Source: an uncultured virus (IMG/VR IMGVR_UViG_3300036815_000199) (lineage: Duplodnaviria > Heunggongvirae > Uroviricota > Caudoviricetes). From it: 64,000 bases of DNA. Each line of letters begins with the position of its first letter. Position 1 is the first letter of the stretch. The DNA is taken from IMG/VR virus record IMGVR_UViG_3300036815_000199; one strand, 5' to 3'. Under the pieces are notes generated by a model. It had not been told where the DNA came from. It saw nothing but the letters and a program-made list of their open reading frames with translations, and did not search any database. This document shows positions 1 to 64,000 of the stretch, one piece after another. The position numbers and the translations under genes are program-made.

Positions 1-1901
1 CTGGCCGCCGGGGGGGCGGCTGACATCGGGTCGTGCACGTGGTTGTGCACCCCGTCGTTGGTGTGCGCGTGCACGTGGGCGTGGGTCATGTCGCCGCCCT
101 GGCTGCCGAACGCCGAGTGCGGGTGGGAGTGCTCGCCGTCGAACGGCCCGTGGGTCTGCGCGCCCTCATACGCGCGGGCGGCGACCGCGGCGGCGACGTC
201 GGAGGCGGGGTCGTCGGGGTCGTAGATGCCGAGCATGTCCATCAGCTGGTCGACGATCGCCTCGGCGGCGGTGATCATGTCGAGCGCCTGCCCGGCCGGC
301 TCGGGGACCGCCTTGCGGTCGACGGTGGCGCCCAGGTCGGACGCCTGGTCGAGCAGCGCGTCGAGGCTGGCGATGAGCATGTGCATGTCGTCGTCGGCGT
401 CGGTGTCGCCGACCGCCGCGCGGATCGCCAGCAGCCGGTCCAGCCGCCCCGCCGCCGCGGCGCCGCCGGCTGACCCGGTGTACTCGGGGGCCTCGTTGCC
501 GGCGTCGGTGATGTGCTTGGCCAGGTGGTTGTAGGCCATCTTCTTGTCGTCGGCGGACACCCCGGCCAGCCCGCCGCGGCCGCCGTTGAGCGCGCCGATC
601 GCCGCCGAGCAGGCGGCCAGGTTCGCCTCGCCGACCTTCCCGTCGGTGCTGACCTCGTGGTGCGGCAGCTTGGAGGCGGTCTTGGTGTCGGCGGGCAGCG
701 CGTACAGCGCCTTGATCGCCGACGTCGACGGGTCGTCGCCGAGGTTGGTCTGCGCCTGCTGCCCGTCCCACGGGCCGGTGGACGCGGCGCGGATCCCGGC
801 GCCCGACGCGGCCGGGCTGGCCCACGCGGCGGCGACCCGGCGGGCGGCGCCGCCCTTGGCCTGCTCGACCTGGCCGGGCGGCGCGTCGATGTACTGCACC
901 AGCACCGCGGTCTGCGGCCCGAACTTGACCGTGCCGGGCGCCTTGGCGTCGAGCTCCACCGGCACCCGGTACAGGGTGCCGTCGGAGTCGTCGGACACGA
1001 TCAGCACCGGCGGGTCCAGCTGCAGTTCGATGATCCACTGGGACCAGGGCGCGTCCTCGTAGAACGCGCGGCGCACGTCGTCGATGGTGGTGGCGGTCCC
1101 GGCGGCGCGGAACACGGGCGTGCTGCCCGGCGGCGATGGCATGAGTCCTCCCGGGGGAAGGTCGAGGGTGAACCGGGCGGCGGCCTCGGCCGGCTCGGGC
1201 GCGGCGGGCAGGTCGATGCCGTACAGGGCGGCGATGTCGTTGAGGCCGGCGATGGTGCCGACCCCGGGCGGGGTGATGCCGAGCAGGGCGACGGCGGTGA
1301 TCACGAACGGGTGGATGTGGCCCTGCTGGCAGGGGAAGTTCCAGCTGCCTTCCACCGACCGCTTGGGGTAGGCGGACGGCAGGATGTCGCCGAGCCAGTC
1401 GGGCATCCCGGCGTAGTCGCCGATGACCTTGGTCTGCGTCTCGTTCAGCCGCAGCCCGACCACCGACCCGATCGCGGGCTCGCCGTCGAAGCGGGGGTCG
1501 TGGTGGCCGAGCTTGATCACCGGCCAGCCGACCGACGGGCACTGCGCCGCGGCGACCGCGGACTGCAGGTCGGCGGTGGTGAACGACGCCAGGCCGGTGG
1601 ACAGCTCCCACTCCCCGGCGGCGATCAGCTCGACGTCATCCCAGTGCCCGGTCGCGGTGGTCGTCACGGTCGCGGCGGCGGTGACCGCCGGGCTGTCGGG
1701 CAGCGCGCCGGGCACGTCCGGCGCCGGGCTGGCGTCGCCGATGTCCAGGTGCAGCGCGATGTCCTGCCCCTCGGCCTTGGTGGCGTGGCAGGACAGCAGG
1801 TGCCCGTCGCCGTCGACGAGGCCGTGCGGCAGGTGCGCGGGGCAGTCCGGATGGTTCTCCGTCACCGAGTGCGGCCCGTTGCCCGGCCCGGTGTCGGCCA
1901 C
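1..1901 (-). CDS. Mu-like prohead protease/scaffold protein (partial, runs off the left edge; absent from the ORF track)
   Basis: GTG at 1901 directly after the portal stop; open frame to the window edge; motifs VIKLGHHDPRFDGEPAIG, AYPKRSVEG, FVITAVALLGITPPGV. Confidence 0.8.
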   Translation of the reverse strand, partial: MADTGPGNGPHSVTENHPDCPAHLPHGLVDGDGHLLSCHATKAEGQDIALHLDIGDASPAPDVPGALPDSPAVTAAATVTTTATGHWDDVELIAAGEWELSTGLASFTTADLQSAVAAAQCPSVGWPVIKLGHHDPRFDGEPAIGSVVGLRLNETQTKVIGDYAGMPDWLGDILPSAYPKRSVEGSWNFPCQQGHIHPFVITAVALLGITPPGVGTIAGLNDIAALYGIDLPAAPEPAEAAARFTLDLPPGGLMPSPPGSTPVFRAAGTATTIDDVRRAFYEDAPWSQWIIELQLDPPVLIVSDDSDGTLYRVPVELDAKAPGTVKFGPQTAVLVQYIDAPPGQVEQAKGGAARRVAAAWASPAASGAGIRAASTGPWDGQQAQTNLGDDPSTSAIKALYALPADTKTASKLPHHEVSTDGKVGEANLAACSAAIGALNGGRGGLAGVSADDKKMAYNHLAKHITDAGNEAPEYTGSAGGAAAAGRLDRLLAIRAAVGDTDADDDMHMLIASLDALLDQASDLGATVDRKAVPEPAGQALDMITAAEAIVDQLMDMLGIYDPDDPASDVAAAVAARAYEGAQTHGPFDGEHSHPHSAFGSQGGDMTHAHVHAHTNDGVHNHVHDPMSAAPPAA

Positions 1902-1902
1902 G

Positions 1903-4212
1903 TCACTCGCCCCCGTCGCCCTGGCCGGTCAGGTCAGCCGGGTCGCCCTCGCCCGGGTAGTCCCCGCCGCCGCCGTCGCCGATGGCAACCGACGTGTCCC
2001 AGACGGCGATGACGGTGCCGCGGCAGCGCAGCTCGCCCTCGCAGTCGACGTAGCCGCCGTTGACGTAGTTGTCGGACGCCTCGGCCAGGCTGGCGAAGTC
2101 GGTGCCGTCGATCGCGGCGCACGGCGCGCACGTGTTGGCGTCGAGGATCTCGCTGGCGGTGTAGGTCGCCTCGGCGGGCGCCGCGTCCAGCGCCGACAGC
2201 CGTCCGGTGTTGGTCGCGGCCATCAGCGCCGCCGACAGCTGGTCGACCAGCGGCGTCGGCGACAGCCCCTGCAAGGTGACCAGCACGTCGCGGGCCGCCT
2301 CCGGGCCGGTGGTGGTCGCGTCGGTGATCCGCAGCGCCCGGTCGGCGGCCGCCGACGCGAGCCGCTGGCCCATGATCCCCGCGCGGGCCTTGGCGATCTG
2401 CACTAGGCGGGCCTCGTCGATCGCGGTGCGCGCCGGGTCGATGGTCACGCCCTGGTGCGCGGCCTCGGCGGCGACGCGGCGGGCCGCGGCGTGCGCGGCG
2501 GTGATCATCGCCTCCCGCAGCAGCGCCTCCCCGCCGCCGTCGGGCGCGGCCAGCCCGGCGAGCGCGGCCAGGTCGGAGTCGGACACCGCGGCGTTGACCT
2601 GATCGGACAGGTCCTGGGTCTGGTTCCGCAGCACCGCGGCCCACTGCCCGGCGAGCTGGTCGACGGCCGTGTTGAACGTGTCGCGGATGTCGGGGAAGTC
2701 GGCGCCGGACGCGGCCTCGGCGGCGGTCAGGTGACGGCGCAGCCCCAGCGGCGGCGGCCCGGCCGGGCGCTGCGCGCGGACCCGCCGCTGCCACCAGCGG
2801 CGGCCGGACTGGACCGTCGCGCCGCCCTGGTCCGGCGTCCCGGTCTGCGGCGGCGGCGGCGGGGCTGGCTCTGTCCCGCCCGGCGCGGCGGGGGTAGGCT
2901 GCCCGCCACCGGGTCCCGCGGGGGCGGGCCCGGCGCCGGGCGCGGGCGGCACGGGCGGGTTGACTTCCTGCTTTTCCGGCAGCCCCCAGGCGCCGCGGAT
3001 GAACGCTTCCAGCGTCGGGTCGGGGGCCAGCGCCCCGGCCGTGACGAGCAGGGACAGCGCCTCGGCGGTGACCTCGTGCCGGTCGCCGACGTCGGTCGCG
3101 CGGATCTTCGGGACCGGCTCGCCCTCGCCCCAGTTGTACTCGACCAGCGACCGGGCCAGCCCCGGCATCGTCGGTGACCCGGTGGTGGCGGTGTCGCCGA
3201 CCGCGTCGGCGGCGGCCTGCAGGCCGAGCAGGAACAGGTCAAGGAACGACTCGCCGAGCGCCCGGCTGCCGTAGGTGCCGTGCGCCAGCTCGACGATCTG
3301 CGCGAGCGCCGACCCGCTGATCTGCTGGTCGAGGTACTGCAGGAACCCGATCGCGTCGGGCGCCGATCCGGTCAGCCCGGTCAGCGCGAAGTCGTACCCG
3401 TCGGGCAGCCCGGCGCCGGCGGTGTCCCCGGCGCGCATCCCGGCGGCGAGCCGCTGCGCCTCGATGAGCATCGCCGGGGTGGCGCCGGGCGGCGCGTGCA
3501 CGGTCGGGACGCCCATCCCGAAGCGGCGGATCGCCGTCGCGTGCACCCGCAGCGTCTCGTGCTTGAGGATCCACGGCGTGTAGCAGGACCGCAGCATCGA
3601 CACGCCCGCCCAGTTGGCGCCCTCCCGCTCGTGGGCGTACCAGACCAGCCGGTTCGCCGCGACCGGGTCCTGCTGGGTGTTCTGGAACACCTGCCGGACC
3701 TGGCCGTCGTCGGCGATGTCGATGATGGCGATGGTGTGCGGCTGGCGTTCCTGCACGCCGGCCAGGTGGGTGACCCCGGCGCGGATCTCGTACCACTGCT
3801 CGAACGGCATGTGCCCGTAGACCAGGTTGAGCAGCGCCAGCCGCACGTGGTCGTGCCAGGTGAAGCCGCGGACCGGGGAGTCCTTGACCGGCGCCTTCTC
3901 GCCGAGGACCGGCAGGCCGAGGTCGTCGGCGACCAGCTGCACCGCCTCGTCGCGGTCGACGCCTTCCGGGTCGACCGCCCAGGTGGTGCGCAGGATCGGC
4001 AGGAAGAAGCTGGTCAGCACGGCGGTGATGCGGGCGTCGCGGCGCATCCGCCCGTAGGTCCGCACGCTGTCGGGCCACGTCAGGTCGGGGACGGTCTCGG
4101 CCCACTCGGTCAGCAGCCCGCCCTGGCCGGGCAGCCCCCACAGCACGTCGGGGTGGCCGACGGGCGACGTCGGCGGGGCGCCGGGCGCCACGCGCATCCC
4201 GTTCGGCGGCAT
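1903..4212 (-). CDS. Portal protein (Mu gp29/DUF935-like) fused to a C-terminal MuF/SPP1 gp7-like head morphogenesis domain
   Basis: GAGGAG RBS before ATG 4212; LVYGHMPFEQWY, GVSMLRSCYTPW, RFGMGVP, GSRALGES portal motifs; C-terminal TCAPC...CEGELRCRG. Confidence 0.88.
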   Translation of the reverse strand: MPPNGMRVAPGAPPTSPVGHPDVLWGLPGQGGLLTEWAETVPDLTWPDSVRTYGRMRRDARITAVLTSFFLPILRTTWAVDPEGVDRDEAVQLVADDLGLPVLGEKAPVKDSPVRGFTWHDHVRLALLNLVYGHMPFEQWYEIRAGVTHLAGVQERQPHTIAIIDIADDGQVRQVFQNTQQDPVAANRLVWYAHEREGANWAGVSMLRSCYTPWILKHETLRVHATAIRRFGMGVPTVHAPPGATPAMLIEAQRLAAGMRAGDTAGAGLPDGYDFALTGLTGSAPDAIGFLQYLDQQISGSALAQIVELAHGTYGSRALGESFLDLFLLGLQAAADAVGDTATTGSPTMPGLARSLVEYNWGEGEPVPKIRATDVGDRHEVTAEALSLLVTAGALAPDPTLEAFIRGAWGLPEKQEVNPPVPPAPGAGPAPAGPGGGQPTPAAPGGTEPAPPPPPQTGTPDQGGATVQSGRRWWQRRVRAQRPAGPPPLGLRRHLTAAEAASGADFPDIRDTFNTAVDQLAGQWAAVLRNQTQDLSDQVNAAVSDSDLAALAGLAAPDGGGEALLREAMITAAHAAARRVAAEAAHQGVTIDPARTAIDEARLVQIAKARAGIMGQRLASAAADRALRITDATTTGPEAARDVLVTLQGLSPTPLVDQLSAALMAATNTGRLSALDAAPAEATYTASEILDANTCAPCAAIDGTDFASLAEASDNYVNGGYVDCEGELRCRGTVIAVWDTSVAIGDGGGGDYPGEGDPADLTGQGDGGE

Positions 4213-4253
4213 CTGACTCCTCACACGCCCGGCGGTGGGCTACCTTCTTGGGC

Positions 4254-4616
4254 ATGGACCTGGGCTGGATCCGCAACGGCCGGTCGCACAGGTCGCAGCG
4301 GTGGGAGCTGCGCGACTCCGGCGGCGGCCTGGTCGCGCTCGCCGACGTCGACGGGCGGCCGCTGACGCCGGCCGCGCCGGGGTGGCCGCCGTGGACCGGC
4401 GTGCCGGTGGTGGTGTGCGCGCTGGCCGGCGGGCCGCTCGACGGGCTGTGGCAGTACCTGGACCTGCCGCCGGGCGACGGGCCGCCCGCCGAGCTGCTGC
4501 TGGACCCGGGCGGCGGCCGGCCCCCGGCGTCGTACGTGCTGTTCGCGCAGGTGTGCGGGCACGGGCGGGCCTGCCCGTTCCCGTACCGGTATCTCCCGCC
4601 GCCCCCTAACGGATAG
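4254..4616 (+). CDS. Hypothetical protein (counter-oriented insert between TerL and portal)
   Basis: ORF with coding-like composition (GGPLDG motif). Confidence 0.55.
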   Translation: MDLGWIRNGRSHRSQRWELRDSGGGLVALADVDGRPLTPAAPGWPPWTGVPVVVCALAGGPLDGLWQYLDLPPGDGPPAELLLDPGGGRPPASYVLFAQVCGHGRACPFPYRYLPPPPNG

Positions 4617-4623
4617 TGACGGG

Positions 4624-4653
4624 TTGACCCCGGCGCGTGGGCTCCGGTAGGTT
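4624..4653 (+). promoter_or_regulatory. Sigma70-type promoter TTGACC-N18-TAGGTT
   Basis: Near-consensus -35/-10 upstream of the ORF at 4742. Confidence 0.5.
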
Positions 4654-4741
4654 CGTGACCGCAGCGCGGCCAGGCCGGGACCGGCGCCGCAGCCTCCCGG
4701 CGTGGCCGTCAACAGCCACCGCCAGGGAAGGAACCCCCGCC

Positions 4742-4966
4742 ATGCCCGACACCAGCACCCCGCGCCCGCGTCCCCGCGCCGACCGTGACCTCGGCGCCTG
4801 GCTGGACGAGGTCGTGCCGACCACCGGTGAGATGCGCGCGGCGGTCGGCGAGATGCCCGACGTGGTGGCCATCGGCAGCGGCGACCACAGCGGCAGCCTG
4901 CTGCCCGGTCACCTGCACACCGGCGGCGCGTGCCGGCCGGGCGGCTTCCTGGGCAGCGGGTTCTAG
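4742..4966 (+). CDS. Hypothetical protein
   Basis: GGAAGGA RBS then ATG 4742. Confidence 0.5.
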   Translation: MPDTSTPRPRPRADRDLGAWLDEVVPTTGEMRAAVGEMPDVVAIGSGDHSGSLLPGHLHTGGACRPGGFLGSGF

Positions 4967-5051
4967 CGTGTCCCGCGCCGGCCACTGCCTGACCACCCGC
5001 ACCGCGCCCGCCGTGCCCGCGCCGCGGCCCGGCGTCCGCACCGACCCGCGG

Positions 5052-5345
5052 ATGACGGTCAAGATCATCACTACCGCCGCCGAGGCCGCCGGGTACACCG
5101 TCACCGAAACCGACCGGCCGGCCGCCGCCTCGCCGCGCCACCGCTCGCCGCGCCGGCTGGAGCTCGACATCACCACCGACCCGGGCGGCGCCTACCAGTT
5201 CCGTGCCTACTTCTGGTTCAACGAGGCGACCGGGTTCTGGCGGTGGGACCGCGGCTATGAGGGCGCCGGGCTGCGGATCTTCTCGGTCGCCCGGCTGGCC
5301 GAACGGCTGGCCGAGGCCGCGGCCAAGCCCGCGGCGGTGCCGTGA
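5052..5345 (+). CDS. Hypothetical protein
   Basis: Aromatic-rich, coding-like C-terminal part of ORF 4785..5345; start uncertain. Confidence 0.5.
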   Translation: MTVKIITTAAEAAGYTVTETDRPAAASPRHRSPRRLELDITTDPGGAYQFRAYFWFNEATGFWRWDRGYEGAGLRIFSVARLAERLAEAAAKPAAVP

Positions 5346-5346
5346 C

Positions 5347-5721
5347 CTACCCGGCCGGCGGCGTCGTCTGGTCCGGCGGGACCAGGCTGGCGATCGCGTC
5401 GACCGACGTCTGGTGCTGGCCGAGCGCCGCCTCGAACGCGGTCACCACCGCCGGGTCCACCGGCGCGTTCGCGGCGACGGCGGCCTGCAGGTCGGCGAGG
5501 ACCTGCGCCAGCTTGGCGTTGGAGTCCTGCAGGCTGGCGGTTTCGTCCTGCAGCGTCACGGTCGCCGCGGCAAGATCGTCCTGGAGAGCCATCACGAGCC
5601 TCATTTCCGGGATCAGGATGTCGAGTTTGGAACCGTTCGCGGCGACCTGCGCGGTCACCGTGGCGAGCTGCGCCTGTACGCCCTGCAGCAGCGCGTACAG
5701 CTGGTCGAGGGTCGTCGCCAC
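5347..5721 (-). CDS. Coiled-coil hypothetical protein
   Basis: AGGAGG RBS; heptad-like Leu/Ala/Gln pattern. Confidence 0.7.
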   Translation of the reverse strand: MATTLDQLYALLQGVQAQLATVTAQVAANGSKLDILIPEMRLVMALQDDLAAATVTLQDETASLQDSNAKLAQVLADLQAAVAANAPVDPAVVTAFEAALGQHQTSVDAIASLVPPDQTTPPAG

Positions 5722-5748
5722 CGTCGCCTCCTGGGGCGTGTCGTGGGG

Positions 5749-5970
5749 ATGAGCCCTGGCGTGCGGCCGCCCCGGATGGGGCCCCGCTGGTACCTGTACC
5801 GCGCCCGGCTGCGCGCCCGGGCGAACCCCGGCGTGCTCGCGGCGGCCTGGATCGTGGTCGCCGGCGGCGGCTCGTTCGTGATCGGCTACGTGGCCGGCGG
5901 CTGGGGCCTGGCCGCGATCGTCGCCGCGCTGCTGGCGGTCTCGGTGATCGTGCTGGGCCGACGCCGCTAA
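5749..5970 (+). CDS. Small two-TM membrane protein
   Basis: Two hydrophobic segments followed by GRRR. Confidence 0.5.
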   Translation: MSPGVRPPRMGPRWYLYRARLRARANPGVLAAAWIVVAGGGSFVIGYVAGGWGLAAIVAALLAVSVIVLGRRR

Positions 5971-6082
5971 CTAGGTATCTGCTATCTAGAAACTAGAAAG
6001 TCGGCCGTAAGTCGGGCCGGCGCGCAGGCCAGAGGGTGCGCGGGGTGGCCGGGCGGCGGCGAAAGTCCGGTGAAAGTCCGGG

Positions 6083-7696
6083 TTAGCCGAGCGGCATCGT
6101 CAGCAGGTCCTGCTCGCCGCGGTGCCCGTTGCCGGTGGCCGCCGCGTACGCGGTGTCGATCTGGTCTTCCTCGGCCGCCTTGACCGGCGGCGGCGGCTTC
6201 GCCGGGGTCCAGTGCGCGGCCGCGACCCGCGCCGCGTAGGAGAACGTGTCGACCTGGTCGTCGTGCGCGCCGCGGTCGAACGCGGCCAGCTCGTCGCACC
6301 ACTCCGCCAGCCAGTTGCCCTGCGGCCCGCAGTTGCCGCAGGTGCAGCCGGACGTCTCGGCCGGGAACCACGCCTTGCCGGAGTGCAGCCTTCCGGCGGC
6401 GGGGATCGCGCGGGTGACCTTGTCGGTGTCGGCGGTGACCTCGGCGACCGGCACCCCGGCGGCGCGGGCGTCGGCGACGAGGGTCTTGGAGTAGAACTGC
6501 CGCTCGACGAAGCACACGTCGAACCGCCACCGGTCGCGCAGCGGCGCGACCATCGAGAAGTGGTCGCCCATCTCGATGCGGGCCCGCCGCCGGTCCAGCA
6601 GGATCAGGTTGCCTTCCCGGTCGATCGCCCACACCGCGACCACCGTCCAGTCGGCGCTGGTCTTCTCCGACGCGGCGACGTCGATGGTGGCGAACCGCCA
6701 CACGGCCGGGTCGGCCAGGTCGACCCGCCGGCCCTCCAAGGTGATCCACGCTCCGGCCAGCCGGCCCAGCCGCGCGGCGGGGTCGCCTATCTCCGGCAGC
6801 GCCCGCCAGTAGCGGAACGCGGCCCGGCGGAACAGGTTACCCTCGACGGCCACCGGGTTCTGCTGGTACAGCCCGGAAAACACGTAGGCGCTCATCCCGG
6901 CGCGCAGCCGCGCGAAGTAGCCGGGCTCCCGCTTGCGCACCGACGGGAACTCCTGCCCGGGGCGGCGGCCGATCGGGTCGCGGTCCCCGGCGATCGCGGG
7001 GATCACCAGCACCCGCCAGCGCAGCGGCGACGGCCGCGCCAGGATCCTCCCCGCCAGGTCGTCCTCGTGCCAGCGGGTCTGGACCAGCACCACGATCCCG
7101 CCCGGCGCCAGCCGCGGGATGGCGACCGACTCCCACCACTGCCAGTTCGCCTCGCGCAGCCGCGCCGACTCCGCCGCCTCCCGGTCCTTGACCGGGTCGT
7201 CGATGACCAGCACCTCGACGGGCCGGCCGGCCAGCGCGCCGCCGACGCCGACGCAGTACACGCCGCCGCCCTCGGGGGTGTCCCACCGCCCGGCCGCGCT
7301 CGAGTCGGGCTGGATCCGCACGTCGAGGACCCGCCGGTCGGCGTGCGCCAGGTCCCGCTTGATCTGCCGGCCCCACCGCACCGCCATCTCCGCCTCGTAG
7401 GAGACGACGGCGATCCGCAGGGTCGGGTCGTGGGACAGCAGCCATATGGGCAGCCACCGCGAGCAGCGCTGGCTCTTGCCCTCCTGCGGCGGCATGAACA
7501 CGGCCAGCGCCTCGGCGGGCACCGCGTGGTCGGCGAGCGCGACGAGCTCCCGGTCGATCGCGGCCAGCGCCGGGCTGGTCCCGGTGTTGGGGTCCAGCGC
7601 CGCGGCGAGCTGGCCGGGCGTCGCCCACCGGCGCGGCCGCGGCTCGAAGTGCCGGGCGGCGTGCTCGCGCCAGTCGTAGTCGGCGGTCGCGGTCAC
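6083..7696 (-). CDS. terL: Terminase large subunit
   Basis: Walker A MPPQEGKS, Walker B VLVIDDPVKD, QTRWHEDDLAG, nuclease motif HDDQVD; GTG start overlaps the upstream stop. Confidence 0.95.
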   Translation of the reverse strand: MTATADYDWREHAARHFEPRPRRWATPGQLAAALDPNTGTSPALAAIDRELVALADHAVPAEALAVFMPPQEGKSQRCSRWLPIWLLSHDPTLRIAVVSYEAEMAVRWGRQIKRDLAHADRRVLDVRIQPDSSAAGRWDTPEGGGVYCVGVGGALAGRPVEVLVIDDPVKDREAAESARLREANWQWWESVAIPRLAPGGIVVLVQTRWHEDDLAGRILARPSPLRWRVLVIPAIAGDRDPIGRRPGQEFPSVRKREPGYFARLRAGMSAYVFSGLYQQNPVAVEGNLFRRAAFRYWRALPEIGDPAARLGRLAGAWITLEGRRVDLADPAVWRFATIDVAASEKTSADWTVVAVWAIDREGNLILLDRRRARIEMGDHFSMVAPLRDRWRFDVCFVERQFYSKTLVADARAAGVPVAEVTADTDKVTRAIPAAGRLHSGKAWFPAETSGCTCGNCGPQGNWLAEWCDELAAFDRGAHDDQVDTFSYAARVAAAHWTPAKPPPPVKAAEEDQIDTAYAAATGNGHRGEQDLLTMPLG

Positions 7697-7992
7697 GGGC
7701 GGGTGTCGCCGATCCGGACGCGGCCGGACGGCAGCACCACCTGCTCGGCGCCGATGGTGATCCGCGCCCACGCGAAGTAGGCGCCCGCCGGGTAGGCGAC
7801 GTCGCCGCCGGTGCCGATCAGCAGGCCGACCTCCCCGTCGATCCACGCGCCGGTCACGTAGTCGGCCTCGGCGGGCTCGCTGCCGTCGTCGGGCATCAGG
7901 CACGCCTCGGGCACGGTCGTGGTCGGGTCGACGCCGGGCGGGGAGTCGATCGGGATGAGCATGTAGGGCCGCGAGCTGACCGGGATGTACAC
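7693..7992 (-). CDS. Small beta-rich virion-associated protein (putative)
   Basis: GGAGG RBS before GTG 7992; coupled to terL. Confidence 0.65.
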   Translation of the reverse strand: MYIPVSSRPYMLIPIDSPPGVDPTTTVPEACLMPDDGSEPAEADYVTGAWIDGEVGLLIGTGGDVAYPAGAYFAWARITIGAEQVVLPSGRVRIGDTRP

Positions 7993-8098
7993 CGCGCCCT
8001 CCCAGGTTGTGTTAGTCCGCCGGCCGGTGGCGTCCGCGCACTCCGCCGTGCCGGCCGGCGAACCGCCCTGATCCCCCCAGCAGGGAAACCCGGACGAC

Positions 8099-11000
8099 TT
8101 AGACGGGCGCGGGGGCCGGCTCGGCGGCGGCCCACTGCCCGTGCGGCGCGCGGGCGGACAGCCGGCCGTGCGGCGCGCCCGCCGCCCACCGGCCGTGCGG
8201 CGGCCGGGCGGCGGGCAGGTCGCTCCCGGGCGGCCCGGCTGACGCGGCGGTCCGCGCGGGGGCGGCGGCGGGGTCGTCGGCGTGCGGCGGCCCGGCGGCC
8301 CACCTCGCGTGCGGCGCCCCGGCGGCGGGAGCATCGGTGTGCGGCTGGCCGGCTGACCAGCGGGCACGGGGCGCCCCGGCGGCGGGCTGCCCGGCGGGAT
8401 GCGGCTGCCCGGCGGCCCACCGGCCGTGCGGTGAGCCGGCGGTGATCCCGGTCAGCTGCCCGGCGGCCAGGATGTGGACCTGCGGCGGCGGCGCGTCCGC
8501 TGCTGCTGCGGCGGCCTCCGGGCGGGCGGCGGTCGCGGTCCGCGGCGGCGCGGCGCTGGCCGTGGCGGCGGCCAGGCCGGCGGTGACGGTCTTGACCGGG
8601 CTGGCACTGGGGGCCGGCGCCGATCCTGATGCGGTCGCGGGCCCGGGCGTGACGGTGATCGCCGGGGCGGGCGCCGGCGCTGATGCCGCCGCGGTCGCGG
8701 CGGGCGGGGTGCGGGCCGGGACCGGCCCGGGCGCGGTCGCGGCGGCGGTCGCGGGACCGGCGAGCACGGTCACGCCGGCCGTCGCCGGCGGCGCGGTGCC
8801 CGCCGCCGCTGCCAGGGCGGGGTCAGCGGTCCCGGCGGTCACCGTGACGACCGTCGGGGCCGGCGCGGTCGCGGTGGCCTGGGCAGGCCCGGCCGCCAGC
8901 GTTATCGCGGCGGCCAGGCCGCCGGCCTGCGCGGCTGCCGCCGCCGCCCCGGCGGTGACGGAGACAGCCAGTCCTGGTGGCGGCCCGGCGGCGGTCGCGC
9001 CGGCCAGGCCCGCCGTGGCGGTGGCCGCGGTCCGCGGCCCTGCGGCGAGGCCGGATGCCGGCGCGGCGGGCGGGGTCGCGGTGACGGCGGTCTGCGCGGC
9101 CGGCGGCGGCGCGGTGCCGGCCGCCGCTGCCAGCCCGGCGGGCGCGGTGACCGACGCGGCGACCGACACCACCGGGCCGGGCGCCGATCCCAGCGCGGCG
9201 GCAGCGCCGGCGGTGACCGCGAGCTGGGCTGCCGCCCCGCCGGCCGAACCGGTAGCCGGCGGGGCGGGCGCTGTGACGGCCAGCGCGGGCACCGGGCCGG
9301 GCGCTGACCCTGACCCGGCGGCGGCGCCGGCGGTGACCGTGACCGCGGCCAGCGGGGCGGGCGCTGACCCTGATCCGGCGGCCAGGCCGGCCGCGCCGGC
9401 GCCGGCCGTGACGGTGACCGTGACGGGCTGCGGCGCGGTACCCTGCCCGGCTGCCAGGCCGGCCGTGACAGTGACAGCGGGCGTAGCCTGGCGGGCTACG
9501 GCGCTGCCCGCCGCCGCGCCGGCGGCGGCGGACGAGGCGGCGGCCGGAGCCGGCGCCTGTCCGGCGGCTGTAGCCAGCCCGGCGGTCACGGTCGACGCGG
9601 TCGACACCGTCGGGGCCGACGCTGATCCGGTCGCGGCCGGGGCCTGGGCGGACGCGGCGGGGAGCGGAGCCGGCGCCTGCCCGGTCGCCGTGGCGGCCCC
9701 GGCGGGCGCGGTCGCGGTCGACGCGGTCGACACTGCCGGGGCCGGGGCGGCCGCGGTCGCCGCAGCCTGCCCAGCCGAGACGGTGACCGCGACCGCCGGT
9801 GCTGGCCCGGCGCCCAGCGAGGCGGCGGCGGGCGGGCCGGTCCCTGCGGCCGGCAACGGGGCCGGCCCGGTGCTCGAGGCCGCCGCGAGCGCGGGCCGGG
9901 CGGTCAGCGCGGGCAGGGTCCCGGCCGCCGAGCCGACGGCAGCCGAGACGGGCGGGGCGGCGGTGATCGCCGGGGCGGGCGCGGGGGCGGCGGCCGAGGC
10001 GGCGGCGAGCCCGGCGGGTGCGGTGACCGCTGCAACGGTCGATACGGCCGGGCCGGGCGCGGTGCCCGTGGCGGCGGCCAGGCCCGCCGTGACCGCGACC
10101 GCTACAGCGGGAACCGGGCCGGGCGCGGTGCCCGTGGCCTGGGCGAGCCCGGCGCCCGTGGCCGCCGCGTGACCCGGCGCGGGCGCGGTCCCGGCGGCCA
10201 GCCCCGCGCCGGCCGCGATCGCGAGTGCGGTGACCGGCGTGGGCGCCAGGGCGGTCCCTGCGGCCAGGACGGCGGTCGCGGTGACGGCGGTCGCGGTGAC
10301 GGGCTGGGCGGCGGTCCCTGTCGCGGTCGCGGCGGCGGGCGTGACGGTGACCGCGGCCAGCGGGGCGGGCGCCGCCGCGGTGGCGGCCGCCAGCCCGGCC
10401 CTGACCGTCGGCGGCGGCGTGTTGAGCCGCCCGGCGGTGAACCCGCCGGGGATCGCCAGGCCGGGGATCGCCTGGCTCCACGCGGCGAGGACGACCGGGA
10501 CCGGCGGCGTGCCGACGTTGTCCCACACCGACGTCGACGACGGGTCGCCGGTGGCGTACGCGCCGGCCTGCAGCGAGACCGTCAGCGCCCGCATGTCCCA
10601 CGGGTCGGGCGCCGACGCCAGCGCGGTCCACGTGACCGCATCGGCGGAATACTCGAAGACCAGGACGTTCCCGCCGGTCTCCCGCAGCCGCAGCCACTTC
10701 ATCGCGGCGGCGTTGTAGGCGGCCGACCCGACGGTCACGTAGCTGCTGTTGACGACGGTCTGCGCGATCAGGGTCCCGTTGCTGACCATGATCTCCGCGG
10801 AGTTGCTGCCGTCCTTCTGGACGGCGAGTATCGTCTGCGTGCTGGTCGCCTGCACCCCGGCGGACACCAGCTGCGCGAAGACAGCCGAGCCGGTCAGGTC
10901 GTAGGTGAGGTTGCTGGCGATCCCGACGTAGGTGGTGCTGCTGGCCGGCGTGGTCAGCGACAGCTGGCCGTTCACTGTCACGCCGCCGCCGAAACTGCCC

Positions 11001-11755
11001 CACAGGCCGGCGTTGAGGGTGGTGCCGGGGAACGTGTCGGCCAGCGTCTCCATCTTCGGCCGGCCCGGGCTGACCGCCGGGACGGGCCGCTGCAGCCCCT
11101 TGCTGCCGGTGAACCGGACCCGGCGCCGCTGCGGCACCGCCGGCGGCGGCGGCGGGGCGCCCTCGGCGAGCAGCGCCATGATCCCGAACCGGATGTGGGT
11201 GTCGCCCCACACCGGCGCGGTCGCCACCCCGGCCGCGCAGTTCAGGTTGTAGGCGACGCCGCAGGCGTCCCCGTCGACGAACCAGACGTAGCCGGCGGTC
11301 GTGCCGGCGACGGCGGACCCGTTGTCGATCTCGCCGCCGAAATACAGCTCGCCGCCGAACGTCGGGGTCAGCAGCGCCCACGTGTTCGTGCCGGGGCTGT
11401 TGACGTAACCGACCTGGTCGACGAACCACTGCCCGGCGCTCGAGTGGAACTCGAAGCCCTGGATGTCGATGTTCGCCGGGGTCGCCCCGGACCAGGTGAT
11501 CGTGACCGTGGCGCCGGCCGCGGCGGTGACCTTGCCCTGCCACAGCGTGTTGGTGCCGGCCTGCGTCTGGGTGGACAGCTGCTGCGTGCCGACCTGGGTC
11601 CAGGTGACGTTGCTGCTGGCGACCCCGGTGCAGTACACCGTCGAGTTGGTGTACTGGCTGACTTCCAGGCAGATCAGGTCGCCGACGCCGCCGGGCGTCA
11701 GGGTGAACGAGCTGGAGAACTGCTCGATGCGGCTGCCGACCGCGCTCCAGGTCAC
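8099..11755 (-). CDS. Large fibre-like protein: beta-sandwich/lectin-like N-terminal domains plus long Ala/Thr/Pro/Gly repeat stalk
   Basis: 1218-aa ORF; N-terminal Trp/Tyr/Thr-rich domains (WLRLRETGG...EYSADAVTW); repeats of the type AGLAAATGTAPxP. Confidence 0.75.
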   Translation of the reverse strand: MTWSAVGSRIEQFSSSFTLTPGGVGDLICLEVSQYTNSTVYCTGVASSNVTWTQVGTQQLSTQTQAGTNTLWQGKVTAAAGATVTITWSGATPANIDIQGFEFHSSAGQWFVDQVGYVNSPGTNTWALLTPTFGGELYFGGEIDNGSAVAGTTAGYVWFVDGDACGVAYNLNCAAGVATAPVWGDTHIRFGIMALLAEGAPPPPPAVPQRRRVRFTGSKGLQRPVPAVSPGRPKMETLADTFPGTTLNAGLWGSFGGGVTVNGQLSLTTPASSTTYVGIASNLTYDLTGSAVFAQLVSAGVQATSTQTILAVQKDGSNSAEIMVSNGTLIAQTVVNSSYVTVGSAAYNAAAMKWLRLRETGGNVLVFEYSADAVTWTALASAPDPWDMRALTVSLQAGAYATGDPSSTSVWDNVGTPPVPVVLAAWSQAIPGLAIPGGFTAGRLNTPPPTVRAGLAAATAAAPAPLAAVTVTPAAATATGTAAQPVTATAVTATAVLAAGTALAPTPVTALAIAAGAGLAAGTAPAPGHAAATGAGLAQATGTAPGPVPAVAVAVTAGLAAATGTAPGPAVSTVAAVTAPAGLAAASAAAPAPAPAITAAPPVSAAVGSAAGTLPALTARPALAAASSTGPAPLPAAGTGPPAAASLGAGPAPAVAVTVSAGQAAATAAAPAPAVSTASTATAPAGAATATGQAPAPLPAASAQAPAATGSASAPTVSTASTVTAGLATAAGQAPAPAAASSAAAGAAAGSAVARQATPAVTVTAGLAAGQGTAPQPVTVTVTAGAGAAGLAAGSGSAPAPLAAVTVTAGAAAGSGSAPGPVPALAVTAPAPPATGSAGGAAAQLAVTAGAAAALGSAPGPVVSVAASVTAPAGLAAAAGTAPPPAAQTAVTATPPAAPASGLAAGPRTAATATAGLAGATAAGPPPGLAVSVTAGAAAAAAQAGGLAAAITLAAGPAQATATAPAPTVVTVTAGTADPALAAAAGTAPPATAGVTVLAGPATAAATAPGPVPARTPPAATAAASAPAPAPAITVTPGPATASGSAPAPSASPVKTVTAGLAAATASAAPPRTATAARPEAAAAAADAPPPQVHILAAGQLTGITAGSPHGRWAAGQPHPAGQPAAGAPRARWSAGQPHTDAPAAGAPHARWAAGPPHADDPAAAPARTAASAGPPGSDLPAARPPHGRWAAGAPHGRLSARAPHGQWAAAEPAPAPV

Positions 11756-11782
11756 CGGTCATTCGCCCCCTGCGGCGGCCTC

Positions 11783-12385
11783 CTAGCTCTCGCCGTACAG
11801 CTTCACCATCTGCGCCGTGACCGTGTTCCCGGCGGTCGCCGCCCCGAGCGTCACGTACGGCCACAGGAAAGTCGGCTGGTCGACGTCGACGGTCGCGGCG
11901 GTGACGCCGGTCGCGCCGGAGGCGGGCAGCGACCACTCGTCGATCTGGGAGGTGGAGAACGCCGACGGCAGCAGGCCCTCGCACCGGATCGACCCGGCGC
12001 CGATCAGCGACGACGCGGCGCCCTGCCCTAGCGTGCGCAGCGAAATGTCCAGCTCCAGCTCGAACCACGCCCCGGCCGTCGCCACGCCCGGGGTCCGCGC
12101 CGCGGTCGCGGCGATGACGTTGGACGCGGAGAACGCGGCGGGCAGCGCCTGGGTCCAGGCGACGCCGAACAGCCAGGTGGGGATCACCGCGGTGGTCGTC
12201 ATCTGGCCGCGGACCAGCAGCTTGACCGCCGACGTGCGCTCGCCGAGGGACACGAAGACCCCGGGCTTGACGTTGATCGCGGGCAGCCCGGCGACCATCG
12301 ACACCGGCCCGGCGGTCGGGGTGGTGACGGTCGCGGCGGCCGCGCTGGAGTACAGCAGCTCGGTGTTGCCGTAGTAGTTGCTCAC
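11783..12385 (-). CDS. Putative virion structural protein
   Basis: Beta-rich, Thr/Ala-rich 200-aa ORF in the fibre module. Confidence 0.65.
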   Translation of the reverse strand: MSNYYGNTELLYSSAAAATVTTPTAGPVSMVAGLPAINVKPGVFVSLGERTSAVKLLVRGQMTTTAVIPTWLFGVAWTQALPAAFSASNVIAATAARTPGVATAGAWFELELDISLRTLGQGAASSLIGAGSIRCEGLLPSAFSTSQIDEWSLPASGATGVTAATVDVDQPTFLWPYVTLGAATAGNTVTAQMVKLYGES

Positions 12386-12396
12386 GGCGCCCCCGG

Positions 12397-13254
12397 TCAG
12401 TCGAGCGTGTAGATGGCGGTGCCGAACAGCGAGCAGGCCGCCGGGCTGTAGAACGTGCTGGTCGCGGCGCCGGGCTGGATGTTGATGTGCGGCAGGTTCC
12501 CCGTCGTCAGCGCGACCGCCGTGCCGTAGGAGCCGGAGTTCAGCGACTGCAGGAGCGTGGGCCGGTAGCCGGCCGGCATCACGGCGAGGTTCTGGGTGCC
12601 GGTCGCGCTCACCGTGATGTCCCACTCGATCAGCACCATGTTCGAGTCGGCGAGCAGCTTGTACCGCACCCCGTTGACGCCGTTCCCGGACGCGGCCCAC
12701 GGGCTGGCGCCCGGGGCGAGGGTGTGCCAGCCCTCGACGGCCGCCGGGGTGACCCCCGGCTGCAGCGCGCGGGCCGGGCCGGTCCACCCCGCGCCGTAGG
12801 CGTTGGCGTTCCCGTCGGTGCCGGCGGCGGCGGCGGCCGCGGCGACCAGCCCGGTGCCGCCGGCGGCGGTGGAGTACACCAGCGCGACCTGGCCGGTGCC
12901 GTCGGCCTGGCCTTGGGCGAGCCGGGACAGGAACCCGGCGGTGACCGCCTCGTTGATCGTGAACCCGGCGGTGTGCGAGACCGGGGTGGTGCCCTCGGCG
13001 CCGCGGGTCACCGTCCACGACTGGCCGGCGCCGGTGCCGCCCGGCGCGCTGGTGCCGATCATGACCTCGCCCGGCAGCGCCGGGTCGATGAACCGGAACT
13101 GGGTGCCGCCCGCCGCCGACACGGCGGGGAACGCCGCCGTCGCGCTGATCGTCCAGCTCTCCGACGTCCCGGCGACCGGGGCGGTGGTGCCGCCGGTGGT
13201 GACCGTGCCCTGCCCGAGATTGGTGATCGCGTCGAGGACCGCGGCGGCGGGCAC
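12397..13254 (-). CDS. Minor tail/fibre protein (putative)
   Basis: WTVTRGAEGTTPVSH motif and C-terminal MPAGYRP typical of phage fibre proteins. Confidence 0.7.
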   Translation of the reverse strand: MPAAAVLDAITNLGQGTVTTGGTTAPVAGTSESWTISATAAFPAVSAAGGTQFRFIDPALPGEVMIGTSAPGGTGAGQSWTVTRGAEGTTPVSHTAGFTINEAVTAGFLSRLAQGQADGTGQVALVYSTAAGGTGLVAAAAAAAGTDGNANAYGAGWTGPARALQPGVTPAAVEGWHTLAPGASPWAASGNGVNGVRYKLLADSNMVLIEWDITVSATGTQNLAVMPAGYRPTLLQSLNSGSYGTAVALTTGNLPHINIQPGAATSTFYSPAACSLFGTAIYTLD

Positions 13255-13265
13255 GGCTCAGCGCC

Positions 13266-13553
13266 CTACTGGGCGGCCCACAGCGAGCACAGCGCGTCCT
13301 CGAACGGGTACGCTGCCGGCTGCGCCGCGCTCCCCTTGTACACCTGCGCGACGGTCAGCATGTAGTCGATGCGGGCCAGCACGTCGGCGGCGTCGTCGCT
13401 GCTGTACCCCATCGCCTCCAGGCCGGCCGCGCCGAGCTTGTTGAGGTAGGCGGCCTGGCTGATGACCTGCCCGGACCAGTTGCGGAGCTGCAGCGCGAGC
13501 GACGACAGCTGCGCGTTGACGCGGCCCGGGTCGGCCTGGTCCCCGATCGCCAC
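13266..13553 (-). CDS. Hypothetical protein
   Basis: GTG 13553 just after the upstream stop; coding-like 95 aa. Confidence 0.65.
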   Translation of the reverse strand: MAIGDQADPGRVNAQLSSLALQLRNWSGQVISQAAYLNKLGAAGLEAMGYSSDDAADVLARIDYMLTVAQVYKGSAAQPAAYPFEDALCSLWAAQ

Positions 13554-13555
13554 GG

Positions 13556-14041
13556 CTACACGCTCACCTGCATGATCCCGGCGGCGTTCCACTGCACGGT
13601 GAACGTGCCCGCCGTGACCGACTGGGCGCCGCCGAAGTAATGGAAGCTGGCGCCCTGCTTGGCGACCGGCGCGGCGAGGGTGAAGTCGTAGACCAGGTCG
13701 CCGTAGACGTTGGCCAGCGTCACGTTGCCCGCCCCGGCGGTGTTGGATCCGGTCCACGTGATCAGGTTGGTCGCCGACGTGAACCCGCCGCCCGACCCGG
13801 TGCCGGCGATGGTCTGCCCGCCGGCCGGCCAGTTCGGGTCGGTGACCTCGTTGCCGGCGATCCACGCGCCGGCGCCGTAGGCGGTCGACGCGGCGGCGGC
13901 GGTCTTGTCGGGGGTGCCGGAGTTGCCGTACAGCGCCGCCTTGAACACGTCGGCGTTGTTCATCTTCCCGGCGGCGATCGCGGCCGACAGCTGGTCGGAC
14001 AGCCAGGACCGGAAGATCGCCGAGGCGGTGCCGAACGGCAT
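13556..14041 (-). CDS. Putative virion structural protein (fibre base/decoration type)
   Basis: FKAALY...NEVT...FGGAQSVTAGTFTVQWNAAGI pattern typical of small phage structural proteins; GGAGG RBS. Confidence 0.7.
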   Translation of the reverse strand: MPFGTASAIFRSWLSDQLSAAIAAGKMNNADVFKAALYGNSGTPDKTAAAASTAYGAGAWIAGNEVTDPNWPAGGQTIAGTGSGGGFTSATNLITWTGSNTAGAGNVTLANVYGDLVYDFTLAAPVAKQGASFHYFGGAQSVTAGTFTVQWNAAGIMQVSV

Positions 14042-14042
14042 G

Positions 14043-14327
14043 TCAGCCCTCCCCTGCCTCGATCTGGTCGGCGTGCTGCAGGGCGGCGTCCCGGTCGGCC
14101 TTGGCCTGCTTCTCGATCGCGGCGGCCTCGGCGGTCAGCGTCTTGGCGTGCTGCCGGGCGGCGGCGGCCGCGGTCATGGATGCGTCGTAGTCGGCCTGGG
14201 CGCCGTCCCGGCGGGCGGCGGCGGCGGCGGCCCGGTCCTCGGCCGACAGCCCCTGCGGCTGCCCGCCGTCGACGGTCTCGACCGTGGGCTGCGGCGCGGC
14301 CCCGCCGGCGGCTGGCGTGTCGGGCAT
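14043..14327 (-). CDS. Ala-rich coiled-coil hypothetical protein
   Basis: GAGGGGG RBS before ATG 14327. Confidence 0.6.
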   Translation of the reverse strand: MPDTPAAGGAAPQPTVETVDGGQPQGLSAEDRAAAAAARRDGAQADYDASMTAAAAARQHAKTLTAEAAAIEKQAKADRDAALQHADQIEAGEG

Positions 14328-14341
14328 CGGTCCCCCCCTCG

Positions 14342-14668
14342 CTAGCAGGTGATGACGGCCCGGGCGACGGGCGCGTTGACCAGCAGGTCGTTGGACCCGT
14401 CGGCGCGGACGGTGGCGACCGCCATGTAGGGGCGGCCGTCGTCGCCGGCCGCCTGGATCTCGCCGTTCAGGTAGTCCTCGCGCAGCACCGCGACCAGCGT
14501 GCAGTCGGTGCCGGCCCGCACCAGCGGCGCGGTCAGCATGTGCAGCCGCGGGCAGGTGTGGAACCGGGCGGCGTTCGCGGGCAGCGGCCGGGTCCGCTCT
14601 TCCAGCCCGCACGCCGGGCACCGCCAGTCGGTCCAGGCGTCCAGCAGCACCGCGCCGGGACCGATCAC
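14342..14668 (-). CDS. Hypothetical protein with CxxC/HxC zinc-binding motifs
   Basis: AAGGAGG RBS; WRCPACG...FHTCP. Confidence 0.7.
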   Translation of the reverse strand: MIGPGAVLLDAWTDWRCPACGLEERTRPLPANAARFHTCPRLHMLTAPLVRAGTDCTLVAVLREDYLNGEIQAAGDDGRPYMAVATVRADGSNDLLVNAPVARAVITC

Positions 14669-15213
14669 CGGGCCTCCTTCAGCCACACGCCGCGCGCCGC
14701 GGCGGGGTCGGTGACGACCGGCGCCCACCCCGGCCCGGGCGGCGCCGCGTAGTTGACGGCGATCAGCACGGTGCCGGGCAGCAGCAGGCCGCGCAGCCGG
14801 CCCTCGTAGGCGGCCTCCAGCCGCGCGTCGCGGAACAGCTGGTTGGCGAACACGATGTGGGTGGCGTCCCAGTCGGCGTCCAGCACCCGCCCGGTCCGCA
14901 CGTCGGCGCCGGCGGCGCGGCCCGCCGCGGCGTACGCCTCGACCAGCTCGACGCCCCACGCCCGGCAGCCCGCCGCGCCCGCCAGCAGCACCTTGCCGCC
15001 GACCCCGGCGCCGGCGTCGCCGAACACCAGCGGCCCGGCCAGGCACGACAGCAGGTCCATCGCGTGCCGCAGCAGCCAGGAGAACGCGCCCGCCGGGTAC
15101 GGCTCGGCGCCCCACACGCCGCGCGGCGGCCCGACGTCGGGGCGGGACGCGGGCCGCCAGGCGTCCTCGAGCGCGGCAACCGCCGCGACGGTCCACGTGT
15201 CAGCGGCGGGCAC
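14665..15213 (-). CDS. Class I SAM-dependent methyltransferase, DOT1-like
   Basis: GGAGG RBS; FGDAGAGVGGKVLLA (motif I), AWGVEL, IVFANQLF, LLPGTVLIA. Confidence 0.7.
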   Translation of the reverse strand: MPAADTWTVAAVAALEDAWRPASRPDVGPPRGVWGAEPYPAGAFSWLLRHAMDLLSCLAGPLVFGDAGAGVGGKVLLAGAAGCRAWGVELVEAYAAAGRAAGADVRTGRVLDADWDATHIVFANQLFRDARLEAAYEGRLRGLLLPGTVLIAVNYAAPPGPGWAPVVTDPAAARGVWLKEAR

Positions 15214-15240
15214 CGGCGCCTCCGGTCTAGGGTGACGGTC

Positions 15241-15765
15241 ATGGTCATGGACAATCGGTGGCCGCCGACCGGGCAGCGGCACGTGGAGCTGGGCACCCGC
15301 GCCGGGATACTGCGGGCGTTCGGGACCCTGAGCGTGTTCACCGGCCTCGACGCGGTCACGGCCGTGCTCGACGGGCAGGGCGCGCAGGTGACTCTCAACG
15401 GCGTGCCGATCAGCGACGCGCGGGCGCGGCAGATCCTCGACGACGAGGCGCAGGCGATCCTCGCGGTGCTGCCGGCGCCGGGACCGGCGGTGACCTGGCA
15501 GCGGCCGCGGACCTCCGAGCAGGTCACCGGCGCCGGGCTGACCCGCACCGGCGAGGCCGCCGGGCCGGACGGGCTGCTGCGGGTCGAGTACGGCTACCAC
15601 GCGGTGTGGGCCGAGGAGCCGGCGATGGGAGAGGCACCGGCCGGCTACGTGCTGACCGAGGCGCGGACCTGGCTGAACGGGGTGCTGATCACCGACCCGG
15701 ACCGGGCGGCGAAGCTGGCGGCGGCGGCGGGCCTGCACGCGCCGCGGCAGCTGCCCGGCCGTTAG
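15241..15765 (+). CDS. Hypothetical protein
   Basis: Coding-like ORF divergent from the methyltransferase gene. Confidence 0.6.
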   Translation: MVMDNRWPPTGQRHVELGTRAGILRAFGTLSVFTGLDAVTAVLDGQGAQVTLNGVPISDARARQILDDEAQAILAVLPAPGPAVTWQRPRTSEQVTGAGLTRTGEAAGPDGLLRVEYGYHAVWAEEPAMGEAPAGYVLTEARTWLNGVLITDPDRAAKLAAAAGLHAPRQLPGR

Positions 15766-16035
15766 GTGAACCGGAGTTCAGGAATCGGGCTGCGTAACTT
15801 ACAGTACGCATTGGCTGCCCGGCCGCGGCAATGGCGAGGGCCCGCGCTGACGGGGGCACAACGCGGGCCCTGCTGGGCTGGCCTGCGGGCGGGCTCCCCG
15901 ACGGGGGCACGAGGGGCCTTGACTGATCTTGCCCGGGCCTGCTGGATGCGGTTACCAACCGGGAACGGCGGCCCGGGAACCGAAGGTCAGCGTCCGGGCA
16001 GACTGCTCCTAGCTGCCCAGTTCAGCGCACCTAAC
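15761..16035. ncRNA. Candidate structured non-coding RNA (~275 nt) with twin identical-loop hairpins
   Basis: Intergenic; ends complementary (GTTAGGTG 15761-15768 / CACCTAAC 16028-16035); at least five internal stems; 11-mer GACGGGGGCAC at 15849 and 15900 caps two separate hairpins. Confidence 0.55.
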
Positions 16036-16117
16036 CGCCGGCGTCAAGCGGTTCGCGGTCATTGCCCGCCGGCGTGTCGCGGGGGCCGCCGGGGCATTAC
16101 GCGCAATCCACCGGAAA

Positions 16118-16708
16118 CTAGCCTTTGGCGAGCGCCAGGAACTCGGCGCGGACCGGGCTGTCGAAAAACTTGCCGGTCAGGTGGGAGGTCAGCATCACGG
16201 CGCCGTCGGCGCACGGGCCGCGCAGCGTCAGGCAGGTGTGGGTCGCCTCGATCAGGCAGCCGGCGCCCTGGATGTCCAGGTGCTTGCCGAGCGCGTCGAC
16301 GACCTGCTGGCCGAGCCGTTCCTGCATCTGCGGGGCCGCCGCGTACCCGGCGACCAGCCGCGCCAGCTTGGAGATCCCGGCGACCCGGGCGCCGTCGGCG
16401 GGCAGGTAGGCGACGGTGGCGTGCCCGGTGAACGGCAGCAGGTGATGCTCGCACACCGACCGGAACGGGACCCGCTTGAGGAAGATCATCACCGCCGTGC
16501 CGGGCGGCGGCGCGAAGGTGCGGGCGAGCACGGTGCCGGCGTCGAACGGGTCGCGCAGCCCGGCGGTCAGCTCGCGCAGCGCCGCCGCGAACCGCAGCGG
16601 GGTCCGCTCCATGTCGGGGGCGTCGAGGTCGACGCCGATCGACCGGAGGAACGCCGACGCCAGGACCACGCTGTCGACCTCGCCCGGCTCCGTGCTGTAC
16701 AGCGTCAT
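16118..16708 (-). CDS. folE: GTP cyclohydrolase I
   Basis: RTPLRF, SVCEHHLLPF, GISKLAR, QMQERL, EATHTCLTLRG. Confidence 0.95.
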   Translation of the reverse strand: MTLYSTEPGEVDSVVLASAFLRSIGVDLDAPDMERTPLRFAAALRELTAGLRDPFDAGTVLARTFAPPPGTAVMIFLKRVPFRSVCEHHLLPFTGHATVAYLPADGARVAGISKLARLVAGYAAAPQMQERLGQQVVDALGKHLDIQGAGCLIEATHTCLTLRGPCADGAVMLTSHLTGKFFDSPVRAEFLALAKG

Positions 16709-17436
16709 CGGGGCTCGCCTTCCTTGTCGTAGACCAGCACGTGCTGGCGCAGCGTCAGGTTGAACCGGTGCGCCAGCGCCCGGGGGGCGACCAGCCGCGC
16801 GGTCTCGAGGATTTCGCCGGGGGTGGTGCCGGCCGGCATCACCCACACCTGGTCGCGGTGCAGCCCGTAGGGGCGGATCCAGCCGTCCTCGATCTCGTCC
16901 AGGTCACCGCGGCCGGTGACCACGAACTTGAACACCGCCCGGCGGCTGGCCGCGAACCAGGCCAGCGCGCGGCCGTTGGCCGCCTTGTCCCGGGCCATGC
17001 CGGAGGATGCGAGCTTGGGCGAGACGTTGAACTGGTCGACCGACACGCACGCGGCCGCGTCGGGCAGCTGGGTGCCGTTGGTCTCCACCTCGATGCGGAC
17101 CCCGGCGGTGGCGATGGCCCAGACCAGCTCGGCGAACCCGTCCTGGTGCTGGTGCAGCAGCGGCTCCCCGCCGGTGATGATGACCAGCCGGGGCCGGCCC
17201 GCGAGCGCGGCGCGGGCGATGTCGGCGGCCTCGGTGCGCTGGCCCTGCTCGGCCAGGTTGTAGCGGCGCGCGTCCCACGTCTGCGCCTCGTCGCACGGCG
17301 AGACGCCGTCCGGCGTGGTCCACGCGCAGGACAGGTTGCAGCCCATCAGCCGGACCACCGCGGCGAGCATCCCCGCCGACGGGCCCTCGCCCTGCCAGCA
17401 GGCGTACGGCGCGCCGTTGACGACGAGGGTGCTCAC
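16705..17436 (-). CDS. queE: 7-carboxy-7-deazaguanine synthase (radical SAM)
   Basis: QGEG, RLMGCNLSC...CD, TGGEPLL, VETNGT, VSPKL, KFVV. Confidence 0.95.
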   Translation of the reverse strand: MSTLVVNGAPYACWQGEGPSAGMLAAVVRLMGCNLSCAWTTPDGVSPCDEAQTWDARRYNLAEQGQRTEAADIARAALAGRPRLVIITGGEPLLHQHQDGFAELVWAIATAGVRIEVETNGTQLPDAAACVSVDQFNVSPKLASSGMARDKAANGRALAWFAASRRAVFKFVVTGRGDLDEIEDGWIRPYGLHRDQVWVMPAGTTPGEILETARLVAPRALAHRFNLTLRQHVLVYDKEGEPR

Positions 17437-17873
17437 CCGCGCACCGCCGATGCGCTGGTCGTGTCGTTCTCGCACACTTCCACGCCGATGACCGGGTCGC
17501 CGAACAGGCCGACCGCCACTTTCAGCAGGTGGGCGGCCAGGTTCTCGGCGGTCGGGTTGAAGTCGACCGCGGCGGGGTCGGTGACCTTCCCGTCGCCGTC
17601 GCACACGTCGCCGGCGCCCAGGTGCCGGTGGTCGAGGCGCCGGTCGAGGTAGGCGCGCAGCGGTGACAGCTCGCCGTAGTCGAGCACCATCCCGGCGTCG
17701 TCGAGGTCGCCGGACAGCAGCACGGTCACCTGGTAGTTGTGCCCGTGCAGCCGGGCGCACTTGTGCCCGTCGGGCAGCCCGGTCAGCCGGTGGGAGGCGG
17801 CGAACCGGAATGTCTTGGTGATCGTCGCGGCGTGGCGGGCGACGGTCGCGGTGACCGGCTGGTCGGCGGTCAC
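17433..17873 (-). CDS. queD: 6-carboxytetrahydropterin synthase
   Basis: FAASHRL, KCARLHGHNY, LDHRHL, NPTAENLA. Confidence 0.95.
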   Translation of the reverse strand: MTADQPVTATVARHAATITKTFRFAASHRLTGLPDGHKCARLHGHNYQVTVLLSGDLDDAGMVLDYGELSPLRAYLDRRLDHRHLGAGDVCDGDGKVTDPAAVDFNPTAENLAAHLLKVAVGLFGDPVIGVEVCENDTTSASAVRG

Positions 17874-18559
17874 TGGCGGGCCGCCGCGGTGCGCCAGTAG
17901 CCGGGGTCGGCGTACCGGGTCGGGTCGGGCACCCCGGCGAGGGTGAACGCCTCGGCCCGCTCGACGCACGTGCCGCACCGGCCGCAGTGCACCTCGCCGC
18001 CCTGGTAGCAGGACCAGGACAGGTGCAGCGGCGCGCCGAGGCGGGCGCCGAGGGCGGCGATGTCGGCCTTGGACATGTGCACGAACGGGGCGGCGATCTC
18101 CACGTCGCCGTACCCGGCGGTGCCCAGCAGCGACGCCAGGTTCGCGGCGGCGACGAACTCGGGCCGGCAGTCGGGGTAGATCGGGTGGTCGCCGGAGTGC
18201 ACCGCGTAGGCGACCTGCCGGTGACCGCGGCCGGCGGCGGCGCCGACGGCGACCGCGAGCATGATCATGTTCCGGTTCGGGACGACGGTGACGGCCATCG
18301 ACGGCGCCGAGTAGTGCCCTTCCGGCACCGGCGCGCCGCCGGTCAGCGCCGACCCGGCCAGCAGGCCGCGCAAAGCGGTCAGGTCGGCGACGTCGTGGGC
18401 GACGCCGTAGTGGCTGGCGACGGCGGCGGCGGCGCTGATCTCGCGGGCGTGCCGCTGCCCGTAGTGCACCGACAGCGTCTCCACCGGGTCGGGGCTGATC
18501 GTCAGGGCGTGGGCGAGCAGGACGGTGGAGTCCATGCCGCCCGACAGCAGGATCATCAT
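17870..18559 (-). CDS. queC: 7-cyano-7-deazaguanine (preQ0) synthase
   Basis: LSGGMDST, YGQRH, VPNRN, YPDCRPEF, SWSCY...CGRCGTC. Confidence 0.97.
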   Translation of the reverse strand: MMILLSGGMDSTVLLAHALTISPDPVETLSVHYGQRHAREISAAAAVASHYGVAHDVADLTALRGLLAGSALTGGAPVPEGHYSAPSMAVTVVPNRNMIMLAVAVGAAAGRGHRQVAYAVHSGDHPIYPDCRPEFVAAANLASLLGTAGYGDVEIAAPFVHMSKADIAALGARLGAPLHLSWSCYQGGEVHCGRCGTCVERAEAFTLAGVPDPTRYADPGYWRTAAARQ

Positions 18560-19620
18560 GGCGGGGCGATTCCTTTCAGCTGGCCGGGGTCGGTGTCGAC
18601 GACGTGCAGCCGCGGCCCGCCGGGGGGCAGCAGGTCGGCGTCGAACGCGCCGGTGCTGGTGGTGGTGACGTGCAGCCGGGTCCCGTCGGGCGGCGCGAGG
18701 ACCGACAGGTCCATGTACTGCTCGGCGCAGTGCAGCGTCGGGCCGGCCGGGGCGGGCGCCAGCGGGTCATAGGCGTCCTTGTGGCTGGAGACGACGTGCA
18801 CGCGGGTGCCGTCGCCGGGCTGCTCGCGGATCCCGAACGCCGGCGGGGTCACGTGGTGGCGGGCCTGCAGCCAGGCGGCGTACTGCTGGGTGGCGGCGAC
18901 GGCCAGCCGGCCGAGCGCCGCGCGGTTCGACGGCTGCGCCTTGGCGATCGCGGCGGGCTCGACGCCGTACACGCGGCGCAGCAGCGTGCCGTGCCGGTAG
19001 GCGTCCGGGCCGCCGTCCAGGTGGACGGTGATGTCGCGGTGGGTGGCGGGGTCGAACAGCCGGACCCGCCCGTACCGGTAGCCCTGCCCCATGATGCCGG
19101 AGGAGTCGGCGGAGTAGATCGGCAGCACGTCGAGGATCTTGCGGTTGGTGACGCCCCAGGCGTGGAACCGCATGCCGGGGTGGCGGTCGCGGCCGTACCG
19201 CATGACCCGCACCATCCACGGGAACGCCCGCTTGGCGACGCCGACCAGGCCGCCGAGTCCGACGAAGTCGACACCGCAGGCGGCGTACCGGTCGAGCAGC
19301 GCGGGGTCGGCGCCGGCGTGGATGGTGGGCACCGAGTCGATGCCGTAGGTGTCGCGGAACGTCGCCCAGTTGGCGAAGGTGGCGTCGGGGTCGCCGATGA
19401 CGTCGAGCGCGGCGACCCAGGTCAGCCCGGCGGCCCACCGCTTGCACCACGCGGCGTAGTCGGCCAGCTTGACGGTCTTGCCCTGCGCGTAGGCGGAGAA
19501 CGCGCCGGAGTCGCCGATCAGCCGCAGGTGGCCGGGGCCGGTGACCGCGGTCATGATCTGGTCGGACTGGTAGTAGTGGTACGAGACCAGCGCGTCGACG
19601 GGGTAGGCCAGGCCGGTCAC
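18556..19620 (-). CDS. TGT/DpdA-like guanine transglycosylase (putative deazaguanine-DNA insertase)
   Basis: IGDSGAFS, ALDVIGD, PTIHAG, VGLGGLVG, FHAWGVT, YSADSS; directly upstream of queC. Confidence 0.8.
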   Translation of the reverse strand: MTGLAYPVDALVSYHYYQSDQIMTAVTGPGHLRLIGDSGAFSAYAQGKTVKLADYAAWCKRWAAGLTWVAALDVIGDPDATFANWATFRDTYGIDSVPTIHAGADPALLDRYAACGVDFVGLGGLVGVAKRAFPWMVRVMRYGRDRHPGMRFHAWGVTNRKILDVLPIYSADSSGIMGQGYRYGRVRLFDPATHRDITVHLDGGPDAYRHGTLLRRVYGVEPAAIAKAQPSNRAALGRLAVAATQQYAAWLQARHHVTPPAFGIREQPGDGTRVHVVSSHKDAYDPLAPAPAGPTLHCAEQYMDLSVLAPPDGTRLHVTTTSTGAFDADLLPPGGPRLHVVDTDPGQLKGIAPP

Positions 19621-20231
19621 TGGGCGGCCGCCTGGATCTGCACGCCGAGCAGCGCCGCGAACGCGACCGCGGCGTTGCCGTCGTAACTGTTCTTCACCAG
19701 GTCGTTCCACGCGGCGATGACCGTGTGCGGGGCGCGGATCGTCACCGACGGCCAGCCGTCGCCGGGCTGGTCGTCGCCGGGCAGCTCATCCAGGCCGGGC
19801 GGGCGCAGCAGCGCGATCATGTCGGCCAGCTCGTCCTCCCCGTAGCCGGTGCCGGTCAGCGACCCGGTGCGGTCCTTGTAGCCCGACAGCAGCGCGACCA
19901 GCGCGGTCTCGTCGAACACGGCCAGCTTGCCGAACAGGTTGTCGTTGGCGAGGATCCCCTCGGCCTCGTCGTCGCCGATGTCGAGGCGGAAGCCGGGGAT
20001 CGTCGCGGCGCCCTTGCGGGCGGCGCCGCGGTAGCGGGAGTTCCCGGCGATGATCAGCCCGGTCGACTTCTGCACCATCACGGCGCCGTAGAACCCGTGC
20101 GCGTCGAGCGAGGCGGCCAGCGCCTCGTCGGCGCCCTGGTTGTAGTTCTTGGGGTGCTCGTGCAGCTGGTCCAGCGGGATCGCCGGGTCGTATTCCTGCG
20201 GGGCGAGGTAGAACGGGATCGGGTCGGTCAC
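19617..20231 (-). CDS. ParB/Srx N-terminal domain protein
   Basis: LHEHPKNYN...SLDAHGF...IIAGNSRY; first gene of the deazaguanine operon. Confidence 0.85.
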   Translation of the reverse strand: MTDPIPFYLAPQEYDPAIPLDQLHEHPKNYNQGADEALAASLDAHGFYGAVMVQKSTGLIIAGNSRYRGAARKGAATIPGFRLDIGDDEAEGILANDNLFGKLAVFDETALVALLSGYKDRTGSLTGTGYGEDELADMIALLRPPGLDELPGDDQPGDGWPSVTIRAPHTVIAAWNDLVKNSYDGNAAVAFAALLGVQIQAAAQ

Positions 20232-20379
20232 GGCGCAGTCCTCGGGGGCGCGGTCGGCTGGCGGGGCGGCCGGCAGGTGCGCGCCGCGGCGGTGCCCGCT
20301 ACCAGTATCCACACGCGGGCCGGCCGGCGGGCGGGTCCCCGCGATGACGCGCCGCGTTTGCGCGCACCGCAGCGGCGGG

Positions 20380-20625
20380 TCATCGCGGGAACGGGCCGAG
20401 CCGCAGGAACGGGACGATCGCGGCGTGCAGCCGCTGCAGGTCGCTGGAGCGGTACAGGGCGGCGCCGGCGCCGCCGGCCTGCCCGGACGGCGCCCGGGCG
20501 TAGGGGACCCACTGCAGGGCGCGCAGCAGCAGCCTTAGCCGGTCGGGGGCGATCGGCAGGCCGGCGCGGTCGAATACCGCGCTGGCCTCCTCGACGGTCC
20601 ACAGCGGCTCGTTCCCCGGCAGCAC
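20380..20625 (-). CDS. Small HTH DNA-binding protein (MerR/xis-like, putative)
   Basis: LWTVEEAS...LY..SDL pattern. Confidence 0.55.
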   Translation of the reverse strand: MLPGNEPLWTVEEASAVFDRAGLPIAPDRLRLLLRALQWVPYARAPSGQAGGAGAALYRSSDLQRLHAAIVPFLRLGPFPR

Positions 20626-20737
20626 GTCCCGGACGCTACCGGCGCGGGGTGTCCGGGCGTGGCCGGACAGCGCGGCGTTAATGTGCGCGTAATTCCCCTA
20701 TTCCCTCACGGTGACCGGCTGGTTACAATCGGTGGCT

Positions 20738-21481
20738 ATGAATGAGTCGCTGCGCTGGCTTGACGACGCGGCGGTCGCGCCCGCCCTGCCCGGCCTGCTC
20801 TCCGGGCTGGTCGACCGCCTCCGCCGCGTGCTGGGCTCCGGCTGGCCGGCGCACGAGCGGATCGCCGCGATCACCGAGGAACTGGCCGGCCTCGCGCCCC
20901 CGCCGTCACCGCCGCCGGACTTCGCCGGGCCGGTCACCGGGCAGGCCGCGATCGCGCGGCTGCTCGCCACCAGCATCAGCCCCGCCACCATGCTGTTCGC
21001 CGAGATCGCCGGCGCGCCCGTCACCTTCGCCGTGTGGACGTCCTGCGACCACGCCGCCCTGACCCGCGCGCAGTGCGACAGCCTCGGCGTCGAGCCGGGC
21101 ACGCTCGCGGCGCACCGCCGCGGCTGGTTCGCGCTCGACGGGCGGGTGTTCGCCGACGTGACCTCCGACGTGCTTGTCGACCGGCTGCCGTCCAGGGCGC
21201 TCGCCGCGCTGAAGGCGGGCACCCCGCTGGGCGCGGTGATCGCCGCGACCGGGCGCCGCGAGCCGACGGGCGTGCTGCCGTGGGGCGGCGGCGTGGAAGC
21301 CTCGGCGGTGATGTGGACCCAGGGTCACAGCGGCCGGCCGCCGGTGCGGGTCGCGCTGGCCACCGAGCAGGTCCACGCCTGGTTCTGCGCCCGGCCGCTA
21401 CCCGCCGAGGTCGAATGGCGGGCCGGGGAACTCGCAGTCGGGGTCGATCAGCAGGAAGTCGTCGCTGTCCCAGTTAGCTGA
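20738..21481 (+). CDS. Chorismate pyruvate-lyase/UTRA-fold protein (putative)
   Basis: LGVEPGT..HRRGWF...VFADVTS..LVDRLP...LKAGTPLGAVI resembles the UbiC/DUF98 fold; TACAAT -10 at 20724. Confidence 0.55.
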   Translation: MNESLRWLDDAAVAPALPGLLSGLVDRLRRVLGSGWPAHERIAAITEELAGLAPPPSPPPDFAGPVTGQAAIARLLATSISPATMLFAEIAGAPVTFAVWTSCDHAALTRAQCDSLGVEPGTLAAHRRGWFALDGRVFADVTSDVLVDRLPSRALAALKAGTPLGAVIAATGRREPTGVLPWGGGVEASAVMWTQGHSGRPPVRVALATEQVHAWFCARPLPAEVEWRAGELAVGVDQQEVVAVPVS

Positions 21482-21577
21482 CGCGCGCACCGCGACGACC
21501 TCCTCGCCGCTCAATGCGACCGTCAGCCACGCGACCGCCTCCAGGCCCGGGCGGCACACCACGATCCACCGGCCCAT
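21398..21577 (-). CDS. Hypothetical protein (59 aa, absent from the ORF track)
   Basis: ATG abuts the upstream TAG; overlaps the 3' end of the convergent gene. Confidence 0.45.
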   Translation of the reverse strand: MGRWIVVCRPGLEAVAWLTVALSGEEVVAVRASANWDSDDFLLIDPDCEFPGPPFDLGG

Positions 21578-21727
21578 CTATAGCACCAGCCAGGCCGCCA
21601 GCAGCAGCGCGGCGATCACCGCCACCACCAGCACGCGCCCCGACAGGCCCGGCTCGCGCGGCGCCCGGTGCCGGCCGGGCGCGCTGCGGGGCTCCAGCAG
21701 CCCCTCGTCGTAGCGGCGGCGGGTCAC
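21578..21727 (-). CDS. Small single-TM protein
   Basis: C-terminal hydrophobic helix; GTGA coupling. Confidence 0.55.
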   Translation of the reverse strand: MTRRRYDEGLLEPRSAPGRHRAPREPGLSGRVLVVAVIAALLLAAWLVL

Positions 21728-21951
21728 CGGTGCGCCCGCCGCCAGTGCCGCCGGTACGCGGCCAGGGTGGCGAACCGGGCGCCGGTGCGGCGCCGGTTGC
21801 CCTGCCCGCACTCCGACCGGTAGCCCGGCCCGGTCTCGGCCCACGGGCAGTACAGCCAGGTGCCGCCCCGCTTCGGCGGCGGGACGTCATCAGCGACCCA
21901 TCGCGCCTCCGCCACGCACTCGCCGCCCGGCATCGCAACCCACCCGGTCAC
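21724..21951 (-). CDS. Hypothetical protein (possible C2H2-like zinc motif)
   Basis: GTGA coupling; YCP...ECG...HWRRAH. Confidence 0.55.
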   Translation of the reverse strand: MTGWVAMPGGECVAEARWVADDVPPPKRGGTWLYCPWAETGPGYRSECGQGNRRRTGARFATLAAYRRHWRRAHR

Positions 21952-22277
21952 CGGCTGCCCCGCTTCATCAGGTCGAGCATGAACGTGCGCGCCCCGTCGC
22001 CCAGGTAGCAGCGGGCCACCGCGAGGATGTAGCACTGCCCGGACGCGACCCACCGGAACACCATCTCGCCGCCCGGCCCGCGCTCGGCCAGGTCCCGGTC
22101 GACGGGCCGCCACACCTCGACGTCGATCGCGAAGAACGGGTCCTCGAAGGTGACCGACGACAGCGCCACCCCCTCGCACGACCGCACGTCGATGTGGATC
22201 TCGTCGCCGCCCTGCAGGTCGAACCCCGGCGCGGCGAGCGCCAGCGCGTCGGCTTTCATGTCCTCAACCCACGTCAC
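21948..22277 (-). CDS. Hypothetical protein
   Basis: Coding-like ORF in an overlapping gene chain. Confidence 0.6.
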   Translation of the reverse strand: MTWVEDMKADALALAAPGFDLQGGDEIHIDVRSCEGVALSSVTFEDPFFAIDVEVWRPVDRDLAERGPGGEMVFRWVASGQCYILAVARCYLGDGARTFMLDLMKRGSR

Positions 22278-23370
22278 GGCCGGCCCGCTTCCACGCCGCG
22301 GCGGCCAGCTCGCGGGCCTGCGCGCCGGTGACCTGCTCGGCGGTCAGGTCCTCGACCATGGGGTCGGCGCCGGCCGGGCCGACCCACACGCCGGGCGCCG
22401 CGTGCAGCCACAGCTCAGGGATCCGCCCGGGCCCGGCCGCGACGGTCACCGCCACGTCGTCGCCGATCGCGTCCAGGTCGGTCACCCCGTCCAGCTCGGT
22501 GGCGCCGCCCAGCAGCTCGGCCAGCCCGTCGACCGGGACGCCGTACAGCGCCAGCACCTGGATCGCCCTGGCGAGCTGGCGGCGCAGCAGCTCGCGGGCC
22601 ACCTCGAGCGTGGCGTCGTAGACGCGGCCCACCGCGGCCGCGGCCGAGCCGGGGTCGGCGGCGAGCACGGTCAGGTCCACGGTGTCCTCGACGCGGGCGG
22701 CGGCGTCGGCCTCGGCGCGGCCGTAGGTGTGCTGCAGGTACCGCATCACCGCATTCAGGTTGACGGTGCTCTCCCCGGCGAGGGCGGCCAGGTGCCGCTC
22801 GTAGACCTGCCGGGCGGTCTCCAGCGGGCCGGGGGCGGGGTCCTGCCACAGGCCGAGCGCCGTCGACGGCCGCTCGTACAGGGCGCCCGGGTCGGCGGGG
22901 GCCGGCGGGATCGGGTACATGACCGCGCCGGGCGTGCCGGCGTTGGCGGGGATCACGCAGTGCGCCCGGAACTGGCCGGGGTCGTCGGGGTGCGGCACGG
23001 TCAGCTCGGCCAGGTGGCCGGGGATCAGGTCGGCGGTCACGTCGATCGGGATGCCGAACCACAGCGACGGCAGGAACTCGCGCGGCCCGTCGCCGACGAT
23101 CCGGGCGCGCCAGTCGTTGCGCGGGTCGCCGCGGATCTCGTTCCACAGCGCCGGGTGGATCCGCAGCACCACCGTGTCCGGCGGCCCGCTGACGGGCCAC
23201 TGCTCGCCGAGCACGCGGGACAGCGCGACCGACATCGCCGCGACCGGGCCCTCGGGCATGTCGGCGCGGACCCACCGGCCGTTCTCAAGCCGCTCGCCGG
23301 TGACCCGCTCGATCCCGGCGATCACCTCGGCGTCGGCGCCCGGGCCGGGGTCGCCGTAGGGCGCGGTCAT
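22264..23370 (-). CDS. Hypothetical protein
   Basis: ATGA coupling at 23370; coding-like composition. Confidence 0.65.
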   Translation of the reverse strand: MTAPYGDPGPGADAEVIAGIERVTGERLENGRWVRADMPEGPVAAMSVALSRVLGEQWPVSGPPDTVVLRIHPALWNEIRGDPRNDWRARIVGDGPREFLPSLWFGIPIDVTADLIPGHLAELTVPHPDDPGQFRAHCVIPANAGTPGAVMYPIPPAPADPGALYERPSTALGLWQDPAPGPLETARQVYERHLAALAGESTVNLNAVMRYLQHTYGRAEADAAARVEDTVDLTVLAADPGSAAAAVGRVYDATLEVARELLRRQLARAIQVLALYGVPVDGLAELLGGATELDGVTDLDAIGDDVAVTVAAGPGRIPELWLHAAPGVWVGPAGADPMVEDLTAEQVTGAQARELAAAAWKRAGRDVG

Positions 23371-23558
23371 GCCGGCGGCCCGATGACGGCGAGCAGCCGG
23401 GCCAGCGACCAGGCATAGGTGGCGGTGTCGCCGGCGGCGTTGATCCGCGCCGCCTGCTCGGCTGTCACGATGACCTCCTGGCGGTCCTCGATCACGATCC
23501 TGACGTGGCGGCTGCCGCACACCGCGGCCGGGCAGCCGTCGACGTCACACCAGTCCAT
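23367..23558 (-). CDS. Hypothetical protein
   Basis: Short ORF coupled to the downstream gene. Confidence 0.55.
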   Translation of the reverse strand: MDWCDVDGCPAAVCGSRHVRIVIEDRQEVIVTAEQAARINAAGDTATYAWSLARLLAVIGPPA

Positions 23559-23722
23559 GCCGGCAGGCTACCGCCACCAGCGCCACCACCAGCGGTGGAA
23601 CGGCTCCGTGCCGCCGGCGAACCGGACCCGCCGCCCGCACCGGGGGCACACCCAGCGGCGCCGCGGGACCGACCACTCGGCGCGTTCGGTGGTGTGCGGG
23701 CGCAGCCGCCACCCCGCCGCCG

Positions 23723-24400
23723 TCACGCGGCCCGCCCGGTCAGCTGGGCGAGCAGGTCAGCGCCGATGTCCATCGTGTAGGCGGGCGGGATCGCGTCGCC
23801 GAGCTCCCGTTCGGTCATCCACCCGATGCCCATCAGCTCCCGGGCGCGGGCCTGCGGGATGTGCTGCACCGTCCGGTTGGGGCGCGGTGTCTCGGCGCGG
23901 GCGCCGTGCCGCAGCACGATCGCGGCGGGCCGGTCGTGGCGGCACGGCGGCCGCAGGCTGAACCCGTGCCAGGACGTCTCGAACCACCGCTGCCTGATGA
24001 TCATCCACCGGTCGTCGGCCAGCCCGTACATGCAGCCGCACAGCTCGTAGTCGGGGCGCATCGGCGCGAACGGCACGTTCTCGATCACCCACGGCGCGCC
24101 GGTCCCCTGCAGGCGGCCGCGGACGGCGGGCAGCAGCCAGCCGGTGCCGACGGTGCGGATCCGCGATCGCCGGTGGTCGGTGCACGGCGGCGAGGCGTGG
24201 TAGGCGTCGAACCCGTCGACCGGGGCGTCCATCACGTCGCAGCGGATGAAGCAGCCGGGGTAGCGGGGCTGGTCGCGGACGTCGAACCCGACGACGTGGA
24301 ACCCGGCGAGCATGTAGCCGAACCCGGCGCCGCCGGCGCCTGAGCACCAGTCGGCCAGCACCGGGGCGCGGTCGTCGGCGCAGACCGGGCAGGCGGTCAC
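23723..24400 (-). CDS. DNA (cytosine-5) methyltransferase, compact phage type
   Basis: DWCSGAGG, HASPPC, WVIENV, RQRWFE, ELGDAIPPAYT. Confidence 0.88.
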   Translation of the reverse strand: MTACPVCADDRAPVLADWCSGAGGAGFGYMLAGFHVVGFDVRDQPRYPGCFIRCDVMDAPVDGFDAYHASPPCTDHRRSRIRTVGTGWLLPAVRGRLQGTGAPWVIENVPFAPMRPDYELCGCMYGLADDRWMIIRQRWFETSWHGFSLRPPCRHDRPAAIVLRHGARAETPRPNRTVQHIPQARARELMGIGWMTERELGDAIPPAYTMDIGADLLAQLTGRAA

Positions 24401-24690
24401 GGCGGGCAGGTGCAGCCGGGCCCGTGCACCATGAAGCCCAGCGCCGCCCGGTAGCAGGCGGGCGCGGGCTCCGGCGGGTCGGTGAACCCGGCGTCCCACA
24501 GGTCCGCGGCCGGGTCGCCGGCCGGGTCGCGCGGGCCGGCCGCCCACGTGCGCCAGCCGGTGCGGGTGAACCCGGCGCGCCGCAGCCGCGCCGCGGTCGC
24601 CGGCCACGTGACCAGCTCGCGCAGCCACCAGGCGGCCTCCAGCCAGCGCGGCGGCCCGTCCGGTTCGCGTTTAGGGTCCATCACCGTCAT
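24397..24690 (-). CDS. Hypothetical protein
   Basis: Coupled ORF, Trp-rich. Confidence 0.55.
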   Translation of the reverse strand: MTVMDPKREPDGPPRWLEAAWWLRELVTWPATAARLRRAGFTRTGWRTWAAGPRDPAGDPAADLWDAGFTDPPEPAPACYRAALGFMVHGPGCTCPP

Positions 24691-25336
24691 CCTCCTGCCG
24701 GGCGGTCATGTCGGGGGCGGTTTCGATCAGCCCGTCGGCCCACTCCAGCCTGGGCCGCCCGTCCGGGCCGGTGGTCATCACCGCGACCGGCGGGTGCCCG
24801 TCGCCGTCGGCGCAGCCGTACACGGTGCAGTGCACGGTGCGGGCGTCCAGGTCGGCGACCAGCTGGAACGCGCCGCAGTGCGGGCACCGCGGCGGCAGCG
24901 CCTCCCCCGCCCGCCTGGGCAGATGCCGCAGCCGGCGGCCCTCGTCGATGCCGTGCACGGTGCGCGCCTCGGCGATGCGGGCCTCGATGTAGCGGGCGGT
25001 CCGCTCGGCGACCTCCGGGGTCAGCCCGGCGGTCAGCCGCGGGATCGCGGTCAGCGCGGCGGCGGTGTTCCCCGGTGACCCGCCGCGGCGGGTGCCGGGG
25101 TGGCCGGTGACCAGGTAGCGCAGCACCGCCTCCAGCCGCCGGACCCCCTCATGGGCGTTCATCAGCGCCCGCCCGGCCGGGCTGTACCACGGCTCGGGTG
25201 ACTCCGCCGCCCGGCTGGTCATGCCCGGCGCGGCGCCCTCGGCGGCGGGCTCCGGCAGCAGCTGCTCCAGGGTCTCCAGGTAGCGCGCCAGCGCGCCGCA
25301 CGCCTCGGCCACCGGGTCGGCGGCGGCCGCGTTCAC
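24671..25336 (-). CDS. Zinc-ribbon-containing hypothetical protein
   Basis: RCPHCG...HCTVYGC. Confidence 0.65.
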   Translation of the reverse strand: MNAAAADPVAEACGALARYLETLEQLLPEPAAEGAAPGMTSRAAESPEPWYSPAGRALMNAHEGVRRLEAVLRYLVTGHPGTRRGGSPGNTAAALTAIPRLTAGLTPEVAERTARYIEARIAEARTVHGIDEGRRLRHLPRRAGEALPPRCPHCGAFQLVADLDARTVHCTVYGCADGDGHPPVAVMTTGPDGRPRLEWADGLIETAPDMTARQEDDGDGP

Positions 25337-25707
25337 GCCGTAGCCCCGGGGGCTACGGGCGGATCGCCGCCGGGCCGCAGCCGGGGCGGCGGGGCGTCGT
25401 CGGGCAGCGCCGGGTCCATCGACCGTCCCAGCGCCGGCCGCAGGTCCAGCACCCCGACCACCTCATCGCCGGCGACAGCGGTGCCGAGGGCGGGCAGCCC
25501 GTTGTGGACGGCGTTGGACGCCTGCCACGCCAGCGCGGCGGCCTGGTCGCGGTAGGCGAACGCGATCGCGTCGGCGGGGTGCACCAGCCCGCGCAGCCCC
25601 AGCAGCGCCAGCGCCCGCCCCGCGTCGACCATCCGCGGTTCGCCGTGCGCGGCGGTCAGCGCCATCCGGCGGGCGGCCCGGGCGTCGTGCCCGTCGCCGG
25701 CGGTCAC
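25333..25707 (-). CDS. Hypothetical protein
   Basis: GTGA coupling with both neighbours. Confidence 0.5.
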   Translation of the reverse strand: MTAGDGHDARAARRMALTAAHGEPRMVDAGRALALLGLRGLVHPADAIAFAYRDQAAALAWQASNAVHNGLPALGTAVAGDEVVGVLDLRPALGRSMDPALPDDAPPPRLRPGGDPPVAPGATA

Positions 25708-26732
25708 GGGCCGGTCCCGGCCGCCGGGGTCCAGGACCGCAGCACCTCGGGCACCACCACCGGCACCAGCGCCCGCTGCCCGGGGGTCAGGTCGAGGCGG
25801 GCGATCACCGCGTCGATCAGCCGGCCCACGTCGGCGCCGAGGATCCGCGCCAGGTCGATCGCCTGCTGCTGCGCGCCCGCGTCCAGCGCCGCCTTGCACA
25901 CCCGGGCGAAGTGCGCCCGCTCGGCGTCGTAGGCGGCCAGCACCGCGTGCGGGCCGGCCTGCTCGACGACCTCGGCGAGCTCCCCGTCCCGGACGGTGAC
26001 CTTCGCCGCCCCCCAGAACAGCCCCCCGCCCGCCCCCGTTTGCCCCTGCCTGTCACCGTCTGCGGCCGTCTGTCCCGGTCCGTCCGCGGCGAGCCGCTGC
26101 ACCTCGGCGCGCAGCGCGGCGACGTGCCCCGCCGACCAGCGGACCTCGTCCAGCAGCCCCTCCGCCGGGCCGATCTCCAGCGGGGAGGCGTACAACCTGA
26201 GCAGCGCCGACGCGCCGCGCCGCCGCTGGTCGGCCAGCGACACCCCGGCGTGGTGGTAGCAGGCGCCGGTGCCCTTCACCGCCTGCTCATGGCAGCAGCC
26301 GGCGGCGGGCGGCGGCTGGTCCTTGCGGTGGCTGCACTTGCGCTTGTGGTGGGTGCACTCGGGCCGCTCGTGCACCGTGCACCACCGGGCGCCACCTACA
26401 GGGGCGGGCGGCGCCGCGGGCACGTTCAGGGTTCCCGGGCCGCGGCGCAGGCCGAGGGCGCGGGCGAGGCGGGCGATGGTCTCGCCCTGGCGGCGCTGCA
26501 CGGCCAGGGCGGGGTTCTCGACGGCGCGGTCGCCGTGGCTGATCAGCACCGACGTGTTGTCGAGCAGCCGGGTGGCCTGGCGGTGGGAGCGGACGGCCTG
26601 CACGTAGGCGTCGACGGTGTCGGGGTCGGCGCGGAACAGCTGCCCGGCGGCGGTGAGGCGGTCGATGACGTCGGCCCAGATGGTGCGGCGCTCGTCGTCG
26701 TAGCCGGGCGGGGGGTCGAGGCGGCCGGTCAC
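25704..26732 (-). CDS. terS: Terminase small subunit: P27-family N-terminus fused to a Cys/His domain and helical C-terminus
   Basis: PPPGY....RTIW...ENPALAV...LARALGL; C-terminal CCHEQAVKGTGACYHHAG; AGGAG RBS. Confidence 0.75.
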   Translation of the reverse strand: MTGRLDPPPGYDDERRTIWADVIDRLTAAGQLFRADPDTVDAYVQAVRSHRQATRLLDNTSVLISHGDRAVENPALAVQRRQGETIARLARALGLRRGPGTLNVPAAPPAPVGGARWCTVHERPECTHHKRKCSHRKDQPPPAAGCCHEQAVKGTGACYHHAGVSLADQRRRGASALLRLYASPLEIGPAEGLLDEVRWSAGHVAALRAEVQRLAADGPGQTAADGDRQGQTGAGGGLFWGAAKVTVRDGELAEVVEQAGPHAVLAAYDAERAHFARVCKAALDAGAQQQAIDLARILGADVGRLIDAVIARLDLTPGQRALVPVVVPEVLRSWTPAAGTGP

Positions 26733-26906
26733 GGTCGCGGGTCTCCTTTGCAGGGGCGTGCCGGTGCTGCTGGCCGCCGGTGCGCGGGCGGGGCCGGTGC
26801 TAACCCTGATCTTAGGGCGCTGGCCTGCGGTTGCGCCGGGTTGGCTGCGCGGCCGGGGCGGGCGCGGTTACGATGCCGGCAGGGGGGGTTACCGACGGGA
26901 CGGGCG

Positions 26907-27122
26907 ATGGTCAATGGGGAACGGGGCCGGCTGCGCTATGAGCTGGCGGCCCTGGAGCAGCTGATCGAGCTGAGCGGCGACGACCTGGACGCCGCCGCGG
27001 ACTACTGGGCTGCCCAGGCCGCGGAGATCCGCCGCCGGCTGCGCGGCGCGGCCGTCGTGGTGTCCCCGGACGCGGCGACGGGGACCGGCACGGCGGCCGG
27101 CCCCCGTGCGCGGTGCAACTAG
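26907..27122 (+). CDS. Hypothetical protein
   Basis: Short helical ORF (RYELAALEQLIEL...YWAAQAAEIRRRL). Confidence 0.45.
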   Translation: MVNGERGRLRYELAALEQLIELSGDDLDAAADYWAAQAAEIRRRLRGAAVVVSPDAATGTGTAAGPRARCN

Positions 27123-28258
27123 GCGACCGGCGCGTTGCCGGTGAACATCACGAAGTGGCTGCCGGTAACCGACGCGCCCGACGCGACGGGCCCGTGCGGG
27201 CCGCTGTTGATCCCGCCCGCGATCGACCCGTTGGGGGCGACCAGGGCGCCGCCCGCCGACGGGCTGATCGCCTCGGTGGTGTTGAGGGTCAGCCAGTCGG
27301 TGAACGGGCCGGTGCCGTCCTGCGCGCCGGCGTACTCGAACACCGAGACGGGCTGGCAGGCGCCGCTCGCGTAGTCGGCGACCTGCCCGGGCGGGGTGCC
27401 GTTGAGGGTGATCGGGAAGCCGCCGCCGGTGCAGGCGACGAGGGAGGTCAGGTTCTCGCTGATCCCGGCGCCGGCGTTGTCGAAGGTGGTGCCGGCCGGC
27501 AGCCGGACGGTGGCGGTCTGCACGCCGGCCAGGTCGCCGGAGACCGGGGTGACGGTCGGGGCGTCGAGGTCATCGGCCTGGAACAGGATCACGTTCTTGG
27601 TGATCGTGCGGGTGATGATCCGGCAGCGGAAGAAGTCGCCGGGCAGCTGCCCGGCGATCAGCGGCGCGCCGGGCTCGGTGACGCCCGGGACCGGGGTGAC
27701 GCCGTGGTGCACGACGAGGGCGGTGGTGACCGCCGACGGGGTGGTGGCGGGGGTGGTCGGCGTCAGCGGGTTGACGCGCGGGCCGCCGAGGATGCAGACC
27801 AGGATCCTGATCGTGCGGGTCTTGGTGATCTTCTGCTCGCTCACCCACACGTGGTGGCCGAACGGCACCGCGGCGAGGTTCGGGAAGCCGGTCAGGGTGC
27901 CCTGCCCGAACGGGCAGCCGGGCGCGGCCGACACGCCGTACTGCACGGCGTAGCTGGTGGACAGGTTGCCGGAGAACAGGCCGACGGCGGCGGTCTCGCC
28001 CGTCGTCGAGTTGCACATCTTGATGCCGTGCCGGCCGCCGGCGACGGTCAGCCCGTACTGGTCGGCGGCGACGACGGCCTGGTTGGCGGTGAACCCGGCG
28101 GCGGATGTGGTGGTGGCGACATAGCCGCCCGACCCGATCGTGTTGGTGTTCGGCGCGGGACTGACGGCCGCGTAGGCGGCGCCCGCTCCGGCGCCGAGCG
28201 CCAGCGCGGCGGCCGCCACGATGACGGCGGCGCGGCGGCGCGGCAGACGGAATCGCAT
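27119..28258 (-). CDS. Secreted protein (moron-like)
   Basis: GAGGAGAGGA RBS; signal peptide MRFRLPRRRAAVIVAAAALALG...AYA; paired cysteines. Confidence 0.8.
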   Translation of the reverse strand: MRFRLPRRRAAVIVAAAALALGAGAGAAYAAVSPAPNTNTIGSGGYVATTTSAAGFTANQAVVAADQYGLTVAGGRHGIKMCNSTTGETAAVGLFSGNLSTSYAVQYGVSAAPGCPFGQGTLTGFPNLAAVPFGHHVWVSEQKITKTRTIRILVCILGGPRVNPLTPTTPATTPSAVTTALVVHHGVTPVPGVTEPGAPLIAGQLPGDFFRCRIITRTITKNVILFQADDLDAPTVTPVSGDLAGVQTATVRLPAGTTFDNAGAGISENLTSLVACTGGGFPITLNGTPPGQVADYASGACQPVSVFEYAGAQDGTGPFTDWLTLNTTEAISPSAGGALVAPNGSIAGGINSGPHGPVASGASVTGSHFVMFTGNAPVA

Positions 28259-28386
28259 GAGCGTGTTCCTCTCCTCGGAGACGATGACTGTCGTGTCCGG
28301 GACGTGTGCGCGCCGCCCCCGGCTCACCATAGGGGACGCTGAGCGGCGGCTGAAGGGTTACCGGGAAAGGTTTACCGCCGCGTTGT

Positions 28387-28417
28387 TTGACCGTCAGTGA
28401 TTGCCCTGTTACGGTCA
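28387..28417 (+). promoter_or_regulatory. Sigma70-type promoter TTGACC-N17-TACGGT overlapped by an inverted repeat
   Basis: -35 at 28387, -10 at 28410; TGACCGT 28388-28394 / ACGGTCA 28411-28417. Confidence 0.55.
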
Positions 28418-28666
28418 GGTACCATGCTCGACGGCGAGCGGCCCCCGGCCCCCCCGATCTCGGCGCTCGACGCGATCCTGGCGATCAACGGCTGGGACAC
28501 GCCGCCGCCCTCGCTCACCGACTCCCTCGCCCGGCAGGAAGCGGCCCCCTGCCGGGCGGGGGCGCCCCGCGGCCCGCACAGCGATTCTCCGCCCGCCGCG
28601 AACCCCGCTGACCCGGCCGCACGCGGCGCGGCTCGTATCACCCGGCAAATGGCCGCTCCGGGTTTT

Positions 28667-29212
28667 TTACGGCCGGTTCCTGGCGGTCACCGTCAGCCAC
28701 GTGTCCGCGATCTCGGCCGCCGCCAGCGGCGCGCGGCCCGGGCGGGCCAGCTCGTTGATCCAGCGGGCCAGGTCGCGGGCCAGCCCCCCGCCGCCGAAGA
28801 TGCCGGTCTCGTCGCCGTACCCGTGGGCGTAGAACCCGCCCCGCCCCGGGCTCAGCGCCCGGCCCGGGGACTGCGCGGCGACCAGCAGCCGCGCCGGCGG
28901 CCGGCCGCCCGCGCCCGCGGCGCCCGCCCGCCCCGCCTCGGTCACGCGGGTGATCCGGTCCGGCGGGGTCAGCGGCTGCCCCGCCCGCCCCGCCGCGATC
29001 GTCACGTCGCCCAGCCGGAACCGGTCGCTGTGCACCGCGGCGGCCAGGTGCCCGGCCAGGTCGACGGCCAGGAAGTCACCGCTCTTGTGGCCGCGCGCCG
29101 CCCAGCACCAGGCGCTGCCGTCGGCGGCGGCGGCGAACACCCGGTCGCCGGGCAGCCAGTCCCGGCACCCGGCCGCCGCCGCCACCGCGGCGAGCGCGAC
29201 GTCGGCGAGCAT
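28667..29212 (-). CDS. Hypothetical protein
   Basis: TGATG coupling with the upstream gene. Confidence 0.55.
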   Translation of the reverse strand: MLADVALAAVAAAAGCRDWLPGDRVFAAAADGSAWCWAARGHKSGDFLAVDLAGHLAAAVHSDRFRLGDVTIAAGRAGQPLTPPDRITRVTEAGRAGAAGAGGRPPARLLVAAQSPGRALSPGRGGFYAHGYGDETGIFGGGGLARDLARWINELARPGRAPLAAAEIADTWLTVTARNRP

Positions 29213-29529
29213 CACCCCGACCACCACGACGCGGGCAGCGCCCGCCGCTCGGCCGTCGCCATCGCCCGGATTCCCGTGACGCAGCGCGGGCAGTACACCG
29301 CCAGCCGCGACCGCGCCCACGCCTGCTCGTCCAGCGGGCCGGGCGTCCACCCGGTGTGCGGGTCGATCCGCCGGCATACCACCGCCTGCGGGTGGTAGTA
29401 GAACAGGTTGCCGCAGGTGTGGCAGCGGCCCAGCACCGCCGCCGGCGGCGGCGGGCGGCGGCGGCGGGCGGCATCCAGGCCCTCCAAGACCGCCGCCGCC
29501 GCGTCCAGCACCCGCCGCAGCCCCCTCAC
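29212..29529 (-). CDS. Zinc-finger-like hypothetical protein
   Basis: CHTCG...YCPRC. Confidence 0.6.
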   Translation of the reverse strand: MRGLRRVLDAAAAVLEGLDAARRRRPPPPAAVLGRCHTCGNLFYYHPQAVVCRRIDPHTGWTPGPLDEQAWARSRLAVYCPRCVTGIRAMATAERRALPASWWSG

Positions 29530-29744
29530 GGGCTATCCCGCGCAGCGGCCAGCAGCAGCGCCAGCAGCATCATGTCCCGCTCGTCCTGGCCGTGCTGCAG
29601 CCGCAGCGTGACCAGCACGGCGATCGGCGACGGGTCGGGCAGCTCGCCGCCGGCCAGCATGCCCGCCCAGGCGGCCGCCATCGCGGCGGCGCCGGCGACG
29701 CCCTGGTCGAACGCGGCGGTCTGCTCGGGGGTCGGCTTGCTCAT
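29526..29744 (-). CDS. Hypothetical protein
   Basis: GGAGGAAGG RBS, ATGA coupling. Confidence 0.55.
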   Translation of the reverse strand: MSKPTPEQTAAFDQGVAGAAAMAAAWAGMLAGGELPDPSPIAVLVTLRLQHGQDERDMMLLALLLAAARDSP

Positions 29745-30006
29745 CGCGCCTTCCTCCGGGCCGGGCATGACGTCGTAGTCATCCAGGGCCGGAAGTCGCC
29801 GGGGGCCGGCTGCCGGGTTGCCGCGGGCGGCGGCGGGCCCTGCTGCCAGCCGATCGCGAACCCGCCCCCGCCCCACCCGCCGGGCACCGGCGGCGGGTAC
29901 CACCACGCGGGCGGCGCCTGCCGGGTGCCCTGGCCGCGCCGGGTCAGCCGCAGCATCAGCCGGGCGACACCCCGCCCGATCGCGGGCGGCCCGATGCTGA
30001 CGGCGG

Positions 30007-30369
30007 TCACGGCGCGCCGCCGTGCACGTGCCGCACCGGCAGCGGGTCCAGGTGCCAGGTGCTCTCGCCCGGCTCGCGGTGCAGCACCCCCGGGACGCCG
30101 AGCGGGCCCGGGCCGAGGTCGGCCGACAGCAGCCCCGCCTCGGCCCAGTCCAGCAGCTGGGCCATCACCTCGCCGTGCCCCGCCTCGCTGGCGTGCCGGC
30201 CGCACAGCACGGCCAGCATCCGCCCGTGGTGCGGCCCGCCCGACGCGATCAGGTGCCCCGTCGCGGGCACCAGGCCGGGGCCGGTGCACACCATGCACGC
30301 CCAGCCCGCGCCGTCGACCTGATCGCAGCGGGCCGAGAACACCAGCTCCAGCCCGGTCCAGCCGGTCAC
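30007..30369 (-). CDS. Hypothetical protein with Cys/His motifs
   Basis: CMVC...LCGRH; GTGA coupling. Confidence 0.55.
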   Translation of the reverse strand: MTGWTGLELVFSARCDQVDGAGWACMVCTGPGLVPATGHLIASGGPHHGRMLAVLCGRHASEAGHGEVMAQLLDWAEAGLLSADLGPGPLGVPGVLHREPGESTWHLDPLPVRHVHGGAP

Positions 30370-30662
30370 GGCGGCGGCCCCTCCGGCCAGCGGATCGACA
30401 GCCAGCCGCGGGCGTGCCCGGCGATCCCGGCGACCGGCACGGCGCTGGCCCGCAGCTCCCACGCGCCGGGCGGCAGCGTCGCGGTGACCATCGACAGCCC
30501 GCCCGGCAGCGGCGGTGCGCCGTCCGGCCGGGTCGACGTCACCTGCGCGGACACGTCCGTCCCGCACGCCAGGGTGTCGGGCAGCGGGGTGCGCAGCAGG
30601 CCCGCCTCGGCGAGCAGGCCGAGCGCCGCCATCACTTCCGTCAGGTCCGCGTAGCTGGTCAC
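30366..30662 (-). CDS. Hypothetical protein
   Basis: Coupled ORF. Confidence 0.55.
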   Translation of the reverse strand: MTSYADLTEVMAALGLLAEAGLLRTPLPDTLACGTDVSAQVTSTRPDGAPPLPGGLSMVTATLPPGAWELRASAVPVAGIAGHARGWLSIRWPEGPPP

Positions 30663-31081
30663 CCGCCCTCACCGTCCTCCGCGATCTCGGCGGTCACCAC
30701 GTAGCCGGGCTGCGCGGCCGCGGCCCGGGCGTAGCCGTCGGCGGTCGCGCGGGCCAGCTGCCAGGCGCCGATCGCCTGGTGCAGCGGGTCGCTGGCGGTC
30801 AGGTACCAGGCCGGGTCCACCTCGGCGGTCAGCAGCTCGGCGAGCCGGGCGGCCTCGGTCTCGTCATCGACCACGTAGGCGGCGCGGGGCCGGTAGTGGT
30901 CCCGGGCGGCGGCCATCGCCACCGTCCAGGCGACCGCGATCGCCGCGCCGGCCTGCGCGCGGGCCGCCGCCGTGTCCAGCCCGGCCCGCTCGGCGATCAG
31001 CGCCCGCCCGGCGCGGGTCAGCTCCGGCGGCGCCGATCCCGGCCGGTCCCCGCCGGCCAGGATCACCACGTAGCGGGTCAC
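30659..31081 (-). CDS. Hypothetical protein
   Basis: Coupled ORF. Confidence 0.6.
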   Translation of the reverse strand: MTRYVVILAGGDRPGSAPPELTRAGRALIAERAGLDTAAARAQAGAAIAVAWTVAMAAARDHYRPRAAYVVDDETEAARLAELLTAEVDPAWYLTASDPLHQAIGAWQLARATADGYARAAAAQPGYVVTAEIAEDGEGG

Positions 31082-32940
31082 TGCTCGTCCCCGGCGTAGT
31101 TGGCCGACGGCTCGGCCTGGTAGTCCTCATCGCCCGGCCACGGGCCGCCCTCGCCGTCGCCGGTCTCGGGGTCGTCGTCGTCGCGGTCGCCGTCAGCGTC
31201 CGCGCTGTCCTCGGACTCGGCCAGCTCGCCGCGCCGGTCGCCGCCGCCCTCCCCCTCGTCGTCGCCGGGCAGGTGCACGACATCCTCGCCCCCGATGGCG
31301 TCCCGGCTGGCCGCCTCGGCGTCGTCCTCGGGGGGCACCACGGCCGTCGCGGCGACCGTCGCCTCCAGCTCCGACAGCCCGTAGCCGCAGTGGTCATGCA
31401 GGAACGCCAGGTAGCGGCCGGTGCGGTCCGGCCGGTACCACCGCGACTTCTTCTCGGCCTGCTGCCAGGTGTGCACGTCACGGGCGCCGTGCTCGTCGGC
31501 GCCCAGGCACATCGCCAGCTCGATGACCCGCCGCCGCGCCGGGCTCGCCTTGTACAGCAGCGCCAGCATCTCGTCGCGGGAGCCGAACGCCGCCCCGTCC
31601 AGGCCGAGCAGCTGCGCGGCGATCTTGTGGCCCTCGCCCATCGTCTGCGGCTCGGTCTCGTTGCGGGCGATCGCCTGCGCGCGGAACCACGCCGCCGGGT
31701 CCTCCAGCGCCTTGCCGAGGGTCTTGCGGGCCAGCAGCTCCTTCAGGAACGCGGTGCGGGTCTCGTTGGCTGACCGCCAGTCCCGGTTCTTGCGCAGCAG
31801 CGCCTTGCGTTCCTCCGACGCCGCCAGCGCGGCGGCGCTGCCCGGTTCCGGCTTGGTCTCCGACGTGACGCGGCCGCTGCGGCGGGTGTGCCCGTTGCCG
31901 TCGGGGTCGGCGCAGTAGTGGTGCTCGACGGCCCACGACTGGATCCACCCGGCGGCCTCGCCGTCGGCGTTGGTCTCGAACTCGACGTCGTAGTCGTCCT
32001 CCGGGCCGATGTCATTGGCGGCGCGGTAGGCGGCCTCGGCGGCCTCGTCGCGCCACCCCCAGTCGGTGCCGATGCTGACCGCGCGGCCCGGGCACGCCGC
32101 GTGCGCCTCATCGGTGATCGGGTTCCCGTCACCGTCGAGCAGGTTCGCCAGGTGCCACCAGCCCGTCGAATAGGCCCGGTCGGTGACCTGGTAGCCCGCT
32201 TCCTCGAGCTGGGCGGTCAGCGCCGCTTTCCGGGCGCGGGAGGCGCGGCTGTCACGCAGCTGCTGCACGACGTGGGCGAACTGGCCGGGGTCATCGCGGG
32301 CGACGGCGATCGCCGCGGCGGCGCCGCCGGCGTCGTTGGCCTCGTCGAACTCGGCCAGCTCGGCGCGCTGCAGCAGGTCCAGCTCGTACCGCTCGCCGGC
32401 CGCCCGGGCGAACTCCGATCCGGCGACCACCCTGGCCGCGTCGACCTCCGGCCGGGACAGGCCCGTCCGCTTGGCGATCTGCGCCGGGGTCACGCTCAGG
32501 TCGAACAGGGTGGCGACGGCGGCGGTTTCCTCGTCGACGGTGTAGCCCTGCCGGGCCCGGTTCTCGGTGATCTGCGCGATGAGCTGGTCGGCCATCGCCG
32601 CCTTGGCGGTGCCCTCCGGGCCGGCGATGTAGCCGAGCACCGGCACCCCGGCCCTGGCGCAGCCGATCGTGCGGCGGGTGCCCAGCAGCACGACCAGGCT
32701 GCCGTCGTCGCGGGTCACGATGACGACCGGGGTGTGGTTGCCGCAGCGGGCGGTCTCCCCGTCGGCGGCGCCGTGCACCGGGACCGCCGGGGCGTTCTTG
32801 GCGTGCGCGGCGAGCTGCGCGACGAACGTGCCGTCGACGGTGCCGTCGGCGTCGTCGCGGCGGCTGATGTCCAGCAGCAGCGCGGCGGGGGCGAACGCCT
32901 CCAGCGTCAGGACGGCGGCGGTGTCAGGTTGTGCGGTCAT
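31078..32940 (-). CDS. ParB/RepB/Spo0J-family protein
   Basis: VVIV....LVVLLGTRR, QITENRARQG, HTH PAQIAKRTGLSRPEV; preceded by CTGAAGGAGAGA. Confidence 0.85.
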   Translation of the reverse strand: MTAQPDTAAVLTLEAFAPAALLLDISRRDDADGTVDGTFVAQLAAHAKNAPAVPVHGAADGETARCGNHTPVVIVTRDDGSLVVLLGTRRTIGCARAGVPVLGYIAGPEGTAKAAMADQLIAQITENRARQGYTVDEETAAVATLFDLSVTPAQIAKRTGLSRPEVDAARVVAGSEFARAAGERYELDLLQRAELAEFDEANDAGGAAAAIAVARDDPGQFAHVVQQLRDSRASRARKAALTAQLEEAGYQVTDRAYSTGWWHLANLLDGDGNPITDEAHAACPGRAVSIGTDWGWRDEAAEAAYRAANDIGPEDDYDVEFETNADGEAAGWIQSWAVEHHYCADPDGNGHTRRSGRVTSETKPEPGSAAALAASEERKALLRKNRDWRSANETRTAFLKELLARKTLGKALEDPAAWFRAQAIARNETEPQTMGEGHKIAAQLLGLDGAAFGSRDEMLALLYKASPARRRVIELAMCLGADEHGARDVHTWQQAEKKSRWYRPDRTGRYLAFLHDHCGYGLSELEATVAATAVVPPEDDAEAASRDAIGGEDVVHLPGDDEGEGGGDRRGELAESEDSADADGDRDDDDPETGDGEGGPWPGDEDYQAEPSANYAGDEQ

Positions 32941-32961
32941 GGTTCTCTCCTTCAGTCGGTT

Positions 32962-34041
32962 CTACTCGGTCGGATCGGTTACCGGGTCATCATCGAACAG
33001 GGTGGCCGCCTCGTCGCTCGTTTTGCCGAGGTCGGTCAGGTCGGGGCGCAGCACCAGCGCCTTTTGCAGGAAGTCCTTGCGGCGGCGGCGCGGCTGGGCG
33101 TCGAGCGGTTCGGGCAGGTCGAACAGGGTGCCGTCGCCGGGCAGCTCGACGTCGGCGACAGGCGGCGGCGCGGCGGGCAGCGCCGGCGGCGCCGGGTCGG
33201 CGGCGGCGGACACCATCCGGTCAGCCTGCCGCAGCAGCGCCAGCATCGTGGCGTCCTTCCACAGCTCCCGGGCGTGCTCGATCGCGCCGGTCTGCGCCTG
33301 CCACGCGCGGGCGGGCCAGTCCGGCTCGGCGAGGGTGTCGGCGACGCCGATGATCACGTTGGGGCCCAGCCCCCACACGTGGCAGTTGACGGCCAGCCCG
33401 GCGACGACCTGCGGGCTGATGTCGTTGACGACCCACACGAACTCGGCGGGGTCGCGGCCCGCCTCGCGGATCACCTGCGCGGCGGCGCGCACCATCCCGC
33501 CGGTGCCGGCGGCCGGCTCGGCGATCGACGCGCCCGGTTTCAGGTCCCGGCAGTCGCCGAGGATCATCTGCGCCATCAGGTAGCACAGGTGCTCGGGGCT
33601 GTAGAACTCGCCGCGGGCGCCGCGGGCCGCCTTCGGCCGCATCGTGGTGTAGGCGTGGCCGAGCAGGTCGACGTCGGCCAGGTGCCCGTCGCCGACGAGC
33701 TGCCCCAGGCCGGCCTTGGCGGCGGCGCGGACGGTCGCGGCGACCGCGCGGGCGGTGCCGTCGTCGACCTGCTCGGCGTTCATCCAGCCGGCCAGCGGGC
33801 CGCACAGGTTGTACAGGTCGGGGCGCTGCAGGTAGAACCACGACCACATGGCGGTGACGTCGTAGACGATCTGCCGGTCGGTGCCCGCCAGCAGCCTGCC
33901 GGCGTCGATCTTGTCGGCGAACATGAACGCGGCCAGCGCCGCCATCGGCGTGCACGTGTCACCCGACCCCTGCCGGGAGAACCACGCATCGTAGGCGCGG
34001 TCGCAGATCCGGACCGCCGCCTCGCGGGCGCCGTAGCTCAT
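32962..34041 (-). CDS. N6-adenine methyltransferase-like (HsdM-like) protein without a visible catalytic NPP(F/Y) motif
   Basis: DLLGHAY, RGEFYSP, EPAAGTGGM, ADTL; no NPPF/Y follows. Confidence 0.8.
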   Translation of the reverse strand: MSYGAREAAVRICDRAYDAWFSRQGSGDTCTPMAALAAFMFADKIDAGRLLAGTDRQIVYDVTAMWSWFYLQRPDLYNLCGPLAGWMNAEQVDDGTARAVAATVRAAAKAGLGQLVGDGHLADVDLLGHAYTTMRPKAARGARGEFYSPEHLCYLMAQMILGDCRDLKPGASIAEPAAGTGGMVRAAAQVIREAGRDPAEFVWVVNDISPQVVAGLAVNCHVWGLGPNVIIGVADTLAEPDWPARAWQAQTGAIEHARELWKDATMLALLRQADRMVSAAADPAPPALPAAPPPVADVELPGDGTLFDLPEPLDAQPRRRRKDFLQKALVLRPDLTDLGKTSDEAATLFDDDPVTDPTE

Positions 34042-34808
34042 GCGTCCTCGCAGATGAGCTTGTGGCCGGGGCTGCCGATCCGGTAGCCGCAGGCGCGGTG
34101 CACCTTGCCGAGCACCGGCGCGGGGTCGGCGGTGACCTCGTCGGCCGGCGCGGGGTCAGGCTGGACCGCGTCGGGCGGCCCGGGGTCGGGCTTGACCTCG
34201 TCGACCTCGTCGACGGCGGCGGGATCTCCGGGGTCGGCGGGCAGCGGCGCGGAGTCGGCGGCCGGCTCGGCCGGCACCGCCAGGACCGCCGGCACGGGCG
34301 GGGTCCGCAGCTCAGCCAGCCGGTCAGTCACCAGCTGGTCCGCTATCTCGTCGATGGTCCGGTCGTCGTCGTCGGGCTCGACCGGGACCTCCGGCACCGG
34401 CGGTAGCTGCTGCTGCGGGGCGAGCGCCGCGCCGGCCAGCCGCGGGTCGCCGGGCAGGATCAGCACGTCGCCGGGCGCCAGGTACACGTAGCGCAGCTCG
34501 GCGCCCACCGGCGCGTAACCGCGCGGCACGGCCAGCCAGGCGCGGCCGCCGTCCGGGTTCAGGCCGGGGCATGGCGTCACGTCGCACGGGATGACGGTCA
34601 CGGCCGCCGGCGCGCCGCCGCGAGTGACCGCCGCGCGCAGCGTCACCCCGCCGGGCGGGTTGCCGCGGTAGTCGTACTCGTGCAGCGGCGTCGACCACGC
34701 CGCCGGGTTGTCCGCCGGGACCCGCCCGGCGGCGGCCTCGGCGGTGCCCGCCGCGCCGGGATGGTCGGCGTGCTTGCCGCGGGTGTCGAACTGTCTGGTG
34801 TGTGCCAT
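34038..34808 (-). CDS. Hypothetical protein
   Basis: GGAGAGA RBS before ATG 34808; Pro/Asp-rich linker, C-terminal HxxC...HxxxC. Confidence 0.65.
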   Translation of the reverse strand: MAHTRQFDTRGKHADHPGAAGTAEAAAGRVPADNPAAWSTPLHEYDYRGNPPGGVTLRAAVTRGGAPAAVTVIPCDVTPCPGLNPDGGRAWLAVPRGYAPVGAELRYVYLAPGDVLILPGDPRLAGAALAPQQQLPPVPEVPVEPDDDDRTIDEIADQLVTDRLAELRTPPVPAVLAVPAEPAADSAPLPADPGDPAAVDEVDEVKPDPGPPDAVQPDPAPADEVTADPAPVLGKVHRACGYRIGSPGHKLICEDA

Positions 34809-34809
34809 G

Positions 34810-35235
34810 TCAGGGTCTCTCCAGGGGGGGTTGGTCATCGGAGTTCGGGTACAGTACCGCCTCCCGCCAGCCGAGCTCGGCGCGGGCGGCCAGGGCGACC
34901 TGTTCGGCCGCGTCGGCCAGCAGGGCGAGCTGCCCGTCGTCGAGCGGCGCGACGGCGGCGGGCAGGTGCCCGTCGCGGGCCATCGCGTGCCGCAGGGCGC
35001 GGGCGCCGGCGGCGGCGGTCACGCTGATCGCCGCCCACCGCCACGGGCCGGGGTCACGGTCGCGCCAGCGGCGGGCCCGGCCCTCCTTCTCGGCGGTGCG
35101 CAGGATCAGCAGCACCCGGTGCCGGTCCTTGCCGGTGGCGGCGGCGATCGCCGGGGTGGTGGCGCCGGGGTGGTCGCGGAGCCAGCCGAGCACCTCGGCC
35201 CACCCGGCGATCCGGCCGGCGCCGGGCACGGTCAC
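34810..35235 (-). CDS. Winged-helix DNA-binding protein (putative)
   Basis: LRDHPGATTPAIAAATG....VLLILRTAEKEG. Confidence 0.6.
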   Translation of the reverse strand: MTVPGAGRIAGWAEVLGWLRDHPGATTPAIAAATGKDRHRVLLILRTAEKEGRARRWRDRDPGPWRWAAISVTAAAGARALRHAMARDGHLPAAVAPLDDGQLALLADAAEQVALAARAELGWREAVLYPNSDDQPPLERP

Positions 35236-35386
35236 GACGTGCCCGCCCGGCGGTGGGTGGCCCGGTGCTCGTACCAGCGGTACACGTCCTGGTCCTGGCC
35301 GCAGACCGGGCACGGGGCGTGGGTGGCGAGGTACCACCAGCGGCGCGGGTTCCGGATCAGCGCGGCCAGGTCGGCGAGCAGGCCGG

Positions 35387-35764
35387 TCACGAGTCACCGC
35401 CCAGCGGCGGGATCAGGCCGGCGTCCGGCCGCTGCGCGGTCGCCTTGCGGCCGGCGGCGGTCGCCCAGTAGACCTCTTTGCCGAGCAGCGATTCGCCGAA
35501 CCGGTCGAAGCCGTCGAGCACCTTGGCGACCGCCGCGTCCAGCGCCGCCGTCACCCCGGCCTCGAGGACGGCCAGCCGCGCGTCGACCGCCGCGGCGATC
35601 CGGTCGCCGACCGGTCCCGATAGCTGCGCGGCGGTCTCGGTGCGGGCGTCGCGCAGCGCGGCGAGCAGGTCACGGCGGGCGCCGTGCGCGTCGCGGATCG
35701 TGTCGCGCAGCTCGGCGATCGCGGCGGCCGCCGTCTCGGCGGGGTCCTTCGGCGGCGGGCTCAT
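35387..35764 (-). CDS. Helical hypothetical protein
   Basis: GAGGAAGG RBS, ATGA coupling. Confidence 0.6.
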   Translation of the reverse strand: MSPPPKDPAETAAAAIAELRDTIRDAHGARRDLLAALRDARTETAAQLSGPVGDRIAAAVDARLAVLEAGVTAALDAAVAKVLDGFDRFGESLLGKEVYWATAAGRKATAQRPDAGLIPPLGGDS

Positions 35765-36276
35765 GGTGTTCCTTCCTCGGGCAGGTGCAGGATCTCGGTC
35801 GGCGGGTCGCCGTCGTCGGCGGGGTCGCCGGTGCTGGCGGCCCACGGGGTCGGCAGCGGCACCCCGGTCGACATGAGCGCGTTGAACAGCAGCCACGCCT
35901 CGGCCATGTCGGCGGCGGTCTCGTCGACGGGGCGGCCGGGCGCGGCGCCGGCGATCGTGGCGGCGCACTCGGTGATGGCGGCGTGCAGGTCGTCGGTTGA
36001 CGGGGCGGCCAGCCGGTGGATGTCCCGTTCGGTGATGACGGCGCCGCCGGCGGCGAGCAGCACCCGGGAGCCGTCGGCGGTCTCGATCATGACCGCCGGG
36101 CCGGCGCTGTAGGCGACCAGCTTCCCGGTCCAGTCGCTGACCTGGCCGGGCAGCCGCACGGCGACCGGCGCGGCGCGGGCGATCAGGTCCTCGATGCGCT
36201 CAGCGGCCGCCTGCTCAGCCGCTTGCCGCTGGAGAAGATCGCGCTCCCACCCGGGCAGGTCATCCGTGTCAGCCAC
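35761..36276 (-). CDS. Hypothetical protein
   Basis: Coupled ORF with GGAG RBS. Confidence 0.6.
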   Translation of the reverse strand: MADTDDLPGWERDLLQRQAAEQAAAERIEDLIARAAPVAVRLPGQVSDWTGKLVAYSAGPAVMIETADGSRVLLAAGGAVITERDIHRLAAPSTDDLHAAITECAATIAGAAPGRPVDETAADMAEAWLLFNALMSTGVPLPTPWAASTGDPADDGDPPTEILHLPEEGTP

Positions 36277-36760
36277 CGGACAGCTCCGTCTGCAGTGACC
36301 GCAGCTCGGCGAGGCGGCCGGTGCCGGCCAGGACGTAGAACTGCTCGGCGCCGCAGCGGATCAGGATCGCCTCGGCGATCCGGCGGGCGTGCGCGTGGCC
36401 CATGTTCTGCAGCGCCTCGTCCAGGTCGACGGGGCGGGCGGTGGCCAGCGACGTCGCCAGCAGCAGCAGCCGCCAGTCGGTCGTCGGCAGCCGCCGGGCC
36501 ATCACCAGCGCCCGCCACTGGTGGCGGCCGACCATGGCGGCCGCCACCACCCGCCCGCCGGGCAGCGTCCGGACGTCGACGGTCACGTTCCGGGCGAGCA
36601 GCGGCGTGCCGGGCAGGCTGGTGAAGGTCAGCAGGTGCACGGCCGCCTGGTAGTCGGTGCCGCCGCTGCAGCGGGCGCCTTCCTCCAGCAGGGCGGTCAT
36701 CTCGGCGGCGGTGTAGTCGCCGGGGTCGCGCAGCACGGGCACGGGCTGGTCAGGTGTCAT
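36269..36760 (-). CDS. Hypothetical protein
   Basis: Coupled ORF with GGGAG RBS. Confidence 0.6.
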   Translation of the reverse strand: MTPDQPVPVLRDPGDYTAAEMTALLEEGARCSGGTDYQAAVHLLTFTSLPGTPLLARNVTVDVRTLPGGRVVAAAMVGRHQWRALVMARRLPTTDWRLLLLATSLATARPVDLDEALQNMGHAHARRIAEAILIRCGAEQFYVLAGTGRLAELRSLQTELSGG

Positions 36761-36995
36761 CGGAGGTCAGCTCCCGGTCGGTGATCGGGTCGCCGTTGAT
36801 CGCGGCCAGGATCAGCCGGGCGGCGCGGTGGTCGCCGTTCTCGGCGAGCCGCACGGCCAGTTCGGCGACGCGGGCCAGCGCCTCGTTGGTGGCCGTGGCG
36901 CGGCCGAGGGCGGCGGCCAGCTGCTCGGTCAGGGCGGTGATGCGGCGGGACACGTCGCGCCGGTCGAGCGGCGGCTGCTGGTGGCTAGCGACCAT
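36750..36995 (-). CDS. Hypothetical protein
   Basis: GGAGG RBS; helical. Confidence 0.55.
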   Translation of the reverse strand: MVASHQQPPLDRRDVSRRITALTEQLAAALGRATATNEALARVAELAVRLAENGDHRAARLILAAINGDPITDRELTSDDT

Positions 36996-37350
36996 CGGGG
37001 CCCACCTCCAGCCAGCAGCCCTCGGTCAGCCCGGCGGTCACGTCGGGTATGTCGGGGCCGGCCAGCGCGCCCAGGATCAGCGCGGCGGCCTCGCCGGGTG
37101 TCAGCGTGCCGCCGGGGTAGTCGGCGGCGGCCTCCGTCAGCCGGGCGGCCAGCACCGCGGCGCGGGCGACCGCGCCGTAGCAGGCGGCGGTGTCGTTGGC
37201 GGCGCGCTCGGCGGCGGTCAGCTGGGCGGCGCGGCGGGCGAGCAGGTCACGCAGCCCGGGCGCCTGGTCGCCCAGCACCAGCAGCGCGGCCAGGTGGCCG
37301 AGGCCGCCCTGCTCGGCCAGCGGGTACCGGCCGCCGGTCACGCCGGTCAT
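36985..37350 (-). CDS. Hypothetical protein
   Basis: ATGA coupling. Confidence 0.55.
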   Translation of the reverse strand: MTGVTGGRYPLAEQGGLGHLAALLVLGDQAPGLRDLLARRAAQLTAAERAANDTAACYGAVARAAVLAARLTEAAADYPGGTLTPGEAAALILGALAGPDIPDVTAGLTEGCWLEVGPDGR

Positions 37351-38570
37351 GACAGCAGCTCCGCCACGGCGGCGGCGGCGCCCGCGACACCGGCGAACGT
37401 CGGGTCGCCGGCCTGGCCGGTGAGCCAGGCCAGCACGTCGCCGCGGCTCAGCGTCCAGAAACCGTGCAGGCCGGCGAGCACGTCGCGGGCGTAGCCGATG
37501 AACGGCAGGTCACGGAGCCCGTCCTGGCAGTCCGGGCAGGCGTAGTCGGCGGCGCCTTCGCCGTCGCCGTCGGGCACGGCGACGGTCGTGGTGCCGTGGC
37601 AGGACAGGCAGGCGGCCAGCGGGCCGAGGGCGGCGGTCAGCAGCGACCGGGCGAGCGCGGCGGGCGCCGACCCGGGCGGGTAACCCCAGCCGAACCCGTC
37701 GGGCGACTTGAACAGGCCGGTATTGGCCAGCTCGGCGAGGAACCGGCCGTCCGGGGCGGTGATCGCCACGATGCCGTCCTCGGCGGTGGCGCCGGGGTGG
37801 GAACTGAACACGACGGCGGGGTTGGCGATGATCAGGGCGGCCTGCGGGCCGAGCGCGGCGGCGACCTGCTCGGCCTGCCGTTCGGCGATCGAGCGGCGCC
37901 GCTGCGACGCCAGCGGCGGCGGCACGGCACGGCGGTCCGCGGTCGGGGTGAGGTCGAGGCAGATGCCGATCTCGTCGACCCAGTACCCGTCGGGGTTGGC
38001 GACGGCGGCGAGCGCGGCGGTGTCGAGGCAGACGTGGATCCCGTCGCCGTTGTTGTCGACGCGGGCGAGCCACCAGCGGCCCGGGTCGCGCTGGTACGGG
38101 GTCATGTCCTCGCGGTCGGTGTTCCGGTCGGCGACCTGGGCGACCAGCCCGCGCGGGCTGTAGGCGACGTCGATCCAGGCGGCCAGGGCCTCGCCGGTGT
38201 AGGGGTCGGCGGCCAGCAGCAGCAGCGGCCGCTCGCGCAGCCCGCCGGGGCGGGCGATCGGGGTGTCGGTGGCGATCAGCGCGAGGGCGGCGCGGTCGTC
38301 GCCGCCGGTGAGCTCCAGCGCGTCGGTCCACTGGTGGAAGCCGCACAGCAGGTAGGGCGCGGTGACGCCGGTGCCGTGGTGGCGGACGGCGACGGCGACG
38401 GTCGGGTCGGGCTCGCACTGCGGGTGCTCGCAGCCTGCCGGCGGGCTGGTCATGGCGACCAGGCCGCAGCGGTCGGGGCTGCAGTCGGTGAGCGGGTGCC
38501 CGCCGGGGTCGGCGGTCAGGCCGCCGTCGTGGTGGCGGTCGCCGATGATCTCGGTGTCGTTGGCGGTCAT
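37347..38570 (-). CDS. Multi-domain protein with C-terminal DUF6166-like domain and zinc finger
   Basis: SPDGFGWGY..GSAPAALARSLL; CLSCHG...CPDCQDG; preceded by CTGAAGGAGAGA. Confidence 0.65.
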   Translation of the reverse strand: MTANDTEIIGDRHHDGGLTADPGGHPLTDCSPDRCGLVAMTSPPAGCEHPQCEPDPTVAVAVRHHGTGVTAPYLLCGFHQWTDALELTGGDDRAALALIATDTPIARPGGLRERPLLLLAADPYTGEALAAWIDVAYSPRGLVAQVADRNTDREDMTPYQRDPGRWWLARVDNNGDGIHVCLDTAALAAVANPDGYWVDEIGICLDLTPTADRRAVPPPLASQRRRSIAERQAEQVAAALGPQAALIIANPAVVFSSHPGATAEDGIVAITAPDGRFLAELANTGLFKSPDGFGWGYPPGSAPAALARSLLTAALGPLAACLSCHGTTTVAVPDGDGEGAADYACPDCQDGLRDLPFIGYARDVLAGLHGFWTLSRGDVLAWLTGQAGDPTFAGVAGAAAAVAELLS

Positions 38571-38585
38571 GGGTCTCTCCTTCAG

Positions 38586-38622
38586 GTTGTCCGGTTGTCT
38601 GGTAGTTGTCCGGTTGTCTGGT
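38586..38622. repeat. Perfect 18-bp direct repeat x2 (four GTTGTC units)
   Basis: GTTGTCCGGTTGTCTGGT at 38586 and 38605. Confidence 0.9.
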
Positions 38623-38627
38623 TTTTG

Positions 38628-38975
38628 TCAGTCGGTTTTGGCGGTGGCCTTGCGGCGGGGGGACGTGCGGCCGCGGTGCGCGGCGTCGGGCGGCCAGCCG
38701 CGCGACAGGCGGCGCGGCAGCCAGGCGTCGATGGTGGACTCCCACCACCACGGCGAGGGCGGCCCGTGACGGCGCCGCTCGTGCCCGTCGGGCGCGGGCA
38801 GGTCCGACGGGCGGGCCTTGCGGCGGCGGCGGCGGGTCGCGGCGTCGGAGTTGTAGCTCCACAGCGTGCGGCGGGTCAGGCCGGTGCGGTCGGACACGTC
38901 CTCGATGAACAGCTTGGCGCCGCGCCCGTCCGCGGCGGCGGGTTCGGTCGCGGGGTCGGTGATGGCGGTCGTCAT
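38628..38975 (-). CDS. AlpA/excisionase-like HTH protein
   Basis: LFIEDVSDRTGLTRRTLWSY...LPAPDG...PWWWESTIDAW. Confidence 0.75.
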   Translation of the reverse strand: MTTAITDPATEPAAADGRGAKLFIEDVSDRTGLTRRTLWSYNSDAATRRRRRKARPSDLPAPDGHERRRHGPPSPWWWESTIDAWLPRRLSRGWPPDAAHRGRTSPRRKATAKTD

Positions 38976-39084
38976 GGCGGGTTCCCTTTCGGTCGGCGGC
39001 CGGGCCAGCCGGGCGCGGCGCGCGGTGATGCGGTGCAGGTCATGGGCGCGGTGTCTCTCTCCTTCGCCGTAGCGGGCGGTCCCG

Positions 39085-39107
39085 CCGTGTTACATAAATA
39101 TATACCA
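39085..39107 (-). promoter_or_regulatory. AT-rich phage promoter repeat (variant copy)
   Basis: TGGTATATATTTATGTAACACGG, similar to the copies at 51634, 53080 and 57117. Confidence 0.65.
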
Positions 39108-39258
39108 TGCGGGGTCGGGCGGGCCAGCGGGTCCGGCGCGCCGGCCCGCCCGGGCCAGGGCGCCGCCGCTAGGCTGAGTGATCCAGGCCGCCCGCCAGGG
39201 GGCTGCGCTGACCGGGGAAGTGGCCCACGTTCCCCTGGCGGGCGGCGGTGCGCGGCGG

Positions 39259-39558
39259 TCACCGGGACCGCCAGTCGAAGGTGCGGCCGCAGCCGCCGCA
39301 GCGGGGTCCGGGCGCCGGCTGGCTGCAGTAGCCGCACGACCACGGCTCGCCCGGGCCGAGCCGCAGCCGGATCTCCCACACCGCCCGGCGCGTCCGGATG
39401 CCCTGCGCGACCGCGCACGGCGCGCACAGCGGCACGTCCACGGGCCCGTACGCCGGCAAGTCGTAGCGCCGGGAGGTGACCGGCTCGGCCACATCGCAGA
39501 TACCGGGATCGTCAGGGTGGACCATGCCGCACAGGCAATGGCACTCACGGTCCGTCAC
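39259..39558 (-). CDS. Cys-rich hypothetical protein
   Basis: Several CxC/CxxC pairs. Confidence 0.55.
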   Translation of the reverse strand: MTDRECHCLCGMVHPDDPGICDVAEPVTSRRYDLPAYGPVDVPLCAPCAVAQGIRTRRAVWEIRLRLGPGEPWSCGYCSQPAPGPRCGGCGRTFDWRSR

Positions 39559-39830
39559 CACGGGGCACCGCCCGCCGGGTCCGGCCAGTCCAGGGCCGGC
39601 CCGGCGGGCTGAGGCTCGGCCGTCCGGCCGTCGCCGTGAACCGGGCACCGGGCAGCCCGGTCCAGTGCGGCGCCGCACAGCGGGCACAGCCCCTCGGCCT
39701 CGCACGCTTCCGTGTGCGCCAGCCACCGGCGCAGCGCGGGCCAGTCCACGCCGGGGCGCACCGGGCCGGGCACGCCCGCGTGGGCGGTGGCCGCGTACAG
39801 GTCGCCGAGCGCCCGGCCGAGCGCGGTCAC
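39555..39830 (-). CDS. Hypothetical protein (CxxC...CxxH)
   Basis: GTGA coupling. Confidence 0.5.
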   Translation of the reverse strand: MTALGRALGDLYAATAHAGVPGPVRPGVDWPALRRWLAHTEACEAEGLCPLCGAALDRAARCPVHGDGRTAEPQPAGPALDWPDPAGGAPW

Positions 39831-40408
39831 CGGGCACCCCGCGCGGCGGTCACCGCGTCGCGGTAGGCCTTGATCACCTGGCGGACGGCGGCGACCCCGT
39901 CGTAGCGGCGCTCGGGGCCGCCGCCGTGGATCAGGAACGCGCGCAGGATCACGCCGCGCTTGGCCGACACGTAGATGACGCCGTACAGGTAGCCGGGGCC
40001 GCCGTCGAGGACGACCTGGTAGCGGACCCCGGGCCGGTCCCGGTCGGCGCGCGGCTCCAGGCCGGCCTGCGCGGCGTAGGCGATGACCTGGCGGGTGACG
40101 GTCGTCGAGCAGTAGCCGGACAGGATGCGGGCGGCGTCGACGGCGGCCAGCTCGGCGCCGGTCGGCGGGCCGGTGTCGGTGTCGTCGGGGCCCGCCGGGT
40201 CGAACAGCACCGAGTTGAACCCGTTGACGGGGTTGTCGGCGGCGGCCAGCCACAGCCCGGTGCGGGAATGGCCGACGTGCACGTCGATGATGTCGTAGAC
40301 GCGGCCGGGCACCAGGCGGTCAGCGGCGAGCGCCTTGTCCTGCGGCCAGCCGGCCTCCGGGTGGGCGTACCGGGCGCGGTCCGCGGTCACGATAGCCGGG
40401 GCGGTCAT
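39827..40408 (-). CDS. Hypothetical protein
   Basis: CTGAAGGAGAGA before ATG 40408. Confidence 0.7.
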   Translation of the reverse strand: MTAPAIVTADRARYAHPEAGWPQDKALAADRLVPGRVYDIIDVHVGHSRTGLWLAAADNPVNGFNSVLFDPAGPDDTDTGPPTGAELAAVDAARILSGYCSTTVTRQVIAYAAQAGLEPRADRDRPGVRYQVVLDGGPGYLYGVIYVSAKRGVILRAFLIHGGGPERRYDGVAAVRQVIKAYRDAVTAARGAR

Positions 40409-40544
40409 CGGGGTCTCTCCTTCAGCGGTAGGGCTTGACCGCGCCGGCGGCCCCGTTGCGGACACGAGGGTCCCGCTGGGGTCCAACACGACAGCAGGGT
40501 CCCCGAGTATCGGGGCCGCCGGGCGGCGTTCATGGGTGTCTCCT

Positions 40545-40907
40545 TCAGCGGTACTGCGGGTGGGCGGTCGGCGTGATCCGCCACCAGTGCGGGGCGATCG
40601 CCAGCACGGCGGCGACAAACGCCACCGCGGCGGTCTCGGCGTCGTCGCCGGTGAACAGGTAGGTGCTGTACTCGTTGCCGCCGCGGGTGCCGGACAGCGT
40701 TCCGCACTCGCGGGCCAGCGCGGGCACCGTCTCGAAGATCAGCGTCGCCTCGGCGGGGTCCTCCAGCGGCCCGTGCGCGATCGACACCGGGTGGATCCCG
40801 GCGGCCGCCAGCTCGGCCTCGGCGACCGCCGACTGCCCGGCGAACAGCGCCTGCAGCTCGGCGGCGCGGCGGCGGGCGTCGGCCAGCCAGTCCGGGTCGC
40901 CGGTCAC
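40545..40907 (-). CDS. Hypothetical protein
   Basis: Coupled ORF; its stop lies inside the 12-mer repeat. Confidence 0.65.
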   Translation of the reverse strand: MTGDPDWLADARRRAAELQALFAGQSAVAEAELAAAGIHPVSIAHGPLEDPAEATLIFETVPALARECGTLSGTRGGNEYSTYLFTGDDAETAAVAFVAAVLAIAPHWWRITPTAHPQYR

Positions 40908-41170
40908 AGCGGCACCCGGTGCTCGTGCGCCAGCACGGTTGCCAGCGGGGCGGGCGACCCGTCGGTCCAGCTCATCACCAGCCGGCCATCGGCGACCAGG
41001 TCGGCGCGCATGACGGCGCGGCCGTGGCCGAGCGGCTCGGCGTACCAGGCGATGAAACTGGCCGGGTCGGTGTGGCCCGCCGGGCTACGGCCGGGACCGC
41101 CGCCGGGGGTGGTCGGTGCCTGCGGGCGGGACGGCGAACCGCGCCCGTCAGGGTCGCGCAGATCGGTCAT
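40904..41170 (-). CDS. Hypothetical protein
   Basis: CTGAAGGAGAGA before ATG 41170. Confidence 0.6.
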   Translation of the reverse strand: MTDLRDPDGRGSPSRPQAPTTPGGGPGRSPAGHTDPASFIAWYAEPLGHGRAVMRADLVADGRLVMSWTDGSPAPLATVLAHEHRVPL

Positions 41171-41205
41171 CGTGCTCTCTCCTTCAGCCGCGTCCATACT
41201 ACCTA

Positions 41206-42642
41206 TTAATCGGCCGTTCCGCTACGGCGTCCGGCCAGGTCGTCGTGCCCGTTGTGCGGGGCGCCGGGCGGCGGCACCGCCTCGTGGATCGGCTGGGTGA
41301 TGTCGGCGAAGTCCTCCAGCGGCTCGTCGAACGCGCCCGCCTCGTACGTCGCCGCCCACGGCCACCCCGGCTCGTACGCCGGCCGCCAGTGCACGAACTC
41401 CGGCCAGGTGCGCCGCTCGCGCGGCAGCCGGTAGTGCGACCACCGGTAGTGGTCGAGGCCCTGCTTCGGCGCCGGGGTGAGCGACCACCCGAAGTCGGGC
41501 CACTGCTGCCACAGCACGGTGCCGATCGGGCGCAGGTCCCGCGCCCGCGGACCCTGCCGCATCGGCGCGTGCTGCTCCAGCCACAGCGCGCAGTGATATT
41601 TGGTCTTGATCCGGTCGAGGAACTGGGCGACGACCAGCGTGTCGTCGTCCTGGGCCTGCCCGTGGGCGATGCCCATCTTGTACATCGGCCCGGCGGCGAT
41701 GATCTGCGGCCGCTGCCGGCGGACCGCCTCGGTGAACTGCGCCTGCCCGTCGGCGGTGCGCAGGTCGATCCCCTCCGGCCGGTGCCACCACTTGACCATG
41801 TCCTGATCGAGCCCGTCGCGGACGGTGTAGGGCAGCAGCAGGTCGGCGCGGCGCACCAGCATCGACGGCGACAGCTCCAGGTCGACGATCAGCCCGCGGA
41901 CCGGCGCGAACCGGGCGGCGCCGGGCAGCAGCGGGTGCACCCCGGCGCCGGCGCACAGCACGACCTGGGCGCCGATCAGCGACTTGCCGGATCCCTCGGG
42001 GGCGACCAGGATCAGCTTGTCCTCTTCGGCGAGCATGCCGGGCACCACCCAGCGGTGCCGGGAGTCGACGATCCGGGCGGCGAGCTCGGCGGTGGTGACC
42101 AGCTCGCCGCCGACCCGGCCGCTGGCGCCGGTGGCGGCGGCCAGGTCCGTCTCGGCGCGGGCCTGCACCGTGACCGGGTCCGCGCCGGCGGCCAGCGCGC
42201 CCTGGACCAGCCGCCGCCCGGCGCGGACCTGGCGGCGCAGCACCGCCGTGCCGTGCACGATCGCCGCGTAGTGCCCGGCCTGCATCCAGTTCGCCGCTAT
42301 CTGCCACAGGTCGAACAGGTAGACCGGGGTGAACCGGCCGCCGGCCGGGAACGCGGCCTCGCCCATCCAGCCGCGCAGCGTCAGCGGGTCGATCGGCTCC
42401 CCGGCGCCGGCCATCGCGGTGATCGCGCCGCCGATCTGCTCGTGGGCGGGCCGGTACCAGTCATCAGCGCACAGCCCGGCGTCGATCGCCAGGTCGAGCG
42501 CCTTCTCGCCGCCCTGCATCAGGCAGGCCAGCAGCCATTGCTCGGCGAGGGTGTCGTGCGGCTCTTCCCACGCCTCCGGGTCGGGCGGCGGCCAGGATCC
42601 GTCGTCGGCGCCGGGGGCGTCCGGCGGGTCGGGCATCGGCAT
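41206..42642 (-). CDS. Replicative helicase (DnaB N-terminal domain plus RecA/RepA-like AAA domain)
   Basis: PHDTLAEQWLL...DDWYRPAHEQI...PIDPLTL; Walker A APEGSGKS. Confidence 0.88.
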   Translation of the reverse strand: MPMPDPPDAPGADDGSWPPPDPEAWEEPHDTLAEQWLLACLMQGGEKALDLAIDAGLCADDWYRPAHEQIGGAITAMAGAGEPIDPLTLRGWMGEAAFPAGGRFTPVYLFDLWQIAANWMQAGHYAAIVHGTAVLRRQVRAGRRLVQGALAAGADPVTVQARAETDLAAATGASGRVGGELVTTAELAARIVDSRHRWVVPGMLAEEDKLILVAPEGSGKSLIGAQVVLCAGAGVHPLLPGAARFAPVRGLIVDLELSPSMLVRRADLLLPYTVRDGLDQDMVKWWHRPEGIDLRTADGQAQFTEAVRRQRPQIIAAGPMYKMGIAHGQAQDDDTLVVAQFLDRIKTKYHCALWLEQHAPMRQGPRARDLRPIGTVLWQQWPDFGWSLTPAPKQGLDHYRWSHYRLPRERRTWPEFVHWRPAYEPGWPWAATYEAGAFDEPLEDFADITQPIHEAVPPPGAPHNGHDDLAGRRSGTAD

Positions 42643-42643
42643 G

Positions 42644-43240
42644 TCAGCGGCCCTCCCAGAACAGGCAGGCCGCGCCGTCCTCGTGGAAGTTCAGGCAGGA
42701 CAGGCACAGCGTCGCGTACCGGTCGGTGTCCGCGGCGGCGGCGCGGACGACGCGGTTGACCGCCGATTCGAGCAGCGACGGGTCGGTCTGCTGGCCGGCG
42801 GCGCGGCGGTCGCGGACCTCGGCGAGCACGGCGGCGACGGTGGCGGGGTCGTGGCGGCTGCGCAGCAGCACCCCGTCGATCGCCGTTATCCACGCCCGCT
42901 GCTCGTCACGGTTCAGCGGGGGATCGCAGCGGCCCAGGTGCTCGGCGCCCAGCTGCGCGGCCCGCATCACCCGCTCACGGCCGGCGACCAGCCGGTACCG
43001 GCCGCCGTGCTGGCGGGTCAGGTAGCCGGCGGCGGTCAGCTCGGCGTAGACGGCGCCGAGCGCGGCAGGGTCCTCGGCGGCCTGGCCGCGGTCACCGGCG
43101 GCGCGCGCCGCCGTTGCCGCCGGGGTCTCGGGGTTCCAGTCGGTGCCGTAGCTGGCGATCTCACCGAGCAGGCCCCGGGCGGCGTAGCTCAGCCGGGTGT
43201 CCAGCGGTATCCAGGCGTGCCGGGGGACGGTGGTGGTCAT
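42644..43240 (-). CDS. Replication-associated HTH protein (putative)
   Basis: DTRLSYAARGLL...ELTAAGYL pattern typical of phage initiator N-termini; 12-mer RBS. Confidence 0.6.
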   Translation of the reverse strand: MTTTVPRHAWIPLDTRLSYAARGLLGEIASYGTDWNPETPAATAARAAGDRGQAAEDPAALGAVYAELTAAGYLTRQHGGRYRLVAGRERVMRAAQLGAEHLGRCDPPLNRDEQRAWITAIDGVLLRSRHDPATVAAVLAEVRDRRAAGQQTDPSLLESAVNRVVRAAAADTDRYATLCLSCLNFHEDGAACLFWEGR

Positions 43241-43515
43241 GGTCTCTCTCCTTCAGCCGGCCTCGCGCGCCCGGGGTGACGCCGACCGGGTACCGGTCGG
43301 CGGAAGACGATCCGAGCGAGCGAGGATCGGTGCCTTTGATTTTGATCTTTGGTTTTGACCTGGTCTGGTGACCTGGTCTGGTGGTGTTCAGTCAGTGAAC
43401 CGGTTTCCTGACGCTGACTGAACCGGTTTTGTGACTGAACCGGTTTTGTGACTGAACCGGTTACCGGCGGGTAAACCGGTTCGCTCATTGAACCGGTTAG
43501 CGGCCGGGCGGTCAT
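43237..43515 (-). CDS. Iteron-containing ORF (probable second half of a split replication initiator)
   Basis: ATGA overlaps at both ends; spans the origin repeats. Confidence 0.4.
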   Translation of the reverse strand: MTARPLTGSMSEPVYPPVTGSVTKPVQSQNRFSQRQETGSLTEHHQTRSPDQVKTKDQNQRHRSSLARIVFRRPVPGRRHPGRARPAEGERP

Positions 43516-43553
43516 CTGGCACCCCCGGAACCGGTAGCGCCAGTGAACCGGTT
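43334..43553. repeat. Probable replication origin: palindromic AACCGGTT iterons plus adjacent T-rich tract
   Basis: AACCGGTT at 43398, 43421, 43438, 43455, 43474, 43491, 43546 and AACCGGTA at 43529; recurring 17-bp spacing; T-rich 43334-43360. Confidence 0.8.
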
Positions 43554-43934
43554 GCAGTGCGGGCAAGGCGCGCCCGGCTCGTGCGGGATCGTCAGCCGCC
43601 ACTCGTCGGCCGCCGGACCCCGGCGGCGGGCGCGCGGCCGCCCGGGGTCGGGCTGGTCCGGCTCGATGAAACCGGCCTTGGCCAGCGTCCGCAGCGCGTC
43701 GACGACCGTCGCCCGGCCGGCGTCCTCGGCGTCCCGGCCGAGCCGGGCGACGCCGGGGTGAGCGTGGCGGCCGTCGCCGTCGGCGTAGGTGGCCAGCATC
43801 CAGGCGACGTCCTTGACGGCGTGCGACAGCCCGGCGCCGCGAAAGTGCCGCTCCCAGATGTATTTACCCGGGAACGGCGAAGTCCCGCCGGCCGTGACTG
43901 GCTGGCGGGTGGTGTCGTCCGGGCGGCCCCCCAC
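43512..43934 (-). CDS. Replication initiator-like winged HTH protein
   Basis: LSHAVKDVAWMLATYAD..G..AHPGVARL....RATVVDALRTLAKAGFI. Confidence 0.75.
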   Translation of the reverse strand: MGGRPDDTTRQPVTAGGTSPFPGKYIWERHFRGAGLSHAVKDVAWMLATYADGDGRHAHPGVARLGRDAEDAGRATVVDALRTLAKAGFIEPDQPDPGRPRARRRGPAADEWRLTIPHEPGAPCPHCNRFTGATGSGGAR

Positions 43935-44124
43935 GGGGCCGGTTAGGCGCCGGTCGGGTTAACACCGATCGACGTGCGGGCGGATGATCGGTGACGGCTG
44001 ACGGTCGACAACGGACAGCCCTCCTCTCCTTCAGTCGCCGGGCACCTGCTGCCGCCGCAGCGGCCGGGCCCCGGGCACGCGGGGCGACGGGCCCCGGCAG
44101 GTGCGCGGGGCGGGGCCCGTGTTT

Positions 44125-44200
44125 GACCACCATAGACCCCCGGGCGCGGACACGTAAGGCAAGCCGATAAAAATTGTCGGCGCGTCGTGGTATGGTCCCG
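44125..44200. promoter_or_regulatory. Divergent promoter region with central inverted-repeat operator
   Basis: TATGGT -10 boxes on both strands (44130-44135 minus, 44191-44196 plus); GCCGATAA-AAA-TTGTCGGC at 44163-44181; gene orientation switches here. Confidence 0.65.
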
Positions 44201-44394
44201 TCAGGGCTGGGAAAATGGCCCCGTAAAACCGGCTGGCCCGCCCGATCCACGTGGGTTCGGGCGGGCCCTGAAGGAGAGAGGATCCCGTGACAGCGGGCTA
44301 AGCCCGGCACCGCGAGGAGGCGAACGCGGGTGAGAAGCCCGGACGCCTTTACCTCTCGACCCCGATGGTAGCACCCATCGCATGGAGGAACGCA

Positions 44395-44772
44395 ATGACC
44401 GAACCGGCCACCGAGCCGCTGACCGCCGCCGACCCGCCCGCCGACCTGCCCGCCGAGGTCGACGCCTACCTGCTCGCGGTCGCCATCAACGCCGTGATCG
44501 CCAACCGGAAAATCACCGCCGGCCAGGCCTGCGCGGAGATGGGCGTGGGCGACGAGAAGCTGTCGGCGCTGCGCCGCCGCGGCGAGCTGACCCCCGGCAT
44601 CGCGCTGCGCATGATCGCCTGGCTCAACGTGTCCCCGCGCAGCTTCCAGGCCGCCGGCCGCCAGGACATGATCGACCGCCGGACTGTTCCCGGTCCCGTT
44701 CGCGGGGTCCGCATCCCCGCCGACGCCCCGCCCGCCGACGACCTGCCGCCACGCGAACAGCAGGTGGCGTGA
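44395..44772 (+). CDS. XRE/Cro-like HTH transcriptional regulator
   Basis: GGAGG RBS; RKITAGQACAEMGVGDEKLSAL...ALRMIAWLNV. Confidence 0.7.
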   Translation: MTEPATEPLTAADPPADLPAEVDAYLLAVAINAVIANRKITAGQACAEMGVGDEKLSALRRRGELTPGIALRMIAWLNVSPRSFQAAGRQDMIDRRTVPGPVRGVRIPADAPPADDLPPREQQVA

Positions 44773-45080
44773 ATGGCAGGCCGCCCGGCCGTGCGGGCAG
44801 CCGCCGCCACGATGACACCCTCGTCCACGCCACCGTCCCGATGGCCGCCGCCGGGCCGCTCGACCCGGCCGTCCGCCGCGTGCTCGACTACCTGACCAGC
44901 GAGGTGCTCGACATGGAGGAAGCCGGCGACGCCGTGATGATCGACCAGTCCGACATGCTGCGCGGCCTGGGGCTGGCTGTCCCGAACTGGTCGGCCGTCG
45001 GCCGGATCACCAGCCGCGCGGCGCGGGCGCTGCGCTCCCCGCCGTACGTGCGGCCCGGGCGCCCCGCGCAGCCGCGATGA
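44769..45080 (+). CDS. Hypothetical protein
   Basis: GTGA coupling. Confidence 0.5.
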   Translation: MNGRPPGRAGSRRHDDTLVHATVPMAAAGPLDPAVRRVLDYLTSEVLDMEEAGDAVMIDQSDMLRGLGLAVPNWSAVGRITSRAARALRSPPYVRPGRPAQPR

Positions 45081-45121
45081 CCTGCCCCGGAATGACGGCA
45101 CTGAGGGAGAGAGTAGACACC

Positions 45122-46207
45122 ATGACGACGACGACAACCGACCGCCGGCGGCACCGGGTCACGCAGATCGCGCCCGCCGGCCTCGAGCACACCGACCGGG
45201 CCGCGTGGCTGGCGCTGCGCCGCCAGGGCATCGGCGGCTCCGACATGGCCGCCGTGCTCGGCATGGGCGAGTTCGGCCGGACCCGCTGGCAGGTGTGGCT
45301 CGACAAGACCGGCGCGCTGCCCGGCGACGAGGACGTCGACGAGAAGACCGCCGAGCGGTACCGGTTCGGGCACCGCACCGAGCTGGCCGCCGCCGACGAG
45401 TTCCGGTACCGCTGCCCGGGCGTGCAGCTGGCCCGGGTCGGCATGCTGGCGCGCGCCGACCTGCCGTGGCTGCGCGTCAACCTGGACCGGCGGGTGCGCG
45501 GCTGCCCCGACGGCGACGGCCCGTGCCTGCTGGAAATCAAGTCCCGGTCGGCGTACACCGCCAAGCAGTGGGACCGCGGCGGTGACCCCGAGCGGGTGCC
45601 CGACGCGCCCGCCATCCAGGTGCAGCACGGGCTGCTGGTCACCGGCTGGGGGCACGGGCACCTGGCCGTCGTGATCGGCGGGTCGGAGATGCTCGTCTAC
45701 CGGATCGACGCCGACCCCGGCCTGCAGAAAACGATGCTCGACGAGGGCCGGTGGTTCTGGCACCATCACGTGCTGCCGGGCGTCGCCCCGCCCATCGACG
45801 CCGCCGAGCGCACCGGCCGGCTGCTGGACCGGCTGTGGGGCGGCGACCCCGAGTCGGTCAAGGAGGCGCCCGCCGAGATCACCGGGCTGCTCGCCGAGCT
45901 GCGCGCCGCGTCAGCCGAGGCCGGCGACGCCGGCGCCCGCGCCAAGGCGATCGTGCACCGGCTGCAGGCGTGGCTCGGCGAGTTCGAGACCGCCGTCGAC
46001 TGGGAGGGCCGGGTGCTGTTCTCGTGGCGGCGCAACGGCACGTTCCGCGCCGGGGCGTTCCGCGACCAGCAGCCCGACGCCTATGCGCGGTACTGCCACG
46101 ACGTGACCGTCACCGACACCGACCGCCTCGCCGACGAGGACCCCGACCTGTACCGCCGATACCGGGCCCGGGCATTCCGCCTGGGCACCGCCACTGAAGG
46201 AGAGTAG
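45122..46207 (+). CDS. YqaJ/RecE-like viral exonuclease
   Basis: WLALRRQGIGGSD, VNLDR, LLEIKS, IQVQHGL. Confidence 0.93.
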   Translation: MTTTTTDRRRHRVTQIAPAGLEHTDRAAWLALRRQGIGGSDMAAVLGMGEFGRTRWQVWLDKTGALPGDEDVDEKTAERYRFGHRTELAAADEFRYRCPGVQLARVGMLARADLPWLRVNLDRRVRGCPDGDGPCLLEIKSRSAYTAKQWDRGGDPERVPDAPAIQVQHGLLVTGWGHGHLAVVIGGSEMLVYRIDADPGLQKTMLDEGRWFWHHHVLPGVAPPIDAAERTGRLLDRLWGGDPESVKEAPAEITGLLAELRAASAEAGDAGARAKAIVHRLQAWLGEFETAVDWEGRVLFSWRRNGTFRAGAFRDQQPDAYARYCHDVTVTDTDRLADEDPDLYRRYRARAFRLGTATEGE

Positions 46208-46212
46208 GAACC

Positions 46213-47616
46213 ATGGCAGACAACGACCAGAGGACCCGGCAGGGCCGCGCGGCGGCCGCCGCCGACGCCCGCCGCGCCGCCGAGACCGCGGCGCCCGACG
46301 GCGAACCCGGCGCCGAGCTCGTCCCCGTCGACCCGCTGCGGCAGACCCTCGACCGGTTCGCGCCCGAGGTCGCCAGGGCGCTGCCCAAGCTGATCGACTC
46401 CGACGCGTTCATGCGGGTCGTGCTGACCGGGCTGAAGTCCTCCAAGCAGGCCGCCGCGCTGGCCCAGTGCGACCGGCCGTCGCTGTTCGCCGCGCTGCTG
46501 GAGGCCGCGCGGCTGGGCCTGATGCCGTTCACCAACGAGGCCGCCATCATCCCGTTCGGCAAGACCGCCACGTTCGTGCCGATGTACCAGGGCTACGTGC
46601 AGCTGTTCTACCGGACCGGGCAGGTCGCCAGCGTCGTCCCGCAGCTCATCCGCCGGGGCGACGCCTGGGACCTGTCCTACGGTGACCAGGGCGGGTTCTA
46701 CCACCGGCCCGCGCTCGTCGACGGCGACGGCGAGCCGATCCAGCGCGGCCCGGCGATCCTGGCCTACTGCTACCTGGCGATGCGCGACGGGTCGCGGACG
46801 ATGGTCACCACCGTCGACCGGTGGGAGGCCGAGGACGTCATGCGCAACCACTCCCGGTCCTGGCAGCTCGCCGAGCGGAAGTGGACCGAGTCCGGCGGCA
46901 GGAAGGGCCGCGACTCCGCGTGGCACACCAACTTCGACGACATGTGGCTGAAGACCGCGATCCGCCGGCACACCAAGATCGCGCCGATGAGCCCCGAGCT
47001 GGTGCAGCTGCTGATGGTCGAGGACCGCGACGACCGCAAGCGGTACCGCGACGCGCCGATGCCGCCGCCGATCCCCGTCGTCGAGGGCATCGACTGGACC
47101 CGGGACGTCGACGGCACGGTGACCGGCGAGGTGCTGCCCGACGACGAGCGCGACGACGGCGAGCGCGACGACGGCGAGCGCCGCGAGCAGCGCGAGCACG
47201 TCACGATCACCGGCGCCGCCGCGCCGGCCGGCAACGGCGGCGGGCACCAGGCCGCGCGGCCCGGCGCGCCGCTGATCAACCCGCGGACCACCGGTCAGCT
47301 GAACTGGAAGTTCAACCAGGCCGGATGGGCGGGCGACGACTACCGCGACCGCCGCATCGCGGTCGCCGGCATCCTGGGCAACCTGGCCGGGCCGCCGCTG
47401 CCGATCACGGCGATCGCGCAGCTGACCGACGAGCAGGGCCGGGCCATCATCGCCTGGTTCGACGGCGAGCTGCTGCCGAAGGCCGCCGGCGACAAGGCGA
47501 AAAGCGCGGCGGTGCTGCAGGGCATCTACGACCACCGCGGCGAGCTGGCCACCGGGCAGCCGCCCGGCGACGTCGACGACGACCGGCCGCCGCCGCCTGA
47601 TGAGCCCGGCCGCTGA
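46213..47616 (+). CDS. recT: RecT-family single-strand annealing protein
   Basis: AARLGLMP, IIPF, YQGYVQL, WHTNFDDMWLKTAIRR. Confidence 0.93.
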   Translation: MADNDQRTRQGRAAAAADARRAAETAAPDGEPGAELVPVDPLRQTLDRFAPEVARALPKLIDSDAFMRVVLTGLKSSKQAAALAQCDRPSLFAALLEAARLGLMPFTNEAAIIPFGKTATFVPMYQGYVQLFYRTGQVASVVPQLIRRGDAWDLSYGDQGGFYHRPALVDGDGEPIQRGPAILAYCYLAMRDGSRTMVTTVDRWEAEDVMRNHSRSWQLAERKWTESGGRKGRDSAWHTNFDDMWLKTAIRRHTKIAPMSPELVQLLMVEDRDDRKRYRDAPMPPPIPVVEGIDWTRDVDGTVTGEVLPDDERDDGERDDGERREQREHVTITGAAAPAGNGGGHQAARPGAPLINPRTTGQLNWKFNQAGWAGDDYRDRRIAVAGILGNLAGPPLPITAIAQLTDEQGRAIIAWFDGELLPKAAGDKAKSAAVLQGIYDHRGELATGQPPGDVDDDRPPPPDEPGR

Positions 47617-47990
47617 TGGACTGCCGGTTCTGCTGGCTGCCCGTCAGCCCCGCCCTGATCGCCGCGGCGGGGCTGACGGCGCACCCGTGCTGCGACCCCG
47701 GCGACCCGCTGCCGCCCGCGCTGGAAGACGCCGTCACCGCGTGGGTCACCGCCGCGCTCGAGACCGGGGAGCCGCTGGCCGCGCCGGACCCGTGGCTGCT
47801 CGCCGACCAGTACCGCGCCGAGCACCTGGCCGCCGAGCTGGCCGCGCTGCGCGCCCTGGCCGCGGTGCGCGGCCCCACCGGCGCCAGCGTCCGAGCGACC
47901 ATGCCGCCCGTAGCCCGCCAGGCCACGCCCGACCCGCGGCGCTGGCCGCCCGGGAGCCACGGCGAGGTCGCCAACCGAAGGAGGTACTGA
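47616..47990 (+). CDS. Hypothetical protein
   Basis: TGATG coupling; CxxC...HPCC. Confidence 0.55.
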   Translation: MDCRFCWLPVSPALIAAAGLTAHPCCDPGDPLPPALEDAVTAWVTAALETGEPLAAPDPWLLADQYRAEHLAAELAALRALAAVRGPTGASVRATMPPVARQATPDPRRWPPGSHGEVANRRRY

Positions 47991-48913
47991 TGGCGTTCCT
48001 GTGCGGCGGGCTGTGGCTGCCCGACGGCATCCCCGACCTGTCCAGCGACGCCGACCCGTGCTGCGCCGGGCGGGCGCTCGACGGGCCGCGCGGCTGCGAG
48101 TGCTGGACCGAGGTGTTCAGCCCGCTCGTCCAGGCGCCGCCCGCCGAGGGCCTGCCGCAGATCCCCGACCCGGTCGAGCCGTGCCGCGACTGCGCGTACC
48201 GGCACGGGTCGCCGGAGAAGAACGGCGACCCCGGCTGCAGCGCCGACGGCGAGGACCTGGAGCGGCTGGCCGCCGCCGGCGAGCCGTTCTTCTGCCACGC
48301 CGGGATCCGCTACCTGATCGGCTACGTCCACCCCGCGTGCGGGCGGCCCGGCTGCGAGGGGACCACCTGGTCGCCGCCGAAGGGCGACTACCGGCCGCCC
48401 ATCATCGGCCGCGTCCCCTACCAGGCCGACGGATCGCCGGGATTCCTGTGCGCCGGGTGGATGCTGCGCCGCGCGACGCTGATCCGCCAGCGTCAGACGA
48501 TGGCGGGCGCCGCCGCCGAGGAGTCCCGCGGCCTGGCCTGCGGCTGCCGCTACGTGCTGGCCGGCGGCCGGTGGTGGCAGGTCGTCGCCTGCCCCGGGCA
48601 CCGGTTCGAGTTCGGGCCGCTCGACGAGCCGCGGGAGACCGAGGGTGCCGGGTTACGCGGCGGGCGCGGCGGGCCGCGCCGTCTGGGAGGCCGCCGCCGG
48701 GCGGAAGGCGCCGGCGCCGCAGGCCGACCCGCAGGCGATGGCCGGCGGGCCGGGCGCGCTGGCCGCCGCCGCCGCGCTCGCCGCCCGGTGCCGCTGCGGC
48801 GACCCGATGATGGTCCACGAGATCGCCGAGTCCGGCCGGGCCAGGGGCGCCCGCACGTGGTGCACGATGATGACAGCGGCGGGGCCCTGCGGCTGCCGCC
48901 GGTTCACGGCTGA
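47990..48913 (+). CDS. Cys-rich protein (DUF6283-like); 3' extent uncertain
   Basis: AAGGAGG RBS; PCRDCAYR...FFCH...CAGW. Confidence 0.6.
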   Translation: MAFLCGGLWLPDGIPDLSSDADPCCAGRALDGPRGCECWTEVFSPLVQAPPAEGLPQIPDPVEPCRDCAYRHGSPEKNGDPGCSADGEDLERLAAAGEPFFCHAGIRYLIGYVHPACGRPGCEGTTWSPPKGDYRPPIIGRVPYQADGSPGFLCAGWMLRRATLIRQRQTMAGAAAEESRGLACGCRYVLAGGRWWQVVACPGHRFEFGPLDEPRETEGAGLRGGRGGPRRLGGRRRAEGAGAAGRPAGDGRRAGRAGRRRRARRPVPLRRPDDGPRDRRVRPGQGRPHVVHDDDSGGALRLPPVHG

Positions 48914-48925
48914 AGGAGAGAGCAA

Positions 48926-49459
48926 GTGACCGACCAGACAACCGGTCCCGAACTGCACGGGATCACCTACACCGCCGCCACCGGCGACCTGATGATGGCG
49001 ATGCAGGAATGTTTCGCCGACGGGGAGGTCGCGGGGCACCTGGCGCTCTGCCGTCCCGACGGGCGCCGCGCGCTGGCCGCCCAGTTCGCCGAGCTGCGCG
49101 CCCGGGACACCGCCGCGCTCGCCCGCGCGACCCCGGTCCAGCTCGCCATCTCGTGGGGCGACTGCTGGGTGTGGCACGGCCCCGGCCTGACCTGCTGGGG
49201 CTACATCGAGACGCTGACCGACGTGATCGGCGCGGAGCTGGCCGCCTGCGAGCGCGCGGGGATGCCCGGCGACGAGGCGATGGCCGCCACGCAGCGGACG
49301 GTCGGCTACATCACCGAGAACTACGCCCGGGGCTGGCGGCACGGCCGCGGCTACTCGGTGATCGAGCCGGCCGGCGAACCGGGCTACTGTCACGTGTCGG
49401 TGCTGGAGCCGGTCACCCGCGAGCAGTTCGCCGCCGCCGCGGCGCGGGGGTGGCGGTAA
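48926..49459 (+). CDS. Hypothetical protein
   Basis: CTGAAGGAGAGA before GTG. Confidence 0.7.
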   Translation: MTDQTTGPELHGITYTAATGDLMMAMQECFADGEVAGHLALCRPDGRRALAAQFAELRARDTAALARATPVQLAISWGDCWVWHGPGLTCWGYIETLTDVIGAELAACERAGMPGDEAMAATQRTVGYITENYARGWRHGRGYSVIEPAGEPGYCHVSVLEPVTREQFAAAAARGWR

Positions 49460-49650
49460 TGGCCCTGGCCGTGCATGTCCTCGGATTCTCGGTGGCGGCG
49501 GGGTGCCTGATCATGGCCGCCGGCGTGGTCATGATCGACCGGGCGATCGCCCGGTCGGCGCGGCGGACCTGGGAGGAACGCCACCCCGGCATGAGCTGGG
49601 ACGACTGGCAGGCGATGCGGAAGGCGATGCGGAAGGGCGGCGGGCAGTGA
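49459..49650 (+). CDS. Small single-TM protein
   Basis: TAATG coupling; N-terminal hydrophobic helix. Confidence 0.55.
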   Translation: MALAVHVLGFSVAAGCLIMAAGVVMIDRAIARSARRTWEERHPGMSWDDWQAMRKAMRKGGGQ

Positions 49651-50048
49651 CCTGGCCGGTCGAGTTCAGCCCGGCCGTCCGCGCCGAGGTCATCGCCCGC
49701 GACACCCCGCCCGGCATGGGCCGGCCCTTTTGCGTGGTGTGCGGGCAGCCGGTCACCGGCGCCGTGATCCACGTCCACCACGTGCTGTACAAATCGCGCG
49801 GCGGCGACGGCCGCCCGTCCAACGGGATCGTGGTGCACGGCGACGGCCAGGCCGAGGAATGCCACCGCGCCCGGATCCACAGCCAGGCCACCACGGCGGC
49901 CGCGGTCGGCGGCTGGGCCAGGTCGCGGCACGCCCGCGACCCCTACAGCCTGCCGGTGCGGTGCGCGCTGCGCGGCTGGATCGTGCTGCTCGACGACCCC
50001 GGCCCCGACGGGCTGCTGTGGCGGAAGGAGACCCCCGATGGACGGTGA
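49647..50048 (+). CDS. HNH endonuclease
   Basis: CVVCG, HVHH..YKSRGG, SNGIVVH, CH...H. Confidence 0.85.
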   Translation: MTWPVEFSPAVRAEVIARDTPPGMGRPFCVVCGQPVTGAVIHVHHVLYKSRGGDGRPSNGIVVHGDGQAEECHRARIHSQATTAAAVGGWARSRHARDPYSLPVRCALRGWIVLLDDPGPDGLLWRKETPDGR

Positions 50049-51591
50049 CCCGCGCGACGACCTCGGCCCGGTGCTCGCCGAGCTCGCCGCCGCGCTGCTG
50101 GCCCGCGCCCGGGCGGCCAACCTGGCCGCGATGACCCGCGCCGAGGGCCTGGTCGCCGAAATCGGGGTGCGCAACGGCCAGCTGGCCTGCGGGCGCTGCT
50201 ACGGCGGCCCGGGCCTGACCGCGACCGGGACGGGCGACTGCACCTGCCCGGCGCGGTGCGCCCGGCCCTGCTGCCTGGCCGGCGACGGGGTGCTCGACGG
50301 CGGCGAGCCGTGACCGCCGCGCTGCTGCGCGTCCACGCCGGCCGCGCCTCCACCTTCGTCGCCATCCACGCCGAGGAAACCGAGCTGGTGCTGGCCCGCA
50401 TCGGGCAGGCGTTCGCCGACCTGACCGGCTGCGACCCGGCCGCCATCGCCGCCGCCGCCGTGCCGTGGGACACGCTGGGCGGTCCGGGGATCAGGGCGAT
50501 CGCCGCGGCGCAGCTGGCCACCGGCGGGCCGCGCACGATCGTGTTCCTGGGCACCGCGGCGGGCGGGCAGTGGGTGACCTGGCACGTGCCCGCGCCGGCG
50601 CCGGACCCGGCGCCGCGGTGAGCGGCAAGCCGCCGCCGGTGCACTGCGGGTCGTGCCTGGCGGAAATCTACTGGGCGTTCCCCGAGTTCGGCCAGAAGGG
50701 CGGGAAGATGCCGATCAACGCCGGGTCGGCGGGCACCGGCAACGCCGAGGTGTGGCGCGACGAGGGCGGGGTGCTGCGCTACCGGATGCTGCACCACAGC
50801 GAGTCGCCCGGCCCGGGCCGGTTCCGGGGCATGCCGCACTGGGCGACGTGCGAGAACGCCGACGATCACCGGCGGCGGCGGTGACGGCGCGGACCGGCGG
50901 TGACCGCGTGCAGGTCGAGCTGCCCGGCGAGCACGGCGGCAGCTACGCGGTCCAGGGCCGGCTGCTGACCGACGGGAACGTGATCGGCGGGGTGACGTGG
51001 TACGTGGTGGAGACCGACCACGGCAGCCGCCTCGTCGTCGCCGAGGGCGAGCTGCAGGACCCCGCCGCCGGCGATCCGGGGCAGCGGTGACCGTCCCGCC
51101 GTCGGGGCCGCTGGCGACCGCGATCTGGCGGGCCGCGCCGATGCTCGAGGTGGTGACCGGCGCGGCGCTCGACGAGCACACCGAGGCGGGGGCGCGGGCG
51201 ATCGAGGCGCGCGTCGCGCAGGGTCATCTGTGCGTGATCTGCGGGCAGCCGGCGGGCGCGGCGCTGGTGGTCCGGCCGGGACCGGAGTCGCCGGCGTCGT
51301 TCGCGCCGCGGTGGGCGGATCTGTGCGTGCCGCACTTCGCGGTGCTGGTCGCCGAGAGCCCCTGGGAGCCTGGCCGTGGCTGACCCGGTGGCGGGCTGGC
51401 CGTTTACCGATCCGGTCACCGGCGAGGAGTGCGCGCTGGTGGTGCGCAGCGGCCGGCCGTGGGTGATCCACGCGGGGTGCGACGGGCTGGCCGACGTGGT
51501 GCCGGTGCTCGACGCGTTCTACTGCGCGGCGTGCGGCTGGTCGGGGCGGGTGCGGGGTGCCTGGGTCGCGGGGCTGCTGGCCGGGCAGTAG
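50038..51591 (+). other. Chain of six short coupled hypothetical ORFs (50038-50313, 50310-50621, 50618-50884, 50881-51090, 51087-51383, 51376-51591), several with CxxC motifs
   Basis: Successive start-stop overlaps (mostly GTGA). Confidence 0.55.
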
Positions 51592-51633
51592 GACCGACGT
51601 CCCACCGGGACCGGTCCCTGGCCTGCGGCGATC

Positions 51634-51660
51634 TGGTATTATGTATATATGAGCAACACG
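51634..51660 (+). promoter_or_regulatory. AT-rich phage promoter repeat, leaderless start
   Basis: TGGTATTATGTATATATGAGCAACACG; ATG 6 nt after TATTAT, no RBS. Confidence 0.8.
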
Positions 51661-52158
51661 ACCAGGACCGGCTACCACGGGATCACCTACGTGATCCCCT
51701 GCTCGGCGCGCAAGGCCGCCGCCGCCGCCCCGGCCCGCGACCTGTACACCGGCGCGATGTTCCGGCACAGCCTGGCCGCCGCCGAGGCGCTGGCCCGCTG
51801 GGACCGCGCCCAGGGCCACGAGGCGCGGATCCTGGTCCTGTCGGCCCTGCACGGCCTGGTCACCCTCGACCAGGTGATCGCCCCCTACGACCGCAAGATG
51901 GGCGACGCCGGCGCCGTCACCCCCGCCCGGCTGGCCGGGCAGGCGTGGCAGCTCGGCCTCCGGGCCGACGGCGACGGCTGGGCGGCGTCCCCGGCGGTCT
52001 ACTCGCTGTGCCCCGCCGCCTACTACGACGTCCTGTCCGACGCCCTGCAGCGGCTCGGCGTCTACCCCCAGGACTGCTACGAGGCCACCTGCGGCGTCGG
52101 CGACCAGCGCCACGTCAACACCGTCTGCCGCTGGGACGACGTCCCGGCGGTCGCCTGA
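51649..52158 (+). CDS. DUF6884/YaaA-like protein
   Basis: VIPCSARK...PARDLYTG..F...ILVLSALHGL....IAPYD. Confidence 0.8.
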   Translation: MSNTTRTGYHGITYVIPCSARKAAAAAPARDLYTGAMFRHSLAAAEALARWDRAQGHEARILVLSALHGLVTLDQVIAPYDRKMGDAGAVTPARLAGQAWQLGLRADGDGWAASPAVYSLCPAAYYDVLSDALQRLGVYPQDCYEATCGVGDQRHVNTVCRWDDVPAVA

Positions 52159-52169
52159 AGGAGAGAACA

Positions 52170-52478
52170 ATGACCGACCAGACCAGCCAGGCCGTCCCCG
52201 TGTTCGGCCCGCCCGAGACCATCACCGTCGCCGAGCTGCGCGCCGGCGACTTCCTGATCGCCATCCCGGCGCAGGAGGGCGTCCGCGGCGTCGTCGTCAA
52301 CTCCGGCATCGCCGAGCTGTCCGACGACTACAACACGTGGCGGCAGAGCACCGGCTACCGGCGGCCGAAGGTGCCCGTCCGGTCGCTGGTCATCATCGTC
52401 CGCGACCCGAAGGCCAAGCCGGTCAACCGGCCGGCCGGCTTCCAGGCCGAGGTGCGGCGCCCGCAGGCGTCGTCATGA
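52170..52478 (+). CDS. Hypothetical protein
   Basis: CTGAAGGAGAGA before ATG. Confidence 0.7.
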   Translation: MTDQTSQAVPVFGPPETITVAELRAGDFLIAIPAQEGVRGVVVNSGIAELSDDYNTWRQSTGYRRPKVPVRSLVIIVRDPKAKPVNRPAGFQAEVRRPQASS

Positions 52479-52699
52479 CGCGGCGGGGCGTGACCGTGAC
52501 CCAGTACCAGGGGCCGACGATGCGCTTCGAGTCCGCCGAGGCGTACGGCCGGTGGCTGGTCGACGGCTACCGGGCGGCGGTCAGCGATGACGAGCTGGCC
52601 GACTTCGCCGTCGACTGCACCGAGCAGTGGGACGATCCGGCCGGCGCCGCCGACGGCCAGGCGATCGTCGATGCCATGTGCGAAGAGGCCGGGCTGTGA
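52475..52699 (+). CDS. Hypothetical protein
   Basis: ATGA coupling. Confidence 0.6.
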   Translation: MTRRGVTVTQYQGPTMRFESAEAYGRWLVDGYRAAVSDDELADFAVDCTEQWDDPAGAADGQAIVDAMCEEAGL

Positions 52700-53010
52700 C
52701 CAGGCCCCGGCGGGCGCTGACCCCCGCCGACGTGACCCGCCGCTACCGGTCGTTCCGCGGCGGCCGGCTGGAGGCGTGGGCGGCCGCGTCCCGCGACGGG
52801 CTGTGGGCCTACGAGCGGCTGGAGATCAGCGGCACCCCATGGGAGGCCCGGCACGTCCCGACCGGCATCGCCCCCGACTGGTACGGCACCCTGACCGCCG
52901 CCCGCGCGGCGACCGCCGACGGCACCGCGCTGGCCGCCGTCGAGCGGATCGCGGCGCACGACCGCGGCGAGCACGACGCCGGGCGCGACCCCCGCTGCCG
53001 GCGGTGCTGA
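52696..53010 (+). CDS. Hypothetical protein
   Basis: GTGA coupling. Confidence 0.6.
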   Translation: MTRPRRALTPADVTRRYRSFRGGRLEAWAAASRDGLWAYERLEISGTPWEARHVPTGIAPDWYGTLTAARAATADGTALAAVERIAAHDRGEHDAGRDPRCRRC

Positions 53011-53076
53011 CTAGGACCGAGGGCACATTCGAATACGTACGGAAAACGCGCCCCGACCAGCCCAGACGCGGCCGGG

Positions 53077-53112
53077 ACGTGGTACTATGTATATATGAGC
53101 AACACGGACACG
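53077..53112 (+). promoter_or_regulatory. AT-rich phage promoter repeat, leaderless start (36 bp identical to 57114-57149)
   Basis: ACGTGGTACTATGTATATATGAGCAACACGGACACG. Confidence 0.85.
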
Positions 53113-53328
53113 CACCCGATGACCAGGAACCAGGCCCGCACGATCGCCAGGGCGATCAACGACGGCGCCGACGCCAGCCGCTACCACGTCAACGGCGTGC
53201 TGCCGGATGAGGTGCTCGACCAGATCGTCGACATCTCGATGGCCCTCGGCTGCACCTGCCCGGCCTTCCACCGCACCCACCCGCACCACAGCCCGGCCCG
53301 CGTCCGCCGCGGCGGCCGGCTCGTCTGA
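53095..53328 (+). CDS. Hypothetical protein (leaderless)
   Basis: Start lies inside the promoter repeat; CTCPAF motif. Confidence 0.65.
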   Translation: MSNTDTHPMTRNQARTIARAINDGADASRYHVNGVLPDEVLDQIVDISMALGCTCPAFHRTHPHHSPARVRRGGRLV

Positions 53329-53355
53329 CCCGCCACCACCTGAAGGAGAGAGACC

Positions 53356-54012
53356 ATGACCGCCACCACCAAGAGCCGCAGCCGCCGCAAGGCACCCACC
53401 CGCGCCAGCGTCGAGGCCGCCGCCAAGCGCAAGGCCGAGCTGTTCGACAAGCTGGAGGCCTGGGAGGAAGAGACCGACCAGGACACCATCGACGCGGCGG
53501 TCGCCATGTTCGCCGCGATCGACGACGGCTACTCCGACCGCAACGCGATGCTGATCGCCATGCAGGACCCGGAGGCCACCAAGGTCGCCGGCTACCGCCA
53601 GTGGCAGGACGTCGGCCGCCAGGTCGGCAGCTACCCCGAGGGCCAGGGCGGCATCACCATCGTCCGGTTCGCCGGCAGCTACAAGACCAAGGACGGCGCC
53701 GAGGGCGCCGGTCCCTCGGCCGACTTCGGCGCCAAGCCCGCCGAGCACGACGCGGCCGGCGACGACGCCAAGGCCAAGGAGCGCAACCGGTTCGCGCTGA
53801 CCACCGTGCACGACATCCGGTGGACCACCGAGCTGCGCTGCGCGACGTGCGGCGCGCCGGTCCACCGCACCGGCTACGACAAGGCGACGAAGCGCCACAC
53901 CTGGACGCACAGCGACCAGCTCAACGTCGGCCACCCCGTCGAGCTTCCCCGCCGCCCGGCCGCCCAGGACGCCGACGCCGCCGAGGACGCCGACGCCGCC
54001 GCCGCCGAGTAA
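53356..54012 (+). CDS. ArdC-like ssDNA-binding anti-restriction domain protein
   Basis: YSDRNAMLIAMQDPEATKVAGYRQWQDVGRQV...GITI. Confidence 0.82.
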   Translation: MTATTKSRSRRKAPTRASVEAAAKRKAELFDKLEAWEEETDQDTIDAAVAMFAAIDDGYSDRNAMLIAMQDPEATKVAGYRQWQDVGRQVGSYPEGQGGITIVRFAGSYKTKDGAEGAGPSADFGAKPAEHDAAGDDAKAKERNRFALTTVHDIRWTTELRCATCGAPVHRTGYDKATKRHTWTHSDQLNVGHPVELPRRPAAQDADAAEDADAAAAE

Positions 54013-54022
54013 CACACCGACC

Positions 54023-54048
54023 CCCGGGCGCCCTGGCGGGCGCCCGGG
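54023..54048 (+). terminator. GC-rich hairpin (terminator or processing site)
   Basis: CCCGGGCGCC / GGCGCCCGGG perfect stem just before a 12-mer copy. Confidence 0.5.
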
Positions 54049-54071
54049 CCGCTACCTGAAGGAGAGACCCG

Positions 54072-54488
54072 ATGACCGACACCATCAGCCCGACCGAGGC
54101 CCGCCAGGGGCAGGCCGCCCGGTTCGCGGCCGAGCTCGGCCTGGACGCCGAGGCGCTGTACGCCGGCGCGATGGCCGCGTGGAGCAACCTGAACCCGCAG
54201 TCCGTCGCGTTCGAGCTGGCGCTGTCGGCGGCCGCGGCCGTGCTGCTCGCCGCCACCCGGCAGGCCGCCAGCCGGCACGCCGCCGATACCGCGCTGCTCG
54301 TCACCGCCCTGGCGACCAGCGACCGGGAGCTGATCACCGCCGTGCTGACCGAGACCGCCGGCGCCCGGGACCGCGAGGCGCGCGGGCACCGCTGGGTCGG
54401 CGAGCGCTTCGCCGCCGTCCGCGCCGGGCTGCGCGCCGAGGCCCGCCGCATGCGCGACCTGGCCGGCCGGCTGGCGGTGACCCGGTGA
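54072..54488 (+). CDS. Hypothetical protein
   Basis: CTGAAGGAGAGA before ATG. Confidence 0.65.
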   Translation: MTDTISPTEARQGQAARFAAELGLDAEALYAGAMAAWSNLNPQSVAFELALSAAAAVLLAATRQAASRHAADTALLVTALATSDRELITAVLTETAGARDREARGHRWVGERFAAVRAGLRAEARRMRDLAGRLAVTR

Positions 54489-54751
54489 CCGCCATCGGCG
54501 ACACCCGCCCGCCCGCCGCCCGCGCGGCGGTCCTGCTGGTGCTGACCGAGCAGACCCGCGACTACCCCGGCAGCGGCCACGCGCCGCTGAGCATGGGCCG
54601 CGACCTGCTCGCCTACCGGACCGGGCTGGCCCGGCCGGTCGCCGCGGCGGCGGCCGACGCGCTCGCCAAGGCCGGCGCGGTGACCCGGATCCGCGAGCGC
54701 GGGCGGGTCCGCTACTACGTGCCGCGACCGGCAGGGGACCAGTCATGCTGA
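54485..54751 (+). CDS. Small winged-helix-like protein (putative)
   Basis: GTGA coupling; LAKAGAVTR.....RYYV. Confidence 0.5.
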   Translation: MTAIGDTRPPAARAAVLLVLTEQTRDYPGSGHAPLSMGRDLLAYRTGLARPVAAAAADALAKAGAVTRIRERGRVRYYVPRPAGDQSC

Positions 54752-54990
54752 CCCGCGACGAGATCACCCTGCTGGCCGACGTCCACTACACCGCCGGCGA
54801 GGGCTATGACGACCTTGAGCACAAGCTGTTCGGGCTGCTCGTCGACGTTGCCGAGACCTACGCCAACCACATCGCCGCGCTGGCGCCGGACAACCCGGCG
54901 CCCGGGCTGGGCGGCACCACGCCCGTCGAGGTCACCGTCGCCGGGCTGTACGAGAACCTGATCCTGCGCCAGGAGGCCGGCCATGCCTGA
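54745..54990 (+). CDS. Hypothetical protein
   Basis: Coupled acidic ORF. Confidence 0.6.
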   Translation: MLTRDEITLLADVHYTAGEGYDDLEHKLFGLLVDVAETYANHIAALAPDNPAPGLGGTTPVEVTVAGLYENLILRQEAGHA

Positions 54991-55573
54991 CCGCGAGGTG
55001 CTGCTGACCGCCCGGGCCGCCGCCGTCACCCGGGCGGCGGTGCTGGCCCGGTACCGGCCCGACTCGTGCATCACCACCACCAGGGTCCTGATCGAGGTGC
55101 TGCGCTACTTCGGCGTCAGCGCCGAGCCGTGGGCGGTGGACCTGACCGTCACCAACGCCGCCGGCCGGAAGTGGGCCGCCACCGACGTGCCGATCGAGGA
55201 CTGGCCGGACGAGGCGTACTCGATCGGGATGCGCGCCGACTCGGCCGCCCGGCCCGGCGACGGCGGCCAGTTCGGCGTCGGGCACGTCGTGGCCGTGGTC
55301 GCCGGCGGCCTGATGGCCGACGCCTCGATCGACCAGGTGGCCCGGCCCGGGCACGGGATCCCGGCGCTGGCCCCGGTGCTGGCCCGGCTGCCCGGCGACT
55401 GGCGCGACGCGCCCGACGGCATGGTCCTGCGATGGGCCGCCGGCGACGGCGACCTGCAGCTGGACTACCGGGGCAACGGGTCGCGGCTGTACGCCTCGTC
55501 GCCGAACTGGCGGCGCCGGAACCCGCACCTGCGGGCCTGCGTGGCCGAGGCGATCCGGGCGGTGCGCGGATGA
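54983..55573 (+). CDS. Transglutaminase/papain-like fold protein (putative Cys-His-Asp triad)
   Basis: AGGAGG RBS; DSCITTT...GHVVAV...MADASIDQ. Confidence 0.5.
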   Translation: MPDREVLLTARAAAVTRAAVLARYRPDSCITTTRVLIEVLRYFGVSAEPWAVDLTVTNAAGRKWAATDVPIEDWPDEAYSIGMRADSAARPGDGGQFGVGHVVAVVAGGLMADASIDQVARPGHGIPALAPVLARLPGDWRDAPDGMVLRWAAGDGDLQLDYRGNGSRLYASSPNWRRRNPHLRACVAEAIRAVRG

Positions 55574-56214
55574 CCCGCCAGCTGGCCTGGCGGGCGTCGC
55601 CGCTGGTCGCGTTCTACCAGGTCGACATGGACGAGGCCGAGGACCTGCTGATCCGGTGGCGGCACCCGCTGCACCTGCCGACCGGCGAGTGCCCGTCGTG
55701 CGGCAAGCCGCACCCCGGCGGCCGGCCGTACGAGCGGCCGTTCGGCCGGCTGCCGTTCGTGATGGAGGACCGCGGCCGGGTCGCGGCGTGCGTCGTGCTC
55801 GCCTCGACGATCAACGCCAGCGTGTGCAAGGCGCGCGGCTGGCACCGCTACAACACCGTCGACCTGGCGCGGATCGCCCGGTCGCCCGACCGGCGCGACG
55901 AGAAGTGCCTGCGCGCGGTGCTGCGGATCGCCCGGGAGTACCTGGCGCCGCTGTGGCTGGACACGTCGGCGAAGTGGAACGCCCGGTCAGCCGAGCTGTG
56001 CGGGCGGCCGCAGCTCGCCGCGCTCGCCAGCCAGTCGCTGCCCGGCACGCCGGGGTCGATGTACCGGTTCGACGGCTTCGAGCACATCCGCACGACCAGG
56101 GGGGCGCACGGCGGCGGGCACCAGAAGGCGAGCGCGGCCAACGCGATCGACGACGGCGCGCGGGGGCTGTGGGTCTACCCGTACCCCCGGCCGCTGCTGG
56201 CGGGCGCCGCGTAG
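55570..56214 (+). CDS. Mom-like GNAT-fold protein (putative DNA modification)
   Basis: EAEDLLIRWRH...VAACVVLA...VDLARIA...LASQS..GTPGSMYRFDGF. Confidence 0.55.
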   Translation: MTRQLAWRASPLVAFYQVDMDEAEDLLIRWRHPLHLPTGECPSCGKPHPGGRPYERPFGRLPFVMEDRGRVAACVVLASTINASVCKARGWHRYNTVDLARIARSPDRRDEKCLRAVLRIAREYLAPLWLDTSAKWNARSAELCGRPQLAALASQSLPGTPGSMYRFDGFEHIRTTRGAHGGGHQKASAANAIDDGARGLWVYPYPRPLLAGAA

Positions 56215-56253
56215 CCCGGCGGGCCACGCCGCCGCATGTATTGTTATCGGGCT

Positions 56254-56292
56254 GAGCGCCCGGCACGGACCCCCGCCCGTCCGGGCGCTCTT
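56254..56292. terminator. Hairpin between convergent genes
   Basis: GAGCGCCCGG / CCGGGCGCTC stem. Confidence 0.6.
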
Positions 56293-56297
56293 GCCGG

Positions 56298-56522
56298 TCA
56301 GCCCTCCGGCCAGCCCCACCGGGGGCGGGTCCACCGGACCATGCCGACGCGCTCGGACACGCCGGGCAGGTAGAAGAACCGGTAGCGGCCGCCCGGGCAG
56401 GCGAGCGTGTGCGCCCGCTGCCCGGTGCCGTCCTGGACGTGGTCGCGGACCAGCGTCAGCCCGTGGTCGTGGCCGCGGACCGGGCAGGCCGGGAACGCCG
56501 GGGCGGTCGTGGTGGTGGTCAT
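56298..56522 (-). CDS. Hypothetical protein
   Basis: GGAAGG RBS; short ORF. Confidence 0.6.
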   Translation of the reverse strand: MTTTTTAPAFPACPVRGHDHGLTLVRDHVQDGTGQRAHTLACPGGRYRFFYLPGVSERVGMVRWTRPRWGWPEG

Positions 56523-56647
56523 CGGTCAGCCTTCCTGCCCGGCGGCGGGCGCCGCCGGGGTCTCGTTGTGCTCGGCGCAGGCCGGGCGGGGGCCGAGCCC
56601 CCGCCAGTATCCCGCGCAGGTGCAGTTGGCGCTCATCAGGTTCGCCA

Positions 56648-56830
56648 TCAGTGGCTCACCATCGCGCCGCGCATGCCGACGCGCGGCGAGCGGGCCGGGC
56701 GGCCGCCGGAGCGGCTGACGTAGGCCGGCGCCGAGAACCGCCAGTAGCGGTCGGCGCGGACGAACCAGCGGCCGCGGTGGTAAGTCTTGCGGCCGGCGAA
56801 GTGGTCGCGGTTGCTGTTGGTGGTGATCAC
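56648..56830 (-). CDS. Small basic hypothetical protein
   Basis: CTGAAGGAGAGA before GTG. Confidence 0.6.
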   Translation of the reverse strand: MITTNSNRDHFAGRKTYHRGRWFVRADRYWRFSAPAYVSRSGGRPARSPRVGMRGAMVSH

Positions 56831-56843
56831 GGGTCTCTCTCCT

Positions 56844-57005
56844 TCAGATGTGCAGGTCGGCGTAGGTCGCCGGGTCGTAGCCGGGCGGGTCGGTCAGGTC
56901 GCCCTCGACGACGGCGAAGCCGCCGCCCGGGAGCGCGGCCCACCACGTGCGGTCGTCGTGGTCGTAGGACCAGGGACCGTGGGTGTCGGCGATGTCGTAT
57001 TGCAT
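56844..57005 (-). CDS. Hypothetical protein (leaderless, 53 aa)
   Basis: ATG inside the promoter repeat copy; stop inside the 12-mer. Confidence 0.65.
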   Translation of the reverse strand: MQYDIADTHGPWSYDHDDRTWWAALPGGGFAVVEGDLTDPPGYDPATYADLHI

Positions 57006-57022
57006 ATATATAGAGTACACCA
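56996..57022 (-). promoter_or_regulatory. AT-rich phage promoter repeat (divergent copy)
   Basis: TGGTGTACTCTATATATATGCAATACG. Confidence 0.75.
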
Positions 57023-57113
57023 CCACCCTCGCGCCGGCGCCCGTTACCGCAGGCCAGGGCACGTTTTCCGGTGTGACGCCCGTCCTACTGCCAGGACGCC
57101 CCCGGCCGGGCCA

Positions 57114-57149
57114 ACGTGGTACTATGTATATATGAGCAACACGGACACG
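57114..57149 (+). promoter_or_regulatory. AT-rich phage promoter repeat, leaderless start
   Basis: Identical to 53077-53112. Confidence 0.85.
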
Positions 57150-57581
57150 ACCACCGCCACCAAGGAGCCCGACATGACGCACCCGGCCATCACCGCCGCC
57201 AGCCTGGCAGCCGTCGCCGCCAAGGCCGCCGACGACTACCTCGACGAGGCCATCGACGCGGGCGTCGAGTGGGACAGCTTCACCGCCGCGCTGGCTGACT
57301 TCGGCCTGGACCTGTCTAACCTCGCCCGCCTGGTCGACTGGTTCGACGACCCCAGCTACGGCGCGAACGTCACCCACGGGACCGACGGGCTGACCGTCGA
57401 CCGGGCCGCGTTCCGGGCCGCCGCCGAGGCCGCCGCCGCCGAGTACGTCGCCGAGTCCGAGCACGACGGCACGGCCGACTGGCCCAGCACCGCCGCGGCG
57501 GTCGAGGACTTCGGCCTGTACGTGCACCACGGCGCCACCGACGCGACGTGGGGTCACCTGCCCGCCACCCCGACCGCCTGA
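57132..57581 (+). CDS. Acidic hypothetical protein
   Basis: Leaderless ATG 57132; alternative start with AAGGAG at 57174. Confidence 0.7.
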   Translation: MSNTDTTTATKEPDMTHPAITAASLAAVAAKAADDYLDEAIDAGVEWDSFTAALADFGLDLSNLARLVDWFDDPSYGANVTHGTDGLTVDRAAFRAAAEAAAAEYVAESEHDGTADWPSTAAAVEDFGLYVHHGATDATWGHLPATPTA

Positions 57582-57610
57582 CCACCGCACCAACCTGAAG
57601 GAGAGAGACC

Positions 57611-58189
57611 ATGACCGCACGACCCGACTGGCAGCCCGGCGATTTCGCCACCTTCCCCGACAGCCGGGGCGGCCCCGACCGCACCGGCATCTACACCGGC
57701 GAGACCCGCGTGTCGACCACCCGGCTGACCGCGCTCGGCGAAGAGATCGCCCGCAAGGTCCCGGTGACCTACGTGGCGATGCTCGTCACGCCGGCCGGCG
57801 GCCTGGACCACCCCGGCCGCGGCGCCGGCTCGGTCAGCGTCGACGTGCGCAAGCTGCGCCCGGCGACCCCCGAGCAGATCACCGCGAGCGACGTCCGGCA
57901 GGGCTGGGCGGTGTGCCAGGCGCGCGCGGCGGCCGCCGCCGCGTGGTGGGAGGCCGCCACCCCGGCGATCACCTACCTGACCGGCGCCGGCTACGCCGAC
58001 GCGGGCGGGCACCTGGGCATGACGATCGTCAACCTGCTGCTGGAGGCCGACCGGTTCCCCGGCATCTACGCCTACACCGCCGACCGCCGGCACTGGATCG
58101 TCAAGCACATGCCCGGCGACCGCTGGACCGCCGGCGCGGCCCACCCCGACGACCCGGCGCTGCGCGCCACGGCGGGCGGTGCGCGGTGA
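57611..58189 (+). CDS. Hypothetical protein
   Basis: CTGAAGGAGAGA before ATG. Confidence 0.7.
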   Translation: MTARPDWQPGDFATFPDSRGGPDRTGIYTGETRVSTTRLTALGEEIARKVPVTYVAMLVTPAGGLDHPGRGAGSVSVDVRKLRPATPEQITASDVRQGWAVCQARAAAAAAWWEAATPAITYLTGAGYADAGGHLGMTIVNLLLEADRFPGIYAYTADRRHWIVKHMPGDRWTAGAAHPDDPALRATAGGAR

Positions 58190-58791
58190 CCGCCGACCTG
58201 ACCGCCGCCGCGCTGGCCGCCGTCGCCGAGCTCGACGAGGCCGAGGACGCCAAGGCCGTCAAGGAGAAGCCGCGGCACCCGTGCGGGTTCTGCTCGACCG
58301 GCCACCACAAGCTGTGCCCGGAGACGATCCGCAACGGGTCGTCGGCCAAGGTCAAGGTGTGGGAGTGCCCGTGCTGGGAGGCCGGGCACACCCTCGGCCA
58401 GCAGCCGCCCCGCGACGTGGTGATCGAGCGGCTGCCCGCCTCCGCGATGCCGCGCCGGGTGGCCGCCGTCGTCACCGTCGAGCTGCCCGGCACGTCGCCG
58501 GCCGGCCCGCCCCGCCGGGTGACGCGCCGCGCCGCCGCCGCGTCGCCGTTCCCGGCCGGGGTGGTCAGCCCGTACGGCTTCCGCAAGGTCCTCGTCGACG
58601 CCGGGCTGGAGCCGGCGTCGTTCAGGCCGCAGACCGTCTACACGTGGGCCAAGCAGGCCGCCGCCGGCGGCACGTTCCCGGTCCGCTGGTACGTCGACGG
58701 CGCCGAGGTTCCGGCCGGGACAGACGGCGCCAAGCCGGGCGTGCCGGTCGAGCAGGCGGTCGCCTGGCACAAGGCGGGCGGCGCCAAGTGA
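58186..58791 (+). CDS. Zinc-binding plus HTH-like protein
   Basis: CGFC..GHH..C...CPC; C-terminal VSPYGF...RPQTVYTW. Confidence 0.65.
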   Translation: MTADLTAAALAAVAELDEAEDAKAVKEKPRHPCGFCSTGHHKLCPETIRNGSSAKVKVWECPCWEAGHTLGQQPPRDVVIERLPASAMPRRVAAVVTVELPGTSPAGPPRRVTRRAAAASPFPAGVVSPYGFRKVLVDAGLEPASFRPQTVYTWAKQAAAGGTFPVRWYVDGAEVPAGTDGAKPGVPVEQAVAWHKAGGAK

Positions 58792-59246
58792 CCGCCCCGG
58801 AGATCACCACGCCGTGCCTGGTCTGCGCGGTGCAGGCCGCGCTCAAGGGCACCGCGTTCTGGGCCGCCCGCGGCCTGGACTGGCCGGTCACCTCGGTCGC
58901 CGGCCACGACGTCCACAAGGCGTGCGCGCACGCCGTCGAGCACCTCGCCGACGTGATCGGCGACCTGGCCGTCGACGACGCCGGGGTGCCCCGCTGGACC
59001 GCCAGCGGCAACGTCCCGCCCGACGACACCGTCGCGCTGATCATCGCCTTCGGCCTGGCCGGCGGGATCGACCTGCACGCGGCGGCCGCCGCCTACGCCG
59101 CGCAGAGCGCCGAGGCGGTCGCCGCGTACCGGGCCAGCCGCGAGCTGCACGGCTACAGCGACGACGAGATGAACGAGATGGTCGCCGCGTTCGGCCCGGG
59201 CGCCACCGTCGTCGACCTGATCACCGGCCACCGGATCGAGCTGTGA
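58788..59246 (+). CDS. Hypothetical protein
   Basis: GTGA coupling; EMVAAFGPGATVVDLITG. Confidence 0.65.
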   Translation: MTAPEITTPCLVCAVQAALKGTAFWAARGLDWPVTSVAGHDVHKACAHAVEHLADVIGDLAVDDAGVPRWTASGNVPPDDTVALIIAFGLAGGIDLHAAAAAYAAQSAEAVAAYRASRELHGYSDDEMNEMVAAFGPGATVVDLITGHRIEL

Positions 59247-59713
59247 GCGGGTACCGGCGGCGCGGCGCGTGCTACCTCGTCTGCTATCACCGGCCGTTCC
59301 GGCACGCCCGCCATTACCTAGGATTCGCCTACCCCGACGACCCCGGCCGCGCCGACCTGACGGTCGTCGCCGAGGTCCGCGGCGCGGTCCAGACGCGGAT
59401 CACCTGCCGGTGGCTGACCGCCGAGCAGGCGGCCGGGGTCGCCTGCCGGATCGCCCAGCACCGCCGCCGCTGCGGCGCGCGGATCCTCGCCGTGATCACC
59501 GAGGCGGGCATCGGGTTCGACGTCGTGCGGATCTGGCCGAGTGCCACCGAGCACCACGAGAAGGGCCTGAAGAACCTGGCCAACGGCGCGCGGCTGTGCC
59601 CGCGCTGTCATCCCGGCACCCGCGCCGGCGACGTCATCACGCCCCGCGTGACCCGCCGCCGCCGCCGCCCAGCCCGCCAGCTGGTCCTCGCCGGCGCGCC
59701 CGGGCAGCCGTAG
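59243..59713 (+). CDS. GIY-YIG-like nuclease
   Basis: CYLVC...HYLGF...RIAQH...GARIL...EKGLK...CPRC. Confidence 0.75.
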   Translation: MSGYRRRGACYLVCYHRPFRHARHYLGFAYPDDPGRADLTVVAEVRGAVQTRITCRWLTAEQAAGVACRIAQHRRRCGARILAVITEAGIGFDVVRIWPSATEHHEKGLKNLANGARLCPRCHPGTRAGDVITPRVTRRRRRPARQLVLAGAPGQP

Positions 59714-59736
59714 CCCGGCGGGCTACGGGCAGACGC

Positions 59737-59777
59737 AAGCGGCGGCACCCCCCCGGGGGTCGGGGTGCCGCCGCTTT
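59737..59777. terminator. Strong hairpin between convergent genes
   Basis: AAGCGGCGGCACCCC / GGGGTGCCGCCGCTT stem. Confidence 0.7.
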
Positions 59778-59788
59778 GCCGTGCCGGG

Positions 59789-60076
59789 CTACCGGTCCCG
59801 GCCGCTCAGCACCGCCCGGGCCGCCCGCCGGTCGGCGGCGAGCGCGGCCTGCTCGGCGGGGTCGTCGAAGTCGCCGGGCCACAGCGCCGGCGCGATCGCG
59901 CAGAAGCCGAGCATGAACACCGCGGCCAGCCGCGCGCCGACGTCGCCCTCCAGCATCCAGAGGACGGCGCCGGCGGCGGCCAGCAGCGCGACCGCCAGCC
60001 AGGTCCACACGCCGAGAACCGGGGACAGCAGCCCGGCGGCGGCGGCGCCGGCTAGGAACGACGTCAGCGATCGCAT
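59789..60076 (-). CDS. Small membrane protein
   Basis: Three hydrophobic segments. Confidence 0.6.
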   Translation of the reverse strand: MRSLTSFLAGAAAAGLLSPVLGVWTWLAVALLAAAGAVLWMLEGDVGARLAAVFMLGFCAIAPALWPGDFDDPAEQAALAADRRAARAVLSGRDR

Positions 60077-60387
60077 GCGCGCAGTGTAACACCCGCGTGA
60101 CGCTGCGATGCCGGGGGCGCGGGCCGGCCCCGCACCGTGCACGTTGGTTCCCTGATAGGCGGGAGGGGCCGGCCCGGCGTCCCGGGCCGCGCTCTGCCGG
60201 TCTGAGCCCAGCGACGGGGGAAGAGCGGCCAGCGTCCGGCCCGGTGACCCGGCCATGATACGCGGCGGCCGGCCGGGAACCCAGCGACGGGCCCGGCCGG
60301 CCGTGATTCCTTGGCGTCGCCCTGCCGTTAGCTGACAGGCGGTGCACAGAAGGTTACGCTACGCGGCCGGGCCGCGTCGAGCCCTGA

Positions 60388-60472
60388 GTGTGCCCGACGG
60401 CACAGCGATGGAACGCGTTTTCGGTAGCCGCACCCTGACCAGGCTGGTATTGTACATATATAAGCAATACGG
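60388..60472 (+). promoter_or_regulatory. Extended promoter cassette with palindromic operator (paralogous to 61234-61329)
   Basis: GTGTGCCCGACGGCACA...GTTTTCGG...CCGCAC.CTGACC...TGGTATTGTACATATATAAGCAATACGG. Confidence 0.8.
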
Positions 60473-60492
60473 TATCTGAAGGAGCCCAGACA

Positions 60493-61188
60493 ATGACGAA
60501 CCAGTATCCCGGCCAGTGCGGCACCTGCGGCCAGCGGGTCGAGGCCGGCGAGGGCACGGTGACGAAGGTCGCCGGCCGGTGGACCCCGTTCCACCCCGCC
60601 GGCACCTGCGAGGCCGCCCCCGTCCCGGCCGCCGCCCCGGCGACCGAGGCGCCCGCCGCCGCGGCCGCGCCCCGCCCCAACCGGTACGCCGGCACCTGCG
60701 CCGCCTGCGGCGGCTGGGTCGACGAGGGCGAGGGCACCACCGTCCGGGTCGACGGCCGCTGGGCCGCCCGCCACACCGGCACGTGCCCGGTCCCGGCGGC
60801 GGTCGGCATCTACCGCGACGCCGACGGCGTGATCTGGAACGTGCGGGAGTCGCGCGGCCAGAAGGACGTGTTCCCGGTCGAGGCCCGCCGCCGGTACGCC
60901 AAGCGGCTCGTCGAGCGGCCGGCGGGGCGGCTGAACGAGGCCGGCGACAGCGTGCGGTTCGACTGGGAGTACGAGAACGGCGCGCTGTACCGGCTGACCG
61001 AGGACATGCGCGTCCCGCTCGACGACGAGCAGCTGTCGGCGCTGATGATCGCCACCGGCAAGTGCATCGTGTGCGACCACGCGGTGTGGGCCGAGGACAC
61101 CATGCGCAAGGGCAAGGAGCGCGGGGTGCTGGTCGGCCCGGTCTGCGCCAAGTCGTTCGCCCCGGCCCGCTACGCGGTCCAGGCCTGA
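60493..61188 (+). CDS. Zinc-ribbon repeat protein with DUF6011-like C-terminus
   Basis: Two NxYxGxCxxCGxxVxxGEG repeats; CIVC...GPVCAK. Confidence 0.75.
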   Translation: MTNQYPGQCGTCGQRVEAGEGTVTKVAGRWTPFHPAGTCEAAPVPAAAPATEAPAAAAAPRPNRYAGTCAACGGWVDEGEGTTVRVDGRWAARHTGTCPVPAAVGIYRDADGVIWNVRESRGQKDVFPVEARRRYAKRLVERPAGRLNEAGDSVRFDWEYENGALYRLTEDMRVPLDDEQLSALMIATGKCIVCDHAVWAEDTMRKGKERGVLVGPVCAKSFAPARYAVQA

Positions 61189-61197
61189 CCGGCACCG

Positions 61198-61232
61198 AGG
61201 CGGCGGCACCCGGCGACGGGGCCGCCGCCTTT
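61198..61232 (+). terminator. Intrinsic terminator-like hairpin
   Basis: AGGCGGCGGC / GCCGCCGCCT followed by TT. Confidence 0.6.
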
Positions 61233-61233
61233 C

Positions 61234-61329
61234 GTGTGCCCGACGGCACACCGCCGCCTGGCGATCGGACCTGTTTTCGGGAGACCGCACCTGACCTGGC
61301 ACGGTATCATGGATATATCAGCAATACGG
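61234..61329 (+). promoter_or_regulatory. Extended promoter cassette with palindromic operator
   Basis: GTGTGCCCGACGGCACA...GTTTTCGG...CCGCACCTGACC...CGGTATCATGGATATATCAGCAATACGG. Confidence 0.8.
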
Positions 61330-61343
61330 AAGGACCGCCCACC

Positions 61344-61712
61344 ATGTACATCGACCACCGCGCCGAGGCCCGCCAGCACCACAACGCGGCCTCGGCCGCC
61401 TACCGGCAGGGCAAGCGCGACGCCGAGCGCGCCGCCCGCTACTACGGCCAGGCCCGCGAGCACCGCCGGATGGCCGACTGGCTGACCGGCCGCCCCGACA
61501 TCTGGGACGGCGACCTCAACCCGGCGCGCAGCGACGAGGCCGCCCGCACGTGGACCCGGCTGGGCGACCTGTACCTGCGGACCTCGTTCGCGGCCACCGA
61601 GCGCGGCCGGTTCTACCGCGGCCTGCAGCGCCGCGCCGAGGCGCTGGCCGTCAAGGCCGAGGCACGGCTGGCCGAGTGGGAAGCCGAGCGGGCGGAGCGG
61701 GGGGCCGAGTGA
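61344..61712 (+). CDS. Helical Arg/Ala-rich hypothetical protein
   Basis: GAAGGA RBS; coupled to the ligase gene. Confidence 0.65.
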   Translation: MYIDHRAEARQHHNAASAAYRQGKRDAERAARYYGQAREHRRMADWLTGRPDIWDGDLNPARSDEAARTWTRLGDLYLRTSFAATERGRFYRGLQRRAEALAVKAEARLAEWEAERAERGAE

Positions 61713-62719
61713 TGGCGCTGCGCGTACCGGACCCGATGAAGGGCACCGACCTCAAGTCGCAGATCGCCTGGGGCCAGCCCGGCCAGTTCGACGCGATCGG
61801 CGCCTGGCTGACCCCCGGCTGGGCCGCCGAGCCCAAGTACGACGGCTGCCGCGCCTTCCTGCAGATCCTGGCGGGCCGGTCACGGTTCGGCGAGAACCGG
61901 TCGGCGTCGTTCCCGCACCTGGCCGCCGTGCACGTCGACGAGCCGGTCACCGTCGCCGGCGTCGAGTTCCCGTCGCTGGCCGGGACGGTCCTCGACGGCG
62001 AGCTGATCGCGGCCGCGCCCGGCCAGCGGGCGCCGATCGGCATCACCGCCGGCTGGTTCAACTCCGGCGTGACCCGCTCGCGGATGTACGCGATGCAGTT
62101 CGGCCGCCCGACCTTCTACGTGTTCGACGTGCCGCACCTGGCCGGCACCGACCTGACCGGCATGACCTACGACCAGCGCCGCGCCGTGCTCGAGGAAGTC
62201 GTCGCGATCCTCGACGACCGGTGCCCGGAGGCGGGCATCGTGCTGGTCCCGCAGATCCCGGCGACCGCCGGGGCGATCACCGCGCAGATCAACGCCGGCG
62301 GCGAGGGCGTCATGCTCAAGCGCCGGGCCGGCACCTACCAGCCCGCCGCCCGTCCCGGGCAGCGGTCCCGCGACTGGGCCAAGGTCAAGGCGATGGGCAC
62401 CGTCGACGTGGTGCTGACCGGCGGCTGGACCCCCGGCGACAACAGCCGGACGGGCACCGTCGGGTCGGTCGAGATCGCGCTGATCGGCGACGACGGGTCG
62501 TGGATCCCGGTGGGGCACTGCGCGGTCAAGCCGGAACTGCTCGGCGCCTACACCCCCGGCGAGATGCCCGGCCTGGCCGGCACCGTCTGGGAGGTCATGG
62601 CCGCCGGCGTGACGACCGGCCGCAAGCTGCGCCACCCGCACATGATCCGGGTCCGCGACGACAAGCGGCCCGAGTGGTGCCCGGTCGGCCAGCTCGACGC
62701 ACTGCCCGCCGCCGCCTAA
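61712..62719 (+). CDS. ATP-dependent DNA ligase
   Basis: EPKYDGCR, VLDGEL, FYVFDV, GEGVMLK, WAKVK, LRHP...RDDK. Confidence 0.95.
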   Translation: MALRVPDPMKGTDLKSQIAWGQPGQFDAIGAWLTPGWAAEPKYDGCRAFLQILAGRSRFGENRSASFPHLAAVHVDEPVTVAGVEFPSLAGTVLDGELIAAAPGQRAPIGITAGWFNSGVTRSRMYAMQFGRPTFYVFDVPHLAGTDLTGMTYDQRRAVLEEVVAILDDRCPEAGIVLVPQIPATAGAITAQINAGGEGVMLKRRAGTYQPAARPGQRSRDWAKVKAMGTVDVVLTGGWTPGDNSRTGTVGSVEIALIGDDGSWIPVGHCAVKPELLGAYTPGEMPGLAGTVWEVMAAGVTTGRKLRHPHMIRVRDDKRPEWCPVGQLDALPAAA

Positions 62720-62904
62720 ACCGCTGACGGCACACCTCACCTTGGTCTGACGTCGCACCGGCCGGATCCGTCCGGCCCGTGCCCGGCGCGGTTCCTGCCC
62801 GACACGCCCCGCTGTCCTCACGGCGCGCAGACGGGCCGGTGCGCGGCCCCGGTGGACTACCCGTGATCAAAGCGCCCTAGTCCCCGCGCCGGGCTGCCGT
62901 CAGC

Positions 62905-63720
62905 CTACGCCGCCGCCTGGCCGGCCTCCCGCCGCTCGGCCAGGTCCCGGCCGACCGCGAGCGACACCGCCACCACGTCGGCGACGGTCCGCCACAGCGG
63001 CGGGAGCTGCCCGACGTTGAGCCACCGGACCCGCCCGGTGAACCGCCACCCCGCCGCGGTCAGCGCCGCGTCGAGGGTGGCGGCGTGCTCGGCGCCCCAC
63101 ACCGCCACCGCGTCACGGCCGGGGTCGATCGCGTCGACCGCCAGCTGGGACCGCTGCTGCAGCAGCACCGCGTAGAGGTCCGGCGACAGCCGGTCGGTCA
63201 GCCGGGCCATCCACCGGGAGTGCCGGCGGGCCAGCCGCCGGTAGATCACCGGCGCGACCGCCGCCATGTACCGGGCCTCGTTGGCGCCGAGCTGCGCCGA
63301 TGCCTGCGCGACCTGGGCGCCGACCGCCATGATCGGTTCGGTGCCGGCGATCCTGATCAGCTCCAGGTCGGTGAGGTCGGTGACCTTCCACGTGCTGCCG
63401 CCGATCGCCTCGGCCTGGAACACCCAGCCGAGCCCGGCCGCCATCGCGGCGGGCCGGTCGTGGTAGGCGACGCGCAGCACGGCGGCGGCGGCGCGCTCGG
63501 CGTCGGTGGCGGCCGCCCACTGCTCGTCGGGGGCCGCGGTGATCCCCTCCAGGTAGACGGCGGCGCCGCGGTCTTCCAGCTCGCTGATCCGGCGGCGCAT
63601 CAGGGCGAAGTAGCGGCGGCTGCCGATGTGGTTGTTCAGCACCAGGACCAGCGTCTGCCGGGTCTCGGCGTGCCGGTACCAGCGCACCGGCGTCGCCAGG
63701 GTCAGCCCGCGCAGCCGCAT
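62905..63720 (-). CDS. TraB/GumN/TIKI-like protein (putative)
   Basis: NHIG...VYLEG...AVWGAEH. Confidence 0.55.
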   Translation of the reverse strand: MRLRGLTLATPVRWYRHAETRQTLVLVLNNHIGSRRYFALMRRRISELEDRGAAVYLEGITAAPDEQWAAATDAERAAAAVLRVAYHDRPAAMAAGLGWVFQAEAIGGSTWKVTDLTDLELIRIAGTEPIMAVGAQVAQASAQLGANEARYMAAVAPVIYRRLARRHSRWMARLTDRLSPDLYAVLLQQRSQLAVDAIDPGRDAVAVWGAEHAATLDAALTAAGWRFTGRVRWLNVGQLPPLWRTVADVVAVSLAVGRDLAERREAGQAAA

Positions 63721-63727
63721 CACGCCG

Positions 63728-64000
63728 CTAGGCACCGGACAGCCCTGCCTGCGCGGCGACCTTGGCGAGCTCCGCCCGGGCCAGCACCCGCCGCCACGCG
63801 ATGATCAGCGGGATCGCGCACGCGGTGCCGGCCGCGCCGGTCCCGGCGAGCACCAGCGACGGGCTGACGCGGGCCGCGACCGCCCCGGCGACGACGATGC
63901 CGAGCGCCTGGCCGAGGCTCATGACCGCGCCGATCACGCCGCCGGCCTTGCCCTGGTGCTCGTCGGGCACCGTGGCCATCATCGCGTCGACCGCCGCCGG
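63728..64000 (-). CDS. MFS transporter, C-terminal part (partial)
   Basis: VPDEHQGKAGG loop followed by two TM helices. Confidence 0.75.
   Translation of the reverse strand, partial: PAAVDAMMATVPDEHQGKAGGVIGAVMSLGQALGIVVAGAVAARVSPSLVLAGTGAAGTACAIPLIIAWRRVLARAELAKVAAQAGLSGA

Follow-up and report, generated by a model that had tools for sequence, protein, structure and literature searches.

The loops of the actinobacterial 6C RNAs carry six or more conserved cytosines. It has been shown that such C-rich loops pair with G-rich mRNA sites and that a chaperone is not needed for this (Mai et al. 2019, PMC6486639). Among phage RNAs, a described case is AgvB, an anti-sRNA of the EHEC prophage Sp5 (Tree et al. 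2014, as described in PMC12197685), which imitates mRNA targets and acts together with Hfq in a proteobacterium. The terms 'Actinobacteria' and 'mycobacteriophage' each have 0 occurrences in that review, and a literature search in which phage-encoded sRNA was joined with actinobacteriophage found no paper.

The element described here lies in the window, the whole 64,000-nt stretch of DNA that was analysed. With 6C it has in common two hairpins, C-rich loops as the putative active surface, an actinobacterial setting and probably the principle by which a loop recognizes a G-rich site; it differs in that its five cytosines are flanked by GUG and GUC, whereas 6C has runs of at least six. The likeness to AgvB is that of a phage RNA that would act on a host sRNA network through sequence mimicry, but the phage element copies the loops of the sRNA itself, or complements them on the other strand, and does so in an actinomycete setting. 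Like bidirectional intrinsic terminators it occupies a convergent-gene position and has GC-rich hairpins that fold on both strands; unlike them it is without U tracts, has two identical loops in common with a host RNA, and shows more structure than termination needs. Judged from its sequence, the element is a variant carrying the putative recognition loops of a newly recognised host sRNA family, and the shared loops suggest that the phage, an actinophage from soil, may imitate or intercept a host regulator.

The gap beside folE and its twin hairpins

The gene content of the window, whose G+C is 75.7%, reads as phage and includes a small terminase, RecT/YqaJ, DnaB and a ligase. An earlier note on this DNA had assigned the element to a phage, which agrees with the large terminase (6083-7696, minus strand), the Mu-type portal (1903-4224, minus strand) and the FolE-QueE-QueD-QueC-DpdA operon. 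This deazaguanine operon, on the minus strand, comprises a ParB-like gene, DpdA (phrog_7068), QueC, QueD, QueE and FolE, and its last gene, folE (GTP cyclohydrolase I; 16118-16708, minus strand; PF01227, E 5e-47), lies directly upstream of the element on the minus strand. Convergent with folE is a 177-aa ORF (15232-15765, plus strand; GC3 0.96), for which Pfam and PHROG searches gave no match, so that it is not assignable to a family. The sole relative found with the element, G002 (IMGVR_UViG_3300036821_000136), has 86-92% nucleotide identity to the window over about 5 kb, the 177-aa ORF being 86.5% identical. Two remoter relatives (L403 and L407), in which the neighbouring genes remain, have neither the que operon nor the 177-aa ORF nor the element; these three belong to an accessory region. 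The 177-aa ORF and 15766-16117 together make up an island on the opposite strand within a long minus-strand block.

The gap between the two genes (15766-16117) measures 352 nt and ranks fourth among 101 gaps between ORF calls (median -4), in agreement with the earlier remark that the spacing after the deazaguanine operon is unusually large. Five further non-coding gaps, at 38571-39258, 43935-44364, 60077-60492, 28331-28666 and 56523-56843, span 321-688 nt in the otherwise densely packed genome. In the frame plot, G+C by third position is marked as far as 15765 and resumes at 16118, with the phase signal absent between, and G+C is flat (0.67-0.78) in all three phases across 15790-16060. A small protein-coding gene, which had been named as a possible identity of the element, was rejected, since GC3 is without codon phase and indels of 2, 1 and 6 nt relative to G002 break the frame; the element is non-coding, as had been proposed. 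A dispersed repeat of the REP or MITE kind, another identity considered earlier, was likewise rejected: the element is single-copy in the window, where a self-search gave only chance matches of at most 19 nt, and in G002 the loop 11-mer occurs in two copies, both in the element.

Hairpin A (15837-15871, minus strand) has the 13-pair stem attributed to it, one pair being C.A on the plus and G.U on the minus strand, while the weaker stem of hairpin B (15892-15918, minus strand) has nine positions, with one mismatch and one wobble whichever strand is read. The nine-position stem claimed for hairpin B thus exists, but with a mismatch, and taken alone its predicted energy does not surpass that of shuffles (about -12.5 kcal/mol on either strand; z -0.07 on the plus and -0.95 on the minus strand); in a 100-nt context it is displaced. 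The two loops, first described as identical over 9 nt, are identical over 11 nt (15849-15859 and 15900-15910, both assigned to the minus strand), reading GACGGGGGCAC on the plus and GUGCCCCCGUC on the minus strand. The exact loop 9-mer is found in only these two places in the 64-kb window, and its one-mismatch variants are fewer than in shuffles (13 vs 46). That two equivalent loops are a meaningful feature is borne out by their recurrence in the host RNA family described below; a literature search for the 11-mer returned unrelated primers only. The remaining stems exist as well: one, at 15791-15810, belongs to the spacer 15766-15820 that also holds the 5' closing arm; a long hairpin (15923-15990, plus strand) is much more stable on the plus strand and may be a terminator of the 177-aa ORF; and a small hairpin (15996-16018; -13 kcal/mol on the plus strand, -14.3 on the minus strand) stands with CAGTTCAGCGCACCTAAC in the block 15991-16035.

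These parts are unequally kept in G002. Over 15821-16117, 255 of 299 alignment columns are identical, as against 5 of 55 over 15766-15820, and because the latter stretch is missing from G002 the closing helix and the first hairpin are not conserved. The ends of the element had been said to pair, and GTTAGGTG and CACCTAAC are indeed complementary, but the 5' arm is not conserved in G002 and overlaps the stop codon of the ORF; with closing arm and first hairpin missing there, the proposed closed multi-branch architecture is not supported. The best kept regions are the block 15991-16035 (44/45 columns) and hairpin A (39/41), and hairpin B keeps 27/31, one C and its partner G being both gone, so that one base pair is lost as a unit. 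The long hairpin is the worst kept region of the retained part (48/70), its outer CUGA./.UCAG and inner CCGGGCC/GGCCCGG pairings being retained. Since the two carrier phages are about 90% alike, they provide almost no covariation test among phages.

Further carriers were sought in several ways. A blastn search with the element as query found nothing among 50,697 phage records, a larger query hit que genes alone, in phages of Mycobacterium, Gordonia and Arthrobacter, and FolE as a lone query retrieved G002 as the only relative. Of 80 terminase-relative loci taken, none of the 78 outside the G002 lineage has the loop 11-mer within +-10 kb; the G002 locus in this set ends at a contig edge. Among the matches listed in a loose motif scan of viral contigs (ACGGGGGCA twice), most were coding or tandem repeats, and a stricter scan of viral contigs gave six loci, namely G001 (described below), G002 and four tandem repeats.

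A host RNA family with the same loops

A scan for GTGCCCCCGTC occurring twice, 15-45 nt apart, listed matches in at least 119 metagenome stretches and at least 120 GTDB genome stretches, both counts being lower bounds. Among the matches listed and the window there are 287 motif pairs, and in 127 of these a simple stem test places both motifs within hairpin loops: at least 118 belong to one family with a gap of 22-26 nt, two are the window and G002, and seven are tandem repeats. The family is a compact RNA of about 100 nt with two hairpins, each displaying the 11-nt loop GUGCCCCCGUC; one copy lies at L125 7661-7772 (plus strand), and further copies are L140-L372. The copies, at least 118 in number, reduce to 112 unique sequences, of which 88 were aligned; a tandem repeat (L229) was set aside, as were 23 instances of the commonest variant whose only differences lie in the flanks.

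In the consensus, a GC-rich closing stem of 13 bp encloses the two hairpins. Of the 2547 cells in the alignment 99.3% are paired, and compensatory change is seen at 8 of the 29 pairs; at one of them, for instance, 58 sequences have GC and 30 have AU. Not one of the 500 shuffles attained even a single one of the five measures, and slid controls are 28-58% paired. The G.U pairs of the closing stem identify the C-loop strand as the RNA strand. Of the 63 unique copies with flanks, 61 have a promoter of the form TTGNNN-N17/18-TANNNT, most commonly TTGTAC-N17-TATCGT, 7-8 nt ahead of the stem; L229 and the divergent L210 are without it. The divergent upstream neighbour is a class-I fumarate hydratase at all three loci tested, and most of 22 flanked loci have a divergent ORF of 550-635 codons, while downstream genes vary. 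The sequences come from soil metagenomes and from uncultured Streptosporangiaceae/Trebonia-type genomes, with record titles naming Streptosporangiaceae, Trebonia, Nocardiopsaceae and uncultured Actinomycetes MAGs. Within one GTDB family 201 genomes were sampled, and 19 of them, one a repeat, contain the exact pattern. Covariance model R1 turned up no more host copies in 150 genomes drawn from the class and 120 from the order, a weak negative, since 25-31 of thousands of candidates were scored per genome.

A search with the closing stem only gave 30 matches, of which 13 are true members, and all 13 carry the same loops; by this sequence comparison the host loops are invariant even when not selected for. 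The 11-mer itself has 8-10 copies per host genome of 6-10 Mb, compared with 2-7 for the reversed control. A G5 run near the start is missing from the fumarase 5' region in 15 of 16 loci, and the fumarase is not an obvious target.

Three other features of these loci were observed. The motif CCTAAGCT(G/T) is conserved some 100-250 nt ahead of where the fumarase gene starts (L258, L273 and L276 are examples) and is perhaps its -10 region. A palindrome, GGGGTAAATGCGCATTTACCCC, occurs twice at L217 86-168, upstream of the sRNA; it gave a false miRNA match in Rfam and has an operator-like look. Between the sRNA and a MarR gene, a long inverted repeat, CAACGATGTAAGGATGTAGCGG...CCGCCACGTATTTACATCGTTG, lies at L125 7958-8010.

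The host RNA loci match no family in Rfam 15. The whole window gave no match to Rfam at the gathering threshold, the element (15600-16200) gave only noise at E<=10 (M23, mir-7964, sR53), and ARAGORN found neither tRNA nor tmRNA; a check against Rfam of the kind earlier proposed, with 6C and phage ncRNAs in view, thus matched nothing relevant. For 6C membership a score of at least 47 bits with the RF01066 covariance model was taken as the criterion. At E<=10 neither 15600-16200 nor the element of G002 matched RF01066, which in G001 and G002 gave only noise of at most 12.5 bits, elsewhere. The loops of the element, UGCCCCCGU, have five cytosines rather than six or more, and canonical 6C RNAs, with loops ACCCCCCCA and CUCUCCCCCCCGG, occupy separate loci in genomes carrying the GUGCCCCCGUC RNA (L377 419-494, minus strand; also L379, L378 and L376; 45.9-63.8 bits). 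Two host-RNA genomes tested gave 55.5 and 45.9 bits, with C7 loops. That the element is a diverged member of the 6C family, as two C-rich-loop hairpins in an actinobacterial setting might suggest, is on these grounds hardly credible, and the 6C-like label of the earlier note fails as a statement of membership. A 6C-like way of working, with the C-rich loops as seeds, would still be the best analogy. The host family is well supported by its sequences, 6C-like in design but a distinct gene.

Model R1 scores 116.7 bits on the host copy in G001 and 13.2 bits (E=2) on 15797-15878 of the window, minus strand, where it covers hairpin A only. Phage element and host RNA (model R1, alignment A2) agree in having two hairpins with GUGCCCCCGUC in both loops on one strand. 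They differ in the closing stem, which in the host is about 13 bp and GC-rich, whereas in the window GTTAGGTG/CACCTAAC is an unrelated sequence that spans 275 nt and lacks its 5' arm in G002. The loops are separated by 40 nt (window) or 41 nt (G002), as compared with 22-26 nt for at least 118 host copies, a comparison in which 40-nt host variants may have escaped. The host RNA mostly has its own promoter, whereas TTGNNN-N16-18-TANNNT was found on neither strand in 15700-16200; and the host RNA is fixed beside the fumarase gene, whereas the phage element has no such place. As far as the sequences tell, what the element and the host RNA have in common is limited to the hairpins that bear the loops, and R1 does not establish a wider homology.

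A prophage at the host RNA promoter

The phage group and the host RNA locus are linked through G001 (IMGVR_UViG_3300036820_000005, 111 kb), whose portal and terminase are 51% and 61% identical to those of the window. A 17-nt direct repeat, GTTACGACTTGTACATG, occurs at contig positions 111-127 (L126 111-127) and 108620-108636 (L125 7621-7637) and bounds a prophage of about 108.5 kb. The left flank matches the host spacer on the fumarase side, a tyrosine integrase follows directly after attL, and the right flank, beyond attR, consists of the host sRNA, then MarR and an MFS transporter; the copy of the RNA in G001 is thus that of the host and not phage-borne, and the phage part has 0 copies of the 11-mer. 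The att repeat and the host sRNA promoter overlap at the -35, and the repeat, taken with its flanks, places the prophage in that region of the promoter.

Five GGGGCAC(A) repeats, in a single orientation, lie in the phage arms by the att core (L125 7486-7521, L126 182-199). They resemble arm-type integrase sites, and the core of the repeat is the complement of the sRNA loop.

A DNA-level role for the element was weighed in this context, namely that its two GACGGGGGCAC copies serve as DNA binding sites for a protein of phage or host, such as arm-type sites of an integrase. The G001 repeats, to which the plus-strand copies within the 18 kb examined are confined, speak for such a role, but the window is without an integrase, that of G002 (75243-75740; element at about 6200) is about 39 or 69 kb away, the att core of G001 is missing in G002, and the presence of the motif in the loops of covarying stems of the host family is a signature of RNA; we regard this explanation as improbable. 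The element as attP was rejected, there being no integrase among the 102 ORFs of the window and no G001 att core in G002.

Strand and possible roles of the element

The promoter-like sequence TTGACG-N17-TGAACT, which had been described as pointing into the element on the minus strand, is present at 16019-16047 (minus strand), and both hexamers are kept in G002 with changes confined to the spacer, but its -10 is without A at position 2 and a sigma-70-type promoter scan gave 0 sites on both strands at the element. A scan for terminators in 15600-16250 also gave 0 sites on either strand, U tracts being absent; actinobacterial terminators without U tracts are possible. The twin loops are real and meaningful, while the framing of the element as a closed multi-branch, 6C-like RNA with its own promoter is wrong.

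Folding against shuffled controls, as had been suggested, placed the whole element (275 nt) somewhat below shuffles in energy on both strands (z -2.64 plus, -2.98 minus). Hairpin A is predicted at -28.1 kcal/mol on the minus strand (z -5.6) and -23.2 on the plus strand (z -3.2), and the 100-nt core reaches z -2.0 (window) and -2.05 (G002) on the minus strand as against -0.48 and +0.17 on the plus strand. In both hairpins the third pair from the loop is G.U on the minus and C.A on the plus strand. The long hairpin shows the opposite preference (-39 kcal/mol, z -4.2, on the plus strand vs -28, z -1.8, on the minus strand). These predictions favour the minus strand for the two-hairpin core, from which we infer its strand.

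The best reading, held tentatively, is that of a minus-strand RNA, read through from folE, that mimics the seed loops of the host sRNA; transcription, strand, action in trans and targets are what we infer within it. The conserved core, about 15821-15920, would be an RNA module at the tail of the folE-operon transcript, displaying two GUGCCCCCGUC loops as does the sRNA of the likely hosts, which are probably Streptosporangiaceae/Trebonia-type actinomycetes. The phage RNA would bind whatever the host loops bind, which by the 6C analogy may be G-rich single-stranded mRNA sites such as ribosome-binding sites, and could thereby mimic or out-compete the host regulator during infection or lysogeny. 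In favour of this reading are the covariation, promoter and fumarase neighbourhood that support the host family, the invariance of its loops (13/13 by the closing stem alone), the scarcity of the 11-mer elsewhere in host genomes, the integration of a relative at the host RNA promoter, which means that the phage meets this RNA, the better fold of the core on the minus strand, with G.U in place of C.A, the direction shared with folE, and the pairing of 6C loops with G-rich sites without a chaperone (PMC6486639). On the other hand, a host-type promoter stands on neither strand, the element occurs in just two phage genomes of about 90% likeness and its 11-mer in 0/78 other terminase-relative loci, the R1 score is low, hairpin B is marginal, the adjoining long hairpin prefers the plus strand by 11 kcal/mol, and RNAfold partly closes the C loop through G.U and C-G pairs, leaving CCCC.

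The plus strand lends itself to another explanation, in which the element is the 3' UTR of the 177-aa ORF and its GACGGGGGCAC loops, which are perfectly complementary to both loops of the host sRNA, would act as an anti-sRNA sponge by kissing them. With its end at 15765, the ORF lies immediately upstream of the element and is directed into it, and the two form the opposite-strand island noted above; the 9-nt loops remain fully open on the plus strand, the long hairpin is more stable there and could end the ORF transcript, and anti-sRNAs of phages that mimic targets are known from AgvB, which acts against GcvB (PMC12197685). Yet on this strand the two-hairpin core folds like shuffles, both hairpins have the C.A mismatch, and the sole promoter-like site, TTCAGG-N17-TACAGT at 15777-15805, which was read by eye and is unconfirmed by the scans, falls in the part that G002 is without. 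This explanation seems rather unlikely.

It is also conceivable, if unlikely, that the element is a stack of terminators for convergent genes whose loops are the decaying relic of a captured host sRNA with no present function in trans. Its place between two convergent 3' ends, the several independent strong hairpins with mixed strand preference, the lack of a promoter in the scans and the loss of host closing stem, spacing and promoter fit such a relic, and because G001 integrated right beside the host sRNA gene, capture through faulty excision is plausible. What argues against this reading is that both 11-nt loops are intact and identical while all else differs from the host RNA, and that the two-hairpin part is among the better kept, ahead of the long hairpin next door; the scan with 0 terminator-like sites and no U tracts, and the fact that the 11-mer is not common as a terminator loop in host genomes, argue against it too.

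Within the preferred reading of a minus-strand mimic, one candidate pairing site was found in the window itself. GACGGGGGC (1909-1917, minus strand) is complementary to the loop over 9 nt and lies at -17 to -9 of the start of a 633-aa gene, the gene after the portal, in its ribosome-binding region. It is the sole match of at least 9 nt among 102 start regions (0.12 expected from 20000 random windows) and is retained in G002 amid indels; as a sequence match it is suggestive, and non-significant alone.

A broader proposal, which we consider speculative and unlikely, is that a single sRNA regulon is contested between phages of this group and the actinomycetes they infect, with a decoy or sponge in the lineage of the window and G002. 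The host GUGCCCCCGUC loops would pair with G-rich start regions, including GACGGGGGC before the phage head gene; the G001 lineage would integrate into the host RNA promoter, the window/G002 lineage would carry its two-loop copy, and the phage rather than the host would set the activity of the regulon. If this were true, the element would be the first actinophage RNA targeting a specific host sRNA, and a function would be given to a new and widespread sRNA of soil actinomycetes.

The host RNA adds a second C-loop regulator to bacteria whose sRNA biology is almost unstudied. If the loops of the phage element are active, nature would have set up a clean experiment that can show which sites C-loop sRNA seeds recognise, and the phage would be an example, from outside the proteobacteria, of interference with the sRNA network of a host.
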